Shown here: positions 1 through 64,000 of the stretch, piece after piece
Position numbering within the stretch: position 1 is the first letter of the stretch
Layout of the letters: every line of letters begins with the position of its first letter
Source of the DNA: Escherichia coli
GTDB lineage: Bacteria > Pseudomonadota > Gammaproteobacteria > Enterobacterales > Enterobacteriaceae
NCBI RefSeq assembly: GCF_003018235.1
Contig: NZ_CP027437.1
DNA: 64,000 bases
Reading direction: 5' to 3' (one strand)
Translations under genes and position numbers: made by a program
Notes under the pieces: model-generated
Told to the model about the DNA's origin: nothing
Seen by the model: the letters and a program-made list of their open reading frames with translations, nothing else
Databases searched by the model: none

Positions 1-12887: not shown

Positions 12888-14262
12888 CAGCCACACTGTT
12901 GACGACGGACTTTATCTGTTCGTCGGTGCCTGCACGGTTTCAGCCCCCGGAAGGGCTGCGTTCGGGGCTTCACCCCGTTCCCCGGCCTCAGGGTCGCGAT
13001 GCGTTTTCTGCTGCATGACCGTTCAGAACCTCCGTTGATACTCGTCACTCATTACCGTTCGGGCCTTCGGGTGTCATGCCCTACTATGCCCTCTGCTGAC
13101 TCCTGTCCGCCGGTCAGCGCCCCTTACGGTACGCTCAGTTCTGGATACAGAACGACGGACAGGCCTCCCGGGGTAAGTTCAGCTGCCTTCACCACACACC
13201 TGTCCGATTTACCACCCCGGTTCTTGATGGTTATGGCCTTCGCAATTCTTTGCTTGCTCCGCCAACCGGGTAGGCCTCGTATCGGATTTCTGTTCGTCAG
13301 GTCATGGATTTGCTTCACGCTTCCTTCAGACCCCGCTTCACGACGACGCCCTTGCGCTTCGCTAGTCCTTCGCTACCATCAGGCTGGACAGGGGACTTTC
13401 ACCCCCGAGCTGCTGAACATGCCCGGCACACAAAGAAAGCCCCTCCGGAGAGGGGCTGGTATGCGCAATGTTCCATCATCTGCATGGTGCCGGGTGCCTC
13501 CCGGTGAGTCCGGCATCAGCATCCGAACCCGCAATATTGCCCAAATAAAGCTAAAGGATGATTGTGACCTGCTGATTTGCCCCTCCGCACAGGGGGATTC
13601 ACCATGCAGACATTTTCTTAGCAAAATCACTGCGTGCCAGGCAACTCCCAACTACATAAAATGTGGAGTTTGTGGCATTTATGCACATAACTCACAGGAA
13701 TTATCTTAAAAAAGCTGACAGGGCTTCCCCGGCAACGTAATACCATCATTCCCTGAAATGACATCCCCGTATTATCGACAGGCTCAAAAAGGAGCCAGTC
13801 ATCTGAGGATGACTGGAAAAAGGAAAGATAAAAAATTATTCATCATACAACCTTCGTTGCAAGGGAGAATCCTGCGGTGCAGCAACATACAAAAACATAA
13901 GCCAACTAACAATATGCAGGCATAGCATTTTCGGATTTTGTTATATGGCACGGCAACTGAATGCTCACCTGATATACAGTCCGGTATAAAATTGCAAAAA
14001 AAAACGCCAGTTAAGGCGGCATTTAAACAGATAACAGGATTTTTTCGTAATTTCAACAACGTCGGGGTGGCGCATCGTCAGTCCCTGTCAGGAAGTACCA
14101 GCACTCCCACCAACAATGCACCACCCCATTCAGCGTTGTAAAACACGGCACAGGAACTATCAATGTTTTCTGTTACAGTTCGGGAAAAACGATAAACACG
14201 CCACGGGCTCTTTTTGCTGTGAATTAAAAACGGTCCTGAAAGCCGGCTCATCATTTTTTACT

Positions 14263-14339
14263 GGACCGTCACCGGGGACTCGAACCCCGCACTCTCAACA
14301 TAAAAGGTTGATGCTCTTTCCTGATGAGCTAGTGACGGC
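14263..14339 (-). tRNA. phage-encoded tRNA, anticodon read as UUU (Lys-type loop CUUUUAU); identity uncertain
   Basis: 77-nt cloverleaf with 7-bp acceptor stem CCGTCAC/GTGACGG, T-arm CGGGG-TTCGAGT-CCCCG, CCA end. Confidence 0.55.
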
Positions 14340-14340
14340 A

Positions 14341-14416
14341 TGGTGGCCCTTGCTGGATTTGAACCAGCGACCTGGCGGTTATGAGCCGCTCGCTCTCACC
14401 ACTGAGCTAAAGGGCC
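14341..14416 (-). tRNA. phage-encoded tRNA with CAU anticodon, ileX/ileZ-like (tRNA-Ile2 or Met)
   Basis: 76 nt GGCCCTTTAGCTCAGTGG...CTCATAA...GGTTCAAATCC...CCACCA; close to E. coli ileX as I recall it. Confidence 0.8.
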
Positions 14417-14535
14417 GCGCGCAGAATAATAACGTTACGGAATTAATACTGCAATATCTTCAGAAGGCCTGATTAAATGCTGTTCTTCACTTGTCCACCA
14501 GTGTGTTTACTGTACTGCACCAAGTTTACAGGTAC

Positions 14536-14563
14536 AAAAAACCCGCTCAGCGGCGGGTTCTTA
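14536..14563 (-). terminator. intrinsic terminator downstream of Q (tR'-like)
   Basis: minus-strand hairpin AACCCGCCGCTGAGCGGGTT followed by TTTTTT. Confidence 0.5.
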
Positions 14564-14595
14564 AATCTTATCAACGGTAGACATACAAAGCCCAT

Positions 14596-14624
14596 CGTTG
14601 GGAAAATCTTATCCATATTTTTTG
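14596..14624 (-). promoter_or_regulatory. putative late promoter PR' (sigma70-like)
   Basis: minus-strand TTGCAT - 17 bp - TAAGAT between Q stop and the terminator. Confidence 0.35.
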
Positions 14625-14665
14625 AAAAATGCAAGCATAATGTCGTCATCTTCGGCGAAAACCAT

Positions 14666-15418
14666 TTATCTTGTCACCTTTCTCAATTGTATCTCTGCAT
14701 ATGCTTCTTCCTGCCAGCACTTTGTAACCAGTTTATCAATGACATCTGCATATCCTTTGTACCACTGATAATCCGTCAGGTCTGGTACCAGATTCTGGAC
14801 ATGATGCCGCGCCAGTGTGGTTGGTAAACGGCTAAACCGGTTTCCATTGCAACGCCCACAAATCTTATAAACCGGCGTGCCATGAAGCCGGGTTCTTTTT
14901 TCATCCAGGACAATACCTTTACCCTTACACCCTCTGCACGCTGTGCTGACTTCTCCCTTACCATGGCAATGCTGACATAGTTTCTTCACCCACTCTTCCT
15001 TGATAACAGATTCCCCGCTTCTGGAGTGTTTCACCACTTCGCGCAATACATTATGAAATCCAGTACCAGCACAATGCTCACAGCGAGCCTTACTTGCCGC
15101 AGACCTGGAATAATCAGCAAAGGCAAAATTCACAAGGTAAGGGATAATCTGTAACCGGGTTTCTTCACTCAATTTATTCAATGTCGGGTTATCCAGTGCC
15201 ATCGCGTAATTGAGCAGACCTTCAATCGCAAACTGAGGATCCTGAACGCCAACTTTTGCCAGGAATAAGGCAAAACCAAGCGGTGCTTTCGACTGCACCA
15301 TCCCCTGCGCAGCCATTACATCCGTAATTGTTAAACCACCAGAGCCTGTCGCCGGTGCGTCATCGCTCAATTTTGGAGATTTTGGGGAGTAATATTTCGG
15401 TAAGGCTTCAAGGTTCAT
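14666..15418 (-). CDS. antitermination protein Q (QuuQ-like, 250 aa)
   Basis: multiple C-x2-C zinc-binding pairs; size and position (after DUF968, before late promoter) as in Qin prophage. Confidence 0.75.
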   Translation of the reverse strand: MNLEALPKYYSPKSPKLSDDAPATGSGGLTITDVMAAQGMVQSKAPLGFALFLAKVGVQDPQFAIEGLLNYAMALDNPTLNKLSEETRLQIIPYLVNFAFADYSRSAASKARCEHCAGTGFHNVLREVVKHSRSGESVIKEEWVKKLCQHCHGKGEVSTACRGCKGKGIVLDEKRTRLHGTPVYKICGRCNGNRFSRLPTTLARHHVQNLVPDLTDYQWYKGYADVIDKLVTKCWQEEAYAEIQLRKVTR

Positions 15419-15431
15419 GCTCGTTCTCCAC

Positions 15432-16427
15432 TTACGCCAGTACGCCTATTGCCAGCGCACGATCGATAAAACGAAATATCAGCTCCAGCTGGGAGCCATA
15501 CTTCTCTTCAAATGCCACGGTATCCGCATGCAGCTCGTCGTGATGCTTTCTGCACAAAGGCAACACAAAGAGGTCATGCGCTTTTGTTCCCATTCCACCC
15601 TGACCGTGACCTATCAGGTGGTGGGGATCATCAGCAGGCTTTCCACAACATGCACACGGCTGTGTCTTAACCCAGCGCGTGTACTTTTCATTAACCCAGC
15701 GGCGACGTTTTGGGCGTAACATAAAAGACTCCGGCGACTCCGGATCCACTTTCAGCGCCAGCACCTTTTTCGCCTTATCCTGGATGATGCTGGTGGCAGG
15801 AACCGAAGGCACAAGGTCACTTTCCCGGGTGACAGACTGCACAACAGGCTTCGGTAATCTCAGTGCCTTACGGGCTGCACTTTCCGGTAAGGCATCCGCC
15901 AGGTCATTACGAATCAGCCACCAGCACAGTTCCGGCATTGTCACAACGTGACTGTCATCAAAACCGAGATCTCGACGCACAACAGACAACACCCAGCGGG
16001 CACAGTTATCCGTTGCCATTGATTCCAGCCGTTCCGTGAACTGATCGCGCAGCTGGTTATCGCAGTGCCAGCACAGACGGATTGCGCCCGGAGCGTGTCG
16101 CATTGTTATCATGTTTTCGCTGTGCCAGTCGGAATGAGACCACTGGCAGCCTTTTTCACGAAGTAACCAGCTTTCAAGACATTCCACGCCACCAGCACGA
16201 CGGATCACTGCCTCATTGCGGAACACGGCCCGAACGGCAGGATCATCCGCCAGCGGTTGTGATGCCGCCGGAACGGCACCACTGGCGAAAGATGAATAAC
16301 GTTCCGGCTCAGGCTCCAGCAGGACACGCCCCTGCATAAACAAGGGCATCAGCTCTGAACCTGGTCTGAACAATACGATCCCCATACGCGGGGCAATTTC
16401 AGGGGTCAGTAGTGCTCTCACGGTCAC
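15432..16427 (-). CDS. DUF968 family protein with C-terminal HNH-like motif (YdfU-like)
   Basis: CACCGK...HHLIGHGQGGMGTKAHDLFVLPLCRKHHDELH; adjacent to Q as in Qin; start may be ATG 16385. Confidence 0.65.
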   Translation of the reverse strand: MTVRALLTPEIAPRMGIVLFRPGSELMPLFMQGRVLLEPEPERYSSFASGAVPAASQPLADDPAVRAVFRNEAVIRRAGGVECLESWLLREKGCQWSHSDWHSENMITMRHAPGAIRLCWHCDNQLRDQFTERLESMATDNCARWVLSVVRRDLGFDDSHVVTMPELCWWLIRNDLADALPESAARKALRLPKPVVQSVTRESDLVPSVPATSIIQDKAKKVLALKVDPESPESFMLRPKRRRWVNEKYTRWVKTQPCACCGKPADDPHHLIGHGQGGMGTKAHDLFVLPLCRKHHDELHADTVAFEEKYGSQLELIFRFIDRALAIGVLA

Positions 16428-16428
16428 C

Positions 16429-17244
16429 TCAATGAACGGTATCGAGCAGCTTTAACAGCTCAGGGAATCGGGATTCGAAGAAATGCGGCTGCGTCTCGCG
16501 CGGATTTGCAGGACTGGTGATGTTCTTGCCGAACATGCAGCCTTTCGCCGTCAGCGACCAGAATTTTTTGATGTTGTTAATCGCGGTACGGCTGTATCGT
16601 TCGCGTTGTTCAACGATCCCCAGCTTCGCCATCTGGTGATATGCCTGATTAGCCGTCAGGCGGATACCATACTGCTTCAGCAGTGCACTCAGCGACAGCG
16701 TAGGGCGGCTTGAACCATCTGGCGCATCAGCAGGTGCATCAATGGCATAGATCGGCATAAGTTCAGGAAGACCAGCTACCTTTGATAATTTCTGGTATGC
16801 ACCAAGTTTCGAGGAGTTTGACAGATTTAGAGTCTTTGCTGCTGATTCAAGCAGAATGACCCCGGATTTAATTTTGTCGGATGTGGTTTCTTCTGGTGAT
16901 GAATTATGAAGCGCATCAAAAGTACGTATCACTTTTAAGCTGAATGCCGGGCTGATCCACATTGCATATGCATAGACCAGCTCTTTACAGACATACGTCC
17001 CACCATTGCGCCCCTGAATGGTGATGACAGGAATACTACGGGAATCTCCCGTAGTTTCTTCTTCCAGTAATTCCACAAGAGCCTTCGTTTCAGGACGACG
17101 CATAAACTCGTGAACTTCCAGCGAACGGGAGGAGCGATTCTCACCAGCGGCAAGAAGAGCAGCTTTCTGAAGGTCGTTAAGACAGTAGTTAGATTCGAAG
17201 TACTGGCGCACAGAAACGCCATCAATTACAAGCAACTGATTCAT
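16429..17244 (-). CDS. KilA-N domain protein
   Basis: N-terminal KilA-N signature (LLVIDGVSVRQYF...GTYVCKELVYAYAMWISPAF); GGAGAAA RBS. Confidence 0.7.
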   Translation of the reverse strand: MNQLLVIDGVSVRQYFESNYCLNDLQKAALLAAGENRSSRSLEVHEFMRRPETKALVELLEEETTGDSRSIPVITIQGRNGGTYVCKELVYAYAMWISPAFSLKVIRTFDALHNSSPEETTSDKIKSGVILLESAAKTLNLSNSSKLGAYQKLSKVAGLPELMPIYAIDAPADAPDGSSRPTLSLSALLKQYGIRLTANQAYHQMAKLGIVEQRERYSRTAINNIKKFWSLTAKGCMFGKNITSPANPRETQPHFFESRFPELLKLLDTVH

Positions 17245-17406
17245 TGGTTTCTCCACAAATTTTTATCCACGAGCGGGACTGCACTCCCTTTTCGTTGATG
17301 CAGGATGAACTTACTGCGATTTTTAATAGTTATCAAGGGTACACTGTTCATAAACACAGTATCTTTAACGAGGTAATACCCCAATTTAGGGTGTTGCTCA
17401 ATTCCG

Positions 17407-17802
17407 TTACCGAGTTGCTAATTTGCAACTCGCTTTTTCGTACTTACTGATAGTGATCTCGACCTTCCCTTCCGGGATAACCGGTCCCCACTCCACCAGC
17501 ATTCTTTTCACCTGACTGTCGTCTTCCCACACACCCGCGTGGGTCAGGGCGTCAAACAGCGCCTTGTTATAGTTGTCCAGATCGCGGATCCGGTTATCCG
17601 GAGGAAACAACACGATCTCTACTGAAGCAGGTGCCGACGTTGGTTTCGGAATACGACGTAACTGCTCAACTATTGCTGCGCACGCCGCGCTCTGGAATTT
17701 GCGCCCCGCCGCGCTTATCAGGCTTTTACCAGCAAACGCCCCTTTGTTAGGGTGTCGCCAGTACGTATTCACGCTGGGCGGGAAAGGCAAGATCAGCTTC
17801 AT
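17407..17802 (-). CDS. rusA: Holliday junction resolvase RusA
   Basis: LILPFPPSVNTYW...DLDNYNKALFDALTHAGVWEDD signature; ATGA overlap with upstream gene. Confidence 0.9.
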   Translation of the reverse strand: MKLILPFPPSVNTYWRHPNKGAFAGKSLISAAGRKFQSAACAAIVEQLRRIPKPTSAPASVEIVLFPPDNRIRDLDNYNKALFDALTHAGVWEDDSQVKRMLVEWGPVIPEGKVEITISKYEKASCKLATR

Positions 17803-18125
17803 ACTTTCAGGCCCCTCTCATGTAACCAGTGGGCTGCACGCAGCCTGGCGTTTTCCTCACCGGCAAGCAGTGAGCGGATAATCCCGACCGCCTCGCTGTC
17901 GTCGTCCTTCACCGCAGTATGAAGCGTGATACCCCGGGCCACGCCACGCTTTATCGTGATGACGCCTTTTTTCTCCAGCGCGCGAAGATGCTCCACCACT
18001 GCATTCACCGAACGGTATCCCAGCATGGTTGCCACCTCCTGATTGGTTGGCGGGAAGCCACGTTCTTTCTGATAAGAAATCAGCATATCCAGCACCTGCT
18101 GCTGGCATTGAGTTAACGTCGTCAT
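17799..18125 (-). CDS. LexA-type winged-helix DNA-binding protein (no peptidase domain)
   Basis: LTQCQQQVLDMLISYQKERGFPPTNQEVATMLGYRSVNAVVEHLRALEKKGVI resembles LexA N-domain. Confidence 0.55.
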   Translation of the reverse strand: MTTLTQCQQQVLDMLISYQKERGFPPTNQEVATMLGYRSVNAVVEHLRALEKKGVITIKRGVARGITLHTAVKDDDSEAVGIIRSLLAGEENARLRAAHWLHERGLKV

Positions 18126-18607
18126 TAAGCCCCCACGTAATTCCCTGACAGATACCACTCTTCACCCGATGCAGCGCTCTTACTGCTTTTCCGTAAGCAC
18201 CGCTCACGACGCGCCAGAAAATTGTTTCGTTCTGACTGGGAGTGGCTTTCACGGAATGCCGCCATCCACACGGTTGCAGCACGACGGTATAAGCCCCTCG
18301 ACTCCAGTTCTTCAGCCTGGCGGGTCAGGCACAAAATCACCCGGGGGTCGTTAGTGCCGACATAGCAATTACGCACAGGTCTGGTTTCACAAACTGGTTC
18401 CGGCTCCTGCGCTCTCTCAGTCAGGCGCGGGAAATGTCTGCGTGTATATCCTTCGCAACGGTGATCCACACGCCCACTCTGACGTAACTTGCTTGCTGAC
18501 TGCAGAACGCGCTGCCGTGAGTAACCTGCAAAAGCATCCGCAATGTCTCCGGAAGTACACCCCGGATGGGCTTCAATGAATTTCTGAACGTCATTTAACA
18601 GACTCAT
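18125..18607 (-). CDS. PerC-like transcriptional regulator with N-terminal extension
   Basis: LESRGLYRRAATVWMAAF resembles PerC family core motif; assignment from memory only. Confidence 0.4.
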   Translation of the reverse strand: MSLLNDVQKFIEAHPGCTSGDIADAFAGYSRQRVLQSASKLRQSGRVDHRCEGYTRRHFPRLTERAQEPEPVCETRPVRNCYVGTNDPRVILCLTRQAEELESRGLYRRAATVWMAAFRESHSQSERNNFLARRERCLRKSSKSAASGEEWYLSGNYVGA

Positions 18608-18609
18608 GA

Positions 18610-19428
18610 TCACCCCCTGAATCCTGCCGGGATCTGGCTGTAATCCACGTTGTCGTAACTGGATTTGAAGTACGGGTCCTCACGTCTGGCTGCAGATACC
18701 GCAGGAACTTCCCAGGATTCTTCGAAATGACGATCCGGACCAAAGAACGTGACAGCCTGTTTCACAAATTGTGTGCCGCTGTTACCCATCGCAGATACCC
18801 AGCCCGCATAGCGTTTCACACCTTCCAGCATGGTTTCGGGGTTTACCCCCTCATTCAAACGGGCTTTCCAGGCTTTGAAGGCTGCAGATTTTGAATTGCC
18901 ACCAGCACGTTTGGGATATGCCAGCCATGCCTGCTCAAACTCCGGAGAGTATTCCGGTCGGTTTGAACGAACTCGCACGGACTCATCAACTGATGCACCA
19001 ACAGCTATTGGTTCATTGACTGATTCTTTGACTGGTTCAAAAGAGTGACTGGTTCTGGGTGAATCTCCTGCACTACCCCCTGGTGCAACTCCTGCACTAC
19101 CTGGTGAATTTGCTGCACCAGATAATGAATTATTTGCACTACCCCCTAGTGAATCTCCTGCACCATCCAGATGAAGGAGATAGATATTACTTGAGTTACC
19201 TTTTTCACCTTTCCGGGTGACTTTTTTTACCAGCCCGGACTCACAAAGGGCCGCAATATGATTCATCACAGAACGTTTGCTAATCTCGCACTGGTCAGCA
19301 ATATGCTGGTAGCTGGGCCAGCACTCACCCTGATCGCTGGCATTATCAGCCAGCTTGATCAGAACCAGTTTTCGCAATGGATTACCCACTCGAATTTTCA
19401 TCGCTTTAACCATCAGCTCCATACTCAT
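18610..19428 (-). CDS. replication initiator (lambda O-like N-terminal HTH domain, DnaT-like C-terminal domain)
   Basis: N-terminal wHTH; G/S/A-rich linker encoded by DNA repeats; C-terminus ...DNVDYSQIPAGFRG parallels host DnaT ...[13 protein letters not shown]. Confidence 0.7.
   Translation of the reverse strand: MSMELMVKAMKIRVGNPLRKLVLIKLADNASDQGECWPSYQHIADQCEISKRSVMNHIAALCESGLVKKVTRKGEKGNSSNIYLLHLDGAGDSLGGSANNSLSGAANSPGSAGVAPGGSAGDSPRTSHSFEPVKESVNEPIAVGASVDESVRVRSNRPEYSPEFEQAWLAYPKRAGGNSKSAAFKAWKARLNEGVNPETMLEGVKRYAGWVSAMGNSGTQFVKQAVTFFGPDRHFEESWEVPAVSAARREDPYFKSSYDNVDYSQIPAGFRG
19060..19165. repeat. iteron-like direct repeats inside the initiator gene (putative origin)
   Basis: five copies of a (C/T)TGCAC core at about 19067, 19092, 19113, 19135, 19159, spacing 21-25 bp. 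Confidence 0.45.
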
Positions 19429-19661
19429 GCTGCACCTCCGAGATGCTTCATGTTTTTTCCGGAGCAAAAGGCTATAAGCGGCATACTGATGCGGTAATTA
19501 CGGCCCAGCGGTTCACAAATCACCTTCTGACATTCACGGTCAACCAGGCTAACACGTAGAACATGCCCTGCAGGCGTGGTGTACCACTGCCCAACTGTAG
19601 GAATTGATGTTTTTTTACGCTGAAGCAAACGGCAAATATTGAGGATCAACGGATTAAGCAT
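19425..19661 (-). CDS. hypothetical protein (78 aa)
   Basis: ORF between initiator and upstream gene; no recognisable motif. Confidence 0.35.
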   Translation of the reverse strand: MLNPLILNICRLLQRKKTSIPTVGQWYTTPAGHVLRVSLVDRECQKVICEPLGRNYRISMPLIAFCSGKNMKHLGGAA

Positions 19662-20490
19662 GACGATGCCCTCCGTTGATATTCAGGAGACGGTGAATAT
19701 GAAAATTAGCCTTATCCGCCAAACGAATACGTTCAGCCTGCAAGTTAAGAAGTGTTTCTACCAGAACCTGATGCGCCTGCGGATCCGAAAGAGTTACCTT
19801 GCGCAGAGCACGTAGTGCAGTTGTTACATAACTGAGTTTATGTAAGTCTTCATCATTCAGACGAGTGAGGGCTGGGACAGTAGCCATGATGGCAGCCTCC
19901 TTGATCGGTGAAATACTTCCACCACCGGAAACGCCAATTTCGCTGGTGGTGAACTGAACGGGGTTGGCGTAACCGGTGATCAAGGAAACCGGCGCATCTT
20001 TCGATGCCCCCGCCCAGCCCACCATAACTTTGATGTGAGCAAATGCGGACGATAAAAAAGACGCTGGCGCGTCATATATCGCCTTGATCAATTCCAGGAC
20101 GCCAATCCCGGCACCCGCTTTATAAGGTGCCTGAACAGTGTAACGTCCCGGAATGGCAGAATCAATGTGCTGGTGGTCCTTCACACTCAACAAAATCACG
20201 CCTGAATTTCCACAAAGGACTAAAGCACTCATGCGGGTAGTCTTTGCGAAGATAGATAACGCGCTGTGTTTCTGGCTCCCAACGAATAACATGGACATAA
20301 AGCCCTCTTCCGTCACGAAACCAGCGGTTAAGTTCCTGCACAACTCGCCCCCCACAGTCAGGTAAAGTTCTCTGTGGTTACTTACAGCCAGGTGATTTGG
20401 TAATCTGCATTCATGCCGTAACAACAGGTGTTCAGCGACGCTGACCACCAGCTGTTGCGACAAACGGTTATTTGCCGTTAAACTGTTCAT
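19654..20490 (-). CDS. hypothetical protein (278 aa)
   Basis: long coherent ORF in early-right operon; family not recognised. Confidence 0.5.
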   Translation of the reverse strand: MNSLTANNRLSQQLVVSVAEHLLLRHECRLPNHLAVSNHRELYLTVGGELCRNLTAGFVTEEGFMSMLFVGSQKHSALSIFAKTTRMSALVLCGNSGVILLSVKDHQHIDSAIPGRYTVQAPYKAGAGIGVLELIKAIYDAPASFLSSAFAHIKVMVGWAGASKDAPVSLITGYANPVQFTTSEIGVSGGGSISPIKEAAIMATVPALTRLNDEDLHKLSYVTTALRALRKVTLSDPQAHQVLVETLLNLQAERIRLADKANFHIHRLLNINGGHRHA

Positions 20491-21038
20491 GCGTTAGTTT
20501 CTCCACAGACACAAAACGCCACGACGCCCGGAGCTGCACACTCGCGGGCGTCACTACTTTCTGAAACGCAAAAGATTTTGTAGACCAGTGCTGCATGCTC
20601 CTGGAGCTTCGAAATTGACAGATACAACTCATCATTAATTGCTGTCTGCTCGTGTGGCTCCACTACCCCATCTTCGATTGCCGAACGAATCTGCTTTGAG
20701 TAACTCCCGATCTGTTCGATGACTTCCAGCAGGCGCTGGTTTATATCGGCGTTCTCTACTTCCTCAATTTCAGGAAGCGATACAAACACCCCACCTGCAG
20801 ACTGTGCGACAGCATCCGCAATGTAGTGAGTGCCAGCCGCGCGCTGTAAAATCATTGCCCATCCCAGCGGGAAAATCTGATCGCCATCTGCACGAAGGCG
20901 GTTGAATAAAGCGTTCTCTGTTACATCCAGCCACTCAGCAGCTTCAGCGTAACCCCCCGGCAACGCCGCGATAGTTTTTCTGACAGCTTTCACGTACCAC
21001 TCAGGCTGTTTTTCTACTTTCCAGTGATGCTTACCCAC
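20487..21038 (-). CDS. YdaT-like / CII-analogue protein (start uncertain; ORF extends to 21143)
   Basis: directly downstream of cro-like gene; AAGGAG RBS then GTG at 21038. Confidence 0.35.
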   Translation of the reverse strand: MGKHHWKVEKQPEWYVKAVRKTIAALPGGYAEAAEWLDVTENALFNRLRADGDQIFPLGWAMILQRAAGTHYIADAVAQSAGGVFVSLPEIEEVENADINQRLLEVIEQIGSYSKQIRSAIEDGVVEPHEQTAINDELYLSISKLQEHAALVYKIFCVSESSDARECAAPGVVAFCVCGETNA

Positions 21039-21060
21039 GGCTATCTCCTTAAAACTGTGG

Positions 21061-21309
21061 TTACTTTTCATCTGATGAGTCTTTAATCTTTTGAAAAATA
21101 TCTGGACGTAATTTTTCTTTTGATACGCCAGTGGTCTTTTCAATGAAAATCGAGAGCTTTGCAGGGGGACGCTTTTCTCTGTTCAACCAGTTCCAGACAT
21201 GTTGTTGCTTTACTAAATGACCGCTGCTGGCTGTGAGCTTCCGAGCCAATTCTGATTGACCACCAGCCAGAGCGATTGCCTCCGATAAGGCTAATTGCTC
21301 AGGTGTCAT
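21061..21309 (-). CDS. Cro-like HTH repressor (YdaS family)
   Basis: LAGGQSELARKL...VKQQHVWNW...EKTTGVSKEKLRPDIF; AGGAGA RBS; divergent from cI. Confidence 0.7.
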   Translation of the reverse strand: MTPEQLALSEAIALAGGQSELARKLTASSGHLVKQQHVWNWLNREKRPPAKLSIFIEKTTGVSKEKLRPDIFQKIKDSSDEK

Positions 21310-21324
21310 AGCTTTCTCCTTTTT

Positions 21325-21420
21325 CGGTAGTTAAGTTGTTACGAGATGCAAGAATACAACATTAACAACTTTTATCACAACTTTTAGGTGTTGGAAAGCT
21401 AAAACATAAAGTTGTAACCT
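21325..21420. promoter_or_regulatory. OR-like operator/promoter region between cro and cI
   Basis: repeated AAGTTGT / ACAACTT half-sites and ACAACTTTTAGGTGTTGG motif. Confidence 0.5.
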
Positions 21421-21444
21421 CATCAGAAAAGAGAGGGATATGTT

Positions 21445-22131
21445 GTGAAAACACTGGCAGAACGATTAAAGATAGGTAGAGAGAAAGCTGGCATGAGCCA
21501 AGCTCAACTAGCTGAAAAAATTGGACTTTCACAACAATCTGTAGCCAAAATAGAGAATGGAGAAACTCTACAACCGCGCAAAATTAAAGAAATTGCAAAA
21601 ATTTTAGGTGTATCACAAAAGTGGTTACAACTTGGTATTGAAGACAACGCATCCATACCTGATCTTGTTGTAAAAGAAGCAGAAAGCACCGCATTAGACC
21701 CCGATATTTTCGTAAACATTCCTGTTTTAGATGTCGAGTTATCGGCTGGTAACGGATGTCTGGCTGAAATAGTTGAATCAGCTATTGACTGGTTTCCGTT
21801 AAGAAGAGCAGATTTGAGAAAATCTGGCGTATGTGCATCTAATGCCAAGATCGTAAAAATCTGGGGGAACAGTTTATTACCGGTTCTCAATAATGGAGAT
21901 CTTGTTGCCGTTGATATTTCTCAAACCGTTCCTATTCGTGATGGCGATCTTTATGCCGTACGAGATGGTGTATTGCTAAGGGTTAAAATACTTATCAACT
22001 TACCTGACGGTGGCTTGATTCTTAGAAGCTTCAACAAAGATGAGTACCCAGATGAAATACTCACCTTTGAGGATAGACGAGCCAGAATTCATGTTATAGG
22101 TAGGGTATTCTGGTCATCGCGAACTTGGTAA
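21445..22131 (+). CDS. CI-type repressor (HTH_XRE plus S24 LexA-like peptidase domain)
   Basis: N-terminal HTH MSQAQLAEKIGLSQQSVAKIENGE; C-terminal GNSLLP ... RVK; GTG start after GAGAGGG RBS. Confidence 0.85.
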   Translation: MKTLAERLKIGREKAGMSQAQLAEKIGLSQQSVAKIENGETLQPRKIKEIAKILGVSQKWLQLGIEDNASIPDLVVKEAESTALDPDIFVNIPVLDVELSAGNGCLAEIVESAIDWFPLRRADLRKSGVCASNAKIVKIWGNSLLPVLNNGDLVAVDISQTVPIRDGDLYAVRDGVLLRVKILINLPDGGLILRSFNKDEYPDEILTFEDRRARIHVIGRVFWSSRTW

Positions 22132-22653
22132 TGCGTCGAAAAGCATTTCTTCAGAAATAATTTTAAGTTTTGCACCATTATCATCCCGATAAGATATAGC
22201 CTTTTCGATCTTCCTTCCGTGACTTGAGAATTTCCAATCACGGGAGGAAAGCGTCCCTATTACTAAAAAATCCAACTTTTGAGTAATTCCACTACTGATG
22301 TTCCCACCAGCATTTTTAATCAAATTTTCAACTACGGCTCTCTTTCCTGCAACAAAAGTGCCTGTAAGACAATAGGTTTTACCCTCTAACTCTATCGAAG
22401 CCCCTACATCAATAGGCAGCCTGGTCGCCAAACCATCCACCACCCCACTTTCCAAGTCACATCCAGTGAAGTCTACTAATGCCTTATGTAGAGTTAAACT
22501 CTCATCTTCAGTAATAACACCATCTTTAAGAATTTCCTTTACAAGTGCATAAAGGTTTTTTCCTGGGTAGTTGTTCCTCAAAGCTCCATTTTGCTCAAGC
22601 CACCAATTAAGATATCTTATTTCTTCTTGAGTTAAGTTTCGATCAGCAATTAA
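22114..22653 (-). CDS. in-frame continuation after TGA: two TerB-like motif copies plus C-terminal BRCT-like domain (no ATG; TTG at 22581)
   Basis: frame open from the TGA at 22654-22656 to 22114; LIADRNLTQEEIRYL and ILKDGVITEDESL motifs; BRCT-like GKTYCLTGTF...DFLVIG. Confidence 0.45.
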   Translation of the reverse strand, partial: LIADRNLTQEEIRYLNWWLEQNGALRNNYPGKNLYALVKEILKDGVITEDESLTLHKALVDFTGCDLESGVVDGLATRLPIDVGASIELEGKTYCLTGTFVAGKRAVVENLIKNAGGNISSGITQKLDFLVIGTLSSRDWKFSSHGRKIEKAISYRDDNGAKLKIISEEMLFDALPSSR

Positions 22654-23004
22654 TCATTTACATAGTCCATTAAGTAAATGGACATCTACATCTTTGGAGT
22701 AAAAATCAATTTCAGGGATATCAAGAATTTCTCTCTGTATTTGAAGAAGGCTATTTTTAAGGTCATCACGTTCTTCTGATGTGATTATTCCATCCGCAAG
22801 AATATCCGATACCCGTGCTGATAGACTTTTTATAACTCCATTATTGATAATCTGCTTTGCTTCAAGTAACCATGTATCTAAGTAAAGAACCTCCTCTTCA
22901 CGGACAACTCCATCTGCAATGATTCCATCAATGATGCTAATCAAGTTAGCAAATAACTTGTCCCGGTTCTGTGTGTAATTAAAAGCGTAAAGCGCGTCTT
23001 CCAT
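22654..23004 (-). CDS. TerB-like repeat protein (116 aa), ends at in-frame TGA
   Basis: ATG 23004 with AGGAGG RBS; two copies of I-[IL]-A-D-G-[VI]-x-x-E-E motif. Confidence 0.6.
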   Translation of the reverse strand: MEDALYAFNYTQNRDKLFANLISIIDGIIADGVVREEEVLYLDTWLLEAKQIINNGVIKSLSARVSDILADGIITSEERDDLKNSLLQIQREILDIPEIDFYSKDVDVHLLNGLCK

Positions 23005-23060
23005 ACAACCTCCTTTTTTTGATAATCCTTGCACTCCTTGACTACACGTTCAAACTACAT

Positions 23061-23115
23061 AAAGTTGTTGACAACATTCAAAACAACAACCAGATTACAA
23101 CTTAAAGGTGTTGAG
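23061..23115. promoter_or_regulatory. OL-like operator cluster
   Basis: AAAGTTGTTGACAACATTC palindrome-like site and ACAACTTAAAGGTGTTGAG, matching the OR motif. Confidence 0.45.
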
Positions 23116-23184
23116 ATGACGAACAGGCAGGACGCCCACGAAGTAGCCGTCTGGGGCATATGAAGTCCAGGATGATTCGTTAGC

Positions 23185-23215
23185 AACAAAAAAGCGCCCT
23201 ATAGGACGCTTCGCT
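23185..23215 (-). terminator. intrinsic terminator after periplasmic-protein gene
   Basis: minus-strand AGCGTCCTATAGGGCGCT followed by TTTTTT. Confidence 0.45.
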
Positions 23216-23237
23216 CTTTAACAATCTGGATGACTTA

Positions 23238-23750
23238 TTACTCAGATTTGAACTTTGGTTCTGGCAAAAGAGGAGGAGTTGAGTCCTCGAATCGTAGCCA
23301 GTGCTCCCAGATATCGTGGGATTGTAATTCCAGAAGACCAATTTGACGTGATGCAACTGCAGTGCCAGCTATAGTTCCTCCTGCATAATCAACCTGGACG
23401 GACTTTGACGCTTTCTCAATTAATTCTGTCCAAGCTTCACTTTCCGCGTTAAAAGAAGCAGTTAATTCCTGCAGACGCTGTGGATCATCCTTGTTGTCTT
23501 GTTTCAAACGATTCAGGGCGGCCACCGAATACTTATTCTTAACCCAGCTAACCTGAGCTAACTGAACTCTCTGACAAGCGTCCATATCAGTAGTTGTTTC
23601 CTGAGGCATATCAAAGCAGGAAATAAAAAAAGTCTCAACACCATCATTTAGACTACTGCTCGGCTGGTTCAAAGCATCAGAAGCATTGGATGCTATCGGT
23701 ATTATCAGTGCTACCGACAGAATCAAACGTTTAACATAAATCGCTCCCAT
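23238..23750 (-). CDS. secreted/periplasmic protein (signal peptide; possibly DUF1311/LprI-like)
   Basis: ATG 23750 with GAGGGG RBS; N-terminal signal peptide; two Cys. Confidence 0.5.
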   Translation of the reverse strand: MGAIYVKRLILSVALIIPIASNASDALNQPSSSLNDGVETFFISCFDMPQETTTDMDACQRVQLAQVSWVKNKYSVAALNRLKQDNKDDPQRLQELTASFNAESEAWTELIEKASKSVQVDYAGGTIAGTAVASRQIGLLELQSHDIWEHWLRFEDSTPPLLPEPKFKSE

Positions 23751-24218
23751 TTAATTATCCCCTCTAAGAACAGAGTCATCCAGATTATCTGAATCCTTGT
23801 TGTTGGGGAATAACCAGGCCCACCTCGCCTGATGTGGCTAAAAGCAGGCACATAACAGCTAAGTATTTTCAACCAGAGAGAATCCTTAGCGTTGTGGTGA
23901 ATGCGGCTCAGCGCACGCGGGCTAAGGTTGAGGCTGACAGTCGACCTTCTGTGGATACCCACCCGCCTGGTGTGCAACCTTCGCCAGGCACCGGGAGGCA
24001 CCCGGCACCACAACTTTATGCTGTGTATAGTCCTGGCGGTACCAGTTTGTACCCTTGCTTCCGGCTGGTACCGCTCTTTTTACAAAACAGAGAAGAGCAT
24101 CACCGGACGACGGGCTCATAACCCAATCCACCCGGGCGGCTGCCACCGCAGGTGTTCTTCTCTGTTTTGTGGAGAAACCAACCGACCTTGCAGGGTCGAT
24201 ATGATGAGGAGCAGCAAA

Positions 24219-24581
24219 ATGGCTAGCGAACGCAGTACCAACGTGCAGGAATTTATCGTAGAACTGGACGGCGGCGTATTTGAAACTAAACTCGGCGCAG
24301 TTCTCAGTGAAGTCGCTTCCGGTGTGATGAACACGAAAAACAAAGGTAAAGTCTCGGTCAATCTGGACATCGAACCGTTTGATGAGAACCGTGTAAAAAT
24401 CAAACACAAACTCTCATATGTTCGCCCGACTAACCGCGGGAAAATTTCTGAAGAAGACACCACCGAAACGCCGATGTATGTCAATCGCGGTGGTCGCCTG
24501 ACTATTCTGCAGGAAGACCAGGGACAGTTACTGACTCTTGCCGGTGAACCTGACGGAAAACTCCGTGCAGCAGGTCGTTAA
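24219..24581 (+). CDS. YfdP-like protein (120 aa)
   Basis: AGGAG RBS; first gene of a yfdPQRST-like block as in CPS-53. Confidence 0.55.
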   Translation: MASERSTNVQEFIVELDGGVFETKLGAVLSEVASGVMNTKNKGKVSVNLDIEPFDENRVKIKHKLSYVRPTNRGKISEEDTTETPMYVNRGGRLTILQEDQGQLLTLAGEPDGKLRAAGR

Positions 24582-24646
24582 TATCGTTTTTAATAAACTG
24601 ATTATTTATCTCATCACTGAATATCTTTATATAGTGAGGACTTATT

Positions 24647-25471
24647 ATGTCTCAGAACTTAGACGCAACCGCAATTAATCAAATCCATGCTCTTATTTCT
24701 GCTCAGGGTGTTAATGAAATTATCAGTAAGATTGGTGCCGATGCCGTGGCATTGCCTGAGAATTTCCGCATTCATGATCTGGAAAAATTTAATTTAAATC
24801 GCTTCCGTTTCCGTGGTGCGCTTTCCACTGCCAGCATTGATGATTTTACCCGTTATTCTAAAGATCTTGCAGATGAAGGCACCCGCTGCTTTATCGATGC
24901 CGATAATATGCGAGCCGTCAGTGTGCTTAACCTGGGTACTATTGATGAACCAGGTCACGCAGATAACACCGCCACTCTCAAACTGAAAAAGACAGCACCG
25001 TTCTCTGCCCTGTTGTCTGTTAACGGCGAGCGTAACTCCCAGAAGTCACTGGCAGAATGGATTGAAGACTGGGCCGACTACCTTGTGGGCTTTGATGCTA
25101 ATGGTGACGCCATTCAGGCAACAAAAGCGGCTGCGGCAGTCCGTAAAATAACGATTGAAGCAAACCAGACCGCTGATTTTGAAGATAATGACTTCAGCGG
25201 CAAACGCTCCCTGATGGAATCTGTCGAAGCGAAGACCAAAGACATTATGCCAGTGGCATTTGAATTTAAATGCGTTCCGTTTGAAGGCCTGAAAGAACGT
25301 CCGTTTAAATTACGCCTCAGCATTATCACTGGCGATCGTCCTGTACTGGTTCTGCGCATTATTCAGCTGGAAGCAGTGCAGGAAGAAATGGCTAACGAAT
25401 TTCGTGATCTGCTTGTTGAGAAATTCAAAGACAGCAAAGTAGAAACCTTTATTGGTACTTTTACCGCCTGA
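24647..25471 (+). CDS. YfdQ-like protein (DUF2303)
   Basis: 274 aa; order and size match yfdQ. Confidence 0.65.
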
Positions 25472-25598
25472 TTTCCTTACTGCAAATGCCCCTGCGGGGG
25501 CATTTATGGAAACATAATTGACTCAATAATCGCCTGATGGCGAGGGTTTTCTTTAACCAAAATTCTGCGCGGTGCAGCGCATATACGTGGAGAACAAA

Positions 25599-26135
25599 AT
25601 GTCATTTATTAAAACTTTTTCCGGGAAGCATTTTTATTATGACAAGATAAATAAAGACGACATCGTGATTAACGATATCGCGGTTTCCCTTTCAAATATC
25701 TGTCGCTTTGCAGGACATCTTTCACACTTCTACAGTGTCGCCCAGCATGCAGTGCTTTGCAGCCAACTGGTGCCGCAGGAATTTGCTTTTGAAGCGTTAA
25801 TGCATGATGCAACAGAAACGTATTGCCAGGACATCCCCGCACCACTGAAACGACTTCTTCCTGACTATAAACGGATGGAAGAAAAAATAGACGCCGTAAT
25901 CCGTGAGAAATACGGGTTACCTCCTGTTATGAGCACGCCAGTGAAATATGCCGATCTCATTATGCTGGCAACCGAACGCCGCGATCTCGGACTTGATGAT
26001 GGCTCTTTCTGGCCTGTATTGGAAGGTATCCCGGCAACAGAGATGTTCAAAGTTATTCCACTGTCGCCAGGTCATGCCTACGGGATGTTTATGGAACGTT
26101 TTAACGAGTTATCGGAGTTACGCAAATGCGCATGA
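25599..26135 (+). CDS. HD-domain 5'-deoxynucleotidase (YfdR-like)
   Basis: HD-domain residues (H...HD...D); 178 aa from ATG 25599. Confidence 0.7.
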   Translation: MSFIKTFSGKHFYYDKINKDDIVINDIAVSLSNICRFAGHLSHFYSVAQHAVLCSQLVPQEFAFEALMHDATETYCQDIPAPLKRLLPDYKRMEEKIDAVIREKYGLPPVMSTPVKYADLIMLATERRDLGLDDGSFWPVLEGIPATEMFKVIPLSPGHAYGMFMERFNELSELRKCA

Positions 26136-26488
26136 ATGTTTTCGAAATGGAAGGGTTTCTTCGCGGGAAATGTGTACCGCGAGATCTGAAAGTGAACGAA
26201 ACAAATGCTGAGTACCTAGTACGTAAATTCGACGCGCTTGAAGCTAAATGTGCGGCACTGGAAAACAAAATAATACCAGTGTCAGCTGAATTGCCACCTG
26301 CAAATGAAAGTGTTCTGTTATTTGATGCTAACGGAGAAGGCTGGCTGATTGGCTGGCGTTCTCTCTGGTACACCTGGGGACAAAAGGAAACCGGAGAATG
26401 GCAGTGGACATTTCAGGTCGGGGATCTTGAAAACGTCAATATCACTCACTGGGCAGTAATACCAAAGGCACCGGAGGCAGGGGCATAA
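26126..26488 (+). CDS. YfdS-like protein
   Basis: 120 aa; overlaps yfdR-like stop. Confidence 0.55.
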   Translation: MRMNVFEMEGFLRGKCVPRDLKVNETNAEYLVRKFDALEAKCAALENKIIPVSAELPPANESVLLFDANGEGWLIGWRSLWYTWGQKETGEWQWTFQVGDLENVNITHWAVIPKAPEAGA

Positions 26489-27108
26489 TGACCACATTTA
26501 CCGACAAAGAACTGATTAAAGAAATCAAAGAGCGCATAGGCAGTCTGGATGTGCGAGACAATATTGAGCGCCGTGCTTATGAAATTGCTTTGGTATCGCT
26601 GGAAGCAGAACCGGTGGCATGGCTGCATTCAGACAATGGCTTAGGTATTCCGGCAATAACACGGAGTAAAAACATTGCTGACAGTTGGTTATCAAAGGGC
26701 TGGTATGTTCAGCCGCTATATATAGCCAAGCCAGTGCCGATGGTGCCAGATGTTCGTCCGTCTTTAAATAATGGCATAGTCGGCTTTGATGAAGGCTGGA
26801 ACGCCTGCCGCGCCGCCATGCTTCATGGTGCCGAACCTGTAAGCCAGACTTACAAGTTGAACGAGCTGTCGGGCAACTCTCCGGTAACTCCGGATGGTTG
26901 GATAAGCTGTAGTGAGCGAATGCCGGACGATAAACAGTATGTTTGGTGTTGGGGTAAGTCTTACGGCTGGACTGAGTGCGATACCTTCGAAGGGTATTAC
27001 GATTGGTCGAGAAACAAATGGTGGGCAGTTACTGACGATGGGGAAGAACCGGCATCGAAAGTAACCCACTGGATGCCGCTACCGGAGCCACCGCAGGAGG
27101 TGAAGTAA
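26488..27108 (+). CDS. YfdT-like protein (Trp-rich C-terminal domain)
   Basis: 206 aa; ATGA-type coupling with neighbours. Confidence 0.5.
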   Translation: MTTFTDKELIKEIKERIGSLDVRDNIERRAYEIALVSLEAEPVAWLHSDNGLGIPAITRSKNIADSWLSKGWYVQPLYIAKPVPMVPDVRPSLNNGIVGFDEGWNACRAAMLHGAEPVSQTYKLNELSGNSPVTPDGWISCSERMPDDKQYVWCWGKSYGWTECDTFEGYYDWSRNKWWAVTDDGEEPASKVTHWMPLPEPPQEVK

Positions 27109-27302
27109 TGAACAACTTAATGACAACTAAACAAGTCGCCGACTTCTGTGGCGTTTCAGTATCGACCGTTCTTCGATGGAACAGCGTAAACAGGAGAACT
27201 GGCCAGAAATACAGGCCTGAGTTTCCAGATCCTGATATTAAATCCTGCCCAAATAAATGGGCATCACACAAGATTTACAGATTTGCGGGAGTGATTGATT
27301 AA
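27108..27302 (+). CDS. AlpA-family HTH regulator / excisionase
   Basis: 64 aa; TTKQVADFCGVSVSTVLRW HTH; next to integrase module. Confidence 0.7.
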   Translation: MNNLMTTKQVADFCGVSVSTVLRWNSVNRRTGQKYRPEFPDPDIKSCPNKWASHKIYRFAGVID

Positions 27303-27584
27303 TATGTATTAGCTTAGATGTGAGCTGACACATCTATGATTAGATGCCAAACCTAATCTGAGCGTCCACTCTTTACCAAGAGCGGACGTTACCAATGACC
27401 ATATGACATGAATCGATAAGATCAAAACATTATCGCCAAGAAATGTCATACCATTGATACAAATAAAATTGATTACCCCCTTACTCTTGTTGAAAAGTTA
27501 GTCGTAGAGTACCTATCGCAATGTAATCAGCTTTAATCATTTGAAAATTACTCCTTAAAAATTAGCTTTTATATACTGAACAAA

Positions 27585-28304
27585 TTAAATCTCTGTTTCT
27601 TTTCCTGTTCGGCTCAACCAATACTCCATTGTTTGAGTATGAATCTTTTCAGCGTATATTTTATCAATTAATTTATCTCGTTTTTCTTTAATGACTTTAC
27701 GCAGTGAATCATATAACATAAAAAAACGTTCATCGTCTTCCTCATTATTACCGTAATTTATTTGATTGAGTTCTGAAAAAATATGATAATACCTTTTTTT
27801 CTTGGTCCCCGGCAATATTAAAACCAAGCCACATTGATCATATTCGAATTCACCTTTATGGGCAGCAAAGTTATGTCTAACATTCATAATAGAATCATGT
27901 AAATCTCTGTATTTTTCTGGCACATGCTTTCTCTGCAATGTGAATCGACGCCCTTTCGCCTCTGTAAAACACTTACCGTAAGTAACAACTTTTGATATAA
28001 ATAAAGACTTTAATATTAGATTCTTTTCTAAATCAGGATAAATAAAGTGTTGTTCTCTATTAATGTTATTACAAATGTTTTTTATTATATTCTCCCAACC
28101 AATAACATTCCGAAGATCTTTATCCAGCAACTGTAAGGCCACATATTGTTCTACAAAGCGGCCTTTTAAAGGTATTCGTGGTAATATTACACCTTTCTGC
28201 TTATAAACTCTTTCTATCGTATTATCTGGATATTGGATCTTCCTTATTTCTATTCCGTCTTCTTCTGATACCCTTACTAATGGTTCATTTTTTAACTTTG
28301 ACAT
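27585..28304 (-). CDS. hypothetical protein, AT-rich moron between xis and int
   Basis: 239 aa, K/E/N-rich; AGAGGG RBS; sits in a low-GC island 27300-28590. Confidence 0.55.
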   Translation of the reverse strand: MSKLKNEPLVRVSEEDGIEIRKIQYPDNTIERVYKQKGVILPRIPLKGRFVEQYVALQLLDKDLRNVIGWENIIKNICNNINREQHFIYPDLEKNLILKSLFISKVVTYGKCFTEAKGRRFTLQRKHVPEKYRDLHDSIMNVRHNFAAHKGEFEYDQCGLVLILPGTKKKRYYHIFSELNQINYGNNEEDDERFFMLYDSLRKVIKEKRDKLIDKIYAEKIHTQTMEYWLSRTGKETEI

Positions 28305-28589
28305 GTTAACCCTCTTAAATAAAAAACTAACTTTATCCAGATAGTGTCCGTTAAGAAGTTTTCGTTACAACTAAGTTTCTAGGTAAATCATGAATCATCC
28401 TATAGTATCAAAAACATTTGGTGGTAAACATCTGCATTTATCAAATAGCAGGAGCGATTTAGGGGCATAGGGATAGTGATGATATCTATACCCGCCCCCT
28501 CTTATGTCAACACAATGGAGTAAACTTAACGCTCACATTTCGCTCAAAGTGTGCTAGGAGATTTGGTTATGTTCAGGTGATACAAACCG

Positions 28590-29813
28590 TCAGTTTGAAT
28601 CAGAGATAGTACAATTAACAATCGATTCAACCCTCTTCCACCATGCCAGGTAAGCTTTACGCTGTTCTTCTAGATAATCGCTCTTATCATAAACTTGCCA
28701 TACCCCTGGCAGCTTATGACCAAGCATAATTTCTGCGATATGAGGCGCAGTAAGATCAGAAAAATTTGTTCGTGCTGTCCGTCTCAAGTCATGAAGAGAC
28801 CAATGAGGGAATTGATATCCTAAACGCCGCCACGCGTACTGCATTAAATTGTAAGGCAGCGACTGTAATGATGTCCTACCGACGGGTTCCCTGCTTCCTT
28901 CCTTAGTAAAAAGCATATCGGAACCGTTGTTCATAGAGATAACGTATTTTATAAGCTCTTCAACCGGTTCAATAATGGGCCGCTTTAGCGGTTTGCCTGT
29001 TATGTCCCCTGTCTTATGTCGTTCAGGTGGTACAGTCCATACCTTATTTATGAAATCAAAATCACCCACCCTAGCAGTAATTAGCTCCGAACTACGGCAA
29101 CCAAAATGCAGTAATAGTTTAATGAAGGCCCGGTATTTGGGAACCATTCTAGAGCCATCGATCGCAGCATAAAGAATTTTAATTTCATCGTGTGTCAGAA
29201 ACCGTTTCTTCTGACCTTTACGGATATCCATATCTTTACCCGTGATATCCGACAGCGGGCGAGTTTCAATAAGCTTTCTCTTATACGCCCAGACATGGGC
29301 CTGCTTTGCGTTAATTAGCAATCGGTCTGCTATTGCTGGAGTCTTAGTGCTAAGAGGCTCCAAGACTTCTAACCAATCATGCAATGTAGCTGCATCGTGA
29401 GGGATATTCCCGATTTTAGAGAACAGGTGCAGCTCAAACGAGCGGAGTATCTGTTCAGAACCCTTTTTATTTTTTACACAATATGCTTCATACCAGGCAC
29501 GGATCACAGACTCTACCGTCATGGCTTCAGTAGCTTTTCGTTTTTCAGCCTGCTTGACCAATCGTGGATTACGGTTTGACTCGAGTTCACCACGGAGACG
29601 GATAACTTCTTCTCTGGCCTCTTTTAATCCAGTTGCCGGGTAAGTTCCGATATCAAGACGCTCACCTTTCCCTGCCCATTGATAACGATATTGGAACACT
29701 ACGCGACCTTTCGGTGATACTCTGACAGACAGACCATCACGATCGGATTTAACCAAAACCTTATCACGTTCCTTTCCAACGACTGAACGCAACCACGCAT
29801 CAGACAGCGCCAT
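28590..29813 (-). CDS. tyrosine-type phage integrase (P4-like, N-terminal arm-binding domain)
   Basis: 407 aa; C-terminal catalytic region with R...H-x-x-R...Y; prophage-chromosome junction nearby. Confidence 0.9.
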   Translation of the reverse strand: MALSDAWLRSVVGKERDKVLVKSDRDGLSVRVSPKGRVVFQYRYQWAGKGERLDIGTYPATGLKEAREEVIRLRGELESNRNPRLVKQAEKRKATEAMTVESVIRAWYEAYCVKNKKGSEQILRSFELHLFSKIGNIPHDAATLHDWLEVLEPLSTKTPAIADRLLINAKQAHVWAYKRKLIETRPLSDITGKDMDIRKGQKKRFLTHDEIKILYAAIDGSRMVPKYRAFIKLLLHFGCRSSELITARVGDFDFINKVWTVPPERHKTGDITGKPLKRPIIEPVEELIKYVISMNNGSDMLFTKEGSREPVGRTSLQSLPYNLMQYAWRRLGYQFPHWSLHDLRRTARTNFSDLTAPHIAEIMLGHKLPGVWQVYDKSDYLEEQRKAYLAWWKRVESIVNCTISDSN

Positions 29814-29823
29814 TACTCACCTT

Positions 29824-29879
29824 GTACAAATCGCAAAACACCTCTGCTGCTTTGTACATTATGTACAAGCACATGTACA
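29824..29879. repeat. four TGTACA repeats immediately upstream of int (putative arm/regulatory sites)
   Basis: TGTACA at 29824, 29854, 29862, 29874. Confidence 0.3.
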
Positions 29880-30198
29880 GATTTTTGATGAAAGCAACCT
29901 GATCGATTTAAAGTTACATGAAAGAATTTTCAATTAAAGAAGCCACATAACTATATGTATTTAAATGATTTATATAGCTAGACCTCAATTAACTGAAAGG
30001 ATTTTGAAAGAGTAAAAGAGCTTTAATTTGGGATTAATTATTGGGGTGAGAAATAATGGCAAAAGTGCGGCGCTTCGCCACCTCTTGCAAATAAGGAGAC
30101 AACGTCATAATTCTTTCTTCTTGAGTAAGCGGCATCGCGCCGCGCTTGTTGAAAACGAAAAATTGCGGCTATTTTACCCATCAACGGGGGGGAGGCAA

Positions 30199-30876
30199 TC
30201 AGTGTTTACACAGGAGCTGCTCCAGTTCGTGCAACGAAGAAACGGTCCAGGTGGGCGCGATGCCTTCTGGTTGCTCGCGATTGTGCGCATTCAGCCAGCA
30301 GGTCGCAAGCCCGGCGTTGATGCCACCGAGAATATCGGACTCGGCAGTGTCGCCAACCATCAGCACGCGTGAACGGTCAGGATTGCCCGCCTGTTCCAGC
30401 GCATAATCGAAAATTTTCTTATTCGGTTTGGCAACGCCAACTTCTTCGGAAATCACCAGCAAATCGAAATAATCACGCAGGCCCGTGCGTTCCAGACGCA
30501 CTTGCTGCAAGGCGCTAAAGCCGTTGGTGATGATGCCAATTTTAGCGTTGCCACGAATGGCGTTAAGCAGAGAAACCGCGCCCGGCAGCGGCGTACAGAT
30601 TTCCGCCATCGCATTAATAAAGGCTTCGTTGAGTTTACCCGGCTCGACGTTCAGCCGTTCGGCCCAGCTCTCAAACCGCCCGTGCTGAAGCTGTAATGAA
30701 GTGATCGCGCCGTTTTGATAATCCACCCACAGTGGCTTGTTAACGGCCTGATAGTCCTGAAAATCTTCAGCGGTAAAGGTGACGCTGTAATCAAGAAACA
30801 TCCGCTGCAGGCCGGTGAATGAGTCAAAGGTAAACAGCGTTTCATCGGCATCAAAGAAAATCCAGTCCCACTTCAT
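30199..30876 (-). CDS. yjjG: pyrimidine 5'-nucleotidase YjjG (HAD family)
   Basis: 225 aa; HAD motif FFDADETL. Confidence 0.9.
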
Positions 30877-30890
30877 TATTCCACCTTGTC

Positions 30891-31337
30891 TTACATACTG
30901 ATTGGCAACGCCATGATGATGGCGTCTTCGCGACCGTCCGTGGTGGGGTAGTAATTGCGGCGAATCGTCGCCTCGTTAAAGCCTAAACTTTCGTACAGTG
31001 CAATGGCGGCAGCGTTTGAGGCACGGACTTCCAGCCATAGCGTCGCCACGCCGCGTTTTTCCAGTTCGTCGATCAGATGTTCCAGCAGCGCCCTTCCCAA
31101 TCCCTGACGCTGATAGTCAGGATCGACCGCAATATTGAACAATGTAGCTTCATCCAGCACCACTTGCGTAATCGCAAACGCCGCCATTTTGCCGTTTTGC
31201 GTTAACTGAAAGTTGAGATAACGCTCGCCCTGGTTGCTGGCAAAGGTTTTTTCACTCCACGGAAAGGCGTGGGCGCGTTGTTCAATGTGGTAAGCCGCTG
31301 GTAAATCAGTCGTTTCGAGGGAAGAAATCGTGTTCAT
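30891..31337 (-). CDS. rimI: ribosomal-protein-S18 alanine N-acetyltransferase
   Basis: 148 aa GNAT; conserved context holD-rimI. Confidence 0.9.
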
Positions 31338-31719
31338 ATGTGCAAATTTGTTGCCATAACGCGGCGCGTGCCGTTGGGTTTGCCCGTAATTCGGTGAGCG
31401 CCGGTGATGCCACCTGAGCGCCTTCCAGTGATAGCGGTTCGTCAGTACCCAACCGCCAGCTGTTGCAGCGACTGCCTTGCGGCAGCATCGCGATTTTTTC
31501 TGGCGTCAGTTGCAGCACTTGATCGGGGCTGACGGTTAATGCGCGCAGAACATCGCTCACTAAAGGATCAGTCAGGGCGGGAAGATCGTTTGCCACCATC
31601 ACCAGACGGACGTGTGCCGGGATCGCAATGGCAATCTCCCCCTGCAACGCGCCAGGGCGACGCAGCGACCACTGGGTAATGCCCAGTTGCTGTAACTGCC
31701 AGTCTCGTCGGGATGTCAT
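31306..31719 (-). CDS. holD: DNA polymerase III psi subunit
   Basis: 137 aa; overlaps rimI start. Confidence 0.9.
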   Translation of the reverse strand: MTSRRDWQLQQLGITQWSLRRPGALQGEIAIAIPAHVRLVMVANDLPALTDPLVSDVLRALTVSPDQVLQLTPEKIAMLPQGSRCNSWRLGTDEPLSLEGAQVASPALTELRANPTARAALWQQICTYEHDFFPRND

Positions 31720-31821
31720 AGCGAATCGCTCCTGTTGTCAGGGGCGCAAATATAGCAAATTCGTCGATACCGCGCCAACATATGGCTATAATCGCCGCCA
31801 GTATCAATTGAGGAGCATTCC

Positions 31822-32853
31822 ATGTCTGCATTTACCCCGGCAAGTGAAGTCTTGCTGCGTCACAGTGATGATTTCGAACAAAGCCGTATTCTTTTTGCCG
31901 GAGACTTACAGGATGACCTGCCCGCGCGTTTAGATACCGCGGCCAGCCGTGCTCATACCCAGCAATTCCACCATTGGCAGGTGTTAAGCCGCCAGATGGG
32001 GGATAACGCCCGTTTTAGTCTGGTCGCCACGGCGAATGATGTCGCAGATTGCGATACGTTGATTTACTACTGGCCGAAGAACAAACCGGAAGCCCAGTTC
32101 CAGTTGATGAATTTACTTTCTCTGCTGCCGGTGGGCACGGATATTTTTGTCGTTGGCGAGAACCGCAGCGGCGTGCGCAGCGCCGAACAGATGCTGGCAG
32201 ATTATGCGCCGTTGAATAAAGTCGACAGCGCCCGTCGCTGTGGCCTCTATTTTGGTCGTCTGGAAAAACAGCCGGTGTTTGATGCCGATAAATTCTGGGG
32301 CGAATACAGCGTCGATGGCCTGACGGTCAAAACGCTGCCGGGCGTGTTTAGCCGCGACGGTCTGGATGTCGGTAGCCAGTTGCTGCTCTCGACGTTAACT
32401 CCGCACACGAAAGGTAAAGTGCTGGATGTCGGCTGCGGCGCGGGCGTGCTTTCGGTTGCCTTTGCGCGCCATTCACCGAAAATTCGTCTCACTCTGTGCG
32501 ATGTCTCTGCGCCAGCGGTAGAAGCCAGCCGCGCAACACTTGCGGCCAACGGTGTTGAAGGTGAAGTCTTTGCCAGTAACGTCTTTTCCGAGGTGAAAGG
32601 TCGTTTTGATATGATCATCTCCAACCCGCCGTTCCACGATGGGATGCAAACCAGCCTCGATGCGGCGCAAACGCTGATTCGCGGCGCGGTGCGTCATCTT
32701 AATAGCGGCGGCGAGCTGCGAATTGTAGCGAACGCCTTCCTGCCTTATCCGGACGTGCTGGATGAGACATTTGGCTTCCACGAAGTGATCGCGCAAACCG
32801 GGCGCTTCAAGGTGTATCGCGCCATTATGACCCGCCAGGCGAAGAAAGGTTAA
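31822..32853 (+). CDS. rsmC: 16S rRNA (guanine1207-N2)-methyltransferase
   Basis: 343 aa; SAM-binding motif DVGCGAG. Confidence 0.9.
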
Positions 32854-33052
32854 GTATCTGATATCTGTCGCCGCATACCGTGTCGGATGCGGCGTACACG
32901 CCTTCTCTGACCGACAAACGAATTATCCACAATCCGCTGATGGACATTTTTCCAGCAATTACACCTCCGGCGATAATTAACTATTGACGAAAAGCTGAAA
33001 ACCACTAGAATGCGCCTCCGTGGTAGCAATTCTTTTTAAGAATTGATGGTAT

Positions 33053-33139
33053 GCGAAGGTGGCGGAATTGGTAGACGCGCTAGCTTCAGGTGTTAGTGTC
33101 CTTACGGACGTGGGGGTTCAAGTCCCCCCCCTCGCACCA
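33053..33139 (+). tRNA. leuV: tRNA-Leu (CAG)
   Basis: 87-nt GCGAAGGTGGCGGAATTGGTAGACGCG...CTCGCACCA; first of three identical copies (copy naming tentative). Confidence 0.9.
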
Positions 33140-33167
33140 AAAACCACGTTGATATTGCTCGCACTGG

Positions 33168-33254
33168 GCGAAGGTGGCGGAATTGGTAGACGCGCTAGCT
33201 TCAGGTGTTAGTGTCCTTACGGACGTGGGGGTTCAAGTCCCCCCCCTCGCACCA
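33168..33254 (+). tRNA. leuP: tRNA-Leu (CAG)
   Basis: identical second copy. Confidence 0.9.
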
Positions 33255-33288
33255 AACGAGGCGATATCAAAAAAAGTAAGATGACTGT

Positions 33289-33375
33289 GCGAAGGTGGCG
33301 GAATTGGTAGACGCGCTAGCTTCAGGTGTTAGTGTCCTTACGGACGTGGGGGTTCAAGTCCCCCCCCTCGCACCA
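33289..33375 (+). tRNA. leuQ: tRNA-Leu (CAG)
   Basis: identical third copy. Confidence 0.9.
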
Positions 33376-33413
33376 ATTATCTTTACTTCCTTTCTTGTTT
33401 CTTCCCTGATTTT

Positions 33414-33650
33414 TCATCCCTGATTCAAATTCATTATCATCAGCATGATGCCAGCAATAAGCGCCAGGCACGATGGCAGCAAAACGTAATGCCGCAACTG
33501 TTTGTGATACAGCATCACCGGCGTCAATATTAATCCCATCAGAATGACAATCCGCCACTGATCCGGCGATAAATCCGCATACATCAGCCCTGCAATCAGC
33601 AATCCCGGCAGCAACACTCCCCAGCCACTGCCCAGCGTACGTTGCAACAT
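33414..33650 (-). CDS. yjjZ: small inner-membrane protein YjjZ (DUF1435)
   Basis: 78 aa from ATG 33650; hydrophobic. Confidence 0.55.
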   Translation of the reverse strand: MLQRTLGSGWGVLLPGLLIAGLMYADLSPDQWRIVILMGLILTPVMLYHKQLRHYVLLPSCLALIAGIMLMIMNLNQG

Positions 33651-33790
33651 GGTTTCATCTCTTTCATTGATAATGATAACTAATATCATATGATAATTTT
33701 TATCATTTGCAAGCCAGAGAAATCCCTTGCTATCGGGTAAACCTATCGCTAGGATTAGCAATCATTATCATTTAGATTACTATCCCGATT

Positions 33791-34579
33791 ATGGCCTATC
33801 GTTCCGCACCGCTCTATGAAGATGTTATCTGGCGAACGCATCTCCAGCCGCAGGATGCTGGGCTTGCACAAGCCATACGGGCGACGATCGCCGAACATCG
33901 TGAACATTTGCTCGAGTTTATCCGCCTGGATGAACCCGCTCCGCTTAACGCCATGACGCTGGCGCAATGGTCATCAACGAATGCGCTAAGTTCTCTACTG
34001 GCGGTCTATTCCGATCATATCTATCGCAACCAACCAACGATGATCCGCGAGAACAAACCGCTGATCTCACTATGGGCGCAATGGTATATCGGCCTGATGG
34101 TGCCACCATTAATGTTGGCGCTGCTGACGCAGGAAAAAGCATTAGATGTGTCGCCGGAACATTTCCACGTTGAGTTTCACGAAACCGGACGCGCCGCCTG
34201 TTTCTGGGTCGATGTGTGTGAAGATAAAAACGCAACACTACATTCGCCGCAGCAGCGAATGGAAACGTTAATCAGTCAGGCGCTGGTTCCGGTAGTGCAG
34301 GCATTAGAAGCAACGGGAGAGATCAACGGCAAACTTATCTGGAGCAATACCGGTTATTTGATCAACTGGTATCTGACTGAGATGAAACAGCTGCTTGGCG
34401 AGGCGACGGTTGAATCGCTGCGCCATGCCCTCTTTTTTGAGAAAATGCTCACGAACGGTGAAGATAATCCACTCTGGCGTACCGTGGTACTGCGCGACGG
34501 CCTGCTGGTGCGCCGCACTTGCTGCCAGCGTTATCGCTTACCGGATGTGCAGCAATGTGGCGATTGTACGCTGAAATGA
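33791..34579 (+). CDS. fhuF: ferric-siderophore reductase FhuF
   Basis: 262 aa; C-terminal C-C-x10-C-x2-C motif. Confidence 0.9.
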   Translation: MAYRSAPLYEDVIWRTHLQPQDAGLAQAIRATIAEHREHLLEFIRLDEPAPLNAMTLAQWSSTNALSSLLAVYSDHIYRNQPTMIRENKPLISLWAQWYIGLMVPPLMLALLTQEKALDVSPEHFHVEFHETGRAACFWVDVCEDKNATLHSPQQRMETLISQALVPVVQALEATGEINGKLIWSNTGYLINWYLTEMKQLLGEATVESLRHALFFEKMLTNGEDNPLWRTVVLRDGLLVRRTCCQRYRLPDVQQCGDCTLK

Positions 34580-34616
34580 AAGCACTGCCGGGGAAGTAAA
34601 CCCGGCATCATGCGGA

Positions 34617-35294
34617 TTAATAGGGATGCAACACATTACTTGCTTCGCAATGCCGCATACATAACAGAATATCTGCGGCCTCCAACAACCCTGCATCAGA
34701 ACTGACGCCCAGTTTCGACATCACATTAAATTTATGTGCACGGATCGTTTTGATATTGCGTTTAAGCTGCTCGGCAATTTGTGTCATTGAGTAGCCACGC
34801 GACATAAAGCGCAATATTTCTCTCTCCGTCGGGCTTAGCGTTCGGCTTTGATTAATGTACCACTGATTGTTCAGTCGGTCGGTCGCCTGACGTACACCAT
34901 TTAATGACAAAAAGAGTTCCTGATGAAAAATCTCCAGCGTTGACGCTTTACTTAATACACCGTCCAACGGTGATGGCGACAATGAACCAATCAGCCGAGC
35001 TTCAATATCATCATCCGCAATAACTAAACGCCGGGTACGCGGAAACTTAATCGCCAGTTCAGTCAGGCAAGATAATCCCTCTCTGCGCTCACTTCTCATG
35101 GCAGAAAAAGAAAAAATGACCGCCGCAAACGAGATCCGCGACATGGCATCCTGAAATGACTCCTGACTGGTATAGGTATGGAGCTTATAAGGGTTACCCG
35201 CAAACTTTCTGAATAAACTCTCAATACCGATACTACTCATGACGCATTTTTCTATGAGTGCGACATTTCTCTTCTTAATTCGGCTGTGTTCCAT
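34617..35294 (-). CDS. bglJ: LuxR-family transcriptional regulator BglJ
   Basis: 225 aa; C-terminal LuxR HTH; overlaps yjjQ. Confidence 0.85.
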
Positions 35295-35977
35295 TCTGCG
35301 GCATCTCCATAAACAGAAGGCAAGTTAAGTTCTCTTGCACCCTGCGCGCTATTTATCCATGCATACATTTCAGCGTTGCTGTGAATTGCCAGTCGACGCA
35401 TCGCACTGTTTTTTTGGGCGCTGATAGTTTTATTACTTTTCTTAAGCAATGAAGCTATCTGGTTGATGCCCCATCCTTTACCTAATAGCCGCAGTACCTT
35501 GCGCTCTGAAAGAGTGAGAATGACGGAGCGATAGCTAAAATCATGAGTTTCAGTCATTGCCGGAGAGGTCAGCATGGCGCTGATACGCTCTGCGTGCGTA
35601 TTGCCGGAACGTACGGTCTTGACCAGATTCTCAATGGGTTCAACATCAGACAATAACGTCGCCGTAGGGCACATAAGCAGTTCTACTGCCTGGGAATACC
35701 AGGAGCGTGACACCATGAAAACCCAGTGAATTTCCCGATATTGTGAGATTAAAGAATAATAATGTTCACAAACAGAACGTGGATCTTCACTTTCACCGGC
35801 TAAATCAGCAATGACTAATCCGGAACGACGTAATTGTAATAAGGTAAGGTCCTCCGCAGAGGCGCTGGATATTATTTCATATTCAGGGAAGTGAGTCCTC
35901 ATGACCTCTTTTAACCCTGCTTGCATAACAGGTATTTTACTGATAACAATTCCATTTTTGCAGCATCCTGGCAACAT
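35252..35977 (-). CDS. yjjQ: LuxR-family transcriptional regulator YjjQ
   Basis: 241 aa; C-terminal LuxR HTH. Confidence 0.85.
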
Positions 35978-36595
35978 ATTTCCTCCACATCCACTGTCTA
36001 AAAATTATGATGGTTTATTCAGGATATTCATTCCTTAAATGTTTCCAGCAAATTAATAGATTAAGCGAATAAATTATCCTTAGCATTCACTTTCATATCA
36101 GCATACTCCTGCTGCACAACAACTCCACTGCATGTGTCAGAAGGTTAGCATCAAATGATAACCTGGTGAAATAGCCTGGAGACATTTAAAATATCTACAT
36201 TAAGTTGTTAGAAATACTTAATGAAAAACAGAATTCTCATTCATTTAATTTATAATTAACTGATATCCCTTCCCGCAGAATGCAAAATCACACAATCAAT
36301 ATTTATTCAATAAAATCTGATAGTTTTAACTTGTAAAAATTAAAAAACGCGCCCAGTTATCTTTTATCCTGATTCGTAAAGGCTAAACAATAAATTCATT
36401 ATAGTGATAATATTCATGTGATAATTTGTTTGCGACGAGAGATAATTCGCTTTTTATCACCGAGCTTCTCCCGATAACCAGGATTAATCAGCGCAATTTT
36501 GATCTTAACCTACCGCAAAACAACCGTGCTTCATGATACAAATGGATTCTCATTATCTGAACAATACGCAGCACGTCTATGACAAAGGGCGAGTT

Positions 36596-37366
36596 ATGCA
36601 AACTGAGCAACAGCGAGCCGTAACACGGCTTTGTATCCAGTGTGGATTATTTCTTTTGCAACATGGTGCGGAAAGCGCGTTGGTTGATGAGCTTTCCTCA
36701 CGACTGGGTCGGGCGTTGGGAATGGACAGCGTCGAAAGTTCTATCTCTTCGAACGCCATAGTGCTGACAACCATTAAAGATGGGCAATGCCTGACATCGA
36801 CACGAAAAAATCACGATCGCGGCATTAATATGCATGTGGTGACTGAAGTCCAGCACATTGTGATTCTGGCGGAGCATCATCTGCTGGATTACAAAGGTGT
36901 AGAGAAACGATTTAGCCAAATTCAGCCATTACGTTACCCGAGATGGCTGGTAGCCTTAATGGTCGGCCTTTCTTGCGCCTGTTTCTGTAAACTCAATAAA
37001 GGTGGCTGGGATGGTGCCGTCATCACCTTCTTTGCCAGTACGGTCGCGATGTATATCCGCCAGCTGCTGGCACAACGTCATCTTCATCCACAGATCAACT
37101 TTTGCCTCACCGCTTTCGCCGCCACCACCATTTCCGGTTTGCTTTTGCAACTTCCCACTTTCAGCAATACACCCACTATCGCGATGGCCGCCAGCGTTCT
37201 GCTGCTGGTGCCGGGTTTTCCGTTGATTAATGCCGTCGCCGATATGTTTAAAGGCCACATCAATACCGGGCTGGCACGCTGGGCGATCGCCAGTCTGCTG
37301 ACACTGGCTACCTGCGTCGGCGTAGTAATGGCACTGACGATTTGGGGGCTACGCGGATGGGTGTGA
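36596..37366 (+). CDS. yjjP: inner-membrane protein YjjP (ThrE family)
   Basis: 256 aa from ATG 36596. Confidence 0.85.
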
Positions 37367-37830
37367 TCGAATTTCTGTTTGCATTGGCGCAGGATATGAT
37401 CCTCGCCGCCATTCCTGCGGTCGGCTTTGCGATGGTGTTCAACGTTCCCGTGCGGGCGTTACGCTGGTGTGCGCTGCTTGGCTCGATAGGTCATGGTTCC
37501 CGAATGATCTTAATGACCAGCGGGCTGAATATTGAGTGGTCAACTTTTATGGCTTCTATGCTGGTCGGCACCATTGGTATTCAATGGTCGCGCTGGTATC
37601 TGGCGCATCCGAAAGTGTTTACCGTGGCGGCTGTTATTCCTATGTTCCCTGGCATATCGGCTTATACCGCAATGATTTCGGCGGTAAAAATCAGCCAGCT
37701 AGGTTACAGCGAACCGTTGATGATTACCCTGTTAACCAACTTTCTTACAGCTTCATCAATTGTTGGTGCGTTATCCATCGGTCTTTCCATTCCTGGATTA
37801 TGGTTGTACCGCAAGCGCCCTCGCGTATAA
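37357..37830 (+). CDS. yjjB: inner-membrane protein YjjB
   Basis: 157 aa; overlaps yjjP end. Confidence 0.85.
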
Positions 37831-37936
37831 AATTGCCTCGCTTAAGCACACGGATGAGAGACAGCCTCCTCTCCTCCGTGTGTTACTATAAAAGTTATCT
37901 CCCTTCTCGTTCATCGTTCCATATTTGAGAAACAGT

Positions 37937-38476
37937 ATGTCTTCCAGAGTTTTGACCCCGGACGTCGTTGGTATTGACGCCCTGGTACACGATCACCAAA
38001 CCGTTCTGGCAAAAGCTGAAGGCGGTGTGGTTGCCGTATTTGCTAACAATGCCCCGGCGTTTTATGCCGTCACGCCTGCACGCCTGGCTGAACTGCTAGC
38101 GCTGGAAGAAAAGCTGGCGCGTCCGGGAAGCGATGTCGCTCTGGACGATCAACTCTATCAGGAACCGCAAGCTGCTCCCGTAGCTGTACCCATGGGGAAA
38201 TTCGCCATGTATCCGGACTGGCAACCCGATGCCGACTTTATCCGCCTGGCGGCGCTATGGGGCGTGGCACTAAGAGAGCCGGTGACCACCGAAGAACTGG
38301 CCTCATTCATTGCCTACTGGCAGGCGGAAGGTAAAGTCTTTCACCATGTGCAGTGGCAACAAAAACTGGCGCGCAGCCTGCAAATCGGTCGTGCCAGCAA
38401 CGGCGGACTGCCGAAACGAGATGTGAATACGGTCAGTGAACCTGACAGCCAAATTCCACCAGGATTCAGAGGGTAA
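37937..38476 (+). CDS. dnaT: primosomal protein DnaT
   Basis: 179 aa [21 protein letters not shown]...IPPGFRG. Confidence 0.95.
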
Positions 38477-38478
38477 CG

Positions 38479-39216
38479 ATGAAAAACGTTGGCGACCTGA
38501 TTCAACGCCTGCAAAAAATGATGCCTGCCCATATCAAACCTGCTTTCAAAACGGGTGAAGAACTACTGGCCTGGCAGAAAGAACAAGGGGCGATCCGCTC
38601 CGCCGCTCTCGAACGTGAAAATCGGGCGATGAAAATGCAGCGCACCTTTAACCGCTCCGGTATTCGTCCACTGCATCAGAACTGCTCCTTTGAGAACTAT
38701 CGCGTTGAGTGTGAAGGGCAGATGAATGCGTTAAGCAAAGCGCGCCAGTATGTCGAAGAGTTTGACGGCAACATCGCCAGCTTCATCTTTTCTGGTAAGC
38801 CAGGAACCGGCAAAAACCATCTGGCGGCGGCAATCTGCAACGAGCTGCTGCTACGCGGTAAATCCGTATTGATCATCACCGTGGCCGATATTATGTCGGC
38901 GATGAAAGATACCTTCAGGAATAGCGGTACCAGCGAAGAACAACTGCTTAACGATCTGAGCAACGTTGATCTGCTGGTGATCGATGAGATCGGCGTGCAG
39001 ACCGAATCGAAATACGAAAAAGTGATCATCAACCAGATCGTCGATCGCCGCTCTTCTTCCAAACGCCCAACCGGGATGCTGACCAACAGTAATATGGAAG
39101 AGATGACCAAGTTGCTGGGCGAACGCGTGATGGACCGTATGCGCCTGGGTAACAGTTTGTGGGTGATCTTCAACTGGGATAGCTACCGTAGCCGGGTAAC
39201 GGGTAAAGAGTATTAA
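38479..39216 (+). CDS. dnaC: helicase loader DnaC
   Basis: 245 aa; Walker A GKPGTGKNH, Walker B LLVIDE. Confidence 0.95.
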   Translation: MKNVGDLIQRLQKMMPAHIKPAFKTGEELLAWQKEQGAIRSAALERENRAMKMQRTFNRSGIRPLHQNCSFENYRVECEGQMNALSKARQYVEEFDGNIASFIFSGKPGTGKNHLAAAICNELLLRGKSVLIITVADIMSAMKDTFRNSGTSEEQLLNDLSNVDLLVIDEIGVQTESKYEKVIINQIVDRRSSSKRPTGMLTNSNMEEMTKLLGERVMDRMRLGNSLWVIFNWDSYRSRVTGKEY

Positions 39217-39261
39217 TCCCCGTTTCTGGCGGTATACTGCGACACAATTCCACCTTGAGTA

Positions 39262-39759
39262 ATGATGATGAAAACTGTTAAACATCTTCTGTGCTGTGCC
39301 ATTGCCGCCAGCGCATTAATTTCCACCGGGGTGCATGCTGCGTCCTGGAAAGATGCGCTCTCCAGCGCCGCCAGCGAACTTGGCAACCAAAACAGCACGA
39401 CACAGGAAGGCGGTTGGTCGCTCGCGTCATTAACTAACTTGCTTAGCAGCGGAAACCAGGCCTTAAGCGCAGATAACATGAACAATGCCGCAGGCATTCT
39501 GCAATACTGCGCGAAGCAAAAGCTGGCTTCGGTAACCGATGCCGAAAACATCAAGAATCAGGTACTGGAAAAACTGGGCCTGAACAGTGAAGAGCAAAAA
39601 GAAGACACCAATTATCTGGATGGCATTCAGGGTTTGCTGAAAACTAAAGATGGTCAGCAACTCAATCTGGATAATATCGGAACGACTCCGCTGGCAGAAA
39701 AGGTGAAAACCAAAGCCTGCGATCTGGTGTTAAAGCAGGGGCTGAACTTCATTTCCTGA
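39262..39759 (+). CDS. yjjA: periplasmic protein YjjA (DUF2501)
   Basis: signal peptide; about 164 aa. Confidence 0.8.
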   Translation: MMMKTVKHLLCCAIAASALISTGVHAASWKDALSSAASELGNQNSTTQEGGWSLASLTNLLSSGNQALSADNMNNAAGILQYCAKQKLASVTDAENIKNQVLEKLGLNSEEQKEDTNYLDGIQGLLKTKDGQQLNLDNIGTTPLAEKVKTKACDLVLKQGLNFIS

Positions 39760-40012
39760 ACCGCGAAACGCCGCGTTTTAGCTGTTACCCGGCTGACGCG
39801 GCTCTCTCCTGCCCTTTTCCCTGCTCCTGGACGGTTTTCCCCCTGTTACACGGGAAGCGACCGTAATCAAAAAAGTCTGTTTATAAACTAATTCCTAACA
39901 ACATCGCATTTTTTTGACACTAGAATTGCAGCAATATGGCGACGCCATTACATTGTGCTTCTCAAAAAGCTTAAACGTTGGCTAAACGGCCCGGTTTAGT
40001 GAGGATCGCCCG

Positions 40013-42304
40013 TTGTCAGAACTACTCTCTTTCGCCCTTTTTCTCGCCTCTGTGCTGATTTACGCATGGAAAGCGGGACGTAACACCTGGTGGTTTGCAG
40101 CCACATTAACGGTACTGGGGCTATTTGTCGTTTTAAATATCACCCTGTTTGCCAGCGACTATTTTACTGGCGATGGTATTAACGACGCGGTTCTCTATAC
40201 CTTAACCAACAGCCTGACCGGTGCTGGTGTCAGTAAATACATCCTGCCTGGTATCGGCATTGTGCTGGGGCTGACGGCGGTGTTCGGTGCGCTGGGCTGG
40301 ATCCTGCGCCGTCGTCGCCATCATCCGCACCATTTTGGTTACAGCCTGCTGGCACTCTTACTGGCGCTGGGTTCAGTGGATGCCAGCCCGGCATTTCGTC
40401 AGATAACGGAACTAGTGAAATCCCAGTCACGCGACGGCGACCCGGACTTTGCGGCTTATTATAAAGAGCCGTCGAAAACTATCCCTGACCCGAAACTCAA
40501 CCTGGTTTATATCTACGGCGAAAGTCTCGAGCGGACCTATTTTGATAACGAGGCTTTCCCGGATCTCACGCCTGAACTGGGCGCGTTGAAAAATGAAGGC
40601 CTGGATTTCAGCCACACGCAGCAGCTGCCAGGAACGGATTACACGATTGCGGGCATGGTGGCTTCTCAGTGCGGCATACCGCTGTTTGCCCCCTTTGAAG
40701 GCAACGCCTCCGCCTCTGTCTCCAGCTTCTTCCCGCAGAACATCTGTCTGGGAGATATCCTGAAAAACTCGGGTTATCAGAACTATTTCGTGCAGGGCGC
40801 AAATCTGCGTTTTGCAGGTAAAGATGTGTTCCTGAAATCGCACGGCTTCGATCACTTATACGGCTCAGAAGAGCTGAAAAGCGTGGTGGCCGACCCGCAC
40901 TATCGCAACGACTGGGGATTCTACGACGATACCGTTCTCGATGAAGCGTGGAAAAAGTTTGAAGAGCTTTCCCGTTCTGGTCAGCGATTCTCACTGTTTA
41001 CCCTGACGGTCGATACCCATCACCCGGATGGTTTTATCTCGCGCACCTGTAACCGCAAAAAATATGATTTTGACGGTAAGCCTAATCAGTCATTCAGCGC
41101 GGTAAGTTGCAGTCAGGAGAATATCGCGACGTTTATCAACAAAATCAAAGCGTCACCGTGGTTTAAAGATACCGTCATCGTCGTCTCTTCTGACCATTTA
41201 GCGATGAACAACACGGCGTGGAAATACCTTAATAAACAGGATCGCAATAACCTGTTTTTTGTCATCCGTGGCGACAAGCCGCAGCAAGAGACGCTGGCGG
41301 TGAAGCGTAACACGATGGATAACGGCGCGACGGTGCTGGACATTCTCGGTGGCGATAACTATCTCGGACTTGGTCGTAGCAGTTTATCCGGGCAGTCAAT
41401 GTCAGAAATCTTCCTCAATATCAAAGAGAAAACATTGGCGTGGAAGCCGGATATCATCCGCCTGTGGAAATTCCCTAAAGAGATGAAAGAGTTCACCATC
41501 GACCAGCAGAAAAACATGATTGCCTTCTCGGGTAGCCATTTCCGTTTGCCGCTGCTGTTGCGGGTTTCAGACAAACGCGTGGAACCGCTGCCGGAAAGCG
41601 AATACTCAGCACCGCTGCGTTTCCAGCTGGCCGATTTCGCTCCACGCGACAATTTCGTCTGGGTTGACCGTTGCTACAAGATGGCACAACTTTGGGCTCA
41701 GGAACTGGCACTCTCCACCGACTGGTGTGTCTCGCAAGGGCAGCTTGGCGGTCAGCAAATTGTCCAGCATGTTGATAAAACAATGTGGAAGGGCAAAACG
41801 GCATTTAAAGATACGGTCATCGACATGGCGCGTTACAAAGGCAATGTCGATACGCTGAAGATTGTTGATAACGATATTCGCTACAAAGCCGACAGTTTCA
41901 TCTTTAACGTCGCCGGTGCGCCAGAAGAGGTGAAACAGTTTAGCGGGATTTCCCGTCCGGAGTCGTGGGGCCGCTGGTCCAACGCGCAACTGGGCGACGA
42001 AGTAAAAATCGAGTACAAGCATCCGCTGCCGAAGAAATTTGACCTGGTGATTACCGCCAAAGCATACGGCAATAACGCCAGCCGTCCTATTCCGGTACGC
42101 GTAGGCAATGAAGAACAAACTCTTGTGCTGGGCAATGAAGTGACCACCACCACGCTGCATTTCGATAACCCAACCGATGCCGACACGCTGGTAATTGTGC
42201 CGCCGGAACCTGTCTCAACCAACGAAGGGAATATCCTCGGACACTCGCCGCGTAAGCTCGGGATCGGCATGGTAGAAATTAAAGTGGTAGAACGTGAAGG
42301 ATAA
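40013..42304 (+). CDS. opgB: phosphoglycerol transferase I (OPG biosynthesis)
   Basis: 763 aa; TTG start; N-terminal TM segments plus sulfatase-like domain. Confidence 0.9.
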
Positions 42305-42317
42305 TTCCTGACTGATG

Positions 42318-42344
42318 TGTAGGTCGCATAAGGTGCGACCTACA
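42318..42344. repeat. REP-like palindromic unit / terminator hairpin
   Basis: TGTAGGTCGCATAAGGTGCGACCTACA. Confidence 0.5.
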
Positions 42345-42441
42345 CGCCTTCTCCGGCTTACAACACACTATTAAGAAACAAAAAAAACAGCGCCCAACAC
42401 TTCCCCGGACGCTGCATGGCAACTTTAATAATCTCGCCTTA

Positions 42442-43464
42442 TCAGAAAGTAATTACACCCTTAATCAACTCACGATTGTTAATCACATCACGCTCGTAGG
42501 TTTCTGCCAGCGTGGCGAACGGGTAGCGATGGGTTAACATCATGTCGGCAGTGATTTTCCCTTCCGCCATCAGTCGACCGACTTTAGCGAAATCTTCCGG
42601 CGTGGCGTTGCGGCTACCCATCATCGTCGTTTCTTTTTTATGGAATTCTGGATCGGAGAACTGCAACTCACCTTTAAACAGACCGACAAATACCACCGTG
42701 CCGCCGTGACGAATCAGATTCACGGTGTTATTCATCGCATGTTGATTACCTGTCGCGTCGATCACTTTCTGCGCCAGAGAACCACCAAACTGCGCCCGCA
42801 GCTGCGCGTCAAAATCTTCGGCTGATGGGTCCAGCACGGGCAACTCCAGACGCGTTGCCACATGTTCACGGCGCGCCGGACTGGTATCCGCCACCACCAC
42901 CTGTGCGCCATCGGCTTTAGCGATTGCCGCCGCGCCCAGACCGATTGGCCCCGCCCCGACCACCAGCACCTGCTCGCCGGGAGCAATGGCTGCGCGACGT
43001 ACCGCATGAGCGCTAATAGCGAAAGGTTCAATCAATGCTGCCGCCTGCGGGTCAATACCATCTGCGGGCAAAATGTTCGCCACCGGCACGCTCAAATACT
43101 CACTAAAACCGCCATCCTGATGCACGCCAATGACTGAAATTTTTTCACAGCAATTGGTACGCCCGCTTTTACACGCCGGGCATTGCTGACAGGCAACATA
43201 AGGGATCACCGCTACTTGCTGTCCATTTTTAAGATTTGCAATATTTTTACCCAGCCCAACAATCTCCCCACATATTTCATGGCCTAAAACCCGTGGATAA
43301 CTAAAAAATGGTTGATTTCCACCCCAGGCATGAATATCGGTACCGCAAATCCCGACAGACTTAATTTTTATTAATGCTTCATTGTCACCCGGAATAGGTA
43401 TCTCGCGTTGTTTCCAGACTAATTCTTTCGGCTGCTGGCAAATTAAAACATTCATCGTAGACAT
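42442..43464 (-). CDS. lgoD: L-galactonate 5-dehydrogenase (Zn-dependent ADH family)
   Basis: 340 aa; GHE..G zinc-ADH motifs. Confidence 0.85.
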   Translation of the reverse strand: MSTMNVLICQQPKELVWKQREIPIPGDNEALIKIKSVGICGTDIHAWGGNQPFFSYPRVLGHEICGEIVGLGKNIANLKNGQQVAVIPYVACQQCPACKSGRTNCCEKISVIGVHQDGGFSEYLSVPVANILPADGIDPQAAALIEPFAISAHAVRRAAIAPGEQVLVVGAGPIGLGAAAIAKADGAQVVVADTSPARREHVATRLELPVLDPSAEDFDAQLRAQFGGSLAQKVIDATGNQHAMNNTVNLIRHGGTVVFVGLFKGELQFSDPEFHKKETTMMGSRNATPEDFAKVGRLMAEGKITADMMLTHRYPFATLAETYERDVINNRELIKGVITF

Positions 43465-43602
43465 GATTCGGCTCTCCATTTTTTGTTGCCTTAGATATCA
43501 ATGAAAATGAAAAATGGCAGCGGAACGGAAAATCTGTTTTGTGAAAACACACGCATAAAAATGTTTTAAATCGGGTTTTAATGGACTCACAAGGAGGAAA
43601 AT

Positions 43603-44517
43603 ATGAGTCGTTCACAAAATTTACGCCACAATGTGATTAACCAGGTCATTGATGATATGGCGCGGGGTCATATCCCTTCCCCACTTCCATCGCAAAGTGC
43701 GCTGGCGGAAATGTACAACATCAGCCGCACTACAGTGCGTCATATTCTCAGCCACTTACGCGAATGCGGCGTCTTAACGCAGGTTGGAAACGACTATGTG
43801 ATTGCGCGTAAACCTGACCATGATGACGGTTTCGCCTGTACTACCGCTTCAATGAGTGAACAAAACAAAGTGTTTGAGCAGGCTTTTTTCACGATGATAA
43901 ACCAGCGCCAGTTACGCCCTGGGGAAACTTTTTCTGAACTGCAACTGGCTCGGGCCGCGGGTGTCAGCCCGGTTGTAGTAAGAGAATATCTTTTAAAATT
44001 CGGCCGTTATAATCTTATTCAAAGCGAAAAGCGCGGCCAGTGGAGCATGAAGCAATTCGATCAATCCTACGCCGAGCAGCTGTTTGAACTACGCGAAATG
44101 CTCGAAACACATTCACTTCAGCACTTTCTCAACCTGCCTGATCATGATCCCCGCTGGCTGCAGGCGAAAACCATGCTCGAACGTCATCGGCTACTGCGTG
44201 ACAACATCGGCAATAGCTTTCGCATGTTCTCGCAACTTGACAGAGATTTTCACTCCTTACTGCTTTCAGCTGCCGACAATATCTTTTTTGATCAATCTCT
44301 TGAGATCATCTCAGTCATCTTTCATTTTCACTATCAATGGGACGAAAGCGATCTTAAACAGCGCAATATCATTACCGTCGATGAGCATATGACCATTCTC
44401 AGCGCTCTGATTTGCCGCAGTGACCTTGATGCCACCCTTGCGCTCCGTAACCATTTGAATTCAGCTAAACAATCAATGATTCGATCCATTAATGAGAACA
44501 CGCGTTATGCTCATTAA
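43603..44517 (+). CDS. lgoR: GntR-family regulator of L-galactonate operon
   Basis: 304 aa; N-terminal GntR HTH. Confidence 0.85.
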   Translation: MSRSQNLRHNVINQVIDDMARGHIPSPLPSQSALAEMYNISRTTVRHILSHLRECGVLTQVGNDYVIARKPDHDDGFACTTASMSEQNKVFEQAFFTMINQRQLRPGETFSELQLARAAGVSPVVVREYLLKFGRYNLIQSEKRGQWSMKQFDQSYAEQLFELREMLETHSLQHFLNLPDHDPRWLQAKTMLERHRLLRDNIGNSFRMFSQLDRDFHSLLLSAADNIFFDQSLEIISVIFHFHYQWDESDLKQRNIITVDEHMTILSALICRSDLDATLALRNHLNSAKQSMIRSINENTRYAH

Positions 44518-44731
44518 GTACGGATTAAAAACAGCAAACTATTAGCGGGGGCACGGTTTTATCAAAAGATAAATACCGGGAAATTCCCGCTTACCTATGC
44601 TCACAATCAGTCGACTAAAAATGTTTTTGTGAGCGGTAGTAAAGTCCTAAAACTTTAACCTGCCGTTAATGTCAACCTTGCGTAATGCACAATTACGTAA
44701 ACAATTAAAATTATAAATACAGGAGTCCGGC

Positions 44732-46093
44732 GTGGAAAAAGAAAATATCACCCTCGATCCGCGTTCTTCATTTACTCCATCTTCGTCGGCAGATATTCCC
44801 GTGCCACCAGATGGATTAGTTCAACGCAGTACCCGAATTAAACGCATTCAAACCACCGCCATGTTGTTATTATTTTTTGCGGCGGTAATCAATTATCTCG
44901 ACCGCAGTTCGCTGTCGGTAGCAAATTTAACGATTCGTGAAGAATTGGGATTAAGTGCCACCGAAATCGGCGCTTTGCTCTCCGTGTTTTCACTCGCTTA
45001 CGGGATTGCGCAACTTCCTTGCGGCCCACTATTGGATCGTAAAGGCCCACGCCTGATGCTGGGACTGGGGATGTTCTTCTGGTCACTGTTCCAGGCCATG
45101 TCTGGCATGGTGCACAGCTTTACGCAGTTCGTGTTGGTGCGTATCGGTATGGGGATTGGTGAAGCGCCGATGAACCCATGTGGCGTAAAAGTCATTAACG
45201 ACTGGTTCAACATCAAAGAGCGCGGACGCCCGATGGGCTTCTTCAACGCAGCTTCTACCATTGGCGTTGCCGTAAGCCCACCGATTCTGGCGGCGATGAT
45301 GCTGGTGATGGGCTGGCGTGGGATGTTTATTACCATTGGTGTGCTGGGGATTTTTCTCGCCATTGGCTGGTATATGCTCTATCGCAACCGCGAGCACGTA
45401 GAACTGACTGCCGTTGAACAAGCTTATCTCAATGCAGGTAGCGTCAATGCCCGCCGAGATCCGCTCAGTTTTGCCGAATGGCGCAGCCTGTTCCGTAACC
45501 GCACAATGTGGGGAATGATGCTCGGATTCAGTGGCATCAACTACACTGCGTGGCTGTATCTGGCCTGGCTTCCTGGTTACCTGCAAACAGCCTATAACCT
45601 GGATTTAAAAAGCACAGGGTTGATGGCGGCTATCCCTTTCCTGTTTGGGGCTGCCGGGATGCTGGTCAACGGTTACGTTACTGACTGGCTGGTCAAAGGG
45701 GGAATGGCTCCGATTAAAAGCCGTAAGATCTGCATTATTGCCGGGATGTTCTGTTCTGCCGCCTTTACGCTGGTCGTACCGCAAGCGACAACATCCATGA
45801 CGGCGGTTCTGCTGATTGGCATGGCACTGTTCTGTATTCACTTTGCCGGAACATCCTGCTGGGGCTTGATCCACGTCGCAGTTGCTTCTCGCATGACGGC
45901 GTCGGTGGGCAGTATCCAGAACTTTGCCAGCTTCATCTGCGCCTCTTTTGCGCCGATCATTACTGGTTTTATTGTTGATACCACCCACTCATTCCGTCTG
46001 GCACTAATCATCTGCGGTTGCGTCACCGCAGCGGGAGCACTGGCGTACATCTTCCTGGTTCGTCAGCCGATCAACGACCCGCGTAAAGATTAA
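44732..46093 (+). CDS. lgoT: L-galactonate:H+ symporter (MFS)
   Basis: 453 aa; 12-TM MFS. Confidence 0.85.
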   Translation: MEKENITLDPRSSFTPSSSADIPVPPDGLVQRSTRIKRIQTTAMLLLFFAAVINYLDRSSLSVANLTIREELGLSATEIGALLSVFSLAYGIAQLPCGPLLDRKGPRLMLGLGMFFWSLFQAMSGMVHSFTQFVLVRIGMGIGEAPMNPCGVKVINDWFNIKERGRPMGFFNAASTIGVAVSPPILAAMMLVMGWRGMFITIGVLGIFLAIGWYMLYRNREHVELTAVEQAYLNAGSVNARRDPLSFAEWRSLFRNRTMWGMMLGFSGINYTAWLYLAWLPGYLQTAYNLDLKSTGLMAAIPFLFGAAGMLVNGYVTDWLVKGGMAPIKSRKICIIAGMFCSAAFTLVVPQATTSMTAVLLIGMALFCIHFAGTSCWGLIHVAVASRMTASVGSIQNFASFICASFAPIITGFIVDTTHSFRLALIICGCVTAAGALAYIFLVRQPINDPRKD

Positions 46094-46141
46094 ACTCCCT
46101 ATGCCCGATAACATTTTGCTTATCGGGCATTTTTATGGCGA

Positions 46142-47806
46142 TTAAAACGTTTCCCAGTTCTCCCCGCTATCTGCCACTGCCATTTTACGCGGCGTAGCTG
46201 GCGTCACGTTTTTTACCACAGCCGATGTTTCACGCTGCTGTTGCTGCTGTTGCTGAATCCGGAACACTGCCACAGCTTCGGTCAGGCGACTGGCCTGCTC
46301 TTCCAGCGCGGCGGCGGCAGCGGCAGATTCTTCCACCAGCGCAGCGTTCTGTTGAGTTACCCGGTCCATCTCAGCAACCGCTAAGCCAACCTGATCGATA
46401 CCACGGCTCTGCTCATCAGAAGCAGAAGCAATTTCGCCCATAATGTCCGTCACGCGGGTCACAGCGCTGACAATCTCCGCCATTGTTTCCCCGGCGCTTT
46501 CGACCAGCGTAGAGCCAACATCCACTTTCCCCACCGAGTCTTCAATCAGGCTTTTAATTTCGCGAGCCGCCTGGGCGCTGCGCTGGGCCAGATTACGCAC
46601 TTCGCCCGCGACCACCGCAAAACCGCGCCCTTGCTCACCCGCACGCGCAGCCTCAACCGCCGCGTTCAAAGCCAGAATATTGGTCTGGAAGGCAATGCCG
46701 TCAATTACGCTGATAATATCGGCGATTTTCTGCGAACTGGTGGAGATATCGCGCATGGTCTGCACCACGTTATCCACCACTTTGCCGCCGCGTTGCGCCG
46801 TTTCGGAAGCACTTAACGCCAGGTGGCTGGCCTGACGCGCATTTTCGGCGTTCTGCTTCACCGTTGCGGTCAGTTGCTCCATGCTGGCTGCCGTCTCTTC
46901 CAGCGAAGCGGCCTGTTGCTCGGTGCGCGAAGAGAGATCGTTATTGCCGGTGGCGATTTCGCTGGCACCGCTATAGATGGCATTGGCCCCGTTGCGCACA
47001 TCACCGACGGTACGCATCAGCTCTCCCTGCATATGGCGCAAACTCTCTGCCAGTTGCCCCATCTCATTAGAGCCATCCACCTCAATCGGTTTCACCAGAT
47101 CGCCGCCTGCAATATGACGAATGCTGTCAATCAGGCGATTCATTGGCGCTACCAACGAGGCTTTAATACCGAACCAGACGGCGAAGATGACCGCCAGTAC
47201 GACGATCATCACGCCCACCAGGATCCACATCGCCTGGCTGTAGGAGGCATTATTATCGCTGACGGCGATATCATAGAGCCGATCGTTTTGCTCCATGTAA
47301 GCCACATACTGCTTCTCGAAACCGTCCTGATATCCCTGGGTCGGCTGATCAAAGAACTCGTTGATTTTGCCTGCACCTAACAGTTGGATCAGCTCCGCCA
47401 GCGCATTGTGATAAATATCGTAATTACGTTTGATCTCTGCCGCTGCGGCGGTGCTCTGACGCGGGTCACGCGGCAACGCTTCGTAATCCGCCCAGTTTTT
47501 TTCCGCCTGTTTCAGCGAAATACTGGCACTCTGCATCAGCTCAGCAACGGTTGAACCGCTACCAATATTATTCTGATCCATCATGTAGCGGATACCCGCG
47601 CGGTTGAGGGTGTTACGCGTCTGCAACAACGCGACCCAGCTGCCATTCAGCGTGGATTGCTGCTGGCGAATGGTTTGTAAAACAGTGAAATTTTCTTTGT
47701 CATTCTTTAAGGCATTAAAGAACAGACCGCCTGATGTCAGTTGTAAAAGGCCAAAAACGGCCAAAACCAGCAGTAAGCTGGTCACAATTTTGATACGTTT
47801 TAACAT
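46142..47806 (-). CDS. tsr: methyl-accepting chemotaxis protein I (serine sensor)
   Basis: 554 aa; HAMP, methylation helices, C-terminal NWETF pentapeptide. Confidence 0.95.
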
Positions 47807-47924
47807 GTTTTCTCTTTCCTGTGGACCGATGCAAGATTTTCGGCCTGGAAAGGAAAAACTTTATGAAAAGGTGTAACCCGCCATCCATGGAAAAACCAGG
47901 CGCTGGTTATCAGATATTAAAAAG

Positions 47925-48371
47925 TTATTCATTATCGCCCGGGATGTCTTCTTGTCGGGAATTACCCAGAGCAATAAATTCCTCTAACAGATGGGTTAAC
48001 TGTTGCATTTTCTCGGCAGTAAACTGAGCTTCAATCTGCCGATAGGCCTCTTCAATCTGTGTCTGAGCGCGGTTATACAGCGCCTGCCCCTCTTTGGTCA
48101 GCGAGATATAGAGCTTCCGCTGATCATTGATCGGCTTTAATCGCAACACTAAACCGTCGCGTTCCATCCGCGTAAGGATCCCGGTCAGGCTTGGGCGCAA
48201 AATGCAGGCGCGATACGCCAGATCGTGAAAATCCATTGATGGGCTTTCCGCCAGAATACGCACGATGCGCCACTGTTGCTCAGTCAAATTATGCCGTTTA
48301 ACGATTGGGCGAAAATAACTCATCGCCGCTTCTCGCGCCTGGAGCAACGCAATGGTTAGAGAGTCGTGCAT
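47925..48371 (-). CDS. hpaR: MarR-family repressor of hpa meta-cleavage operon
   Basis: 148 aa from ATG 48371; divergent from hpaG. Confidence 0.8.
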   Translation of the reverse strand: MHDSLTIALLQAREAAMSYFRPIVKRHNLTEQQWRIVRILAESPSMDFHDLAYRACILRPSLTGILTRMERDGLVLRLKPINDQRKLYISLTKEGQALYNRAQTQIEEAYRQIEAQFTAEKMQQLTHLLEEFIALGNSRQEDIPGDNE

Positions 48372-48642
48372 TATCTTTCCCCTGAAAAATTCAAAATCAT
48401 TAATATAGAAACAGTTAATCATCACGTTACCGGGACTGCGCTGCCCCTGCAATTCTTCATTTTATCAAAATTGAGCATGTTTTGTTAACTTGCTGATATT
48501 TAATATTTTATTATCTTTAAATGTAAATGGTTTGTTAATTAGATCACATTTACATCACTTACTTTTGCCAAACTACGCAATCGGGAATAAAAGTAATCAT
48601 TAACATATTAATGATTAAGATGATCGAATCCGAGGAGTGGTA

Positions 48643-49932
48643 ATGAAAGGCACTATCTTCGCCGTAGCGTTGAACCATCGCAGCCAGCTTGATGCATGGC
48701 AGGAAGCGTTCCAGCAATCCCCCTACAAAACCCCGCCTAAAACTGCGGTCTGGTTTATTAAACCACGCAATACGGTGATTGGTTGCGGTGAACGGATTCC
48801 CTTTCCACAGGGTGAAAAGGTACTGAGCGGTGCGACTGTTGCGTTGATGGTGGGGAAAACGGCGACGAAAGTACGTGAAGAAGATGCGGCAGAGTACATC
48901 GCCGGATATGCGCTGGCTAACGACGTCAGCCTGCCGGAAGAGAGCTTTTACCGCCCGGCAATCAAAGCAAAATGTCGTGATGGATTCTGCCCCATTGGCG
49001 AAACCGTGGCTCTCAGCAATGTCGATAATCTGACTATCTATACCGAGATCAACGGGCGTCCTGCCGATCACTGGAATACCGCCGATTTACAACGTAACGC
49101 CGCACAGTTGCTGAGCGCCCTGAGCGAATTTGCCACGCTGAATCCAGGCGATGCCATTCTGCTCGGCACGCCACAGGCGCGCGTGGAAATACAGCCAGGC
49201 GATCGCGTGCGTGTTCTCGCAGAAGGTTTCCCGCCACTGGAAAATCCGGTAGTGGACGAACGTGAAGTGACCACGCGCAAGAGCTTCCCAACGCAGCCAC
49301 ACCCGCACGGCACGCTGTTTGCCCTCGGCCTGAACTACGCCGACCACGCCAGCGAACTGGAATTTAAGCCACCGGAAGAACCGCTGGTGTTCCTGAAAGC
49401 GCCGAATACCCTCACTGGCGATAACCAGACCTCCGTGCGCCCGAACAATATTGAATACATGCACTACGAAGCGGAGCTGGTGGTAGTTATTGGCAAGCAG
49501 GCGCGTAACGTCAGCGAAGCCGATGCCATGGATTATGTCGCGGGCTACACCGTGTGTAACGACTACGCCATTCGCGACTATCTGGAAAACTACTACCGCC
49601 CTAACCTGCGGGTAAAAAGCCGCGACGGACTGACGCCGATGCTTTCAACCATCGTGCCGAAAGAGGCGATCCCGGACCCGCATAATCTGACCCTTCGCAC
49701 CTTCGTCAACGGCGAGTTACGCCAGCAAGGCACCACCGCCGATCTGATCTTCAGCGTGCCCTTCCTGATCGCCTACTTAAGCGAATTTATGACCCTGAAT
49801 CCGGGCGACATGATCGCCACCGGCACACCAAAAGGCTTATCTGACGTGGTGCCTGGCGATGAAGTAGTGGTGGAAGTAGAAGGCGTGGGCCGCCTGGTGA
49901 ACCGAATTGTGAGTGAGGAAACAGCGAAATGA
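48643..49932 (+). CDS. hpaG: bifunctional isomerase/decarboxylase of the 4-hydroxyphenylacetate pathway (FAH family)
   Basis: 429 aa, duplicated FAH domains. Confidence 0.85.
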   Translation: MKGTIFAVALNHRSQLDAWQEAFQQSPYKTPPKTAVWFIKPRNTVIGCGERIPFPQGEKVLSGATVALMVGKTATKVREEDAAEYIAGYALANDVSLPEESFYRPAIKAKCRDGFCPIGETVALSNVDNLTIYTEINGRPADHWNTADLQRNAAQLLSALSEFATLNPGDAILLGTPQARVEIQPGDRVRVLAEGFPPLENPVVDEREVTTRKSFPTQPHPHGTLFALGLNYADHASELEFKPPEEPLVFLKAPNTLTGDNQTSVRPNNIEYMHYEAELVVVIGKQARNVSEADAMDYVAGYTVCNDYAIRDYLENYYRPNLRVKSRDGLTPMLSTIVPKEAIPDPHNLTLRTFVNGELRQQGTTADLIFSVPFLIAYLSEFMTLNPGDMIATGTPKGLSDVVPGDEVVVEVEGVGRLVNRIVSEETAK

Positions 49933-51395
49933 AAAAAGTAAATCATTGGATCAACGGCAAAAATGTTGCAGGTAACGACTACTTCCAGACCACCAATCCG
50001 GCAACGGGTGAAGTGCTGGCAGATGTGGCCTCCGGCGGTGAAGCGGAGATCAATCAGGCGGTAGCGGCAGCGAAAGAGGCGTTCCCGAAATGGGCCAATC
50101 TGCCGATGAAAGAGCGTGCGCGCCTGATGCGCCGTCTGGGCGATCTGATCGACCAGAACGTGCCTGAGATCGCCGCGATGGAAACCGCGGACACGGGCCT
50201 GCCGATCCATCAGACCAAAAATGTATTGATCCCACGCGCTTCTCACAACTTTGAATTTTTCGCGGAAGTCTGCCAGCAGATGAACGGCAAGACCTATCCG
50301 GTTGACGACAAGATGCTCAACTACACGCTGGTGCAACCGGTAGGCGTTTGTGCGCTGGTATCGCCGTGGAACGTGCCGTTTATGACCGCCACATGGAAGG
50401 TCGCGCCGTGTCTGGCGCTGGGCAATACCGCGGTGTTGAAAATGTCGGAACTCTCCCCGCTGACCGCTGACCGCCTGGGTGAGCTGGCGCTGGAAGCCGG
50501 TATTCCGGCGGGCGTGCTGAACGTGGTACAGGGCTACGGCGCAACCGCAGGCGATGCGCTGGTTCGTCATCATGACGTACGTGCCGTGTCGTTCACCGGC
50601 GGTACGGCCACCGGGCGCAACATCATGAAAAACGCCGGGCTGAAAAAATACTCCATGGAACTGGGCGGTAAATCGCCGGTGCTGATTTTTGAAGATGCCG
50701 ATATTGAACGCGCGCTGGACGCTGCCCTGTTCACCATCTTCTCGATCAACGGCGAGCGCTGCACCGCCGGTTCGCGCATCTTTATTCAGCAAAGCATCTA
50801 CCCGGAATTCGTTAAACGCTTTGCCGAACGCGCCAACCGTCTGCGCGTGGGCGATCCGAACGATCCGAATACCCAGGTTGGGGCGCTTATCAGCCAGCAA
50901 CACTGGGAAAAAGTCTCCGGCTATATTCGTCTCGGCATTGAAGAAGGCGCAACCCTGCTGGCGGGCGGTCCGGATAAACCGTCCGACCTGCCTGCGCACC
51001 TGAAAGGCGGCAACTTCCTGCGCCCAACGGTGCTGGCTGACGTTGATAACCGTATGCGCGTCGCCCAGGAAGAGATTTTCGGGCCGGTCGCCTGTCTGCT
51101 GCCGTTTAAAGACGAAGCTGAAGGTCTGCGCCTGGCAAATGACGTGGAGTATGGCCTCGCGTCGTACATCTGGACGCAGGATGTCAGCAAAGTGTTACGC
51201 CTGGCGCGTGGCATTGAAGCAGGCATGGTGTTCGTCAACACCCAGAACGTGCGCGACCTGCGCCAGCCGTTTGGCGGCGTAAAAGCCTCCGGCACCGGGC
51301 GTGAAGGCGGTGAGTACAGCTTCGAAGTGTTCGCGGAAATGAAGAACGTCTGCATTTCCATGGGCGAGCATCCAATTCCGAAATGGGGAGTCTGA
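49929..51395 (+). CDS. hpaE: 5-carboxymethyl-2-hydroxymuconate semialdehyde dehydrogenase
   Basis: 488 aa aldehyde dehydrogenase. Confidence 0.85.
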   Translation: MKKVNHWINGKNVAGNDYFQTTNPATGEVLADVASGGEAEINQAVAAAKEAFPKWANLPMKERARLMRRLGDLIDQNVPEIAAMETADTGLPIHQTKNVLIPRASHNFEFFAEVCQQMNGKTYPVDDKMLNYTLVQPVGVCALVSPWNVPFMTATWKVAPCLALGNTAVLKMSELSPLTADRLGELALEAGIPAGVLNVVQGYGATAGDALVRHHDVRAVSFTGGTATGRNIMKNAGLKKYSMELGGKSPVLIFEDADIERALDAALFTIFSINGERCTAGSRIFIQQSIYPEFVKRFAERANRLRVGDPNDPNTQVGALISQQHWEKVSGYIRLGIEEGATLLAGGPDKPSDLPAHLKGGNFLRPTVLADVDNRMRVAQEEIFGPVACLLPFKDEAEGLRLANDVEYGLASYIWTQDVSKVLRLARGIEAGMVFVNTQNVRDLRQPFGGVKASGTGREGGEYSFEVFAEMKNVCISMGEHPIPKWGV

Positions 51396-51396
51396 T

Positions 51397-52248
51397 ATGG
51401 GTAAGTTAGCGTTAGCCGCCAAAATCACGCACGTACCGTCGATGTATCTCTCTGAACTGCCAGGGAAAAACCACGGTTGCCGCCAGGGTGCGATCGACGG
51501 GCATAAAGAGATCAGCAAGCGTTGCCGGGAAATGGGCGTCGATACCATTATCGTTTTCGATACTCACTGGCTGGTCAACAGTGCTTATCACATCAACTGT
51601 GCAGACCATTTTGAAGGCGTCTACACCAGTAACGAGCTGCCGCATTTTATTCGTGACATGACCTACAACTACGAGGGCAACCCGGAGTTGGGGCAGCTTA
51701 TTGCCGATGAAGCGTTAAAACTCGGCGTGCGGGCAAAAGCGCACAATATTCCCAGCCTGAAACTGGAATACGGCACGCTGGTGCCAATGCGCTACATGAA
51801 TGAAGACAAGCACTTCAAAGTGGTCTCCATTTCGGCTTTCTGCACGGTTCACGATTTTGCCGACAGCCGCAAGCTTGGCGAAGCGATTTTGAAAGCAATC
51901 GAACAGTACGACGGCACCGTGGCGGTCCTTGCCAGCGGTTCGTTATCGCACCGCTTTATTGACGATCAGCGTGCAGAAGAAGGGATGAACAGCTACACCC
52001 GCGAGTTCGACCGCCAGATGGACGAGCGCGTGGTGAAGCTGTGGCGCGAAGGCCAGTTCAAAGAGTTCTGCAATATGCTGCCGGAGTACGCCGACTACTG
52101 CTACGGCGAAGGCAATATGCACGACACGGTGATGCTGCTGGGGATGCTCGGCTGGGATAAATACGACGGCAAGGTGGAGTTTATTACCGAGCTGTTCCCA
52201 AGCTCTGGCACCGGTCAGGTTAACGCTGTTTTCCCGCTTCCCGCGTAA
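51397..52248 (+). CDS. hpaD: 3,4-dihydroxyphenylacetate 2,3-dioxygenase (extradiol, LigB type)
   Basis: 283 aa. Confidence 0.85.
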   Translation: MGKLALAAKITHVPSMYLSELPGKNHGCRQGAIDGHKEISKRCREMGVDTIIVFDTHWLVNSAYHINCADHFEGVYTSNELPHFIRDMTYNYEGNPELGQLIADEALKLGVRAKAHNIPSLKLEYGTLVPMRYMNEDKHFKVVSISAFCTVHDFADSRKLGEAILKAIEQYDGTVAVLASGSLSHRFIDDQRAEEGMNSYTREFDRQMDERVVKLWREGQFKEFCNMLPEYADYCYGEGNMHDTVMLLGMLGWDKYDGKVEFITELFPSSGTGQVNAVFPLPA

Positions 52249-52257
52249 GGAACCACC

Positions 52258-52638
52258 ATGCCGCACTTTATCGTGGAATGTACTGAAAATATTCGTCAAG
52301 AAGCCCGCTTACCTGAGCTGTTTGCCAGTGTTAACACCGCACTGGCGGCGACGGGGATTTTTCCGCTTGGGGGAATACGTAGCCGGGCGCACTGGATCGA
52401 TACCTGGCAAATGGCTGATGGCAAGCACGATTACGCCTTTGTGCATATGACGCTAAAAATCGGCAGCGGGCGCAGTCTGGAAAGCCGTCAGGAAGTGGGC
52501 GAAATGCTGTTTGATCTGATTAAAACGCACTTCGCCTCACTGATGGAGAGCCGTTACCTGGCGCTTTCATTTGAGATTGCAGAGCTGCACCCGACGTTGA
52601 ATTTCAAACAGAACAACGTACACGCGTTGTTTAAATAA
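52258..52638 (+). CDS. hpaF: 5-carboxymethyl-2-hydroxymuconate isomerase
   Basis: 126 aa. Confidence 0.85.
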
Positions 52639-52656
52639 ATTTGCACCAGCTTCCAG

Positions 52657-52686
52657 GCCGGATGATAAGGCGCAGCCGCATCCGGC
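52657..52686. repeat. REP element
   Basis: GCCGGATGATAAGGCGCAGCCGCATCCGGC. Confidence 0.6.
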
Positions 52687-52705
52687 AATGCCACAGGATA
52701 TCGCT

Positions 52706-53509
52706 ATGTTCGATAAACACACCCACACCCTGATCGCCCAGCGTCTGGATCAGGCAGAAAAACAGCGCGAACAGATCCGCGCGATCTCGCTGGATTACCC
52801 GGAGATCACCATCGAAGACGCTTACGCGGTACAGCGTGAATGGGTTCGACTGAAAATCGCCGAAGGTCGCACGCTGAAAGGCCACAAAATCGGCCTGACC
52901 TCGAAAGCGATGCAGGCCAGCTCACAAATCAGCGAGCCGGATTACGGTGCCCTGCTGGATGACATGTTCTTCCACGATGGCAGCGATATCCCGACTGATC
53001 GCTTTATCGTGCCGCGCATTGAAGTGGAGCTGGCTTTCGTGCTGGCAAAACCGCTGCGTGGGCCAAACTGCACGCTGTTCGACGTCTACAACGCCACGGA
53101 CTATGTGATCCCGGCGCTGGAGCTGATCGACGCTCGCTGCCACAACATCGATCCGGAAACCCAGCGCCCGCGTAAAGTGTTCGACACCATTTCTGATAAC
53201 GCCGCCAATGCCGGGGTGATCCTCGGTGGTCGTCCCATTAAGCCCGATGAGTTGGATCTGCGTTGGATCTCCGCCCTGATGTATCGCAATGGCGTGATTG
53301 AAGAAACTGGCGTCGCCGCTGGCGTGCTGAATCACCCGGCAAACGGCGTAGCCTGGCTGGCGAACAAACTCGCACCGTATGACGTACAACTGGAAGCCGG
53401 GCAAATCATTCTCGGCGGTTCGTTCACCCGCCCGGTTCCGGCGCGTAAGGGCGACACCTTCCACGTCGATTACGGCAACATGGGCTCCATTAGCTGCCGC
53501 TTTGTTTAA
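52706..53509 (+). CDS. hpaH: 2-oxo-hept-3-ene-1,7-dioate hydratase
   Basis: 267 aa. Confidence 0.85.
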
Positions 53510-53519
53510 GGAGAGAACG

Positions 53520-54323
53520 ATGGAAAACAGTTTTAAAGCGGCGCTGAAAGCAGGCCGCCCGCAGATCGGATTATGGCTGGGGCTAAGTAGCAGCTACAGC
53601 GCAGAGTTACTAGCCGGAGCAGGATTCGACTGGTTATTGATCGACGGTGAGCACGCGCCGAATAACGTGCAAACCGTGCTCACCCAACTACAGGCGATTG
53701 CGCCCTACCCCAGCCAGCCGGTAGTACGTCCGTCGTGGAACGATCCAGTGCAAATCAAACAACTGCTGGACGTCGGCACACAAACCTTACTGGTGCCGAT
53801 GGTACAAAACGCCGACGAAGCCCGTGAAGCGGTACGCGCCACCCGTTATCCCCCCGCCGGTATTCGCGGTGTGGGCAGTGCGCTGGCTCGCGCCTCGCGC
53901 TGGAATCGCATTCCTGATTACCTGCAAAAAGCCAACGATCAAATGTGCGTGCTGGTGCAGATCGAAACGCGTGAGGCAATGAAGAAATTACCGCAGATTC
54001 TGGACGTGGAAGGGGTCGACGGCGTGTTTATCGGCCCGGCGGATCTGAGCGCCGATATGGGTTATGCCGGTAATCCACAGCACCCGGAAGTACAGGTCGC
54101 CATTGAGCAGGCGATCGTGCAGATCCGCGAAGCGGGCAAAGCGCCGGGGATCCTGATCGCCAATGAGCAACTGGCAAAACGCTATCTGGAACTGGGCGCG
54201 CTGTTTGTCGCCGTCGGCGTTGACACCACCCTGCTCGCCCGCGCCGCCGAAGCGTTGGCAGCACGGTTTGGTAATAGTTCTTCTATTTCGATGGCGAAGC
54301 AAAACAACAACTCTGTCTACTAA
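53520..54323 (+). CDS. hpaI: 4-hydroxy-2-oxo-heptane-1,7-dioate aldolase (HpcH/HpaI family)
   Basis: 267 aa from ATG 53520. Confidence 0.85.
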
Positions 54324-54344
54324 ACGTACGATGTGGAGCGCATC

Positions 54345-55700
54345 ATGACGACCTCTACCCTGCAATATAAAGATAATAAAACTGTTGAAATTGAACATCG
54401 TGTCATTAATAAATTATTTCGTCGCCTAATCATTTTTCTTTTTATTCTGTTTGTTTTTTCGTTTCTTGATCGCATCAATATAGGATTTGCCGGACTGACA
54501 ATGGGCAAGGATCTTGGCCTGACGTCCACAATGTTTGGCCTCGCCGCGACACTCTTTTATGTCACGTACGTCATGTGCGGGATCCCCAGTAATATGATGT
54601 TAGCGAAAATTGGCGCTCGTCGATGGATCGCTGGGATCATGGTGGTCTGGGGAGTTGCTTCCACCTGCACAATGTTTGCAACAAGCCCCGAAACACTCTA
54701 TCTACTGCGTATGCTGGTTGGTATTGCTGAGGCGGGTTTTTTACCTGGTATTTTGGTTTATCTGACCTGGTGGTTCCCGGCATATCATCGGGCCAGAGCC
54801 AATGCCTTATTTATGATAGCGATGCCAGTCACTATGATGCTGGGATCGATCCTTTCAGGCTACATTCTGGCCTTGGATGGACTGTGGAATCTAAAAGGCT
54901 GGCAATGGCTCTTTTTGCTGGAAGGTCTGCCATCGGTCATTCTTGGTGTCGTCACCTGGTTTTATCTCAACGACACACCAGACCAGGCGACCTGGCTTGA
55001 TGAAAACGAAAAACAGGCTTTAAAAACGATGATTCTCCGTGAACAAGAGAGTGCATTTGCCCATGCATCTGTTCCACGCTCAACCTTACGTGAAGTCCTG
55101 ACCCCAGCCATCATGCTATATACACTTGCTTATTTTTGCCTGACCAATACTCTGAGTGCGATTAATATCTGGACGCCGCAAATCCTACAGAGTTTCAATA
55201 CTGGCAGTAGCAACATCATGATTGGTTTGCTGGCGGCCATCCCCCAATTCTGCACAATTTTTGGCATGATCTGGTGGAGTCGTCGTTCCGACCGTCTTAA
55301 AGAACGCAAAAAGCATACGATTCTTCCCTACCTGTTTGCCGCTGCCGGATGGTTACTCGCTTCTGCGACTGATCACAGCCTCATTCAACTGAGCGGCATC
55401 ATTATGGCCTCAATGGGATCATTTACCGCAATGGCTATCTTTTGGACGACACCGGATCAAGTAATAAGCTTGCAATCGCGTGCCGTTGCGATGGCTGTCA
55501 TCAATGCTGTCGGTAATGTAGGTTCAGCAGTCAGTCCATTACTTATCGGTATTTTGAAAGATGCAACCGGCAGTTTTAGCTCAGGTTTGTGGTTTGTAGC
55601 AGGATTACTGGTACTGGGCGCGTTAGTCATGACCCGAATTCCTATGGGGAGTCGGGAACACTCTCTTTCATCTGAACTTATCGCACCAAAACCGCAATAA
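54345..55700 (+). CDS. hpaX: 4-hydroxyphenylacetate permease (MFS)
   Basis: about 451 aa. Confidence 0.8.
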   Translation: MTTSTLQYKDNKTVEIEHRVINKLFRRLIIFLFILFVFSFLDRINIGFAGLTMGKDLGLTSTMFGLAATLFYVTYVMCGIPSNMMLAKIGARRWIAGIMVVWGVASTCTMFATSPETLYLLRMLVGIAEAGFLPGILVYLTWWFPAYHRARANALFMIAMPVTMMLGSILSGYILALDGLWNLKGWQWLFLLEGLPSVILGVVTWFYLNDTPDQATWLDENEKQALKTMILREQESAFAHASVPRSTLREVLTPAIMLYTLAYFCLTNTLSAINIWTPQILQSFNTGSSNIMIGLLAAIPQFCTIFGMIWWSRRSDRLKERKKHTILPYLFAAAGWLLASATDHSLIQLSGIIMASMGSFTAMAIFWTTPDQVISLQSRAVAMAVINAVGNVGSAVSPLLIGILKDATGSFSSGLWFVAGLLVLGALVMTRIPMGSREHSLSSELIAPKPQ

Positions 55701-55709
55701 GGAGTCATG

Positions 55710-56600
55710 ATGTCCAGTGAAGCTATCTTTGAACATGGTTATGAAAATATTGATTTGGTCCGGGAATATGATGCCCGCTACGCTGGTGAAGATGTGCATT
55801 ATGAAACATTTGCCAGGTTAGCGAATTTCTTTGGACGCGATATGCGCCCTCACTGGCACGATAGATATTTTCAACTCCATTATCTGGTCACTGGACGCAT
55901 TACTTTACAGCTGGATGAGCACTTCTATTCTGTGCGCGCACCGCTTTTTGTACTAACACCACCATCGGTGCCACATACTTTCTTTACTGAGCCTGATAGC
56001 GACGGGCATGTTCTGACCGTACGTCAGGAGTTAATTTGGCCCCTGGTAGAAAAGCTCTGGCCTGGTAGTGGAGATGCCGCAATGCTACAAGGTATCTGTC
56101 TATCGCTGGAGGGAATGGAACATACACTGGCGGCATTAAATCATTATTGGCCGATAATATCCCTGGAGTTTCAACAAAATAAGCCAGGACGGGAAATTCT
56201 ATTGCAATCACTGGCGCAAAGTATTTTTACAATCCTACTGCGTGAAGCACCACCAAATGATATTTCAACATGCAGCGTGCGCGGCGAGATGTGTTTATTC
56301 CAGAAGTTTAATCGGCTGATTGACGAAAATTATCGCCAACATTTAATGGTCCCTGAATATGCAGCAATGCTCGGTATGAGTGAATCACGGCTTACCGAGC
56401 TGTGCCGACGTTTTGCCAATCAATCGCCGAAGAGATTGATTTTCGAACGAGTGAGCCGGGAAGCCAGACGGCTTCTGCTCTATAGCGAGCAAAGCATCAA
56501 CCAGATTGCCCTTGATCTTGGCTACAAAGATCCCGCCTATTTCGCCCGTTTTTTCAACCGAATGATGGGTTGCTCACCAACACAATTCCGTGGTCGCTGA
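55710..56600 (+). CDS. hpaA: AraC-family activator of hpaBC
   Basis: C-terminal AraC HTH; start 55707 or 55710. Confidence 0.8.
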   Translation: MSSEAIFEHGYENIDLVREYDARYAGEDVHYETFARLANFFGRDMRPHWHDRYFQLHYLVTGRITLQLDEHFYSVRAPLFVLTPPSVPHTFFTEPDSDGHVLTVRQELIWPLVEKLWPGSGDAAMLQGICLSLEGMEHTLAALNHYWPIISLEFQQNKPGREILLQSLAQSIFTILLREAPPNDISTCSVRGEMCLFQKFNRLIDENYRQHLMVPEYAAMLGMSESRLTELCRRFANQSPKRLIFERVSREARRLLLYSEQSINQIALDLGYKDPAYFARFFNRMMGCSPTQFRGR

Positions 56601-56626
56601 CCATTTATCAACCTGAGAGACTCGAC

Positions 56627-57565
56627 ATGAAAATATCTTTACGCTCACTATTTGTGGCGTGCCTGATTGCGCCAGTGGCATTCACCTACGCCTCCGAACC
56701 GCAAGAAATGAAAATTGTACTACTTGGAACGAAAGGTGGCCCTTCTTTATTAAAAGCTGACCGTTTGCCGATGGCAACGGCACTTATTATTGGCAATAAA
56801 ACATGGTTAATTGATGCTGGTTACGGGGCCAGCTTACAACTGGTAAAAAATAATATTCCACTGCGCCAGATTGATAATATTTTACTCACCCATTTACACA
56901 GTGATCATATTCTGGACTATCCCTCAGTCTTAATGAATGCATGGGCTAGCGGTCTGCAGGACAAAACTATTCATGTGTTCGGTCCGCCAGGCACCCGAGC
57001 CATGACCGCTGCCAGTTGGCAGGTCTTCGATCGGGACATCACACTGCGTATGGAAGAAGAAGGAAAACCCGATCCTCGCAAGCTCGTTACAGCTCAAGAT
57101 GTTGGTGAAGGCGTAGTTTATAAAGATGATACCGTGACCGTGACTGCATTAAAGGTTCCTCATTCTCCTTTCCCTGACGGTGAGGCTTTTGCTTATCGCT
57201 TCGACACACAAGGCAAGCGAATTGTCTTCTCAGGAGATACCTCGTACTTTCCCCCACTGGCAACTTTCTCAGAAGGCGCTGATATACTTGTGCATGAGGC
57301 CGTACATGAGCCCTCCGTCGCTAAGCTGGCAGACAGTATTGGCAATGGTAAAACACTGGCAAAAGCCATTGCTTCTCACCATACGACTATTGAGGATGTA
57401 GGCAAAATTGCCAATGAAGCAAAAGTGAAAAAACTCATCCTTAGCCACCTGGTACCAATCACCGTTCCGGATGAAACATGGAAGCAAGAAGCACAGAAAA
57501 ACTATTCAGGCCCTATCGTCGTTGGTCATGAAAATATGACGATTACCATTCCATTCGCCCCATAA
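56627..57565 (+). CDS. secreted MBL-fold metallo-hydrolase (HxHxDH)
   Basis: signal peptide MKISLRSLFVACLIAPVAFTYA then LTHLHSDHILD motif; inserted between hpaA and hpaB. Confidence 0.7.
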   Translation: MKISLRSLFVACLIAPVAFTYASEPQEMKIVLLGTKGGPSLLKADRLPMATALIIGNKTWLIDAGYGASLQLVKNNIPLRQIDNILLTHLHSDHILDYPSVLMNAWASGLQDKTIHVFGPPGTRAMTAASWQVFDRDITLRMEEEGKPDPRKLVTAQDVGEGVVYKDDTVTVTALKVPHSPFPDGEAFAYRFDTQGKRIVFSGDTSYFPPLATFSEGADILVHEAVHEPSVAKLADSIGNGKTLAKAIASHHTTIEDVGKIANEAKVKKLILSHLVPITVPDETWKQEAQKNYSGPIVVGHENMTITIPFAP

Positions 57566-57791
57566 AAAATTCCGTCCCCGTTAGCCCTTGTTAGCGGGGA
57601 ATATTATGATTTGCCTTACTGCAAGTTGATCACGATCGCAGTTTACTATTTAACTCCACCTTGCTGGCGAAAAGTACCAACGTTCGCCTGAAACGTCTCT
57701 TCCCGACAACCGCGTTCAACGCTTCAATTAAATAACAAAAACAACACACAAAATTAACAATCGTATTCCGATTAATACTGTAGAGGTCGAC

Positions 57792-59354
57792 ATGAAACCA
57801 GAAGATTTCCGCGCCAGTACCCAACGTCCGTTCACCGGGGAAGAGTATCTGAAAAGCCTGCAGGATGGTCGCGAGATCTATATCTATGGCGAGCGAGTGA
57901 AAGACGTCACTACTCATCCGGCATTTCGTAATGCGGCAGCGTCTGTTGCCCAACTGTACGACGCGCTGCACAAACCGGAGATGCAGGACTCTCTGTGTTG
58001 GAACACCGACACCGGCAGCGGCGGCTATACCCATAAATTCTTCCGCGTGGCGAAAAGTGCCGACGACCTGCGCCAGCAACGCGACGCCATCGCTGAGTGG
58101 TCACGCCTGAGCTATGGCTGGATGGGCCGCACCCCAGACTACAAAGCCGCTTTCGGTTGCGCACTGGGCGCGAATCCGGGCTTTTACGGTCAGTTCGAGC
58201 AGAACGCCCGTAACTGGTACACCCGTATTCAGGAAACTGGCCTCTACTTTAACCACGCGATTGTTAACCCACCGATTGATCGTCATTTGCCGACCGATAA
58301 AGTGAAAGACGTTTACATCAAGCTGGAAAAAGAGACTGACGCCGGGATTATCGTCAGCGGTGCGAAAGTGGTTGCCACCAACTCGGCGCTGACTCACTAC
58401 AACATGATTGGCTTCGGCTCGGCACAAGTGATGGGCGAAAACCCGGACTTCGCACTGATGTTCGTTGCGCCAATGGATGCCGATGGCGTGAAATTAATCT
58501 CCCGCGCCTCTTATGAAATGGTGGCGGGTGCTACCGGCTCGCCGTACGACTACCCGCTCTCCAGCCGCTTTGATGAGAACGATGCGATTCTGGTGATGGA
58601 TAACGTGCTGATCCCATGGGAAAACGTACTGATCTACCGCGATTTCGATCGCTGCCGTCGCTGGACAATGGAAGGTGGTTTTGCCCGTATGTATCCGCTG
58701 CAAGCCTGTGTGCGCCTGGCAGTGAAATTAGACTTCATTACGGCACTGCTGAAAAAATCACTCGAATGTACCGGCACCCTGGAGTTCCGTGGTGTGCAGG
58801 CCGATCTCGGTGAAGTGGTGGCGTGGCGCAACACCTTCTGGGCATTGAGTGACTCGATGTGTTCAGAAGCGACGCCGTGGGTCAACGGGGCTTATTTACC
58901 GGATCATGCCGCACTGCAAACCTATCGCGTACTGGCACCAATGGCCTACGCGAAGATCAAAAACATTATCGAACGCAACGTTACCAGTGGCCTGATCTAT
59001 CTTCCTTCCAGTGCCCGTGACCTGAACAATCCGCAGATCGACCAGTATCTGGCGAAGTATGTGCGCGGTTCGAATGGTATGGATCACGTCCAGCGCATCA
59101 AGATCCTCAAACTGATGTGGGATGCTATTGGCAGCGAATTTGGTGGTCGTCACGAACTGTATGAAATCAACTACTCCGGTAGCCAGGATGAGATTCGCCT
59201 GCAGTGTCTGCGCCAGGCACAAAGCTCCGGCAATATGGACAAGATGATGGCGATGGTTGATCGCTGCCTGTCGGAATACGACCAGAACGGCTGGACTGTG
59301 CCGCACCTGCACAACAACGACGATATCAACATGCTGGATAAGCTGCTGAAATAA
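57792..59354 (+). CDS. hpaB: 4-hydroxyphenylacetate 3-monooxygenase, oxygenase component
   Basis: 520 aa. Confidence 0.9.
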   Translation: MKPEDFRASTQRPFTGEEYLKSLQDGREIYIYGERVKDVTTHPAFRNAAASVAQLYDALHKPEMQDSLCWNTDTGSGGYTHKFFRVAKSADDLRQQRDAIAEWSRLSYGWMGRTPDYKAAFGCALGANPGFYGQFEQNARNWYTRIQETGLYFNHAIVNPPIDRHLPTDKVKDVYIKLEKETDAGIIVSGAKVVATNSALTHYNMIGFGSAQVMGENPDFALMFVAPMDADGVKLISRASYEMVAGATGSPYDYPLSSRFDENDAILVMDNVLIPWENVLIYRDFDRCRRWTMEGGFARMYPLQACVRLAVKLDFITALLKKSLECTGTLEFRGVQADLGEVVAWRNTFWALSDSMCSEATPWVNGAYLPDHAALQTYRVLAPMAYAKIKNIIERNVTSGLIYLPSSARDLNNPQIDQYLAKYVRGSNGMDHVQRIKILKLMWDAIGSEFGGRHELYEINYSGSQDEIRLQCLRQAQSSGNMDKMMAMVDRCLSEYDQNGWTVPHLHNNDDINMLDKLLK

Positions 59355-59371
59355 CGCAGCAGGAGGTTAAG

Positions 59372-59884
59372 ATGCAATTAGATGAACAACGCCTGCGCTT
59401 TCGTGACGCAATGGCCAGCCTGTCGGCAGCGGTAAATATTATCACCACCGAGGGCAACGCCGGGCAATGCGGGATTACGGCAACGGCTGTCTGCTCGGTC
59501 ACGGATACACCACCGTCGCTGATGGTGTGCATTAACGCCAACAGTGCGATGAACCCGGTTTTTCAGGGCAACGGTAAGTTGTGCGTCAACGTCCTCAACC
59601 ATGAGCAGGAACTGATGGCACGCCACTTCGCGGGCATGACAGGCATGGCGATGGAAGAGCGTTTTAGCCTCTCATGCTGGCAAAAAGGTCCGCTGGCGCA
59701 GCCGGTGCTAAAAGGTTCGCTGGCCAGTCTTGAAGGTGAGATCCGCGATGTGCAGGCAATTGGCACACATCTGGTGTATCTGGTGGAGATTAAAAACATC
59801 ATCCTCAGTGCAGAAGGTCACGGACTTATCTACTTTAAACGCCGTTTCCATCCGGTGATGCTGGAAATGGAAGCTGCGATTTAA
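59372..59884 (+). CDS. hpaC: 4-hydroxyphenylacetate 3-monooxygenase, flavin reductase component
   Basis: 170 aa. Confidence 0.9.
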   Translation: MQLDEQRLRFRDAMASLSAAVNIITTEGNAGQCGITATAVCSVTDTPPSLMVCINANSAMNPVFQGNGKLCVNVLNHEQELMARHFAGMTGMAMEERFSLSCWQKGPLAQPVLKGSLASLEGEIRDVQAIGTHLVYLVEIKNIILSAEGHGLIYFKRRFHPVMLEMEAAI

Positions 59885-60273
59885 GCTCCAGACCCTTCAC
59901 GTATTCGTCGAAGGGGCATTTTTATTGTGATCTCAATCACATATCCACCCGATGAATAATTCTTGCCCAACCGCTCACCGCCATTCCTGACCGCTTACAT
60001 CCCTAAAATAACCACTCAGTTATTTACCTTACTTTACGCGCGCGTAACTCTGGCAACATCACTGCAGGATAGCGGTCAATTTACCTCCTCAAACGCAACG
60101 CAAACCTAGAACGGCTTCGGCCTATGATTAACAAATTACTCTATGGATTTTGGTTTGCAGGAAGGCAGCAAGTGAGTGAACCAGGAGCTTACAACAGTAA
60201 GTGACAGGGGTGAACGAACCCAGCTGCGGCACCTGTAAGCCAAAAGACGACGAGTAAAATGCCAGGTTTTACT

Positions 60274-62424
60274 ATGGATACGAAAAAACTATTCAAGCAC
60301 ATACCCTGGGTGATTCTCGGAATCATCGGTGCATTCTGCCTCGCGGTAGTTGCATTACGTCGGGGGGAGCACGTCAGCGCCCTGTGGATCGTGGTCGCCT
60401 CTGTGTCGGTGTATCTGGTGGCGTATCGCTACTACAGTCTGTACATCGCCCAGAAGGTGATGAAACTCGACCCCACGCGCGCGACGCCTGCGGTTATTAA
60501 CAACGACGGTCTGAACTACGTTCCGACCAACCGTTACGTGTTGTTTGGTCACCACTTCGCCGCTATCGCCGGTGCTGGTCCGCTGGTGGGTCCGGTTCTC
60601 GCCGCGCAGATGGGCTACCTGCCTGGCACGCTGTGGCTGCTGGCGGGGGTAGTGCTGGCCGGTGCGGTACAGGACTTTATGGTGCTGTTTATCTCCTCTC
60701 GCCGTAACGGCGCATCTCTCGGTGAGATGATCAAAGAAGAGATGGGACCAGTACCGGGGACTATCGCGCTGTTTGGCTGTTTCTTAATCATGATCATCAT
60801 CCTCGCCGTCCTGGCGCTGATTGTGGTTAAAGCCCTGGCCGAAAGTCCGTGGGGTGTCTTCACCGTTTGCTCAACCGTACCGATTGCGCTGTTTATGGGT
60901 ATCTACATGCGCTTTATCCGTCCGGGGCGTGTGGGTGAAGTCTCTGTCATTGGTATCGTGCTGCTGGTTGCCTCTATCTACTTCGGTGGCGTGATTGCTC
61001 ACGATCCGTACTGGGGTCCGGCACTGACCTTTAAAGACACCACCATTACCTTCGCGCTGATTGGCTATGCGTTTGTTTCCGCACTGCTGCCGGTGTGGCT
61101 GATCCTCGCACCGCGCGACTATCTGGCAACCTTCCTGAAAATCGGTGTTATCGTCGGCCTGGCACTGGGTATCGTGGTGTTGAACCCGGAACTGAAAATG
61201 CCTGCGATGACCCAGTACATTGACGGTACTGGCCCGCTGTGGAAAGGCGCTCTGTTCCCGTTCCTGTTCATCACCATCGCCTGTGGTGCGGTATCTGGCT
61301 TCCACGCGCTGATCTCTTCCGGTACGACGCCGAAACTGCTGGCTAACGAAACCGACGCGCGTTTCATTGGCTACGGCGCAATGCTGATGGAGTCCTTCGT
61401 GGCGATTATGGCGCTGGTTGCTGCGTCCATCATCGAACCGGGTCTTTACTTCGCGATGAACACCCCGCCTGCTGGCCTTGGCATCACCATGCCTAACCTG
61501 CATGAAATGGGTGGCGAGAACGCGCCGATCATCATGGCGCAGCTGAAAGACGTTACCGCACACGCGGCAGCGACCGTCAGCTCCTGGGGCTTCGTGATTT
61601 CGCCAGAGCAGATCCTGCAAACCGCGAAAGACATTGGTGAGCCTTCTGTCCTGAACCGTGCAGGTGGTGCGCCGACGCTGGCGGTAGGTATCGCTCACGT
61701 GTTCCACAAAGTGCTGCCGATGGCTGACATGGGCTTCTGGTATCACTTCGGTATTCTGTTCGAAGCCCTGTTCATCCTGACCGCGCTGGATGCGGGTACC
61801 CGTTCTGGCCGCTTTATGCTGCAAGATCTGCTGGGTAACTTCATCCCGTTCCTGAAAAAAACCGACTCCCTGGTTGCCGGTATCATCGGTACGGCGGGCT
61901 GTGTGGGTCTGTGGGGCTACCTGCTGTATCAGGGCGTGGTCGATCCGCTGGGCGGCGTTAAGAGCCTGTGGCCGCTGTTCGGTATCTCCAACCAGATGCT
62001 GGCAGCCGTGGCGCTGGTACTGGGTACCGTTGTGCTGATTAAGATGAAGCGCACCCAATACATCTGGGTAACTGTTGTTCCGGCTGTATGGTTGCTTATC
62101 TGCACCACCTGGGCGCTGGGCCTGAAACTGTTCAGCACCAACCCGCAGATGGAAGGCTTCTTCTACATGGCAAGCCAGTACAAAGAGAAGATTGCTAACG
62201 GTACTGACCTGACGGCGCAGCAGATTGCCAACATGAACCACATCGTTGTGAACAACTACACCAACGCAGGCCTGAGTATTCTGTTCCTGATTGTGGTGTA
62301 CAGCATCATCTTCTACGGTTTCAAAACCTGGCTTGCGGTGCGTAACAGCGACAAACGTACTGACAAAGAAACACCGTACGTTCCAATCCCGGAAGGCGGC
62401 GTGAAGATCTCTTCGCACCACTAA
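60274..62424 (+). CDS. btsT: pyruvate/H+ symporter BtsT (CstA family)
   Basis: 716 aa from ATG 60274. Confidence 0.9.
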   Translation: MDTKKLFKHIPWVILGIIGAFCLAVVALRRGEHVSALWIVVASVSVYLVAYRYYSLYIAQKVMKLDPTRATPAVINNDGLNYVPTNRYVLFGHHFAAIAGAGPLVGPVLAAQMGYLPGTLWLLAGVVLAGAVQDFMVLFISSRRNGASLGEMIKEEMGPVPGTIALFGCFLIMIIILAVLALIVVKALAESPWGVFTVCSTVPIALFMGIYMRFIRPGRVGEVSVIGIVLLVASIYFGGVIAHDPYWGPALTFKDTTITFALIGYAFVSALLPVWLILAPRDYLATFLKIGVIVGLALGIVVLNPELKMPAMTQYIDGTGPLWKGALFPFLFITIACGAVSGFHALISSGTTPKLLANETDARFIGYGAMLMESFVAIMALVAASIIEPGLYFAMNTPPAGLGITMPNLHEMGGENAPIIMAQLKDVTAHAAATVSSWGFVISPEQILQTAKDIGEPSVLNRAGGAPTLAVGIAHVFHKVLPMADMGFWYHFGILFEALFILTALDAGTRSGRFMLQDLLGNFIPFLKKTDSLVAGIIGTAGCVGLWGYLLYQGVVDPLGGVKSLWPLFGISNQMLAAVALVLGTVVLIKMKRTQYIWVTVVPAVWLLICTTWALGLKLFSTNPQMEGFFYMASQYKEKIANGTDLTAQQIANMNHIVVNNYTNAGLSILFLIVVYSIIFYGFKTWLAVRNSDKRTDKETPYVPIPEGGVKISSHH

Positions 62425-62473
62425 CCGTGTTTAGCCCCGCTTCGGCGGGGCTTTGTTCTTATCAGAGTGAACT

Positions 62474-62677
62474 ATGTTTGGTAACTTAGGACAGGCAAAA
62501 AAATATCTCGGCCAGGCGGCAAAGATGTTGATTGGCATTCCAGACTACGACAACTACGTCGAGCATATGAAGACCAACCATCCCGACAAGCCGTACATGA
62601 GCTATGAAGAATTCTTCCGCGAACGCCAGAACGCGCGCTACGGCGGCGATGGTAAAGGCGGTATGCGCTGTTGTTAA
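62474..62677 (+). CDS. yjiX: DUF466 small protein YjiX
   Basis: 67 aa, directly downstream of btsT. Confidence 0.8.
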
Positions 62678-62687
62678 TGGAGAGAGC

Positions 62688-63644
62688 ATGAACCCGATTG
62701 CAGTTACCCTACTCACCGGTTTTTTAGGCGCGGGCAAAACCACCCTGCTGCGCCATATTCTTAACGAACAACACGGCTACAAGATTGCCGTGATTGAAAA
62801 CGAATTCGGCGAAGTCTCCGTTGATGATCAATTGATTGGTGATCGCGCCAGGCAGATCAAAACGCTGACCAACGGCTGCATCTGCTGTTCGCGCTCCAAC
62901 GAGCTGGAAGACGCACTACTCGACCTGCTGGATAATCTCGACAAGGGCAATATTCAGTTCGATCGTCTGGTCATTGAATGCACCGGCATGGCCGATCCCG
63001 GCCCGATTATTCAGACCTTTTTCTCCCATGAGATTTTATGCCAGCGCTACCTGCTGGACGGCGTGATTGCGCTGGTGGATGCGGTACATGCCGATGAGCA
63101 GATGAACCAGTTCACCATCGCCCAGTCCCAGGTGGGCTACGCCGACCGTATTCTGCTGACTAAAACCGACGTCGCAGGTGAAGCAGAAAAACTGCGCGAA
63201 CGCCTGGCACGCATCAACGCCCGCGCACCGGTCTACACCGTCACCCACGGTGACATCGACCTGGGCCTGTTGTTCAACACCAACGGTTTTATGCTGGAAG
63301 AAAACGTCGTCAGCACCAAACCGCGTTTCCACTTTATCGCGGATAAACAAAACGATATTTCGTCGATTGTGGTGGAACTGGATTACCCGGTAGATATCAG
63401 CGAAGTTTCCCGCGTGATGGAAAACCTGCTGCTGGAATCGGCAGATAAACTGCTGCGTTACAAAGGGATGCTGTGGATTGACGGCGAACCTAACCGCCTG
63501 CTGTTCCAGGGCGTCCAGCGCCTCTACAGCGCCGACTGGGACAGGCCGTGGGGTGATGAAACACCGCATAGCACAATGGTGTTTATCGGGATTCAGCTGC
63601 CGGAGGATGAGATTCGGGCAGCGTTTGCGGGGTTGAGGAAGTAA
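62688..63644 (+). CDS. yjiA: P-loop GTPase YjiA (CobW/COG0523 family)
   Basis: 318 aa; GFLGAGKTT P-loop; CxCC motif. Confidence 0.9.
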   Translation: MNPIAVTLLTGFLGAGKTTLLRHILNEQHGYKIAVIENEFGEVSVDDQLIGDRARQIKTLTNGCICCSRSNELEDALLDLLDNLDKGNIQFDRLVIECTGMADPGPIIQTFFSHEILCQRYLLDGVIALVDAVHADEQMNQFTIAQSQVGYADRILLTKTDVAGEAEKLRERLARINARAPVYTVTHGDIDLGLLFNTNGFMLEENVVSTKPRFHFIADKQNDISSIVVELDYPVDISEVSRVMENLLLESADKLLRYKGMLWIDGEPNRLLFQGVQRLYSADWDRPWGDETPHSTMVFIGIQLPEDEIRAAFAGLRK

Positions 63645-63654
63645 GGGGTTATGG

Positions 63655-63680
63655 GCCGGATAAGGCGCAGCCGCATCCGG
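63655..63680. repeat. REP element
   Basis: GCCGGATAAGGCGCAGCCGCATCCGG. Confidence 0.6.
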
Positions 63681-63689
63681 TCTGATATT

Positions 63690-64000
63690 TCACTCAAAAT
63701 AGTCCATATCCAGTTTCGGCACCTTCAACAAACGTGAAGAAACCCCTACTTCGTTTTCGATCATTAAGTGCACCAGGCGTTCCCCATCAACCAGCACCAT
63801 ACCCTCGACGGATTGGGCAAAGTCACGCGCCTGAGAAGTAAATCCAGAAGTGGTAATAAACACCCCACGTTTCGCTTTTTGCCCAGCCAGTGCGCCGTAA
63901 AATGCCTGTAATTCTGGCCTGCCTACAGTATTCTGCCAACGTTTTGCCTGAACATAAACTTTCTCCAGGCCAAGTTTATCAAGCGATATCACACCATCGA
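63690..64000 (-). CDS. mrr: Mrr restriction endonuclease, C-terminal part (gene continues beyond window end)
   Basis: C-terminal catalytic domain; stop at 63690; N-terminus outside window. Confidence 0.8.
   Translation of the reverse strand, partial: DGVISLDKLGLEKVYVQAKRWQNTVGRPELQAFYGALAGQKAKRGVFITTSGFTSQARDFAQSVEGMVLVDGERLVHLMIENEVGVSSRLLKVPKLDMDYFE

Follow-up and report, generated by a model that had tools for sequence, protein, structure and literature searches.

What are the two tRNA genes that lie downstream of the late terminator of an Escherichia coli prophage, how are they expressed, and why does the second of them carry the anticodon UUU in a slot that holds arginine tRNAs in Stx phages? 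We addressed these questions in a window of 64,000 nucleotides, the whole stretch that was analyzed, taken from contig NZ_CP027437.1 (assembly GCF_003018235.1). The explanation that we favor combines a tRNA cassette of Stx-phage type, the descent of the UUU gene from an arginine tRNA lineage, a promoter that belongs to the cassette itself, and a putative lysine decoder that would evade tRNA nucleases. As a whole, we give this explanation a probability of about 0.5; its identity and ancestry layer is, in our judgment, highly probable.

Two tRNA genes in a lambdoid prophage

ARAGORN called exactly two tRNA genes in the interval where the preliminary description had placed two, 14263-14416. The end of that interval was correct, whereas its start has to be moved by one base, to 14262. 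Both are minus-strand genes, and the description had given no strand. The first gene of the cassette (14341..14416) has the anticodon CAU, and the second (14262..14338), called tRNA-Lys(ttt) by ARAGORN, has the anticodon loop CUUUUAU with UUU at positions 34-36, the same loop and reading as in the description. The predictor proposed no other anticodon and did not treat the first gene as a pseudogene. With the Rfam tRNA model RF00005 (gathering score, 29), the CAU gene scored 71.8 bits and the UUU gene 53.2 bits, with local-search E-values of 1.6e-15 and 2.2e-10, respectively, so that chance is excluded for both. A permissive Rfam search of positions 13640-14700 revealed no further degenerate tRNA genes beside the pair. 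We judged a plus-strand ORF of 118 aa that overlaps both tRNA genes (14116-14472) to be spurious, and we discarded two small minus-strand ORFs (14473-14649 and 14078-14254) that had no Pfam match and were unannotated in relatives.

Upstream of the pair, also on the minus strand, lies a Q antiterminator gene of 250 aa (14666..15418; Pfam PF03589 Antiterm, E 1.3e-53), whose homologue in phage PhiR47_1 is annotated as antitermination protein Q. It is followed, in this order, by a candidate pR', a tR'-like terminator, a predicted cassette promoter, the CAU gene, a 2-nt spacer, and the UUU gene. The presence of the Q gene and of the terminator upstream supports the initial view of phage-borne tRNAs downstream of a late terminator. 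We identify the locus as the tRNA cassette of an E. coli prophage that is lambdoid and Stx-phage-like.

The CAU gene had been described as ileX-like, which agrees with its identity to K-12 ileX (86.8%) and to Stx-phage and prophage copies (97.4%). ARAGORN assigns the label tRNA-Met to every CAT anticodon, and the gene bears this label in several phage records of GenBank, as would befit an elongator or initiator methionine tRNA. However, the CAU gene is closer to ileX than to the Met tRNAs, with 65.8% identity to metT and 63.2% to the initiator. Its acceptor stem (GGCCCUU.../...AAGGGCC) contains the pairs C4-G69 and C5-G68, which E. coli TilS requires (PMC1635315) and which are absent from tRNA-Met; G1 and C72 are paired, in contrast to the unpaired 1-72 end of the initiator; and PGAP labels identical copies tRNA-Ile. 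We therefore regard a methionine identity as extremely improbable and, judging from sequence, assign the gene to tRNA-Ile2 of the ileZ/ileX type. TilS would convert C34 to lysidine, and the tRNA is predicted to read AUA. This codon is 2-4 times commoner in prophage ORFs than in flanking host genes (6.6-13.8 versus 3.3 per 1000 codons, in a small sample of crudely called ORFs). Compared with the other prophage copies, the CAU gene shows a lineage-specific compensatory swap of A31-U39 to G31-C39.

Transcription of the cassette

The tR'-like intrinsic terminator (14533..14562, minus strand) lies about 100 nt downstream of the Q gene and comprises the hairpin AAGAACCCGC-CGCUGA-GCGGGUUUUU at about 14562-14537, followed by a U-run. 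Its fold has a dG of -13.9 kcal/mol (z, -3.0), and none of 200 shuffled sequences folded as well. The segment from the end of Q through the hairpin (14720-14529) aligns almost unchanged to PhiR47_1, which has the same Q type, and the homology ends just past the hairpin. A candidate for the late promoter pR' (14606..14634, minus strand) is found just 3' of the Q stop codon, with TTGCAT at 14634-14629, a 17-nt spacer, and TAAGAT at 14611-14606. The hexamers of this putative pR', which we read from the sequence, are weak matches; PhiR47_1 has them without change, while substitutions occur in the neighboring 3' end of Q.

The position of the tRNA genes past tR' had been taken to imply Q-dependent expression. 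This view did not hold as stated, since a predicted promoter of the sigma-70 type lies between the terminator and the first tRNA (14426..14454, minus strand). It consists of TTGCAG at 14454-14449, a 17-nt spacer, and TATTAT at 14431-14426, and the -10 element is separated from the tRNA 5' end by a GC-rich stretch of 9 nt (TCTGCGCGC). A simple promoter scan did not list it because the -35 element matches at only 3 of 6 positions. Among the upstream 60-mers collected from E. coli prophages, phages, and IMG/VR contigs, 38 were distinct, and the arrangement TTG..-17(16)-TATTAT-9 nt recurs across them, even in families whose spacer sequence differs; a single one of the 38 has TATCAT, and the -35 element varies in its last three bases.

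This conservation makes it probable that the cassette is transcribed from its own promoter. Transcription would start ~2-3 nt before the 5' end of the mature tRNA, and RNase P together with 3' trimming would release two CCA-encoding tRNAs. During lytic growth, Q-antiterminated transcription from pR' would add to the tRNA output. Read-through by Q can contribute to expression but is probably not needed for it. On the 3' side of the cassette, the first terminator-like hairpin with a U-run listed by a terminator scan (14002..14024, minus strand) has a weak fold (dG, -6.9 kcal/mol; z, -1.9), and it may mark where the tRNA transcript ends.

Ancestry of the UUU gene

On the minus strand, the UUU gene reads CCGUCAC-UA-GCUC-AUCAGGAAA-GAGC-A-UCAAC-CUUUUAU-GUUGA-GAGUG-CGGGG-UUCGAGU-CCCCG-GUGACGG-U-CCA. 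The canonical cloverleaf is its minimum-free-energy fold, all 21 of 21 pairs are Watson-Crick pairs, and the D-loop (AUCAGGAAA) has 9 nt. With its canonical U33, the gene is paired better than argN of O157, which is itself presumably functional. In the family of genes that occupy this second slot, the cloverleaf is supported by covariation, with five pairs changed on both sides and a score that none of 500 shuffles reached.

The statement that in Stx phages this slot holds arginine tRNAs was well founded. Over its full length, the UUU gene is homologous to those tRNA-Args, with 76.6-79.2% identity to the UCG argN copies of O157 and Stx phages. Identity amounts to 88.3% and 85.7% with UCU copies, to 90.9% with a second UUU type that has C33, and to 100% with the copies of ECOR29 and 95-3322. 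In contrast, the gene is only 55.3% identical to K-12 lysT, below the 62.3% found with argU. Of the lysT-type features, the anticodon U34-U35-U36 is present, and A73, a compatible 31-39 pair, and Lys homology are absent. The gene instead shares the idiosyncrasies of the argN family, namely, C1-G72, U73, and the 9-nt D-loop with A20, and it occupies the syntenic slot directly 3' of the Ile2 gene, as argN does. The one argN feature that we did not find is an Arg anticodon with C35; because its anticodon is UUU, the gene is classified as a descendant of the argN lineage and not as a tRNA-Arg. Anticodons in a sample of the slot-2 family (120 IMG/VR contigs) were exclusively UCG, UCU, and UUU.

These comparisons indicate that the UUU gene descends from argN of Stx phages through a change of the middle anticodon base, C35 to U (UCU to UUU), and that its body, which is unrelated to host tRNA-Lys, has undergone a shift from an Arg to a Lys anticodon. 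We rejected the change of G30-C40 to A30-U40, by which the CNG motifs of P2 Old are lost, as part of this switch, as UCU relatives with an identical UCAAC/GUUGA anticodon stem exist. Pair 4-69 underwent a lineage-specific change from C4-G69 to U4-A69, and the intermediate U4.G69 is found in a UCU relative.

Such a history resembles the alloacceptor shifts (tRNA remolding, gene recruitment) of mitochondria and eukaryotic nuclear genomes, where a gene likewise shows greater similarity to a different acceptor family than to tRNAs that share its anticodon and likewise arose when a point mutation altered the anticodon of a syntenic gene. The UUU gene differs in being part of a temperate-phage cassette and in having a function after the shift that is a candidate only. 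In 1998, Saks et al. reportedly made an E. coli tRNA-Arg(UCU) read Thr codons through a single substitution at the middle anticodon base. In a limited search of full-text literature, we found no description of an anticodon shift in phages, nothing relevant on prophage tRNA-Lys, and no match for ileZ, argN, and argO named together.

The closest classical counterpart is the ileZ-argN-argO cluster of Stx phages (933W type), located between Q/pR'/tR' and stx. It has the same position, a first gene 97.4% identical to the CAU gene, the same conserved promoter-like hexamers upstream, and argN as the homologue of the UUU gene. The window's cassette differs from it by UUU in place of UCG/UCU, by the lack of a third gene (argO) and of stx, by an sRNA homologue plus a group II intron in the downstream slot, and by a Q module of a different type (250 aa, PF03589). 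In E. coli O158:H23, the classical Ile-Arg-Arg version is found in a prophage that has this backbone and occupies the same chromosomal site.

The second UUU type, hereafter the sister type, belongs to Ile-Lys(UUU, CCUUUAA)-Thr(UGU)-Gly(UCC) arrays, such as those of PhiR47_1 and AR_0119. Its UUU gene, annotated tRNA-Lys by PGAP, has the same slot, D-loop, and anticodon stem and C33 instead of the near-universal U33. The window's gene has U33 and U38 (CUUUUAU), not C33 and A38, together with U4-A69 and a fully paired T-stem, and its cassette is devoid of thrU and glyT copies. The window's variant is rare: it occurs in 19 of 20,395 E. coli records, compared with about 321 for the sister type, and is thus about 17 times rarer. 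In IMG/VR, we counted 1 contig with the window's type versus more than 115 with the sister type, and we sought there a CUUUUAA loop linking the two variants and found none. Neither variant was present in the GTDB species-representative genomes (100,044 species). The UUU clade as a whole has spread to many different Q types and flanks, and it is present in about 6% of the complete genomes of E. coli.

Charging and candidate functions of the UUU tRNA

The UUU anticodon is a major LysRS determinant (PMC9976931). Because it is the chief one, the UUU tRNA would be charged mainly by LysRS, less efficiently than host tRNA-Lys, and it would read AAA/AAG. E. coli LysRS also uses A73, and any other base lowers its activity (PMC9976931); C31-G39 cuts the kcat/Km of LysRS about 100-fold in E. 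coli tRNA-Lys transcripts (PMC1483225). The UUU tRNA has U73, as well as C31-G39 where host tRNA-Lys has A31-U39. Its charging is uncertain because of these two features, C1-G72, and the Arg-type body in general.

Mixed insertion of Arg and Lys by tRNA-Arg amber suppressors carrying U35 was reportedly observed by McClain et al. in 1990. The UUU tRNA retains A20, the main determinant of E. coli ArgRS (PMC9976931), and might have a dual identity, being charged in part with Arg and placing Arg at Lys codons. However, C35 and A/G73, which are also Arg determinants (PMC9976931), are both absent.

Phage tRNAs with a host anticodon and substitutions at nuclease-read positions can evade tRNA nucleases, and the UUU tRNA has this sequence pattern. 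AriB, the nuclease of PARIS, needs U36-A-A-U-C|A41 and U16, and the substitutions U39A, A41C, and U16C abolish or impair cleavage (PMC12409363). Host tRNA-Lys has U36-A-A-U-C-A41 with U16 and U17, compared with U36-A-U-G-U-U41, C16, and A17 in the UUU tRNA, in which every mapped AriB recognition feature is absent. P2 Old cuts after C40 in CNG motifs (PMC12445682), and the UUU tRNA has U40. Both PARIS (PMC9122126) and P2 Old (PMC12445682) act on lambda, and a phage tRNA-Lys rescues infection from PARIS (PMC11464382) and from PrrC (PMC11555353). Because the known read positions outside the anticodon all differ, the UUU tRNA would go unrecognized by these nucleases. Its likeliest selective value would be that of a Lys decoder unseen by AriB of PARIS, by P2 Old at its lysine site, and possibly by PrrC. 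The tRNA might instead be a decoy that binds nucleases directed at tRNA-Lys without any role in translation, and the authors of the AriB study consider it possible that viral tRNAs compete when they are overexpressed (PMC12409363). However, AriB recognition needs the very positions that are missing, which would make the UUU tRNA a poor decoy, and we consider a decoy or a dual identity very unlikely.

The validated anti-PARIS tRNA of phage T5, a tRNA-Lys(UUU), offers a point of comparison for nuclease evasion. The UUU gene is likewise phage encoded, has the same anticodon, and differs from the host at the AriB-read positions 16, 39, and 41, C16 being the same substitution. In contrast, the T5 tRNA is truly homologous to tRNA-Lys, its acceptor stem being GGG/CCC, its discriminator A73, and its 31-39 pair U31-A39. 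The body of the UUU gene is of the Arg type, with C1-G72, U73, and C31-G39, and the resistance of its product is a candidate property.

Counter-defense by a nuclease-insensitive Lys decoder is thus our leading reading of the UUU tRNA, which we put forward tentatively. Its full form, in which alloacceptor recruitment by one anticodon change gave the prophage a foreign-body Lys decoder that AriB, P2 Old, and PrrC would all miss, is more doubtful. Several observations speak against counter-defense. U73 and C31-G39 are both unfavorable for charging by LysRS; the nuclease-blind positions were inherited from the Arg-type ancestor, and A30-U40 predates the anticodon switch; the sister type shows relaxed constraint; and the Thr(UGU) and Gly(UCC) genes of the sister arrays are identical to host thrU and glyT. 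Because of this identity, we ruled out that these companions are nuclease-resistant variants. We also dismissed a nuclease encoded by the prophage itself, against which the UUU tRNA would confer self-immunity, as PADLOC gave no defense match among ten ORFs tested, the only matches being to the helix-turn-helix region of a repressor-like ORF.

Close behind in rank is the reading of the UUU gene as a dead or nearly dead relic, in which the change of C35 to U inactivated a redundant tRNA-Arg that was kept in a cassette retained for its Ile2 gene. Besides U73 and C31-G39, the loss of C35 fits this reading, as it removes a main ArgRS determinant, and so does the state of the sister type. In addition to C33, that type has a nucleotide diversity 2-4 times that of neighboring tRNAs (pi, 0.025 versus 0.006-0.013), and about one third of its copies are damaged (U8C, D-stem deletion) and uncalled by PGAP. 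In several arrays, slot 2 adjoins an argO(UCU) gene and may have been redundant, and Lys codons, by no means rare in E. coli, show only a modest excess in the prophage. However, the window's variant combines a canonical U33 and a flawless cloverleaf with a completed two-step compensatory change at pair 4-69. Compared with the copies of ECOR29 and 95-3322, neither tRNA shows a single difference, versus a flank divergence of 3.4-5.3%; for the UUU gene alone, this corresponds to a P of about 0.015-0.07. Moreover, UUU is the sole non-Arg anticodon in the 120-contig sample, and the wide spread of the UUU clade also speaks against this reading. We consider it possible, but rather unlikely, that the gene is a relic.

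Phage codon usage offers another explanation, namely, an extra tRNA-Lys for Lys-rich and AAG-rich phage genes during the late burst, as Ile2 would serve for AUA. In the same small sample of crudely called ORFs, Lys codons amounted to 54-60 per 1000 in the prophage versus 40 in the host (1.4-1.5 times), and AAG was about twice as frequent in prophage ORFs. The exact copies of host thrU and glyT in the sister arrays would fit simple dosage supplementation, and in one lineage a thrU copy has also turned into UUU. However, a single 2.3-kb cluster of K-12 already contains at least five tRNA-Lys(UUU) genes, and AAA belongs to the major codons, so that one poorly chargeable gene would add little. Furthermore, AGA plus AGG are 4-6 times higher in the prophage, although it has no Arg tRNA; the excess was kept while the Arg tRNA was given up. 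Because these Arg codons are so enriched compared with the Lys codons, codon supply does not explain the Arg-to-Lys change, and we judge it unlikely as the role of the UUU tRNA.

For the biology of Stx phages in general, the conserved cassette promoter suggests that the tRNAs can be made in uninduced lysogens. If the UUU gene is a relic, the locus would be an ordinary tRNA cassette of the Stx type in which one member has decayed, and it would advise caution on prophage tRNA annotations. Phage tRNAs have lately been recast from codon-usage helpers into countermeasures to tRNA-cutting immunity, mostly on the strength of virulent phages, T5 among them. A working UUU tRNA would mean that temperate lambdoid phages, relatives of Stx phages included, which are targets of PARIS and P2 Old, share a T5-like trick. 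In that case, the automatic "tRNA-Lys" label carried by hundreds of genomes of E. coli would conceal a molecule of Arg descent that LysRS does not obviously charge, and a nuclease-blind tRNA would have been obtained at little cost, by giving an unrelated tRNA a new anticodon.

The tRNA cassette and its prophage setting

Of the five tRNA genes called by ARAGORN across the window, two fall in the interval 14263-14416, where a preliminary description had placed two phage tRNAs. Both lie on the minus strand, a point absent from that description: a gene with anticodon CAT at 14341-14416 (CAU gene) and a tRNA-Lys with anticodon TTT at 14262-14338 (UUU gene), scoring 71.8 and 53.2 bits against the Rfam tRNA model (gathering score, 29). 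The start of the interval was one base off. On the transcribed strand, the UUU gene reads CCGUCAC UA GCUC AUCAGGAAA GAGC A UCAAC CUUUUAU GUUGA GAGUG CGGGG UUCGAGU CCCCG GUGACGG U CCA; its minimum-free-energy fold is the cloverleaf, with 21/21 stem pairs Watson-Crick. We confirmed the anticodon loop CUUUUAU and the unusual D-loop (9 nt) described earlier. Three tandem tRNA-Leu(CAG) genes at 33053-33375 (plus strand), presumably the leuQPV-type cluster of the host, bear no relation to the cassette.

The window is E. coli chromosome (30000-36000 matches the rsmC-fhuF-yjjG region of E. coli genomes at 99.6% identity) and carries a lambdoid prophage at roughly 1-29800, with an integrase at 28590-29813. 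On the minus strand, RusA, KilA-N, and DUF968 genes and then a Q antiterminator (14666-15418, 250 amino acids; PF03589, E 1.3e-53) precede the cassette, with a candidate pR' (TTGCAT-17-TAAGAT, 14634-14606) and a tR'-like hairpin plus U-run (14562-14533; dG -13.9 kcal/mol, z -3.0). Downstream of the tRNAs come a homologue of the small RNA STnc100, a group II intron, an esterase gene resembling nanS, and lysis genes. Stx phages have the same layout, with ileZ-argN-argO between Q/tR' and stx, as in an O157 Stx2c prophage.

The match to STnc100, an enterobacterial family, is full length (13426-13637, minus strand; 134 bits; gathering score, 47); it separates the cassette from the intron and has a strong terminator hairpin at its end. 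The intron (9609-13347, minus strand; Rfam D1-D4 domains at 13062-13347, catalytic domain at 9609-9681) occupies the slot of stx in Stx phages, and its reverse-transcriptase/maturase ORF is split into two parts (RVT_1, 12012-12896; GIIM, 9705-10148) by an IS21-family insertion (10201-12002, plus strand; rve transposase fragment, 10201-11013; IstB, 11220-12002). A 58-codon ORF (14078-14254, minus strand), which has no match in Pfam, begins 8 nt past the UUU tRNA, ahead of the first terminator-like hairpin downstream of the cassette (14024-14002); its DNA is conserved in the ECOR29 and 95-3322 prophages, yet unannotated there. Elsewhere in the prophage, isrK (64 bits) adjoins a C4 antisense RNA (82 bits) at 19942-20130 (minus strand), an arrangement like the P1 c4 and Gifsy-1 isrK control modules. 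The pair lies at or inside the 5' region of an ORF of the Ash family (19654-20490), whose call probably overruns these RNA genes.

Phage PhiR47_1 is nearly identical to the window from the end of Q to the terminator, but the similarity ends right past the hairpin. In prophages of ECOR29, 95-3322, and mostly rodent-associated strains, the tRNA block and ∼370 nt downstream are 95-97% identical to the window, and a DNA methyltransferase gene stands upstream of the block. These breakpoints show the locus to be a mosaic in which a Q module meets a tRNA module. In E. coli O158:H23 (CFIAFB20140388), a prophage with the backbone and chromosomal site (yjjG side) of the window's prophage has another Q, together with a methyltransferase and the classical Ile-Arg-Arg set; Stx2h-converting prophages (two matches) show ∼93% identity across ∼60% of the window's first 25 kb. 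The Q-tRNA-moron segment is swapped as one module.

Predicted cassette promoter and the CAU gene

The position of the tRNAs had been said to imply Q-dependent expression, which is only partly right, because the cassette has a predicted promoter of its own upstream of the CAU gene, to which Q read-through would add. On the minus strand, TTGCAG (14454-14449), a 17-nt spacer, and TATTAT (14431-14426) are followed by a GC-rich stretch of 9 nt that reaches the 5' end of the CAU tRNA, so that transcription would start 2-3 nt before the mature tRNA end. Across 38 distinct upstream 60-mers, gathered from prophages of E. coli, from isolated phages, and from IMG/VR contigs, the arrangement TTGNNN-17(16)-TATTAT-9 recurs, with TATCAT in a single 60-mer; it is kept both in families with an unrelated spacer (e.g., AGCTAAACTGGCATAAG) and where the tR' hairpin directly adjoins the -35 hexamer. 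During lytic growth, read-through of tR' by Q would increase expression further. Classical Stx2 prophages, such as that of O157 strain 7.1_Anguil, also have TTGCAx-17-TATTAT 9 nt before the Ile2 tRNA, suggesting that ileZ-argN-argO may be transcribable in lysogens without Q.

The CAU gene, of the tRNA-Ile2 type, shares 97.4% identity with its counterparts in Stx phages and other prophages and 86.8% with K-12 ileX, against 63-66% with Met tRNAs; PGAP labels identical copies tRNA-Ile. Its G1-C72 end is paired, and it has C4-G69 and C5-G68, which E. coli TilS needs (PMC1635315). In crude ORF sets of the prophage, ATA accounts for 6.6-13.8 of every 1000 codons, versus 3.3 in flanking host ORFs, which fits the classical rare-codon role of this tRNA.

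Ancestry and distribution of the UUU gene

BLAST of the 77-nt UUU gene against 5,426 complete E. coli genomes gave full-length matches in 2,044 (≥99% identity, 12 records; 95-99%, 7; 90-95%, 321; the remainder lower), and the lower-identity matches bear the annotation tRNA-Arg. Matches at 77.9% in the phage collection are argN of Stx phages. Alignment showed 100% identity to the ECOR29 and 95-3322 copies, 90.9% to the commoner UUU type with loop CCUUUAA (the sister type), 88.3% and 85.7% to UCU genes of the same slot, 76.6-79.2% to UCG argN copies, 62.3% to K-12 argU, and 55.3% to K-12 lysT. All genes in this second slot share C1-G72, U73, and a D-loop AUC(A/G)GGA(A/U)A with A20. A sample of 120 IMG/VR contigs held only the anticodons UCG (∼94), UUU (∼21), and UCU (5), and some UCU genes combine a U4.G69 pair with the identical anticodon stem, UCAAC/GUUGA. 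The UUU gene is very probably an anticodon-shifted argN; the simplest history would pass from UCG through UCU to UUU, where C35-to-U alters the identity. For the family as a whole, paired cells amount to 97.4%, 5 pairs are altered on both sides, and 0/500 shuffles attain the covariation score, which supports a conserved cloverleaf.

The window variant is rare (19/20,395 E. coli records and one IMG/VR contig); at ≥95% identity no isolated phage in the phage collection carries it, and it is absent from GTDB species representatives. Rodents or other animals (kangaroo rat, mice from the laboratory and the wild, dog) are the source of most genomes with the exact cassette (13 matches), and humans of a few, which hints at a restricted host-lineage distribution. 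The sister type is carried by ∼6% of complete E. coli genomes and by isolated phages, PhiR47_1 and Evi among them.

Possible functions of the UUU tRNA

E. coli immune nucleases that destroy tRNA-Lys(UUU) include PARIS AriB (PMC12409363), PrrC (PMC11555353), and P2 Old, which makes a single cut after C40 (PMC12445682). Phage tRNA-Lys genes rescue infection from PARIS (PMC11464382) and from PrrC (PMC11555353); lambda is restricted by both PARIS (PMC9122126) and P2 Old (PMC12445682). Weighing the points for and against together, we rank first, at a probability of roughly 0.35-0.4, that the UUU tRNA is a nuclease-insensitive Lys decoder. AriB recognizes U36-A-A-U-C|A41 and U16, and U39A, A41C, or U16C blocks or impairs cleavage (PMC12409363); the UUU tRNA has U36-A-U-G-U-U41 and C16-A17, and T5 tRNA-Lys has the same C16 substitution. 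Against this role, IMG/VR relatives indicate that the differences came with the Arg body and are not the product of fresh selection. In the window lineage, the CAU gene has G31-C39 in place of A31-U39, which also abolishes its UAAU(36-39) motif; a relevance to AriB is suggestive only, cleavage of tRNA-Ile2 by AriB being so far unreported.

Against a Lys decoder, LysRS prefers A73 (PMC9976931) and the UUU tRNA has U73; its C31-G39 is also the least favorable pair for LysRS (kcat/Km ∼100-fold lower; PMC1483225). The validated T5 tRNA-Lys has a true Lys body with A73, whereas the UUU tRNA has an Arg-type body. Both unfavorable features would suit a relic, a reading that we rank second and consider somewhat unlikely. 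The sister type speaks for it, with C33, a diversity 2-4 times that of its neighbors (pi, 0.025 versus 0.006-0.013), and damage in about one third of copies. The window variant, however, has a canonical U33, a perfect cloverleaf, a compensatory change at pair 4-69 that has gone to completion, and not one substitution over 77 nt against a divergence of 3.4-5.3% in its flanks (P ∼0.015-0.07), which would favor retained function of this variant specifically.

Plain codon supply seems improbable: one K-12 cluster holds at least five tRNA-Lys(UUU) genes, Lys codons are enriched merely 1.4-1.5 times in the prophage, and AGA plus AGG, taken together, are still enriched 4-6 times in a prophage without an Arg tRNA. 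Supply rather than resistance is nevertheless favored by the Thr(UGU) and Gly(UCC) companions of the sister type, exact copies of host thrU and glyT. In Ile-Lys-Thr-Gly arrays (loci L003 and L136 and 85 IMG/VR arrays), this pair matches K-12 base for base and looks as if captured from the thrU-tyrU-glyT operon of the host, minus tyrU. One lineage of IMG/VR contigs (L043, L045, and L054) carries, next to a degenerate UUU gene in slot 2, a thrU-like gene in slot 3 with its anticodon changed from UGU to UUU, a second, independent shift to UUU in these cassettes. Least probable of all, a dual-identity or decoy RNA is conceivable because the UUU tRNA retains A20, the main E. coli ArgRS determinant (PMC9976931); its chance is slight.

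A limited search of the literature found no description of descent of the UUU gene from argN, of the cassette promoter, or of a link between this gene and tRNA-Lys nucleases. The gene itself is not new, since public records already call such genes tRNA-Lys, and alloacceptor anticodon shifts are already known in other systems. Its significance hinges on whether or not the tRNA is charged.

Follow-up and report, generated by a model that had tools for sequence, protein, structure and literature searches.

Directly downstream of a Q antiterminator gene in an Escherichia coli prophage lies an interval of 130 nucleotides that had been predicted, from its letters, to hold a late promoter PR' followed by a terminator tR'. 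It occupies positions 14,536 to 14,665 of the stretch of DNA analysed here, which we call the window (64,000 nucleotides of contig NZ_CP027437.1, assembly GCF_003018235.1), and the features described below are on its minus strand unless stated otherwise. The question is whether this interval is a Q-responsive late switch or only a terminator with promoter-like hexamers in front of it. A Q-lambda-type cassette has been defined as a Q gene, PR', a Q-binding element (QBE), a pause element that depends on sigma70 (SDPE), a terminator and late genes (PMC9388147). In the window we find a Q family gene, a pause element, an intrinsic terminator and downstream late genes, and we consider it very probable that the element is the PR'-QBE-pause-tR' late switch of a lambdoid prophage, of the lambda type and working by the textbook Q-lambda mechanism. 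The chromosomal flank is the opgB-lgoTDR region of E. coli, at 99.9-100% identity.

The Q antiterminator gene

The open reading frame at 15418..14666 encodes a Q antiterminator of 250 amino acids, of the QuuQ/YdfT type within the Q-lambda family, and matches Pfam PF03589 with an E value of 1.3e-53. Its stop codon is at 14668..14666 and the PR' element follows directly on the same strand, so that the predicted location immediately downstream of Q is correct. In BLASTP the protein is 35% identical to lambda Q from end to end (E 8e-41), and its best matches among solved structures are the Q-lambda entries 7UBM (E 1.4e-37), 4MO1 and 7UBJ. Relative to lambda Q it has an insertion of 44 residues in the zinc-ribbon arm (residues ~121-164), which brings the arm to four CXXCXGXG-type motifs; the match of this arm to Pfam DnaJ_CXXCXGXG is below threshold (E 3e-7, 30.9 bits against a cut-off of 32.7) and the NCBIfam DnaJ matches are weak. 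We considered the enlarged arm as an unusual feature and dropped the idea, since most of the Q family has such an arm: it is also found in Evi, ES2, Eho49, SE1 and mEp021 and in degenerate form in phi80 and YeP1, and the solved Q structures represent only the short-arm lambda form. An assignment of the gene to the 'Q21' allele of STEC was rejected as well, since neither the window nor the Stx2c-phage locus contains the Q21 PCR primer; the stx2 primer 595 was found.

In K-12 MG1655 an RNA 3' end at 1643015 on the plus strand is antisense to ydfT, the orthologue of the window Q, and it is the only end that the 3'-end-mapping supplement of that study lists for the Qin orthologue (PMC7815308). This end recalls the anti-Q RNAs, of which lambda paQ (PMC7547250) and the a23 antisense RNA in the P22 record are examples.

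Promoter hexamers and the pause element

The two hexamers of the original prediction, TTGCAT (14634..14629) and TAAGAT (14611..14606) with 17 bp between them, are present as described. TTGCAT, the -35 hexamer, stands at the same position as lambda TTGACT and equals the annotated -35 of phi80 pR', and TAAGAT, the -10 hexamer, stands where lambda has TAAATT. Taken alone, this pair carries no statistical weight because equally good sites are so frequent. TTGCAT matches TTGACA in 3/6 positions and TAAGAT matches TATAAT in 4/6, and the two strands of the window contain 1108 sites that reach at least 7/12, which is 8.7 per kb per strand. Promoter and terminator prediction had been put forward as a check on the element, and a consensus scanner run on the window called neither the 7/12 PR' candidate nor the terminator hairpin. 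A plus-strand site that the consensus scan called at 14578..14607 was set aside as being at chance level (4 found, 4.4 expected). The hexamers alone are therefore meaningless, and the decisive features are two that the original prediction had missed, namely the pause element and the site at which Q is expected to bind.

The pause element is AACGATGGG (14599..14591), a -10-like AACGAT followed by GGG, which begins 6 nt after the -10 hexamer. Both these nine letters and their 6-nt offset from the -10 are identical in lambda pR', where they occupy +1 to +9. Read from the reference sequence, lambda pR' is TTGACT-17-TAAATT-6-AACGATGGG, a geometry equal to that of the window, and an ungapped comparison from -35 to +30 gives 36/65 identities; the lambda comparison was made without gaps, MAFFT having displaced the lambda -35 by a 10-nt gap. 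The 9-mer occurs once in the window, here, and the composite TANNNT-N6-AACGAT likewise occurs once in 128 kb (both strands of the window), at PR'. The chance of meeting the 9-mer on the correct strand of a 130-nt interval is ~5e-4. At lambda pR' the AACGAT at +1..+6 is a -10-like element that is re-bound by sigma70 and gives rise to the +16 pause needed by Q, and the GGG that follows it has been termed 'discriminator-like' (PMC4005639).

Placed on the lambda alignment, transcription in the window is predicted to start at the A at 14599. The elemental pause consensus is G(-10)Y(-1)G(+1), which the G7 of lambda fits together with C16/G17. The window leader offers two combinations that fit the consensus, one of G at +8 and U17/G18 and the other of G at +4 and U13/G14, and the promoter-proximal pause is thus predicted to fall between +13 and +17.

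The window also differs from lambda just upstream of the pause element. According to work of Nickels, Roberts and Hochschild, the lambda TTGACT that lies 1 bp upstream of the pause element reportedly acts as a -35-like element for the repositioned sigma region 4. That TTGACT is absent in the window, where no TTGACA-like hexamer ends 1 bp before AACGAT (the hexamer there is TTTTCC, 3/6), and relatives have TTTTTT, TTCTCC or TTATCT at this position. Repositioning of sigma region 4 to the stretch of DNA that lies upstream of the pause element is described in PMC9388147, which states only the repositioning.

The expected Q-binding site

At pR' lambda Q binds a site of 13 bp by means of a helix-turn-helix body and a zinc-ribbon arm (PMC9388147), and qut lies partly between the -35 and the -10 (PMC6266700). 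The latter study deals with the pR' regions of Stx prophages and does not specifically treat the present module. In the window the corresponding -35/-10 spacer is the 17-nt TTTTCAAAAAATATGGA (14628..14612), which differs in sequence from that of lambda, and we infer that the Q-binding site lies within it. Members of the QuuQ group have almost the same spacer, and from one Q clade to another it changes: the window and K-12 have TTTCAAAAAATATGGA, lambda and P22 have TTGAATAAA(A/G)TTGGG, and Evi, ES2 and Eho49 have TTTCCCGAAnCTGnGG. The pause element stays constant across the same clades while the spacer is clade-specific, which is as expected for a QBE inside the spacer. A comparison with Evi points the same way, because there the segment from the -10 to the terminator is 78% identical to that of the window although the Q proteins are only ~40% identical, and such modularity is what a QBE in the spacer predicts.

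The terminator and the predicted leader RNA

The predicted hairpin with its U6 tract is found at 14562..14536, which corresponds to +38 to +64, and has the form of a tR'-type intrinsic terminator with a 10-bp stem, a 5-bp G+C core and a 6-nt loop. The arms AAGAACCCGC and GCGGGUUUUU enclose the loop CGCUGA (14562..14537), the G+C core pairs 14557..14553 with 14546..14542, and the T6 tract is at 14541..14536. The distance from the promoter, given in the original prediction as about 35 nt, was a slight underestimate: 43 nt separate the end of TAAGAT from the extended stem and 48 nt separate it from the G+C core, which begin at +38 and +43. Folding gave a significant result, the hairpin having a free energy of -13.9 kcal/mol compared with -5.4 ± 2.2 for shuffled sequences (z -3.85), with 0/200 shuffles as stable. 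That the scanner missed the hairpin is probably because the stem extension takes up part of the T tract. In the SfV and Ayreon records a terminator is annotated at the homologous place. The RNA 3' end is predicted at ~+62 to +64, which would give a leader RNA of ~63 nt.

A second TAAGAT stands just before the terminator at 14570..14565 (+30..+35), and we rejected it both as a pause element and as part of a second promoter, since it is confined to the closest subgroup. It is present in the window, SfV, Ayreon and PhiR47_1, F1055 has TAAGTC instead, and it is probably non-functional.

From the order and spacing of these parts we infer promoter activity, a start site, a pause, Q binding and Q-dependent read-through along the following course. 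Host RNA polymerase with sigma70 would start constitutively at PR', with +1 at 14599, and sigma region 2 would then re-bind AACGAT(GGG) on the non-template strand at +1..+9, so that the polymerase would pause close to the promoter in a scrunched state, at about +13 to +17. In the lysogen, where Q is lacking, slow escape from this pause would be followed by termination at the hairpin and U6 tract, at ~+62..+64, to leave the ~63-nt leader RNA. Upon induction Q would bind its DNA site in the -35/-10 spacer and load onto the paused complex, which would become terminator-resistant, and the Q-modified transcription would pass the tRNA genes and reach the genes for lysis and morphogenesis.

At its 5' end the leader RNA is predicted to form a hairpin (14600..14572; CAACG/CGUUG and UGGGC/GUCUA) in which the pause element, as RNA, supplies the 5' arm. 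An equivalent helix, with the pause element as its anchor, can be folded in 14/14 Q-lambda-family leaders examined, lambda included (CAACGA/UCGUUG), and it shows compensatory changes from AACG/CGUU to AACA/UGUU in ES2, Eho49 and SE1, to AAUG/CAUU in 689R6 and to UAAG/CUUA in YeP1. The per-sequence shuffle frequencies of this helix range from 0.004 to 0.17 and the 14 lineages are not independent. The hairpins were compared by anchoring on the pause element, since MAFFT misaligned the 3' arms in lambda, P22 and YeP1. No description of such a hairpin was found in the literature consulted on Q cassettes. If the 5' pairing is under selection, it could make the leader and the late mRNA more stable, or act while Q loads or afterwards. 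That the ~63-nt leader is in this way more than a by-product, with the RNA copy of the pause element having a function of its own, is a tentative suggestion that we think is probably not correct.

A related proposal, which would add to the late-switch reading, is that the leader acts in trans as a small regulatory RNA, possibly one that binds Hfq, in the manner of StxS. StxS, of Stx1 and Stx2a phages with Q of the Q933 type, is a short lysogen RNA whose late promoter is constitutively active and terminated; it is a PR'-tR' by-product that acts as a regulatory sRNA, and its authors propose that this may be general (PMC7547250). The predicted leader would have an sRNA-like layout, with a stem-loop at the 5' end, then a single-stranded linker rich in A and U, and last the terminator hairpin and its U tail, and the module is widespread, with matches to Q or the leader in 4351/5426 complete E. 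coli genomes. On the other hand, StxS belongs to a different cassette and is processed to 74 nt from a primary transcript of 258 nt (PMC7547250), and we detected no sequence relationship between the two. The leader matched no Rfam family in sequence or covariance-model searches, and the linker and terminator sequences are unconserved among relatives, which speaks against a conserved seed. We regard an sRNA function of the leader as unlikely.

Conservation in relatives and comparison with known systems

The module formed by Q and the leader is 96-98% identical in mEp460, Ayreon, SfV, PhiR47_1 and 15 Stx2c-converting phages, and its identity to ydfT (quuQ) in the Qin prophage of K-12 is ~90%. 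Among 13 close relatives, whose leaders are 79-98% identical to that of the window, the -35 TTGCAT is invariant, and the -10 is TAAGAT, TAAAAT, TAGGAT or TAATAT, with A2 and T6 always kept. The pause element is kept in 12/13 of them, the exception being phage 689R6 with AATGATAGG, and AACGATGGGCTTTGTAT is kept in this group. The same 13 relatives have at least three different terminator hairpin sequences, with T tracts that start at +59 to +61. Promoter and pause element are thus kept while terminators are exchanged at the same distance, which argues that position and function have been retained through turnover of the sequence.

More distant phages of the Q-lambda family (Evi, phi80, P22, YeP1, ES2, Eho49 and SE1; Q identity 32-66%) share the same plan, which consists of a -35, a -10, the -10-like AAC(G/A)NT placed 4-7 nt behind the latter, and a terminator not farther away than ~75 nt. 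In two of them the parts have been annotated. The phi80 record gives the -35 and -10 of pR' together with a Q-binding site in the spacer between them and a terminator, and the P22virB-3 record gives a late promoter, a qut-like site, a probable RNA 5' end and t-late, in both cases at positions homologous to the elements of the window. The sequence-level parts of the lambdoid arrangement, among them a candidate promoter and an expected Q-binding site, are all present in the window, in the right order and orientation. In P22 (gene 23/P-late) and phi80 (gene 17/pR') the terminator lies within ~30-75 nt of the start, as it does in the window, and in both its sequence is unrelated to the window's. 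Phi80 further shares with the window the -35 TTGCAT, a similar 3' half of the spacer (AAAAACTGGA compared with AAAATATGGA) and a long zinc arm in Q, and it differs in having a Q of only 41% identity and the pause element AACGCT at 7 nt after the -10. P22 differs from the window in its short-arm Q and its lambda-like spacer.

Lambda pR'-qut-tR' itself resembles the window in having a homologous full-length Q, the 17-nt spacer and the 6-nt gap, the identical AACGATGGG, a 5' RNA helix anchored on the pause element, and an intrinsic terminator before the late genes. It differs in its smaller Q zinc arm, in the window's tRNA genes behind the terminator, and in terminator distance, the hairpin and T tract of lambda tR' lying at ~+175..+194 compared with ~+38..+64 (an RNA of ~63 nt) in the window. 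Termination at lambda tR' yields the 194-nt 6S RNA. Lambda, with its terminator at ~+194, is the outlier in this respect, and the promoter-proximal layout of the window is the common one.

The Q of K-12 Qin (quuQ, ydfT) is 93% identical in amino acids and the promoter and pause element are the same, whereas Qin and its group have another terminator hairpin (AAACCCGCUGAUGAGCGGGUUUU) and cold-shock genes downstream. In the Stx2c phages and SfV, Q is 99% identical to that of the window and the promoter and pause element are again the same; Ayreon, SfV and the Stx2c phages have two small ORFs and a methylase, which the window does not have.

These comparisons bear on the possibility that the hairpin is the terminator of an early or Q transcript only, that the hexamers have arisen by chance and that there is no late promoter here. 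The 7/12 match to consensus and the high frequency of such sites given above speak for this explanation, and the public records annotate at this place a terminator only and no promoter. It would, however, have to treat as coincidence a pause element that equals the one of lambda and stands at precisely the same distance, which is very unlikely by chance; it does not account for a -35, a -10 and a pause element that are conserved in relatives whose terminators have been replaced, nor for the pR' annotations of phi80 and P22 at homologous positions, and it would leave the late genes with no Q-responsive promoter. We consider this explanation very improbable.

Downstream genes and genomic context

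The first genes of the late unit are a tRNA whose anticodon is CAU and a tRNA-Lys(UUU) at 14416..14262 (ARAGORN, Rfam RF00005); ARAGORN calls the former Met, and in relatives RefSeq has it as Ile. A candidate promoter for them consists of TTGCAG (14454..14449) and TATTAT (14431..14426) separated by 17 nt; it matches consensus in 8/12 positions and is below the scanner threshold. Between TATTAT and the first tRNA at 14416 stands TCTGCGCGC, a GC-rich discriminator (GCGCGC) of a kind typical of stable-RNA promoters. That PR' serves mainly these two tRNA genes, and independently of Q, is scarcely credible, because although the genes share its strand and start 120 nt after the terminator, the latter intervenes, the separate candidate promoter abuts the first tRNA, and in relatives the PR' module precedes quite different genes with the tRNAs far away or absent.

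Between tRNA-Lys and the mobile DNA that follows, a segment of ~620-630 nt (14270..13640) gave no megablast match in the phage collection; at the equivalent place the close relative PhiR47_1 has a tRNA-Thr and a tRNA-Gly. A group II intron then extends over ~13637..9609, as indicated by matches to its Rfam D1-D4 domains and to domain V/VI (9681..9609), with a reverse transcriptase ORF at 12896..12012 and a maturase domain ORF at 10148..9705 (Pfam/Rfam). Inside it, on the plus strand, lies an IS21-family element (~10150..12010) with an IstA-like gene (10201..11013, apparently shortened) and IstB (11220..12002), and this element splits the RT/maturase ORF of the intron. An Rfam match to 'sRNA STnc100' (134 bits, 13637..13426) lies upstream of the D1-D4 matches on the same strand and is probably the 5' part of the intron and not an independent sRNA.

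Beyond the intron come, by Pfam match, a nanS-p-like esterase (8924..6885), DUF826 (6642..6223), a lysozyme (5255..4722), Rz (4447..3965), Rha (3815..3198), a small terminase (1397..759) and a large terminase that runs off the window (762..10). This late region is similar to the late regions of Stx2c phages. Behind Q, PR' and the terminator those phages have small ORFs, then a DNA methylase and two tRNAs, and lastly stx2cAB (with RIP and SLT_beta domains), the module lying 2.6 kb upstream of these toxin genes; in the window the stx2c slot holds the group II intron with its IS21-family element. When 5001..9703 of the Stx2c phage LC727876.1 is set against 8924..15418 of the window, the latter has tRNA(CAU) and the nanS-p-like gene and no stx, so that the prophage looks like an stx-less relative of the Stx2c phages. 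The cassette still faces the late operon, with ~4 kb of mobile DNA (the intron and the IS21-family element) between them. This insertion means that the prophage may be defective and the switch no longer in use in this strain.

Significance

In concept the late switch described here holds nothing new, since the mechanism would be the textbook one of Q-lambda and the layout with a promoter-proximal terminator has already been annotated for P22 and phi80. What is added is annotation: PR', the pause element and tR' are placed precisely for the module with Q of the QuuQ/YdfT type, for which public records give the terminator at most. The ~63-nt RNA expected in lysogens, including those of K-12 (Qin) and of the Stx2c phages, could also be a regulatory sRNA like StxS. 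In the Stx2c-converting phages the same module lies upstream of stx2c, and the strengths of its promoter, pause and terminator would therefore bear on the expression of the toxin.

Follow-up and report, generated by a model that had tools for sequence, protein, structure and literature searches.

In bacteriophage λ the replication origin lies in the middle of the gene for the initiator O and consists of iterons and an AT-rich tract (PMC7466680). In O the DNA-binding domain is N-terminal and is joined by a flexible linker to a C-terminal part that binds its partner. The host protein DnaT has an N-terminal oligomerization domain and a strongly acidic PriB-binding linker (PMC13377028), as well as the three-helix ssDNA-binding domain DnaT_C (PF17948). 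DopC and the 'HTH_36 + DnaT_C' phage initiators (PHROGs 1032, 1408 and 2509, all matched by residues 73–179 of E. coli DnaT) join an HTH_36 N-domain to DnaT-related C-terminal sequence, and it has been proposed that initiator and loader genes are passed between phages and their hosts (Brezellec et al., 2017, PMC5509034). The Eru6 Stx phages encode an HTH_36 protein in a region without O and P (Llarena et al., 2021–2022, PMC8044961, PMC8951638); a term search of these two papers gave no hits for iterons, DnaT or 'primosomal', and their available text proposes no mechanism. We also count the DnaD and DnaD-like (DDBH2) domains and the replisome organizer system of phage SPP1 among the closest systems; the present protein has a C-terminal domain that may be weakly DnaD-like.

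The initiator described here, encoded in a 64 kb window (the whole stretch of E. coli DNA that was analysed), is the same protein as that of the Eru6 phages. Its domain order is that of λ O, with partner binding proposed for the C-terminal part. As in ori-λ, the putative origin is situated within the initiator gene and has several dyad iterons about 20–24 bp apart with a second element alongside (PMC7466680), and as with λ O the sequence of the iterons varies among relatives and tracks the initiator. Unlike in λ, the N-domain is HTH_36/DnaD_N-like, the iterons number five and have another sequence, and the adjoining element is a conserved, moderately AT-rich block (39% GC by count; 37.5–45% in 40 bp windows) rather than a clear AT-rich tract. 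The window contains no homologue of P, yfdN comes next, and a DnaT-type tail replaces the P-binding end. With DnaT the protein shares the C-terminal S-Q-I-P-x-G-F-R-G-COOH, and phage versions of this motif are found directly upstream of DnaC homologues, in the same order as in the adjoining host genes dnaT and dnaC. It differs from DnaT in having neither the DnaT_C domain nor the oligomerization domain nor the acidic linker (its own linker, residues 88–150, is rich in Gly, Ser, Ala and Asn and has ∼ 8 acidic residues in 63, counted from the sequence), and it is predicted to bind an origin sequence-specifically and not to act in fork restart. DopC has the DnaT_C domain proper, whereas this initiator has only a different globular domain, RepC1, and the tail; iterons are clear here, in contrast to dopC, in which none were detected by Brezellec et al. 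(PMC5509034). We read the locus as the initiator of an SfV-like lambdoid prophage with an origin inside its gene and a tail that would dock host DnaB6–DnaC6 via DnaC, and put the probability of this reading at roughly 60%.

A common prophage initiator without a loader

The initiator is 99.3% identical to SfV orf39 and to the 'replication protein' of mEp460 and Ayreon, and shares 97.4% identity with the HTH protein encoded by Stx2a_WGPS2, an Eru6 type phage. Residues 3–271 match phrog_270 'replication initiation protein' (E 3.1e-88), a full-length membership of PHROG 270. RefSeq carries the identical 819 bp CDS annotation, and of 5426 complete E. coli genomes 2934 contain the 2 kb initiator region at the DNA level. 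There is nothing unusual in the gene as such, which encodes a known and very common enterobacterial prophage replication protein. The features of the locus are collected in Table 1.

The AF2 model of the N-domain (pLDDT > 90) has four helices followed by two strands. Its Foldseek matches are wHTH regulators and the DnaD N-domain; the full-length model gave wHTH matches from the N-domain and nothing else. An earlier note on this DNA had proposed a replication initiator with a DNA-binding N-terminus, and phrog_270, HTH_36 and the wHTH fold bear this out. Its description of that domain as O-like is apt for the role and wrong for the family, as the Pfam hits of the initiator up to E 10 do not include Phage_rep_O (PF04492). 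The structure of RepC1 was predicted for the C-domain alone, and a search of a 5.8-billion-protein set with the C-domain returned fragments for the most part.

The prophage yielded no replication gene resembling P, DnaC or DnaB, in agreement with the earlier claim that a phage loader is missing. The sole DnaC-like match (11535–11867) was rejected as a loader since it is the IstB of an inserted IS21-family element (11220–12002). The slot where relatives have a loader is filled by yfdN, and in 26 of 28 loci this gene comes after the initiator that has the tail. Besides the IS21 element the prophage contains a group II intron RT. It may be defective.

Table 1. Coordinates of the initiator gene, its parts and the related host genes within the window.
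Feature	Position	Strand	Remarks
yfdN (PerC family)	18125..18613	-	NCBIfam ANR/PerC, phrog_1324; start overlaps initiator stop
Replication initiator gene (SfV orf39/Eru6-type HTH protein)	18610..19428	-	272 aa
DnaT-type C-terminal tail SQIPAGFRG, residues 264–272	18613..18639	-	8/9 identical to DnaT C-terminus
C-terminal globular domain 'RepC1', residues ∼ 160–245	18694..18951	-	Motif FExxWxxYPKRxGxNxK...TFFGP
12 bp tandem unit GAACCAGTCAAA	19012..19039	-	Tandem Repeats Finder; 2.3 copies, overlaps core
Conserved 37 bp origin core CCAGAACCAGTCACTCTTTTGAACCAGTCAAAGAATC	19022..19058	-	Encodes P-RTSHSFEPVKES; candidate unwinding/loading site
Iteron 5 (proximal) GTGCAGGAGATTCAC	19059..19073	-	Exact match; abuts conserved block
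Iteron 4 GTGCAGGAGTTGCAC	19083..19097	-	Perfect palindrome arms; found on both strands
Iteron 3 GTGCAGCAAATTCAC	19104..19118	-	Exact match
Iteron 2 GTGCAAATAATTCAT	19125..19139	-	One mismatch; read from sequence, in register with period-21/24 array
Iteron 1 (distal) GTGCAGGAGATTCAC	19149..19163	-	Exact match to GTGCA-N5-TKCAC
N-terminal winged-helix DNA-binding domain, residues 1–87	19168..19428	-	Pfam HTH_36 E 2.7e-11, DnaD_N E 5.6e-5
Host dnaT	37937..38476	+	NCBIfam NF002770 E 2.8e-105; tail SQIPPGFRG encoded at 38447–38473
Host dnaC, proposed tail partner	38479..39216	+	Annotated dnaC in matching RefSeq genome

The C-terminal tail and the type of loader

The initiator ends in ...DNVDYSQIPAGFRG, and the phage version of the tail peptide reads NVDYSQIPAGFRG. 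The ORF that the earlier note took for host dnaT is indeed that gene, at a distance of about 19 kb from the initiator rather than 18 kb. Pairwise alignment of the two proteins is limited to the last nine residues, eight of them identical (SQIPAGFRG vs. SQIPPGFRG), and the globular domain RepC1 has no Pfam hit, an hhalign probability of 2.9% and no fold match. The earlier note had proposed a DnaT-like C-terminus and took similarity confined to the last few residues as the sign against it. Homology to the DnaT domain is therefore refuted, and the likeness that stands is the tail. Residue 268 is A, E, T or V in close relatives, which retain I-P-x-G-F-R-G. In DnaT, I173, P174, G176, F177, R178 and G179 are invariant in a 28-sequence orthologue alignment, and all but one of the DnaT tail variants listed contain IPxGFRG. 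The match to DnaT covers nine residues in this initiator and ∼ 19 in the tails found beside phage DnaC. The shared tail is not a product of chance. We found no prior description of it in the literature on the PGFRG motif, on DnaT and prophage replication proteins, or on DnaT–DnaC structure predictions.

Viral loci encoding DnaC homologues 46–50% identical to E. coli DnaC numbered 80, of which 79 were evaluable. In all 79, the upstream initiator ends in RDxNxISxPDxxIPxGF(R/K)G, and these initiators belong to at least nine unrelated families. Within one initiator family, 27 of the 28 tail-bearing loci had no match to a phage loader or helicase, whereas 48 of the 52 tail-less loci adjoin P, DnaC-like plus DnaB-like, DnaB-like or primase-helicase genes; the C-terminal tails co-vary with the type of partner while the RepC1 domain is unchanged. 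Other members with the same N-domain family carry λ-O-like tails containing TDWIYG, which we take to be the C-terminal ending of λ O itself, and have a P-like gene after them. The DnaT-type tail also terminates the initiators of some loaderless modules, in three designs (SfV type, PhiR29_2/720R4 and Tritos/689R5), and in one phage family (L248) a DnaT_C-like sequence signature, recognized by eye, is followed by the tail and then by a DnaC homologue. Vibrio D75, L098, L178 and L191 are relatives with neither the tail nor a detectable loader. Part of the association between tail and loader could be plain physical linkage, since the start codon of the dnaC-like gene overlaps the DNA that encodes the tail, and the independent cases among the 28 tail-bearing loaderless loci, which are mostly one phage lineage, number about four.

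Because this phage has no loader and the tail elsewhere precedes DnaC-type loaders, it probably borrows the DnaC of its host. The earlier suggestion that the host primosome is recruited through a DnaT mimic survives in this narrower form: a mimic of the DnaT tail that recruits host DnaC–DnaB is plausible, given that the motif is conserved, modular and tightly tied to DnaC-type loaders in phages, while the data do not lead to recruitment of the whole PriA–PriB–DnaT primosome. A reading nearer to the wording of that note is that the tail docks PriA (or PriB) instead of DnaC, the initiator replacing DnaT in a PriA-dependent primosome at the opened origin. In the cryo-EM structure of the preprimosome the interface between the DnaT C-terminal region and PriA is small (640 Å2), hydrophobic and conserved, and such an interface could be formed by a hydrophobic I-P-x-G-F peptide. 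The available text of that paper leaves the DnaT residues touching PriA unspecified and suggests DnaT's N-terminal domain, not its tail, as a possible recruiter of DnaB/DnaC (2026, PMC13377028). We consider docking to PriA unlikely. The tail goes with an adjacent DnaC homologue at 79 of 79 evaluable loci, and a PriA or PriB homologue was found at none of the phage DnaC-homologue loci; the tails follow the loader type across one initiator family; and a PriA-binding initiator would compete with DnaT yet still require it for delivery of DnaB–DnaC.

Removal of residues 154–179 from DnaT lowers its affinity for ssDNA and its cooperativity in vitro (dT30 binding: DnaT84–179, apparent Kd 9.9 μM, Hill coefficient 2.7; DnaT84–153, 27 μM and 2.1; PMC4132743), so that the tail may act on DNA instead of on a partner. 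It would then aid ssDNA binding or self-association, with helicase recruitment left to a different region of the initiator or to transcription/R-loop routes. We regard this as more doubtful still than docking to PriA: the motif is only weakly positive (one Arg), and a generic DNA-binding tail should not go along with the clade of DnaC-type loaders (79/79), and it should not be absent from initiators paired with P, DnaB-like or primase-helicase proteins.

Iterons and a DNA-conserved core in the linker-coding region

The earlier note had reported five (C/T)TGCAC repeats in the linker region and had likened their place inside the coding sequence to that of λ ori inside O, and both points were confirmed. 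Copies of [CT]TGCAC lie on the + strand at 19068, 19092, 19113, 19134 and 19158 (spacings of 24, 21, 21 and 24 bp), and every copy is in frame. Seen from the coding strand, the repeats are 15 bp dyads, GTGCA-N5-TKCAC, four being exact and one (19125–19139) having a single mismatch. Tandem Repeats Finder describes the same region as a period-24 array (19059–19163, 4.6 copies). Within the 64 kb such dyads are confined to 19059–19163, against an expectation of 0.45, and as many were not seen in any of 100 shuffles. Homologues have their own 21–24 bp dyad arrays at the same position with different dyads, and half-site and recognition-helix class vary together: SKRSVMNH is paired with GTGCA, GRSTVKxH with GGGCA and SKSAVRNH with TGCCA. 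Across near-identical prophages the iterons number 5, 6 or 8. These polymorphisms in copy number, as well as those in the tail, were taken from loci with an N-domain 99–100% identical to the query.

The proximal iteron abuts the 37 bp core block in a register that is fixed in 7 phages. The block is almost invariant in the DNA alignment and was found in > 120 viral contigs, each time at the junction between iterons and C-domain; when it is compared across Vibrio, Aeromonas and enterobacterial phages, its flanks are substitution-saturated. Where the amino acid is the same, the codon is also the same at 187 of 189 positions in the block (99%) compared with 378 of 926 in the N-domain (41%), counted over 7 phages from 5 host genera. 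The block is under direct selection at the DNA level. How many EPVK/EPVN peptide units there are, and hence how many of the 12 bp DNA units encoding them, varies among near-identical prophages. No DnaA boxes were found near the putative origin. Given the genuine dyads, their co-variation with the recognition helix and the synonymous-site conservation of the block, we infer that iterons and core block form a λ-style origin within the initiator gene, in which the core would most likely be the site of duplex opening and helicase loading.

It is improbable that there is no origin here, the repeats being a low-complexity linker peptide that grows by slippage and the block a recombination 'linker', or else an element of the mRNA or the peptide, through which N- and C-modules can be exchanged. 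The block does sit exactly at a mosaic junction, where one N-domain family meets many C-domains, both types of repeat differ in copy number, and strong AT-richness is lacking; but a linker peptide leaves unexplained why each unit is a DNA dyad and why the half-site tracks the recognition helix although the encoded peptides are completely different, and a recombination linker needs no synonymous identity of 99% across Vibrio, Aeromonas and enterobacterial phages and no constant register relative to the last dyad. The block could serve as origin core and as recombination junction at once.

Proposed mechanism

From the architecture, repeats, co-variation, DNA-level constraint and tail–loader link computed here, we infer origin function, the unwinding site and a physical contact between tail and DnaC. 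In this model the wHTH N-domain, probably as a dimer, would bind the five iterons, which happen to encode the Gly/Ser/Ala-rich linker. Opening of the duplex and loading of the helicase would take place at the core block beside the proximal iteron. The SQIPAGFRG tail would dock host DnaB6–DnaC6, via DnaC, on the opened origin, as DnaT supposedly does at restart forks. RepC1, which is small, helical and perhaps weakly DnaD-like, would probably assist by DNA binding or oligomerization.

Implications for DnaT and for temperate phages

How the restart primosome recruits DnaB–DnaC has been stated to be unknown (PMC11087952, PMC13377028). A DnaC variant, DnaC 1331, blocks the PriA–PriB pathway (PMC11087952). 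The comparative pattern described here singles out a seven-residue motif of DnaT for which, as a hypothesis, DnaC is the likely partner, and it lends support to the view that the dnaT–dnaC operon came from phages. It is conceivable, though we hold this more tentatively than our reading of the initiator, that IPxGFRG of DnaT is the missing link from PriA–PriB–DnaT to DnaC (DnaB6–DnaC6). The motif would be a portable docking peptide from phage initiator–loader modules, and dnaT–dnaC would be a domesticated module of this kind. Loaderless temperate phages (SfV, many Stx phages and this prophage) would keep the peptide alone and take over host DnaC, and the C-termini of initiators would form a short-motif code for the loader or helicase.

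An origin inside the initiator gene follows the λ paradigm and is already known. Beyond that paradigm, a large initiator family gains a candidate origin map, made up of helix-matched dyad iterons and a 37 bp core conserved as DNA across 5 host genera. This family includes the 'Eru6' Stx phages, in which replication affects toxin output, and the core sequence is already usable as a search pattern for the origins of its members.

The initiator and its domains

The initiator gene is sited in the early-right operon of a lambdoid prophage whose integration adjoins yjjG of the E. coli chromosome. Gene order in the closest RefSeq genome is cI(ymfK) / cro(ymfT) - ymfL - DUF4222 - ash - 78-aa ORF - initiator - yfdN - LexA-like - rusA - KilA-N - DUF968 - Q. 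Identity to the initiator is 99.3% for the Shigella phage SfV gene orf39 ('replication protein') and for its counterparts in mEp460, Ayreon and several Stx2c phages, and 97.4% for that in Stx2a_WGPS2. Llarena and co-workers (PMC8951638) take Stx2a_WGPS2 as the type phage of their 'Eru6' replication region, with an HTH_36 protein in phages that lack O and P. The 2 kb around the gene are matched in 2934 of 5426 complete E. coli genomes. Because of the SfV and Stx relatives, the Eru6 type and this frequency, the gene is known, named and very common.

Features of the window discussed in the text
Feature	Position	Strand	Details
IS21-family element	IstA-like ORF 10201-11013; IstB helper ATPase 11220-12002		IstB: NF006616, E 2e-140
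Group II intron reverse transcriptase/maturase ORF	12012-12896	minus	TIGR04416, E 2e-107
tRNA genes	14262-14416	minus	Lys-UUU and Met-CAU
yfdN	18125-18613		PerC family; N-terminal part weakly matches MarR-type PHROG
Initiator gene	18610-19428	minus	272 aa, MSMELMV...IPAGFRG
Conserved 37-bp block	19022-19058		CCAGAACCAGTCACTCTTTTGAACCAGTCAAAGAATC; encodes P-RTSHSFEPVKES
Iteron array	19059-19163		period 24 (Tandem Repeats Finder)
DnaT ORF	37937-38476		NF002770, E 2.8e-105; dnaC next

The AlphaFold2 model, built from a 41-sequence alignment, begins with a confidently predicted winged-helix domain (residues 1-87, pLDDT above 90). A disordered linker (88 to about 155) leads to a small helical domain, RepC1 (helices 162-170, 180-192, 197-214 and 225-228), again predicted with confidence, and the tail after it is of low confidence. 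Pfam assigns HTH_36 and, weakly, DnaD_N to the initiator, with no match to Phage_rep_O or DnaT. The 'O-like DNA-binding domain' of the earlier note thus resembles O in its role without belonging to the lambda O family. True 'HTH_36 + DnaT_C' fusions have been described (DopC; PMC5509034). PHROGs 1032, 1408 and 2509 are fusions of this type, and DnaT itself matches them. The Salmonella S135 and Klebsiella RAH1 relatives seem, by sequence signature, to be of this type; the window initiator is not.

Iterons and a conserved block within the gene

The five (C/T)TGCAC repeats at 21-25 bp spacing described previously are indeed present, at 19068, 19092, 19113, 19134 and 19158 (spacings 24, 21, 21 and 24 bp), and coincide with a tandem array. 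On the coding strand every repeat unit is a 15-bp dyad, GTGCA-N5-T(T/G)CAC, with four exact sites and one carrying a single mismatch, all within 105 bp. By chance 0.45 sites would be expected, no shuffle gave as many as observed, and the rest of the 64 kb contains no such dyad. Since the spacings are multiples of three, the repeats also give a peptide repeat (GSAG/GSAN). That the array is a mere low-complexity peptide linker is ruled out by comparison with homologues picked by protein similarity. At the same position these have arrays with units of 21-24 bp, which differ in sequence and encode completely different peptides, and in several of them 5-N5-5 dyads can be read by eye: GTGAY-N5-GTCAC (Vibrio phage D75), GGGCA-N5-TGCCC (Min27) and GCACA-N5-TGTGC (Salmonella S135). 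Across approximately 40 distinct variants of the recognition helix, the dominant half-site tracks the helix class: SKRSVMNH occurs with GTGCA (20/20, plus variants), GRSTVKxH with GGGCA, and SKSAVRNH/SRTAVRNH with TGCCA. Prophages with 100% identical N-domains (loci L013-L092) have arrays of 5, 6 or 8 units and likewise differ in how many EPVK/EPVN peptide units they have, one for every 12-bp GAACCAGTCAAA-type DNA unit; initiator length ranges from 268 to 294 aa because both numbers vary. We interpret the window repeats as iterons.

In Min27 (L005, 2501-3169) the iterons lie in an annotated O gene with the same N-domain (66% identity, residues 1-85). Past the conserved block its frame reads low-complexity and Arg/Ser-rich with no recognisable C-domain, and may contain a frameshift; the next gene is large, annotated 'P' and resembles a primase-helicase.

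Immediately next to the proximal iteron lies a conserved 37-bp block, and its register relative to that iteron is constant among all the phages examined. Codons were compared between the window and seven initiators that were selected for similarity at the protein level and come from E. coli, Salmonella, Klebsiella, Aeromonas and Vibrio phages. Codon identity was found at 378 of 926 identical-amino-acid positions in the N-domain (41%) and at 187 of 189 in a 33-bp stretch within the block (99%), the pairs being non-independent in both counts, so that a p-value would carry no meaning. Synonymous sites in the N-domain are thus essentially randomised and, given the contrast between 99% and 41%, selection seems to act on the block as nucleic acid. 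The decamer GAACCAGTCA occurs in it twice, and a 12-bp tandem unit comes next. As a DNA pattern it matches at least 120 viral contigs, and in every one listed it lies at the junction of the initiator N-domain family with one of many different C-terminal domains. We read the block as the origin core, the site of opening or helicase entry. Its proposed analogue is the AT-rich tract of lambda, although the block is only moderately AT-rich (39% GC). No DnaA boxes were found near the origin. The block may also be a recombination joint, perhaps alongside an origin role, as it coincides with the mosaic junction.

The DnaT-type tail

The earlier sequence statements, including the identity of the DnaT ORF, were borne out. 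Pairwise alignment of the initiator with DnaT covers exactly nine terminal residues (...SQIPAGFRG in the initiator) and nothing else, so that the proposed 'DnaT-like C-terminus' holds for this shared tail but extends no further, in keeping with the Pfam result. In a 28-sequence alignment (73-95% identical to E. coli DnaT), I173, P174, G176, F177, R178 and G179 of DnaT are invariant, as are S167, P169 and D170, and ...S(E/Q)PDxxIPxGFRG is kept in almost all listed C-termini from 120 Enterobacteriaceae DnaT sequences. Close initiator relatives follow the same pattern, with A, E, T or V at the x position of IPxGFRG and the other positions kept. We consider the tail meaningful despite the lack of a DnaT domain. 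It is also modular, terminating initiators of three designs in modules without a loader gene: the N-domain of the window initiator joined to RepC1 (SfV type); another HTH_36 N-domain joined to another C-domain, RepC2 (phages PhiR29_2 and 720R4); and a 'replisome organiser' N-domain with RepC1 (phages Tritos and 689R5), whose tail, SEPDTEIPPGFRG, is almost the DnaT sequence.

Searches of the window by tblastn with DnaC, phage DnaC-like, DnaB-like, P and primase-helicase queries returned only host dnaC and one match at 11535-11867, in agreement with the earlier claim that no phage P/DnaC-like loader is present. The second match was rejected as a loader: it is the IstB of an IS21-family element, beside its transposase gene, and represents a late-region insertion outside the replication module. 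After loaderless tail-bearing initiators the slot that holds a loader in relatives is filled by a small gene (window 18125-18613; L010 3910-4167; L011 3880-4302), yfdN in the SfV and PhiR29_2 types and a LygF-like ORF in Tritos and 689R5.

The IS21-family element and the group II intron ORF lie in the late-regulatory region of the prophage (window 10201-13709). The annotation of the closest RefSeq prophage shows neither at the equivalent location, so the window prophage may be disrupted. Between this insertion and the Q-like region are two tRNA genes; the late region of the closest RefSeq relative is annotated with Arg, Arg and Ile tRNA genes.

Coupling of the tail to the neighbouring loader

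Origin-block loci of one initiator family were compared where at least 2.5 kb of downstream sequence was available. Among 28 tail-bearing loci, 26 continue with yfdN and have no loader or helicase match, one has no match at all and one (L105) has a DnaC homologue; counted by independent architecture, the loaderless cases number about four and not 28. Tail-less loci are followed in 48 of 52 cases by a P-like gene, a DnaC-like + DnaB-like pair, a DnaB-like gene or a primase-helicase. The extreme C-terminus switches with the partner even where RepC1 is unchanged.

Within one initiator family (loci L093-L212), the last 8-10 residues form discrete classes that match the neighbouring gene. Proteins ending ...DYGQSDCNW or ...ENLNF adjoin a pair made up of a divergent DnaC-like gene and a DnaB-like one, those with ...EGW(K/E)DF(I/L) or ...TDWIYG... 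a P-like gene, those with ...RKTREGSL a DnaB-like gene and those with ...GYVFFDR a primase-helicase. These classes look like a 'partner code'. Lambda O, the C-terminal part of which binds P, ends ...TDWIYGVDL.

In L105 the tail is RDINQISRPDNSVPPGFRG, and 5 nt downstream begins a gene for a 246-aa protein that is colinear with and 48% identical to E. coli DnaC, with no DnaB gene after it. From the loader side, 80 viral loci with DnaC homologues 46-50% identical to host DnaC were sampled. In 79/79 evaluable loci an ORF upstream runs up to the dnaC-like start or overlaps it, and its last residues are RDxNxISxPDxxIPxGF(R/K)G; linkage adds to this figure because the tail-coding DNA is physically joined to that start. 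The upstream proteins represent at least nine families with differing N- and C-domains, among them RepC1, RepC2, an NGYQGLF type and one (L248) that is DnaT_C-like in its sequence signature. No DnaB-like gene lies downstream in any of these loci. The host dnaT-dnaC pair has the same layout. Coupling of the tail to DnaC-type loaders is near-perfect.

L248 and six similar loci combine a C-terminal half with a DnaT_C signature (judged by eye) and a full DnaT-type tail, followed at once by a DnaC homologue 46-50% identical to the E. coli protein. Such a pair is what corresponds in phages to the host dnaT-dnaC operon, and agrees with the idea that the host genes were domesticated from phage (compare PMC5509034).

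Discussion

In our model, the winged helix of the initiator would bind the five dyads, and the resulting nucleoprotein complex would destabilize or mark the adjacent 37-bp core. The C-terminal tail would then bring in the host DnaB-DnaC complex through DnaC, assisted by RepC1, probably by DNA binding or self-association. Comparative evidence for dyad binding is strong; the role of the core and the tail-DnaC contact are inferred. The match of the tail to its DnaT counterpart in the window is limited to nine residues, which counts as a reservation on the model. Further reservations come from the literature: according to PMC11087952 no direct contact of DnaC with PriA, PriB or DnaT has been shown, PMC13377028 leans to the DnaT N-domain as recruiter, and DnaT without residues 154-179 has lower ssDNA affinity and cooperativity in vitro (PMC4132743). 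The tail may instead bind PriA, because the published text does not name the DnaT residues of the small hydrophobic PriA interface.

The initiator and its family are both already known, and to have the origin within the initiator gene is textbook. The earlier interpretation is supported in part: the iterons inside the gene and the absence of a loader stand, but the likeness to DnaT is that of a tail and not of a domain. As far as literature searches go, what is new is an explicit origin map that combines helix-matched dyads with a DNA-constrained core common to phages from five host genera; the recognition of the DnaT resemblance as a portable tail and not a domain; and the finding that this tail is coupled almost perfectly to DnaC-type loaders. 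Taken together, they bring a standing question of replication restart down to a peptide-binding experiment.

Follow-up and report, generated by a model that had tools for sequence, protein, structure and literature searches.

Several described systems provide the background for the locus considered here. In the immunity region of P4, the elements follow one another in the order PLE, seqA, CI RNA, seqC, eta/kil and replication genes. Eta of P4 is a known translated ORF with the same layout as the long ORF described below. In the immI region of P1 and P7 (c4, icd, ant1/2), a C4-family RNA has two single-stranded sites that pair with a1/b1 upstream and with a2/b2 at the ribosome binding site of the first translated gene. 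In both P1 and P4, the C4 RNA is processed by RNase P from a longer transcript. Variants of c4 specificity in P1 and P7, on which Citron and Schuster are said to have reported in 1990 and 1992, reportedly give heteroimmunity. The system acts as a secondary immunity beside that of the protein repressor.

A homologous locus, isrK-orf45-anrP of the Salmonella prophage Gifsy-1, has been studied by experiment. There, an AUG at the 5' end of the C4-like region starts translation, conservation is at the level of nucleotides and not of amino acids, and the effect of over-expressed IsrK on the downstream genes is activation instead of repression (PMC4825925). Two further groups of prophages resemble our locus in gene order. 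In e14 (ymfT-ymfL-ymfM) and Shigella SfII/SfV, a Cro-like gene and ymfL are followed by an ORF whose product begins MNSLT... and whose start overlaps the end of ymfL in ATGA; a DUF4222 gene lies in the other frame, and a replication gene comes next. In Rac and CP-933P, a Cro-like gene of the YdaS family precedes YdaT, a CII analogue with a tetramer-type HTH, and then the replication genes.

The window, by which we mean the whole stretch of DNA that was analysed, comprises 64,000 nucleotides from Escherichia coli (GCF_003018235.1, NZ_CP027437.1). ORF calling finds all three ORFs that a sequence-only reading had picked out, on the minus strand and with the same ends. The region lies in an SfV-like lambdoid prophage and constitutes its early-right operon, in the order Cro-like gene (YdaS family), CII-like gene (YmfL / 186 CII), P4-type eta/kil module, DUF4222-like ORF and replication initiator. 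Its genes and control region are as follows.

21445-22131, plus strand: CI-like repressor of 228 aa, divergent from the operon (Pfam HTH_3 and Peptidase_S24, both with E about 1e-15; PHROG 4, transcriptional repressor)
21310-21444, between the divergent genes: presumed divergent promoter/operator region, with repeated ACAACTT / AAGTTGT half-sites
21061-21309, minus strand: Cro-like HTH protein of the YdaS family, 82 aa (Pfam YdaS_toxin PF15943; PHROG 35), with the Shine-Dalgarno sequence AAAGGAGAAAGCT ahead of its ATG
20487-21038, minus strand: YmfL / phage 186 CII-type regulator of 183 aa with a GTG start (Phage_CP76; NCBIfam YmfL equivalog; PHROG 101, 'CII-like'; AlphaFold model)
19654-20490, minus strand: long Eta-like ORF of 278 codons, 'ash family protein' (PF10554 at residues 117-210), starting in the ACGCATGA junction
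19425-19661, minus strand: 78-aa ORF (ORF78), distantly DUF4222-like (PHROG 1153; hhalign against DUF4222, E 2.4e-4)
18610-19428, minus strand: replication initiator, HTH_36 / DnaD_N-like and O-like (Pfam HTH_36; PHROG 270, replication initiation protein, 299 bits)

A 2.1-kb query consisting of cro, ymfL, the long ORF and ORF78 is matched in 3045 of 5426 complete E. coli genomes, and orf36-39 of phage SfV are 98.7% identical to this stretch across 78% of its length. Because of these matches we judge, by sequence comparison, that the three ORFs are real, conserved features and that chance ORFs are excluded.

The first gene lies in the position of cro. It is divergent from the HTH_3 and Peptidase_S24 gene at 21445-22131 and separated from it by a repeat-rich spacer of 135 nt, with direct and inverted repeats at 21333-21341, 21363-21374, 21377-21386 and 21408-21418. 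Residues 8-74 of its product match positions 1-63 of the 65 in the YdaS_toxin profile (55.7 bits, cut-off 30), and its identification as Cro-like and YdaS-type thus stands. A search of solved structures gave a marginal match only, to a Cro (3bd1, E 0.066). Apart from the historical name 'YdaS_toxin', no toxin or antitoxin family was found in the Pfam, PHROG and NCBIfam searches. The proposal that these genes form a phage early-regulatory arrangement, and no toxin-antitoxin pair, is supported.

The second gene had been called YdaT-like, and here we arrive at a different assignment. At its maximum length the ORF spans 20487-21143 (218 aa). The likely start is the GTG at 21038 behind AGGAG, which would make a product of 183 aa, and in relatives ymfL is annotated with this same length. 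This product matches Phage_CP76 (PF06892) with 54.7 bits (cut-off 26) and the NCBIfam YmfL equivalog NF041471 with 168.5 bits (cut-off 90), while the YdaT_toxin profile (PF06254) gives no match to it at E<=0.01, or even at E<=1. All 120 homologues listed carry PF06892 and none of those 120 carries PF06254. Since a sequence search of the PDB returned nothing at E<=10, a fold search was used. The best solved-structure matches of the AlphaFold model (pLDDT 71.7) are phage 186 CII (6vli/6vpe, probability 1.00), for which TM values of 0.44-0.57 and E values of 0.008-0.08 give moderate support. The seven best matches are all chains of phage 186 CII, and no YdaT entry is present among the 50 listed. 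The model thus suggests, with moderate strength, an N-terminal HTH domain followed by long helices, as in 186 CII. What remains of the proposed cro/cII-analogue pair is the Cro-like YdaS gene and a cII analogue next to it; what has to be given up is YdaT. The cro/cII logic still holds because the second gene belongs to another CII family, YmfL / 186 CII, and this is also what separates the window from Rac and CP-933P.

The third ORF had been described as having no recognisable family. It does have one: residues 117-210 match Phage_ASH (PF10554) with 67.7 bits (cut-off 26), PHROG 3960/821 (labelled 'transcriptional regulator') match as well, and NCBI names it 'ash family protein' and annotates it at 278 aa in very many genomes. 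NCBIfam models match neither this ORF nor ORF78, nor the 77-aa ORF described below (ORF77). The 278-aa ORF is confidently assigned to a known regulatory system, P4 eta/kil with its seqA/isrK and CI/C4 RNAs, and such an assignment is what the sequence-only reading had itself named as its refutation. P4 Eta (199 aa) matches PF10554 over its full length with 82.4 bits, and P4 epsilon does not match. Nor does the long ORF sit just ahead of the replication initiator, as had been thought. ORF78 intervenes, overlapping the stop of the long ORF on one side and, in an ATGA junction at 19425-19428, the start of the replication gene on the other. The DUF4222 profile gives a weak match to PHROG 1153, the family of ORF78.

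The ATG of the long ORF (20488-20490) overlaps the stop of ymfL in the sequence ACGCATGA, and the two are predicted to be translationally coupled. Such ATGA coupling of the long ORF occurs in 42 of 86 modules, and in 52 of the 86 its start is at, or no more than 25 nt from, the stop of the upstream gene. The orf88/eta junction in P4 has the very same ACGCATGA.

Two Rfam-grade RNA genes and a DUF4222 gene in an alternate frame lie within the 278-aa ORF and were absent from the sequence-only reading. Together with the elements that accompany them, they are:

20162-20341, minus strand: DUF4222 gene of 59 aa, in another frame within the long ORF (Pfam DUF4222 PF13973; PHROG 1343 over the full length)
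20137-20165, minus strand: candidate internal promoter, with -35 TTGATT (20160-20165), a spacer of 17 nt and -10 TACACT (20137-20142); predicted transcription start at G 20130
20054-20130, minus strand: leader RNA like isrK / P4 seqA (Rfam RF01394), with an intrinsic terminator found by terminator scan (stem 20060-20073 plus U6)
20099-20105 and 20082-20089, minus strand, within 20054-20130: leader sites a1 and b1, respectively
19942-20029, minus strand: antisense RNA of the C4 / P4 CI type (Rfam RF01695), with an AUG at 20023-20025, b' loop at 19978-19985 and a' linker at 19964-19970
19896-19937, minus strand: target sites a2 (19931-19937) and b2 (19899-19906), overlapping the Shine-Dalgarno sequence AAGGAGG (19896-19902) of the nested gene
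19654-19887, minus strand: nested 77-aa gene (MATVPALT...), in frame with the long ORF and in the position of P4 kil / P1 icd, with the start context GGAGGCTGCCATCATGGCTAC

Both RNA matches are complete: RF01394 gives 64.2 bits (gathering 50) over model positions 1-77 of 77, and RF01695 gives 82.3 bits (gathering 45) over positions 1-87 of 87. They are on the same strand as the long ORF and lie exactly beneath its Pfam Ash match. In an RNAalifold analysis of 21 diverse copies of C4, that of the window included, 17 of the 28 base pairs have compensatory changes and almost none is broken. In the window, a' (7 nt) and b' (9 nt) are exactly complementary both to a1/b1 in the leader and to a2/b2, the two pairs of sites being identical. 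The three sites of each pairing set co-vary with one another across 32 types of (b', a') specificity, a figure that is a minimum (at least 32) and comes from a sample of viral contigs. The complementarity of b1 plus b2 averages 15.6 nt for cognate and 9.3 nt for non-cognate combinations. In the minimum free energy fold of the leader, the C4 segment with a' and b' is paired with the downstream segment containing a2/b2 and the Shine-Dalgarno sequence (z = -5.1). The AUG at 20023-20025 opens a frame that continues into ORF77.

The candidate internal promoter rests on positional conservation. It agrees with the consensus at only 8 of 12 positions, and a consensus promoter scan of 19400-21500 reported no promoter, but it is nearly invariant in 7 relatives. 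Promoters with equal spacing from the leader start are present in F004, 06-3462, a Klebsiella phage and P4 (PLE), and in all modules examined.

The DUF4222 gene matches PF13973 with 51.1 bits against a gathering threshold of 27. Its start codon is GTG, ATG or TTG at one common site, and it has a Shine-Dalgarno site of its own. A programmed frameshift from the long frame into DUF4222 was considered and is unneeded, given this start codon and Shine-Dalgarno site. Variation in the gene follows its codons (11/7/35 variable columns at the first, second and third positions), and comparison of the window with Stx1_14040 gives 22 synonymous and 10 non-synonymous differences in the DUF4222 frame against 3 and 29 in the frame of the long ORF. 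The DUF4222 gene is under purifying selection in its own frame, and residues 50-110 of the long ORF are nothing other than an out-of-frame reading of it. No DUF4222 copy was found outside a long overlapping frame: those in SfII, KpF5, 733R5 and e14 all have a frame of the ymfM type.

The long frame itself behaves quite differently. Variable columns of its RNA part (31/31/33 and 24/26/10 by codon position) have no codon periodicity, and in the stretch that matches Ash, non-synonymous changes are in large excess. Among 99 unique modules, the long frame is free of stops in 97 across the C4 part (55 and 20 for the other two frames) and in 93 across the leader part (48 and 15). These modules form only about 19 clusters at 85% identity, and common descent accounts for part of the stop-free frames. 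When DUF4222 is randomly recoded with synonymous codons, the long frame stays open in just 3-6% of cases. The RNA part is thus without protein-type selection, and yet the long frame is kept open. The mosaic boundaries in this region coincide with both ends of the DUF4222 gene (start and stop) and with the RNA module instead of with borders of protein domains, and some database records annotate the RNAs and place the start of the protein after them. We also considered whether the 278-aa ORF could be a purely spurious artefact over RNA genes, and dropped this idea in view of the frame being open across the 99 modules, the outcome of recoding and the precedent of P4 eta. As a separate observation, the avoidance of stop codons in the long frame may lend indirect support to translation suppressing termination.

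Downstream of the target sites, the nested gene has coding-type variation (7/2/10 variable columns by codon position). It starts at ATG 19887 behind the strong Shine-Dalgarno site AAGGAGG, in the context GGAGGCTGCCATCATGGCTAC that it has in common with P4 kil. Past this common start its product has no similarity to P4 Kil. Diverged homologues are 45-48% identical to it; tblastn finds the gene in 17 phage records, in the same context only, and an exhaustive HMMER search with the protein gives 11 matches, all of them linked to the module or repeats. The product is predicted to be a helical hairpin (pLDDT 82.5), a generic fold with which a fold search returned nothing informative. In sister phages such as mEp460, PhiR47_1 and Stx1_14040, a Rha/Ant antirepressor replaces the 77-aa gene behind the same module.

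How does the window compare with the systems described at the outset? It has the element order of the P4 immunity region, and the same RNA families (RF01394 is seqA and RF01695 is the CI RNA in P4). The SD-ATG motif GGAGGCTGCCATCATGGCTAC with which kil begins is that of the nested gene, and in both cases the long ORF matches PF10554 and the module lies upstream of replication genes. The differences from P4 are that the host in the window is a lambdoid phage with a protein CI/Cro switch, which makes the RNA system a second layer; that the long ORF has 278 codons instead of 199 and additionally crosses a DUF4222 gene in another frame; and that the 77-aa gene is unrelated to Kil past the first residues and the a/b specificity differs. 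With P1 and P7 immI, the window has in common a C4-family RNA (here by Rfam family match) and the pairing sites a1/b1 and a2/b2. Its cargo, however, is a 77-aa protein and then replication genes rather than icd-ant, and a translated long ORF surrounds the module. Gifsy-1 isrK-orf45-anrP-isrJ is similar in its isrK-family leader with a terminator, its leader ORF starting at an AUG in the C4 region and its nucleotide-only conservation; its C4-like RNA, STnc1160, is processed. There, orf45 ends where it overlaps anrP in AUGA, whereas in the window the frame continues into the cargo gene. Cargo and genomic position also differ, and regulation in Gifsy-1 is described as activation by IsrK in trans. 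The cI/cro alleles of the window differ from those of SfV and e14. In e14 and SfII, which have no RNA module, the long frame stops at 112 codons, as ymfM, and DUF4222 directly overlaps the start of the replication gene.

We consider it likely that the 278-aa ORF is to this prophage what eta is to P4, a long frame with translational coupling to the preceding gene, and the module as a whole is probably a secondary immunity switch of the P4/P1 type, placed upstream of the replication genes. Our analysis shows how the locus is laid out, to which families its RNAs belong, that their structure and target sites co-vary, how selection acts on the different parts and that the coupled long frame is conserved. 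Promoter activity, RNA processing, termination and a function for the 77-aa product enter as parts of a model that we infer from P4, P1 and Gifsy-1. By analogy, the main promoter would be repressed in a lysogen. The internal promoter, if constitutive, would then produce the short leader RNA, and C4 RNA would also arise through read-through and processing. Pairing of C4 with a2/b2 would block translation of the 77-aa gene, and the untranslated transcript would terminate before the replication genes, providing a second, RNA-based layer of immunity with a specificity of its own. After induction, transcripts from the main promoter would be translated from ymfL directly into the long frame. Ribosomes traversing the terminator, C4 and a2/b2 would prevent both termination and antisense action, and the replication genes would be expressed.

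Other readings of the same locus deserve to be weighed. One could take the 278-aa ORF for a conventional regulatory gene that encodes a transcriptional regulator or antirepressor of the 'Ash family' or the Bro network. What matters would then be the protein itself and not its translation, and the RNA matches would be secondary. The ORF is open, widely annotated at this length and kept free of stops; it has its PF10554 and 'transcriptional regulator' matches, and Ash is handled as a protein domain in the literature (PMC8951638, PMC10111431). Yet two RNA genes with co-varying structure and target sites lie exactly where the Ash match lies, in a stretch that has no third-position periodicity and an excess of non-synonymous changes. 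Residues 50-110 belong, in another frame, to a gene that is itself under purifying selection, the mosaic boundaries ignore domain borders, and some records begin the protein after the RNAs. We find a conventional protein improbable. Even less can be said for the sequence-only reading taken as a whole, a YdaS/YdaT pair of cro/cII analogues followed by an orphan protein without family that may be toxic. It is right about the YdaS family, YdaS/YdaT pairs are indeed cro/cII analogues (PMC9986795, PMC8630535, PMC5917428), and ymfM of e14, in the equivalent position, inhibits cell division if over-expressed. But a second gene that is YmfL / 186 CII by sequence and predicted fold, with no YdaT match, and a third ORF that is PF10554 / P4 Eta with RNA genes inside make this reading very hard to believe.

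The sign of the regulation may also be the opposite, since over-expressed IsrK of Gifsy-1 activates the downstream genes. In a positive switch of the Gifsy-1 type, the IsrK-like leader would open read-through transcripts in trans and thereby turn on the C4-region leader frame, the 77-aa gene and downstream genes, serving induction and not immunity. Gifsy-1 IsrK, acting in trans, lifts the translation of anrP by a factor of more than 100, and the prophage needs it for induction (PMC4825925). The window has the isrK match at full length, with a terminator, and the orf45 AUG is conserved at 20023-20025, with a frame that runs into ORF77. That frame, however, is fused to the cargo, while Gifsy-1 orf45 ends in an AUGA overlap. 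Furthermore, the same set of RNAs is repressive in P1 and P4. For these reasons we think a positive switch rather unlikely. The two models are not exclusive: as a1/b1 is identical to a2/b2, the leader RNA could titrate C4, and such titration would reconcile both.

Under the secondary immunity reading, the switch is of a kind already described, which annotation routinely mistakes for an ordinary protein, and the main value of our analysis is a correction of annotation. Three wider points can be put forward jointly, and we do so tentatively, being slightly more inclined to doubt than to believe that all of them hold. The segment 19888-20341 would be three-layered on one strand, holding a DUF4222 gene selected for its amino-acid sequence, two structured RNAs with their targets and a second frame selected only to stay open, which would let ribosomes from the upstream gene pass through and override termination and antisense control. 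The Pfam 'Ash domain' would be the amino-acid shadow of isrK and C4 RNAs and no protein domain. Finally, ymfM of e14 may need re-examination.

The C-terminal half of e14 YmfM, a published inhibitor of cell division, is an out-of-frame reading of a conserved DUF4222 gene. Because of this, the division phenotype of e14 could belong to either product, and the DUF4222/ymfM overlap raises the question of which of them causes the SfiC division block. The labels 'Ash family protein' and 'Rha/Ash domain' are widespread and are used as protein markers. PF10554 appears as a domain of unknown function in the regulatory typing of Stx phages (PMC8951638) and serves as the 'epsilon' marker for P4-like satellites (PMC8628076); in P4 its match is to Eta, where that frame crosses the seqA/CI RNA region, and epsilon gives none. 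Recognition of the RNA genes changes what such PF10554 / Ash matches mean. SfV-like and Stx2c-type prophages appear to have a second, RNA-based layer of immunity directly upstream of their replication genes, a layer relevant to superinfection exclusion and induction, and possibly to how Stx phages behave.

The three ORFs picked out in the sequence-only reading lie in a minus-strand prophage operon:

21445-22131, divergent from the operon: CI-like repressor (HTH_3 and Peptidase_S24)
21061-21309, minus: 82-aa ORF, the gene in the Cro position
20487-21143, minus: second ORF, 218 aa at most
19654-20490, minus: 278-aa ORF, the long ORF
19425-19661, minus: 78-aa ORF (ORF78), flanked by the long ORF and the replication gene
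3' of ORF78, minus: replication initiator, then PerC-like, LexA-like, RusA, KilA-N and DUF968 genes

Because SfV orf36-39 are 98.7% identical in DNA to window positions 19400 to ~21043, and a 2.1-kb query matched 3045 of 5426 complete E. coli genomes, these ORFs are real and common. The window's cI and cro alleles are unlike those of SfV and match other E. coli prophages; the 135-nt spacer between repressor and Cro genes is rich in ACAACTT/AAGTTGT repeats. Where the window has two neighbouring ORFs of 155 and 126 aa (22114-23034, minus), a related E. coli prophage (L003) carries one 296-aa BRCT-domain gene beside its repressor gene; judging from this, the window copy may be split.

The first gene is indeed Cro-like and YdaS-type: it stands in the Cro position and its 82-aa product matches Pfam YdaS_toxin at 55.7 bits (cut-off 30) as well as PHROG 35. 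For the second gene the most probable start codon is GTG 21038, which follows AGGAG; the predicted 183 aa is the length of ymfL as annotated in relatives. It had been called YdaT-like, and this must be given up. In a Pfam profile search YdaT_toxin gave zero matches even at E<=1, and YdaT entries are absent among the 50 structure matches listed. Instead the gene matches Phage_CP76 (phage 186 CII), PHROG 101 'CII-like' and the NCBIfam YmfL equivalog (168.5 bits, cut-off 90), and PF06892 is present in all 120 homologues listed. Its AlphaFold model (pLDDT 71.7) has an N-terminal domain of five helices plus two long helices, and the nearest solved structures are 186 CII (6vli/6vpe, probability 1.00, TM 0.44-0.57). 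YdaS/YdaT have been shown to be a cro/cII-analogue pair (PMC9986795, PMC8630535, PMC5917428); that functional idea stands for the present genes, without the YdaT family name.

Nor is the 278-aa protein devoid of a recognisable family: residues 117-210 match Pfam Phage_ASH, PHROG 3960/821 also match, and NCBI names it 'ash family protein'. The ORF is, however, a composite, and the RefSeq pipeline splits its DNA into two genes, encoding DUF4222 (59 aa) and Ash (181 aa) proteins. Other phages have their mosaic boundaries at the start and stop of DUF4222 and around an RNA module. Inside the long ORF lie the following elements (all minus strand):

20162-20341: DUF4222 gene in another frame (Pfam DUF4222 51.1 bits, PHROG 1343 end to end)
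20165-20137: candidate promoter, TTGATT-17-TACACT, nearly invariant among relatives
20054-20130: isrK-type leader RNA (Rfam full length, 64.2 bits), with 3' hairpin and U6
20099-20105: a1, TTGGCGT in a leader hairpin loop, complementary to a'
20082-20089: b1, leader GATCAAGG, complementary to b'
19942-20029: C4 antisense RNA (Rfam full length, 82.3 bits)
19978-19985: b', C4 hairpin-2 loop, CCTTGATC
19964-19970: a', linker 3' of C4 hairpin 2, ACGCCAA
19931-19937: a2, TTGGCGT, complementary to a'
19899-19906: b2, GATCAAGG overlapping the Shine-Dalgarno site, complementary to b'
19887: ATG of the nested 77-aa gene (ORF77), with a perfect Shine-Dalgarno AAGGAGG; the last 77 long-ORF codons, MATVPALT...

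The isrK and C4 matches exceed the gathering score, are on the long-ORF strand and lie precisely beneath the Pfam Ash match; in some records both RNAs are annotated and the protein is begun 3' of them. Codon periodicity is absent from the RNA stretch (variable columns 31/31/33; 24/26/10 inside the 278-aa class). Over the DUF4222 gene it is the DUF4222 frame that is conserved across relatives, with 11/7/35 variable columns per codon position; between the window and Stx1_14040, codon changes in this frame are 22 synonymous to 10 non-synonymous, those in the long-ORF frame 3 to 29. The first 50 long-ORF codons (20342-20490, minus) belong to no family and have no clear coding signature, differing from sal3 by 7 synonymous and 14 non-synonymous changes and an in-frame 6-nt deletion; past the first ~40 nt, e14-type phages carry a different, better-conserved sequence. 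By eye only, the stretch has apparent inverted repeats AACGG...CCGTT and CAACAG...CTGTTG.

The RNA system of the window is intact and specific. In close relatives a'/b', a1/b1 and a2/b2 vary in concert, three ways. Scanning viral contigs via the conserved SD-ATG motif gave 32 distinct (b', a') combinations, with cognate matches that typically span 8-10 nt at b sites and 7 nt at a sites, and a mean b1+b2 complementarity of 15.6 nt for cognate versus 9.3 nt for non-cognate sites. RNAalifold on 21 diverse C4 copies gave 28 pairs; 17 of these show compensatory double changes, and hardly any is broken. The whole leader, folded at minimum free energy (z = -5.1), has its a'/b' C4 segment paired with the downstream a2/b2 and Shine-Dalgarno segment. 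SfV (L002) has a G-to-C change in a2 (GCCGT vs GGCGT, aligned to 19931-19937) that disrupts the 7-nt complementarity to a', which the window keeps. The candidate promoter, at constant spacing 5' of the first leader base in all modules examined, reads TTGACT-17-TATATT in F004 and corresponds in position to PLE of P4; the window copy has only 8 of 12 consensus positions and was missed by a consensus scan.

Judged by sequence, the long ORF fits the description of P4 eta feature by feature. In P4 a constitutive promoter lies inside eta; its transcript, from which the CI immunity RNA is processed, terminates rapidly via CI and seqA interactions; Eta translation prevents termination; and Kil is a nested, truncated Eta (all as summarised in a 2023 paper, PMC10111431). 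In the P4 genome RF01695 matches the CI RNA at 8420-8507 and RF01394 the seqA region at 8615-8692. PF10554 matches both the old 'cI gene product' and the full 199-codon ORF, which starts at ATG 8767. That ORF's start overlaps the stop of the upstream orf88 in ACGCATGA, and the ymfL/long-ORF junction is identical; P4 kil (65 aa) begins at GGAGGCTGCCATCATGGCTAC, the motif found at window ATG 19887. P4 epsilon has no PF10554 match and matches PF25738 instead; in the P4 record (L011 7888-8175, 8168-8767) PF10554 lies on Eta over the seqA/CI RNA region, not on epsilon. A relative studied by experiment is Gifsy-1 isrK-orf45-anrP, where IsrK activates translation in trans and orf45 is conserved in nucleotide but not amino-acid sequence; orf45 starts at an AUG at the 5' end of the C4-like region, equivalent to window 20023-20025 (PMC4825925).

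The amino-acid sequence of the long ORF is unconstrained yet its frame is held open, the evolutionary signature expected for eta. Among 99 unique modules the long frame lacks stops in 97 over the C4 part and 93 over the leader part; the other two frames are stop-free in 55 and 20, and in 48 and 15. Long ORFs begin at, or <=25 nt from, the stop of the preceding gene in 52 of 86 cases. None of 32 DUF4222 variants interrupts the overlapping frame, which stays open in only 3-6% of random synonymous recodings; its sole stops are the terminal stop of the ymfM-type frame in e14-type variants.

The nested 77-aa product is a real protein: variable columns per codon position are 7/2/10, homologues with 45-48% identity conserve a core LVTTALRxLRKV...LQxERxRL, and a helical hairpin is predicted (pLDDT 82.5). 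From the position of ATG 19887 a Rha-type antirepressor replaces it in sister phages with the same 620 nt upstream (mEp460, PhiR47_1, 118970_sal3, Stx1_14040 and one E. coli prophage); by position, its counterpart is Kil/Icd or an antirepressor. With other a/b specificities the promoter-isrK-C4 module precedes Rha/Ant antirepressor genes elsewhere in the genome (L008, Stx2 phage F004; L009, 06-3462; L010, Klebsiella phage ST512-KPC3phi13.3), and since the same module occurs at other genome positions, it acts as a mobile cassette.

The overlap extends to e14. YmfM (PHROG 1170), the e14 'cell division inhibitor', corresponds to the first 13 residues of the long ORF plus residues 48-98, and ymfM-type frames overlap a DUF4222 gene in e14 (L135 3323-3661), SfII (L132 1271-1609), KpF5 (L133 1274-1609) and vB_EcoS-733R5. 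This DUF4222 ORF (+2 frame, Pfam 68 bits) has a stop overlapping the replication-gene start. Over the C-terminal 52 codons, e14 and KpF5 differ by 0 synonymous and 28 non-synonymous changes when read in the ymfM frame and by 23 and 6 when read as DUF4222; selection in this overlap acts on the DUF4222 frame, not on that of ymfM. The N-terminal 58 ymfM codons have 14 and 23. Since it holds the ymfM ORF, the published ymfM expression construct would include most of the DUF4222 ORF as well. ORF78 itself has a distant likeness to DUF4222 (hhalign E 2.4e-4, and a weak cross-hit with PHROG 1153). A small DUF4222-type gene across the replication initiator start seems to be a conserved arrangement, since e14 and KpF5 have one as well.

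Elsewhere in the window, Rfam group II intron pieces on the minus strand (D1-D4 at 13062-13347, catalytic domain at 9609-9681) suggest an intron inserted in the prophage at 9609-13347. There are also an STnc100 sRNA match (13426-13637, minus, 134 bits), two neighbouring tRNA genes (14265-14416, minus) and three tandem tRNA matches of equal score, ~115-120 nt apart (33053-33372, plus).

Every component is of a described kind, and depositors already labelled SfV orf37 'immunity region'. What seems under-appreciated is that the Pfam Ash 'domain', which current papers still list among protein domains of unknown function (PMC8951638) or, as PF10554, use as an epsilon marker (PMC8628076, a satellite-detection study), coincides with two RNA genes; that the eta-like frame also crosses an independently selected DUF4222 gene; and that the ymfM-type/DUF4222 overlap recurs in e14 ymfM. 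Anatomy, membership in families, covariation and patterns of selection are observed here; an active promoter, processed RNAs, Rho-dependent termination and the sign of regulation are inferred from P4, P1 and Gifsy-1. Because overlapping stop/start codons join the gene behind the module to ORF78 and ORF78 to the replication initiator, the module probably gates the replication genes, controlling their expression as that of P4 does.

Follow-up and report, generated by a model that had tools for sequence, protein, structure and literature searches.

Probable OR and OL operator clusters of an uncharacterised lambdoid immunity type in an Escherichia coli prophage, with a BRCT-domain gene whose predicted promoter adjoins OL

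In the window, i.e. the whole 64-kb stretch of DNA that was analysed, the genes for a CI-type repressor and a Cro-like regulator are divergent, with a short regulatory region between them in which PR and PRM are predicted back to back from hexamers conserved in 12 loci (Table 1). The repressor combines a 434-repressor-like DNA-binding domain with a LexA-type S24 cleavage domain, and its gene is preceded by a leader with a ribosome-binding site. Across the family (29 homologues) Q30, Q31, S143 and K181 are invariant and A101-G102 nearly so, and the best PDB match is the 434 repressor (1per_L, E 6.4e-14), with an alignment that is gapless over the recognition helix and has QQS in both proteins. 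The counterpart of the cro-like gene in E. coli SCU-124 is annotated as a transcriptional regulator. Among deposited phage genomes no CI is more than 44.5% identical to that of the window, and a literature search on repressors of this type found nothing relevant.

The other neighbour of cI is a BRCT-domain gene which converges on it, the two overlapping by 18 nt at the cI 3' end (6-18 nt across loci), and which is conserved alongside cI with 55-82% identity. The window copy is interrupted by an in-frame TGA (22654-22656), at which position E. coli SCU-124 has GGA; in-frame ATGs upstream of the gene are not conserved and were discarded. A preliminary description of this DNA had labelled the gene TerB/BRCT, and the second half of that label stands: the BRCT match passes the Pfam cut-off (PF00533, 27.9 bits against 21.3) and the AlphaFold model (pLDDT 81.8) matches the BRCT domains of RFC1, XRCC1 and LigA. 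TerB (PF05099) was dropped, as it has no Pfam match in the E. coli protein and reaches 15.3 bits in the Providencia homologue, under its cut-off of 24.4, and as a fold search of the PDB gave BRCT matches only. The N-terminal part, which is all-helical in the model and carries DGxI/V-x-x-x-E repeats, is possibly a distant relative of TerB. Concerning function, PADLOC gives the sole lead, a match to the candidate PDC-S48 that is weak and partial; neither for PDC-S48 nor for BRCT genes of immunity regions did a literature search yield anything relevant.

Table 1. Genes, predicted promoter elements and putative operator sites of the immunity region (positions in the window; bits for operators from a site matrix built on the relatives only).
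Feature	Position	Strand	Basis and remarks
cro-like gene, 82 aa, YdaS-family HTH	21061..21309	-	ORF; Pfam YdaS_toxin 55.7 bits
Candidate weak third OR site, ACAACTT half-site	21325..21339	-	ACAACT(T) conserved here in 12/12 loci
PR -10 hexamer TATTCT (predicted)	21351..21356	-	aligned hexamers: TATAAT in L003/L004; TATGAT, TATATT, TATCAT in others
Two orphan ACAAC half-sites, direct repeat ACAAC-N4-ACAAC	21356..21369	+	within PR spacer and -10 region
PR -35 hexamer TTGTGA (predicted)	21375..21380	-	4-nt overlap with OR-x1
Putative operator OR-x1, ACAACTTTTAGGTGT, OR2-like	21377..21391	.	23.5 bits
PRM -35 hexamer TTGGAA (predicted)	21391..21396	+	GTTGGA invariant in 12 loci
Putative operator OR-x2, AAAACATAAAGTTGT, OR3-like	21401..21415	.	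23.2 bits; over PRM spacer and -10
PRM -10 region (predicted)	21413..21420	+	TGTAAC with 16-nt spacer or TAACCT with 18-nt spacer; register ambiguous
cI repressor gene, 228 aa, GTG start	21445..22131	+	Pfam HTH_3 56 bits, Peptidase_S24 55.4 bits
BRCT-domain gene, 296 codons	22114..23004	-	Pfam BRCT; phrog_3989
BRCT-promoter -10 AAGGAT (predicted)	23025..23030	-	(A/G)AGGAT exactly 17 nt from -35 in 8/10 BRCT-carrying loci
BRCT-promoter -35 TTGAAC (predicted)	23048..23053	-	TTGA(T/A)(T/C) in 10/10 BRCT-carrying loci; not in L009/L012
Putative operator OL-a, ACTACATAAAGTTGT	23054..23068	.	21.6 bits; between the two -35 hexamers
PL -35 hexamer TTGACA (predicted)	23068..23073	+	TTGAC(A/T/G) in 11/12 loci; TTGGCA in L007
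Orphan ACAAC half-site	23086..23090	+	directly 5' of PL -10; in 10/12 loci
PL -10 hexamer CAGATT (predicted)	23091..23096	+	TAAATT or TAGATT in 10/11 relatives
Putative operator OL-b, ACAACTTAAAGGTGT	23097..23111	.	23.5 bits; covers probable PL start (~23103)
Conserved structured leader of the PL transcript	23117..23186	+	17 pairs, 6 with compensatory changes

The comparison set consists of 11 related immunity regions from at least 7 genera, with about 10 kb per related locus, which gives 12 loci including the window (individual loci carry L numbers where they need to be told apart). Clusters of ACAAC(A/T)T are present in each of the 11, at OR and at a second place, which lies about 1.6 kb downstream in loci with the BRCT gene and just after cI in loci without it; an extra cluster is found only in L006. 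The operator sites are kept across CI proteins down to 58% identity, with wholly diverged spacers between them, and the hexamers of PR, PRM, PL and the BRCT promoter are likewise retained, at a fixed distance from each other and with variable spacers in between. This immunity group occurs in 47 of 5,426 complete E. coli genomes (~1%) and also in Citrobacter, Serratia, Providencia, Proteus and other genera; among deposited phage genomes no member was found.

The shared motif had originally been described as a 17-mer, and a string check of the window finds the quoted sequences at their reported places: the two copies are ACAACTTTTAGGTGTTG (21377-21393) and ACAACTTAAAGGTGTTG (23097-23113), which are the only exact ones, AAAGTTGTTGACAACATTC lies at 23061-23079, and AAGTTGT/ACAACTT half-sites lie at 21333-21339, 21365, 21377 and 21409-21415. 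When the 64-kb window was searched with the 17-mer pattern allowing up to 3 mismatches, all 3 matches (0.43 expected) fell inside the two clusters. On both strands of the window ACAACTT occurs 15 times, six of these in the two intergenic stretches, which together measure 256 bp (Poisson P ~6e-11). The repeated unit is real, but comparison with the relatives gives it a length of 15 bp instead of 17, since the trailing TG in OR is part of the PRM -35 hexamer.

We propose as operator unit the 15-bp imperfect palindrome ACAAC-N5-GTTGT, of which OR (x1 and x2) and OL (a and b) would each contain two full sites, accompanied by orphan ACAAC half-sites. With at most one mismatch this unit gives 8 matches, four of them the OR and OL sites, against 2.1 expected, and none of 100 shuffled sequences reached that number. 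In a spacing test of the inverted arrangement ACAAC-Nk-GTTGT, k=5 gave 43 matches and other values 0-2, except k=8, where the excess comes from reading the GGTGTTG sites in another way (GGTGT is the right half in two of the window sites). When the site matrix from the relatives only is applied, the four window sites rank first, with 21.6-23.5 bits. Two other definitions were rejected. A 16/18-bp reading, CAAC-N8-GTTG, suits the GGTGTTG sites only and fails for the inverted OL-b copies of L004-L007 and L011, whereas the 15-bp reading accommodates all four site classes; the 14-bp operator of the 434 type (ACAA-N6-TTGT) has no match in the window, the enriched spacing corresponding to 15 bp. A fifth strong matrix match (24010-24024, 19.7 bits) is probably not an operator of the window CI, since it is part of a non-coding region resembling STnc100 and has the same sequence in the heteroimmune phage SfV.

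In OR, x1 is located at about -40 from the probable PR start and at -41 to -43 from that of PRM, the two starts, predicted near 21344 on the minus strand and 21425-21427 on the plus strand, being ~81 bp apart, and x2 follows at 24 bp, centre to centre. TTGT(G/T/C)(A/G) is kept 17-18 nt from the PR -10 in the 12 loci, and a promoter scan of L003 calls PR as TTGTGA-18-TATAAT; at the place of the PRM -10 the relatives have TGTAAT/TAATCT, TAATGT, TAAAAT or TAGTCT. As to third sites, each region holds two full 15-bp sites, and the orphan half-sites as well as the conserved half-site 3' of PR may be weak third ones. The latter lies 11 nt 3' of the PR -10, at ~+5 to +11 from the probable PR start; in E. 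coli its right half departs from the consensus, the site matrix gives it less than 8 bits in the window, and its counterpart in L008 and L009 is a full site whose right half is GGTGT or GTGGT.

In OL, site a is located at ~-42 from the probable PL start and at -43 from that of the BRCT promoter, which is predicted near 23018 on the minus strand, and its palindromic arms are perfect in Proteus and Providencia, ACAACATAAAGTTGT. Site b is inverted, ACACCTTAAAGTTGT, in L004-L007 and L011, and carries GGTAT in E. coli SCU-124. The promoter scan of L002 and L003 calls PL as TTGACA-17-TAAATT; in the window the first base of the -10 hexamer is non-consensus. PL points rightward, away from the BRCT gene, into the conserved structured leader, which is common to heteroimmune phages, the mosaic junction being just left of it. 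No Rfam family matched this leader, and its identification with putL of HK022 was rejected, since it does not resemble the PL region of that phage in sequence. Also set aside were a middle OL site at 23071-23075, whose ACAAC is not conserved in the relatives and belongs to the variable part after TTGACA, and a 15-codon ORF at 23117, likewise not conserved. The promoter scan of the window itself missed PR, PRM and PL, because one hexamer of each matches fewer than 4 of 6 positions, so that the better hexamers of the relatives were needed.

On the sequence evidence it is likely, with a probability of about 0.78, that the window carries a lambdoid, SfV/e14-like E. coli prophage of an uncharacterised immunity type whose OR and OL are the two clusters, and that the BRCT gene is not repressed. 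The assignment to OR and OL had already been put forward in the preliminary description, and the comparison bears it out: the same two clusters recur beside orthologous cI genes in the 11 related loci, they overlap the PR, PRM and PL hexamers, and the right-hand site is followed at once by the mosaic junction to heteroimmune phages, SfV among them. Most likely, a CI dimer binds the 15-bp palindromes. Bound at x1, CI would shut off PR, and hence cro, since this site overlaps the PR -35, and it could at the same time stimulate PRM, while binding at x2, which covers the spacer and -10 of PRM, could keep CI production in check. The early-left operon, which would comprise the structured leader, then yfdP/Q/R, and run on to xis/int, would be blocked, since OL-b covers the PL start and OL-a touches the PL -35.

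In lambda OR, PR and PRM also lie back to back, and CI represses PR and activates PRM from OR2, OR3 serving for autorepression. The window shares with it an operator (x1) that extends into the PR -35 and adjoins the PRM -35, with its centre at ~-41 to -43, a second one (x2) 24 bp away over the PRM -10, and a CI of the S24 self-cleaving type, with its Ala-Gly, Ser and Lys residues. It differs in having no obvious OR1 equivalent, orphan half-sites taking that place, in the leader, ribosome-binding site and GTG start of cI, and in an OL which carries a second PRM-like arrangement, absent from lambda. Three sites per region are typical of lambda, 434 and P22, as opposed to two full sites here. SfV, SfII and SfIV have the same phage backbone, and in them too the region runs, in the same gene order, from ymfL at one flank to the PL leader with yfdP/Q/R at the other, PL occupying the corresponding position ahead of that leader, but cI, cro and the operator motif differ; SfV has GTACC as the motif repeated in both OR and OL, and no BRCT gene between cI and PL.

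The closest solved DNA-binding domain is that of phage 434, and Gln-Gln-Ser opens the recognition helix in both repressors. The 434 sites are ACAA...TTGT, imperfect palindromes at OR and OL whose outer 4+4 bp are conserved (PMC1636474), so that the half-site core ACAA is shared. The window sites, however, are of 15 bp, with 7 bp between ACAA and TTGT, instead of the 14 bp of ACAA-N6-TTGT; Lys stands at residue 35 of the window CI, and Gln33 in 434; the window Cro belongs to the YdaS family and is not a 434-Cro homologue; and two full sites per region plus orphan half-sites contrast with OR1-3 and OL1-3.

Concerning the BRCT gene, the preliminary description had placed the second cluster upstream of it and implied that it is repressor-controlled. 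The first part holds, as OL-a adjoins its promoter; repression does not follow, given that PL points away from the gene and that OL-a is not over the core promoter. The gene would be read leftward from a weak promoter of its own, TTGAAC-N17-AAGGAT, which is back to back with PL, giving two divergent promoters within 85 bp. TTGAAC starts at the base after OL-a, an arrangement fixed in 10 loci, and the -10 is kept despite unrelated spacers and is missing in the two loci without the BRCT gene; 2 of the 10 BRCT-carrying loci have other hexamers at this place. AAGGAT is by itself a poor hexamer. The whole fits a layout of the lambda PRM type, i.e. a weak sigma-70 promoter with an operator at ~-42 from the predicted start, abutting the -35. 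Since OL-a is upstream of the core promoter and not over it, the geometry is that of the CI-activated lambda PRM rather than that of a repressed promoter, and since it lies near -43, as lambda CI does at OR2/PRM, we infer that the gene is expressed in the lysogen. 'Repressor-controlled' may thus be true only as activation or tolerance. By this analysis, activation of the BRCT gene by CI at OL-a is plausible, though at somewhat short of even odds; what the analysis establishes is the sequences, their statistics and conservation, the domain homologies and the synteny, and CI binding, the transcription starts and the direction of any effect on the BRCT gene are inferred.

An appreciable, albeit tentative, possibility is that the gene is unaffected by CI at OL-a: the clusters would still be OR and OL, but the BRCT promoter would be constitutive, OL-a would serve PL only, and the adjacency would be a by-product of packing. 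L009 and L012, which have neither the BRCT gene nor its promoter hexamers, still retain OL-a unchanged, so this operator is needed for PL with or without the gene. The conserved weak -10 (AAGGAT or GAGGAT) suggests, however, a promoter needing help, and the spacing from operator to -35 is fixed in 10/10 loci and matches the x1/PRM layout of the same phage.

That CI at OL represses the BRCT gene, keeping it silent in the lysogen and switching it on at induction like an early lytic gene, is unlikely. The BRCT start codon follows OL-a at a distance of only 50-64 bp, occupation of OL-b as well would crowd the region with repressor, and an ACAAC covers the BRCT ribosome-binding site (23005-23009) in the window and L002. 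That ACAAC, however, is not conserved in the relatives, and no conserved operator lies over the -35 to +1 stretch of the predicted promoter, OL-a ending where the -35 starts. Vibrio phage K139, Pseudomonas phage Marin and phage PG1 each carry a BRCT homologue directly 3' of cI and co-oriented with it; K139 orf2 is 33% identical over 95%, and the K139 record annotates a lysogenic operon, so these homologues are probably expressed with the repressor. The gene moreover sits between cI and OL, the slot of rexAB in lambda, and not in an early operon. Given the same-strand homologues and a promoter back to back with PL and with OL-a at ~-43, repression is the least likely form of control. As a passenger next to cI the gene resembles the lysogen-expressed rexAB and the cI-orf2-glo-int arrangement of K139, where the passenger is probably lysogen-expressed too; unlike in K139, Marin and PG1, it is inverted, converges on cI and has its own promoter beside OL.

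The direct repeats bear on what binds the arrays. In the OR and OL regions of 11 loci, ACAAC-N4-ACAAC, ACAAC-N6-ACAAC and ACAAC-N7-ACAAC occur 21, 9 and 13 times, and such half-sites are enriched and conserved beside the palindromes, with 9-, 11- and 12-bp periods, near the -10 of PR and PL. A simple model of dimers on palindromes does not account for them, as would be expected if the arrays were bound mainly by the YdaS-type Cro, by a YmfL/CII-like regulator or by CI on direct repeats, the palindromes not being the functional unit. This is quite improbable: the inverted k=5 arrangement is by far the most enriched, it suits a 434-like dimer, and both the recognition helix and the ACAA core are conserved in the family. 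In lambdoid phages Cro normally shares the CI operators, so that binding by such regulators and binding by CI are not mutually exclusive. Chance, or a neutral duplication of an intergenic segment without regulatory role, as could have left the 85% identity between the directly oriented 20-nt blocks at 21374 and 23094, is effectively refuted by the conservation of sites among wholly diverged spacers, and the motif statistics also argue against chance.

The two clusters, then, are very probably OR and OL, which is ordinary phage biology and does not overturn current understanding, the twist being that OL-a abuts a conserved BRCT promoter. They provide a sequence-defined operator code, ACAAC-N5-GTTGT, and a promoter layout for one immunity group, of use in prophage annotation and in the prediction of superinfection immunity groups, and a natural comparison with the 434 repressor, whose QQS recognition helix is the same and whose site is one bp shorter. 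The BRCT gene, with a promoter sharing OL-a, makes a small testable case of a repressor-coupled passenger gene. More speculatively, OL could be a second PRM-like switch at which CI on OL-a helps to silence PL and activates the BRCT gene as a candidate for exclusion or defence, cro-cI-brct being a mobile unit and the orphan half-sites an extra binding mode. If so, the BRCT gene would be firmly coupled to lysogeny and be lost upon induction, the three genes would move together as an immunity cassette among Enterobacterales prophages, and the half-sites in direct repeat would indicate binding that goes beyond simple dimers on palindromes. The window copy may be partly decayed, as its own PL -10, CAGATT, and the stop codon within its BRCT gene suggest.

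The window lies in a lambdoid prophage of E. coli (SfV/SfII/e14 type), and the region discussed here, about 98% identical over at least 80% of 21000-23300, is found in 47 of 5,426 complete E. coli genomes; no CI more than 44.5% identical was found among deposited phage genomes. Motif statistics, phylogenetic footprinting, homology and mosaic boundaries all support the assignment of the two operator clusters as the putative OR and OL. Judged by its sequence, the immunity switch belongs to a very well studied class and is itself uncharacterised; at OL it departs modestly from the usual design.

Features of the immunity region, from left to right
Feature	Coordinates	Strand	Elements
ymfL/CII-like gene (Phage_CP76)		minus	leftmost of the region around the clusters
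cro-like gene	21061-21309	minus	YdaS family
cro-cI gap (OR)	between 21309 and 21445		135 bp; ACAAC-N4-ACAAC-N7-site x1
PR	21380-21375, 21356-21351	minus	TTGTGA, 18 nt, TATTCT
Site x1	21377-21391
PRM	21391-21396	plus	TTGGAA, then TGTAAC (16 nt) or TAACCT (18 nt); leader ~20 nt with ribosome-binding site, GTG start
Site x2	21401-21415
cI	21445-22131	plus	228 aa; HTH_3 and Peptidase_S24
BRCT-domain gene	22114-23004	minus
BRCT promoter	23053-23048, 23030-23025	minus	TTGAAC, 17 nt, AAGGAT, AGGAGG, ATG at 23004
Second-cluster gap (OL)	right of BRCT gene		110 bp; ACAAC-N6-site OL-b
Site OL-a	23054-23068
PL	23068-23073, 23091-23096	plus	TTGACA, 17 nt, CAGATT
Site OL-b	23097-23111
Conserved non-coding stretch, short	right of second-cluster gap
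LprI-like gene	23238-23750	minus	170 aa; phrog_7681, weak LprI-like Pfam match; own terminator 23212-23191
yfdP/Q/R-like genes	right of LprI-like gene	plus	leading to xis/int

A preliminary description had proposed a shared motif in two clusters that bracket cI and the BRCT gene; positions and a motif search of the window confirmed this, all strings quoted there being present. The 17-mer ACAACTTWWAGGTGTTG occurs exactly only at 21377 and 23097, and with up to 3 mismatches the window holds 3 matches against 0.43 expected. Among the 15 copies of ACAACTT on both strands, 6 fall in the two gaps (P ~6e-11), which have three blocks in common in direct orientation, while the 15-bp pattern resolved below has 8 matches with at most one mismatch (2.1 expected), a count reached in 0 of 100 shuffles.

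For relatives of CI, 23 genomic loci were fetched, and ten of them (from Citrobacter, Serratia, Rosenbergiella, Tatumella, Proteus and Providencia, with CI 58-84% identical to that of the window) were compared with the window and E. coli SCU-124 (n=12). Around ACAACTTTTAGGTGTTGGAAAGCTAAAACATAAAGTTGTAA the cro-cI gap of these 12 sequences shows striking conservation. Clusters of ACAAC(A/T)T lie at OR and at one second place in 11 of 11 related loci, L006 alone having a further one; in loci with the BRCT gene the distance from the cI start to the second, downstream cluster is about 1.6 kb, and in the two without it (L009, L012) the cluster comes just after cI. Alignment of the sites on the clusters yields 15-bp imperfect palindromes, ACAAC-N5-GTTGT. 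This unit is supported because Proteus and Providencia have one OL site with perfect palindromic arms, ACAACATAAAGTTGT, because the window's ACAACTTAAAGGTGT is inverted in other genera, as ACACCTTAAAGTTGT, and because a spacing scan of OR and OL in 11 loci counted the inverted arrangement 43 times at N5 and 0-2 times elsewhere, save at N8, which is an alternative reading of sites ending GGTGTTG. The earlier 17-mer is therefore a genuine repeat of the wrong length, namely the 15-bp site plus two bases of the adjoining PRM -35 hexamer. A site matrix built from the relatives only, leaving out the window sites, ranks x1, x2, OL-a and OL-b as the top four in the window (21.6-23.5 bits).

The fifth-best match (19.7 bits), ACAACTTTATGCTGT at 24010-24024, lies in a non-coding stretch (23861-24083, plus strand) with an Rfam STnc100 match of 44.5 bits, just below the gathering score of 47; since heteroimmune SfV has nearly the same stretch, 15-mer included, the match is probably due to chance and was rejected as an operator. 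About 190 bp upstream of cI in the more distant loci L013-L020 (CI 46-50% identical, recognition helix VSQQAINKIE), (A/T)AGTTGT half-sites are kept, mostly as same-strand repeats ~20-30 bp apart, and the half-site seems to predate the architecture of the sites.

Concerning the promoters, the hexamers are kept at fixed spacing and the intervening spacers vary, the pattern expected of real sigma-70 promoters. The PR -10 is TATAAT in Citrobacter, where a promoter scan also calls PR; for PL, 10 of 11 relatives have TAAATT or TAGATT as the -10, and the scan calls this promoter in SCU-124 and L003. The BRCT promoter shows TTGA(T/A)(T/C) in 10/10 BRCT-carrying loci and (A/G)AGGAT in 8/10, neither hexamer being found in the two loci without the gene. 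With start points inferred from the hexamers, x1 overlaps the -35 of PR by 4 nt and that of PRM by 1 nt, its centre at ~-40 from PR and ~-41 to -43 from PRM, and x2, 24 bp from x1, spans the -10 and spacer of PRM. The PL start falls within OL-b, and OL-a separates the -35 hexamer of PL from that of the BRCT promoter, at ~-42 from the PL start and ~-43 from the other. The starts are ~81 bp apart for PR and PRM and ~85 bp for PL and the BRCT promoter. In lambda OR, CI bound to OR2 shuts off PR and stimulates PRM from ~-42, and OR3 serves autorepression, a layout that the geometry here would mirror.

For CI residues 1-81 the best match among solved structures is the DNA-binding domain of the phage 434 repressor (E 6.4e-14), aligned without gaps (LSQQSVAKIENG vs TTQQSIEQLENG). 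In 29 family members two recognition-helix glutamines and the S24 serine and lysine are invariant, and the Ala-Gly cleavage site is nearly so. OR and OL of 434 each hold three 14-bp sites, ACAAT-N4-ATTGT, with the outer 4+4 bases conserved and the outer five per side contacted directly (PMC1636474). An ACAA core is therefore predicted from the homology and the 434 operator sequence, but the sites here are one base pair longer, and the 434 operator spacing has no match in the window. The predicted mechanism is 434-like, not imm434.

Orphan ACAAC half-sites adjoining the PR and PL -10 hexamers are in direct repeat with the palindromes and are conserved, although the ACAAC-N4-ACAAC repeat is not above chance over the whole window. 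They may be weak one-sided sites in the OR1/OL1 role, or Cro-preferred sites. Two Providencia loci (L010 6680-6700, L012 5930-5950) have an extra ACAAC-N4-ACAAC pair ~40 nt downstream of the PL start, which repeats a module of their own OR.

The BRCT gene is kept alongside cI in the relatives (55-82% identity), always convergent with a 6-18 nt overlap. The overlap in the window is 18 nt (22114-22131) with no terminator between; should both genes be active in the lysogen, their transcripts would have 3' ends antisense to each other. Pfam supports only BRCT in the protein, TerB falling below threshold. In an AlphaFold model (pLDDT 81.8) the N-terminal part is helical and a BRCT fold makes up the C-terminal part; the protein is in phrog_3989, with a weak partial match to PADLOC candidate PDC-S48. 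The gene had been taken to be repressor-controlled, a claim that is here revised: OL does lie beside its predicted promoter, but operator geometry and homologues make repression less likely. In Vibrio phage K139, Pseudomonas phage Marin and phage PG1 the homologue follows cI directly and is read from the same strand; that of K139 (orf2) is annotated there as part of the lysogenic operon, for which a lysogenic start site has been mapped. Synteny and geometry thus favour expression in the lysogen over repression by CI, and such expression could be CI-activated or CI-indifferent. The gene is intact in SCU-124 (296 aa), whose GGA (Gly) is replaced in the window by an in-frame TGA (22654-22656); the first base of the PL -10 is C in the window and T in 10/11 relatives. 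The window's copy of the module may be decaying.

Heteroimmune phages with the same backbone (SfV, SfII, SfIV and others) share sequence with the window only on the left of cro and again from ~23115 rightward, that is, directly after OL-b. SfV repeats a motif of its own, GTACC, in OR as well as OL, and has a promoter TTGACA-N17-CATAAT just before the downstream sequence common with the window. Where cI differs, so does the repeated motif, as should be the case for operators.

Beginning ~10-20 nt after the inferred PL start, an element of ~65 nt (23117-23186, plus) recurs with 80-98% conservation in at least 48 phage records whose cI genes differ, among them SfV, SfII, SfIV, ST64B, YeP1-3, ZF40, mEp237, mEp460 and Klebsiella phages, most listed records leaving it without annotation. 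The copies outside the window include those in loci L001 (3630-3700), L028/L029/L030 (~1195-1270) and L003 (~6680-6750). RNAalifold on 7 copies gives 17 pairs, 6 with compensatory changes; no Rfam family matches it, and sequence comparison with the PL/putL region of HK022 shows no similarity. The element is a candidate leader RNA, for processive antitermination or another role. On the PL-transcript strand, CGCTCTTTAACAA at 23212-23224 (plus) is perfectly boxA-like, and lies in the tail of the LprI-like gene's terminator hairpin; no boxB hairpin was identified with it, and it is a possible nutL boxA. GACGCTCTTTAACAA likewise lies downstream of OL in Serratia L005. The LprI-like gene itself stands antisense within the PL transcription unit, SfV having a different, plus-strand gene (orf33) at its place, and looks like a moron. 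Downstream of the cII-like gene, an Rfam match to isrK, an Hfq-binding sRNA (20054-20130, minus; 64.2 bits, gathering score 50), lies inside, or antisense to, a 278-aa ORF (19654-20490).
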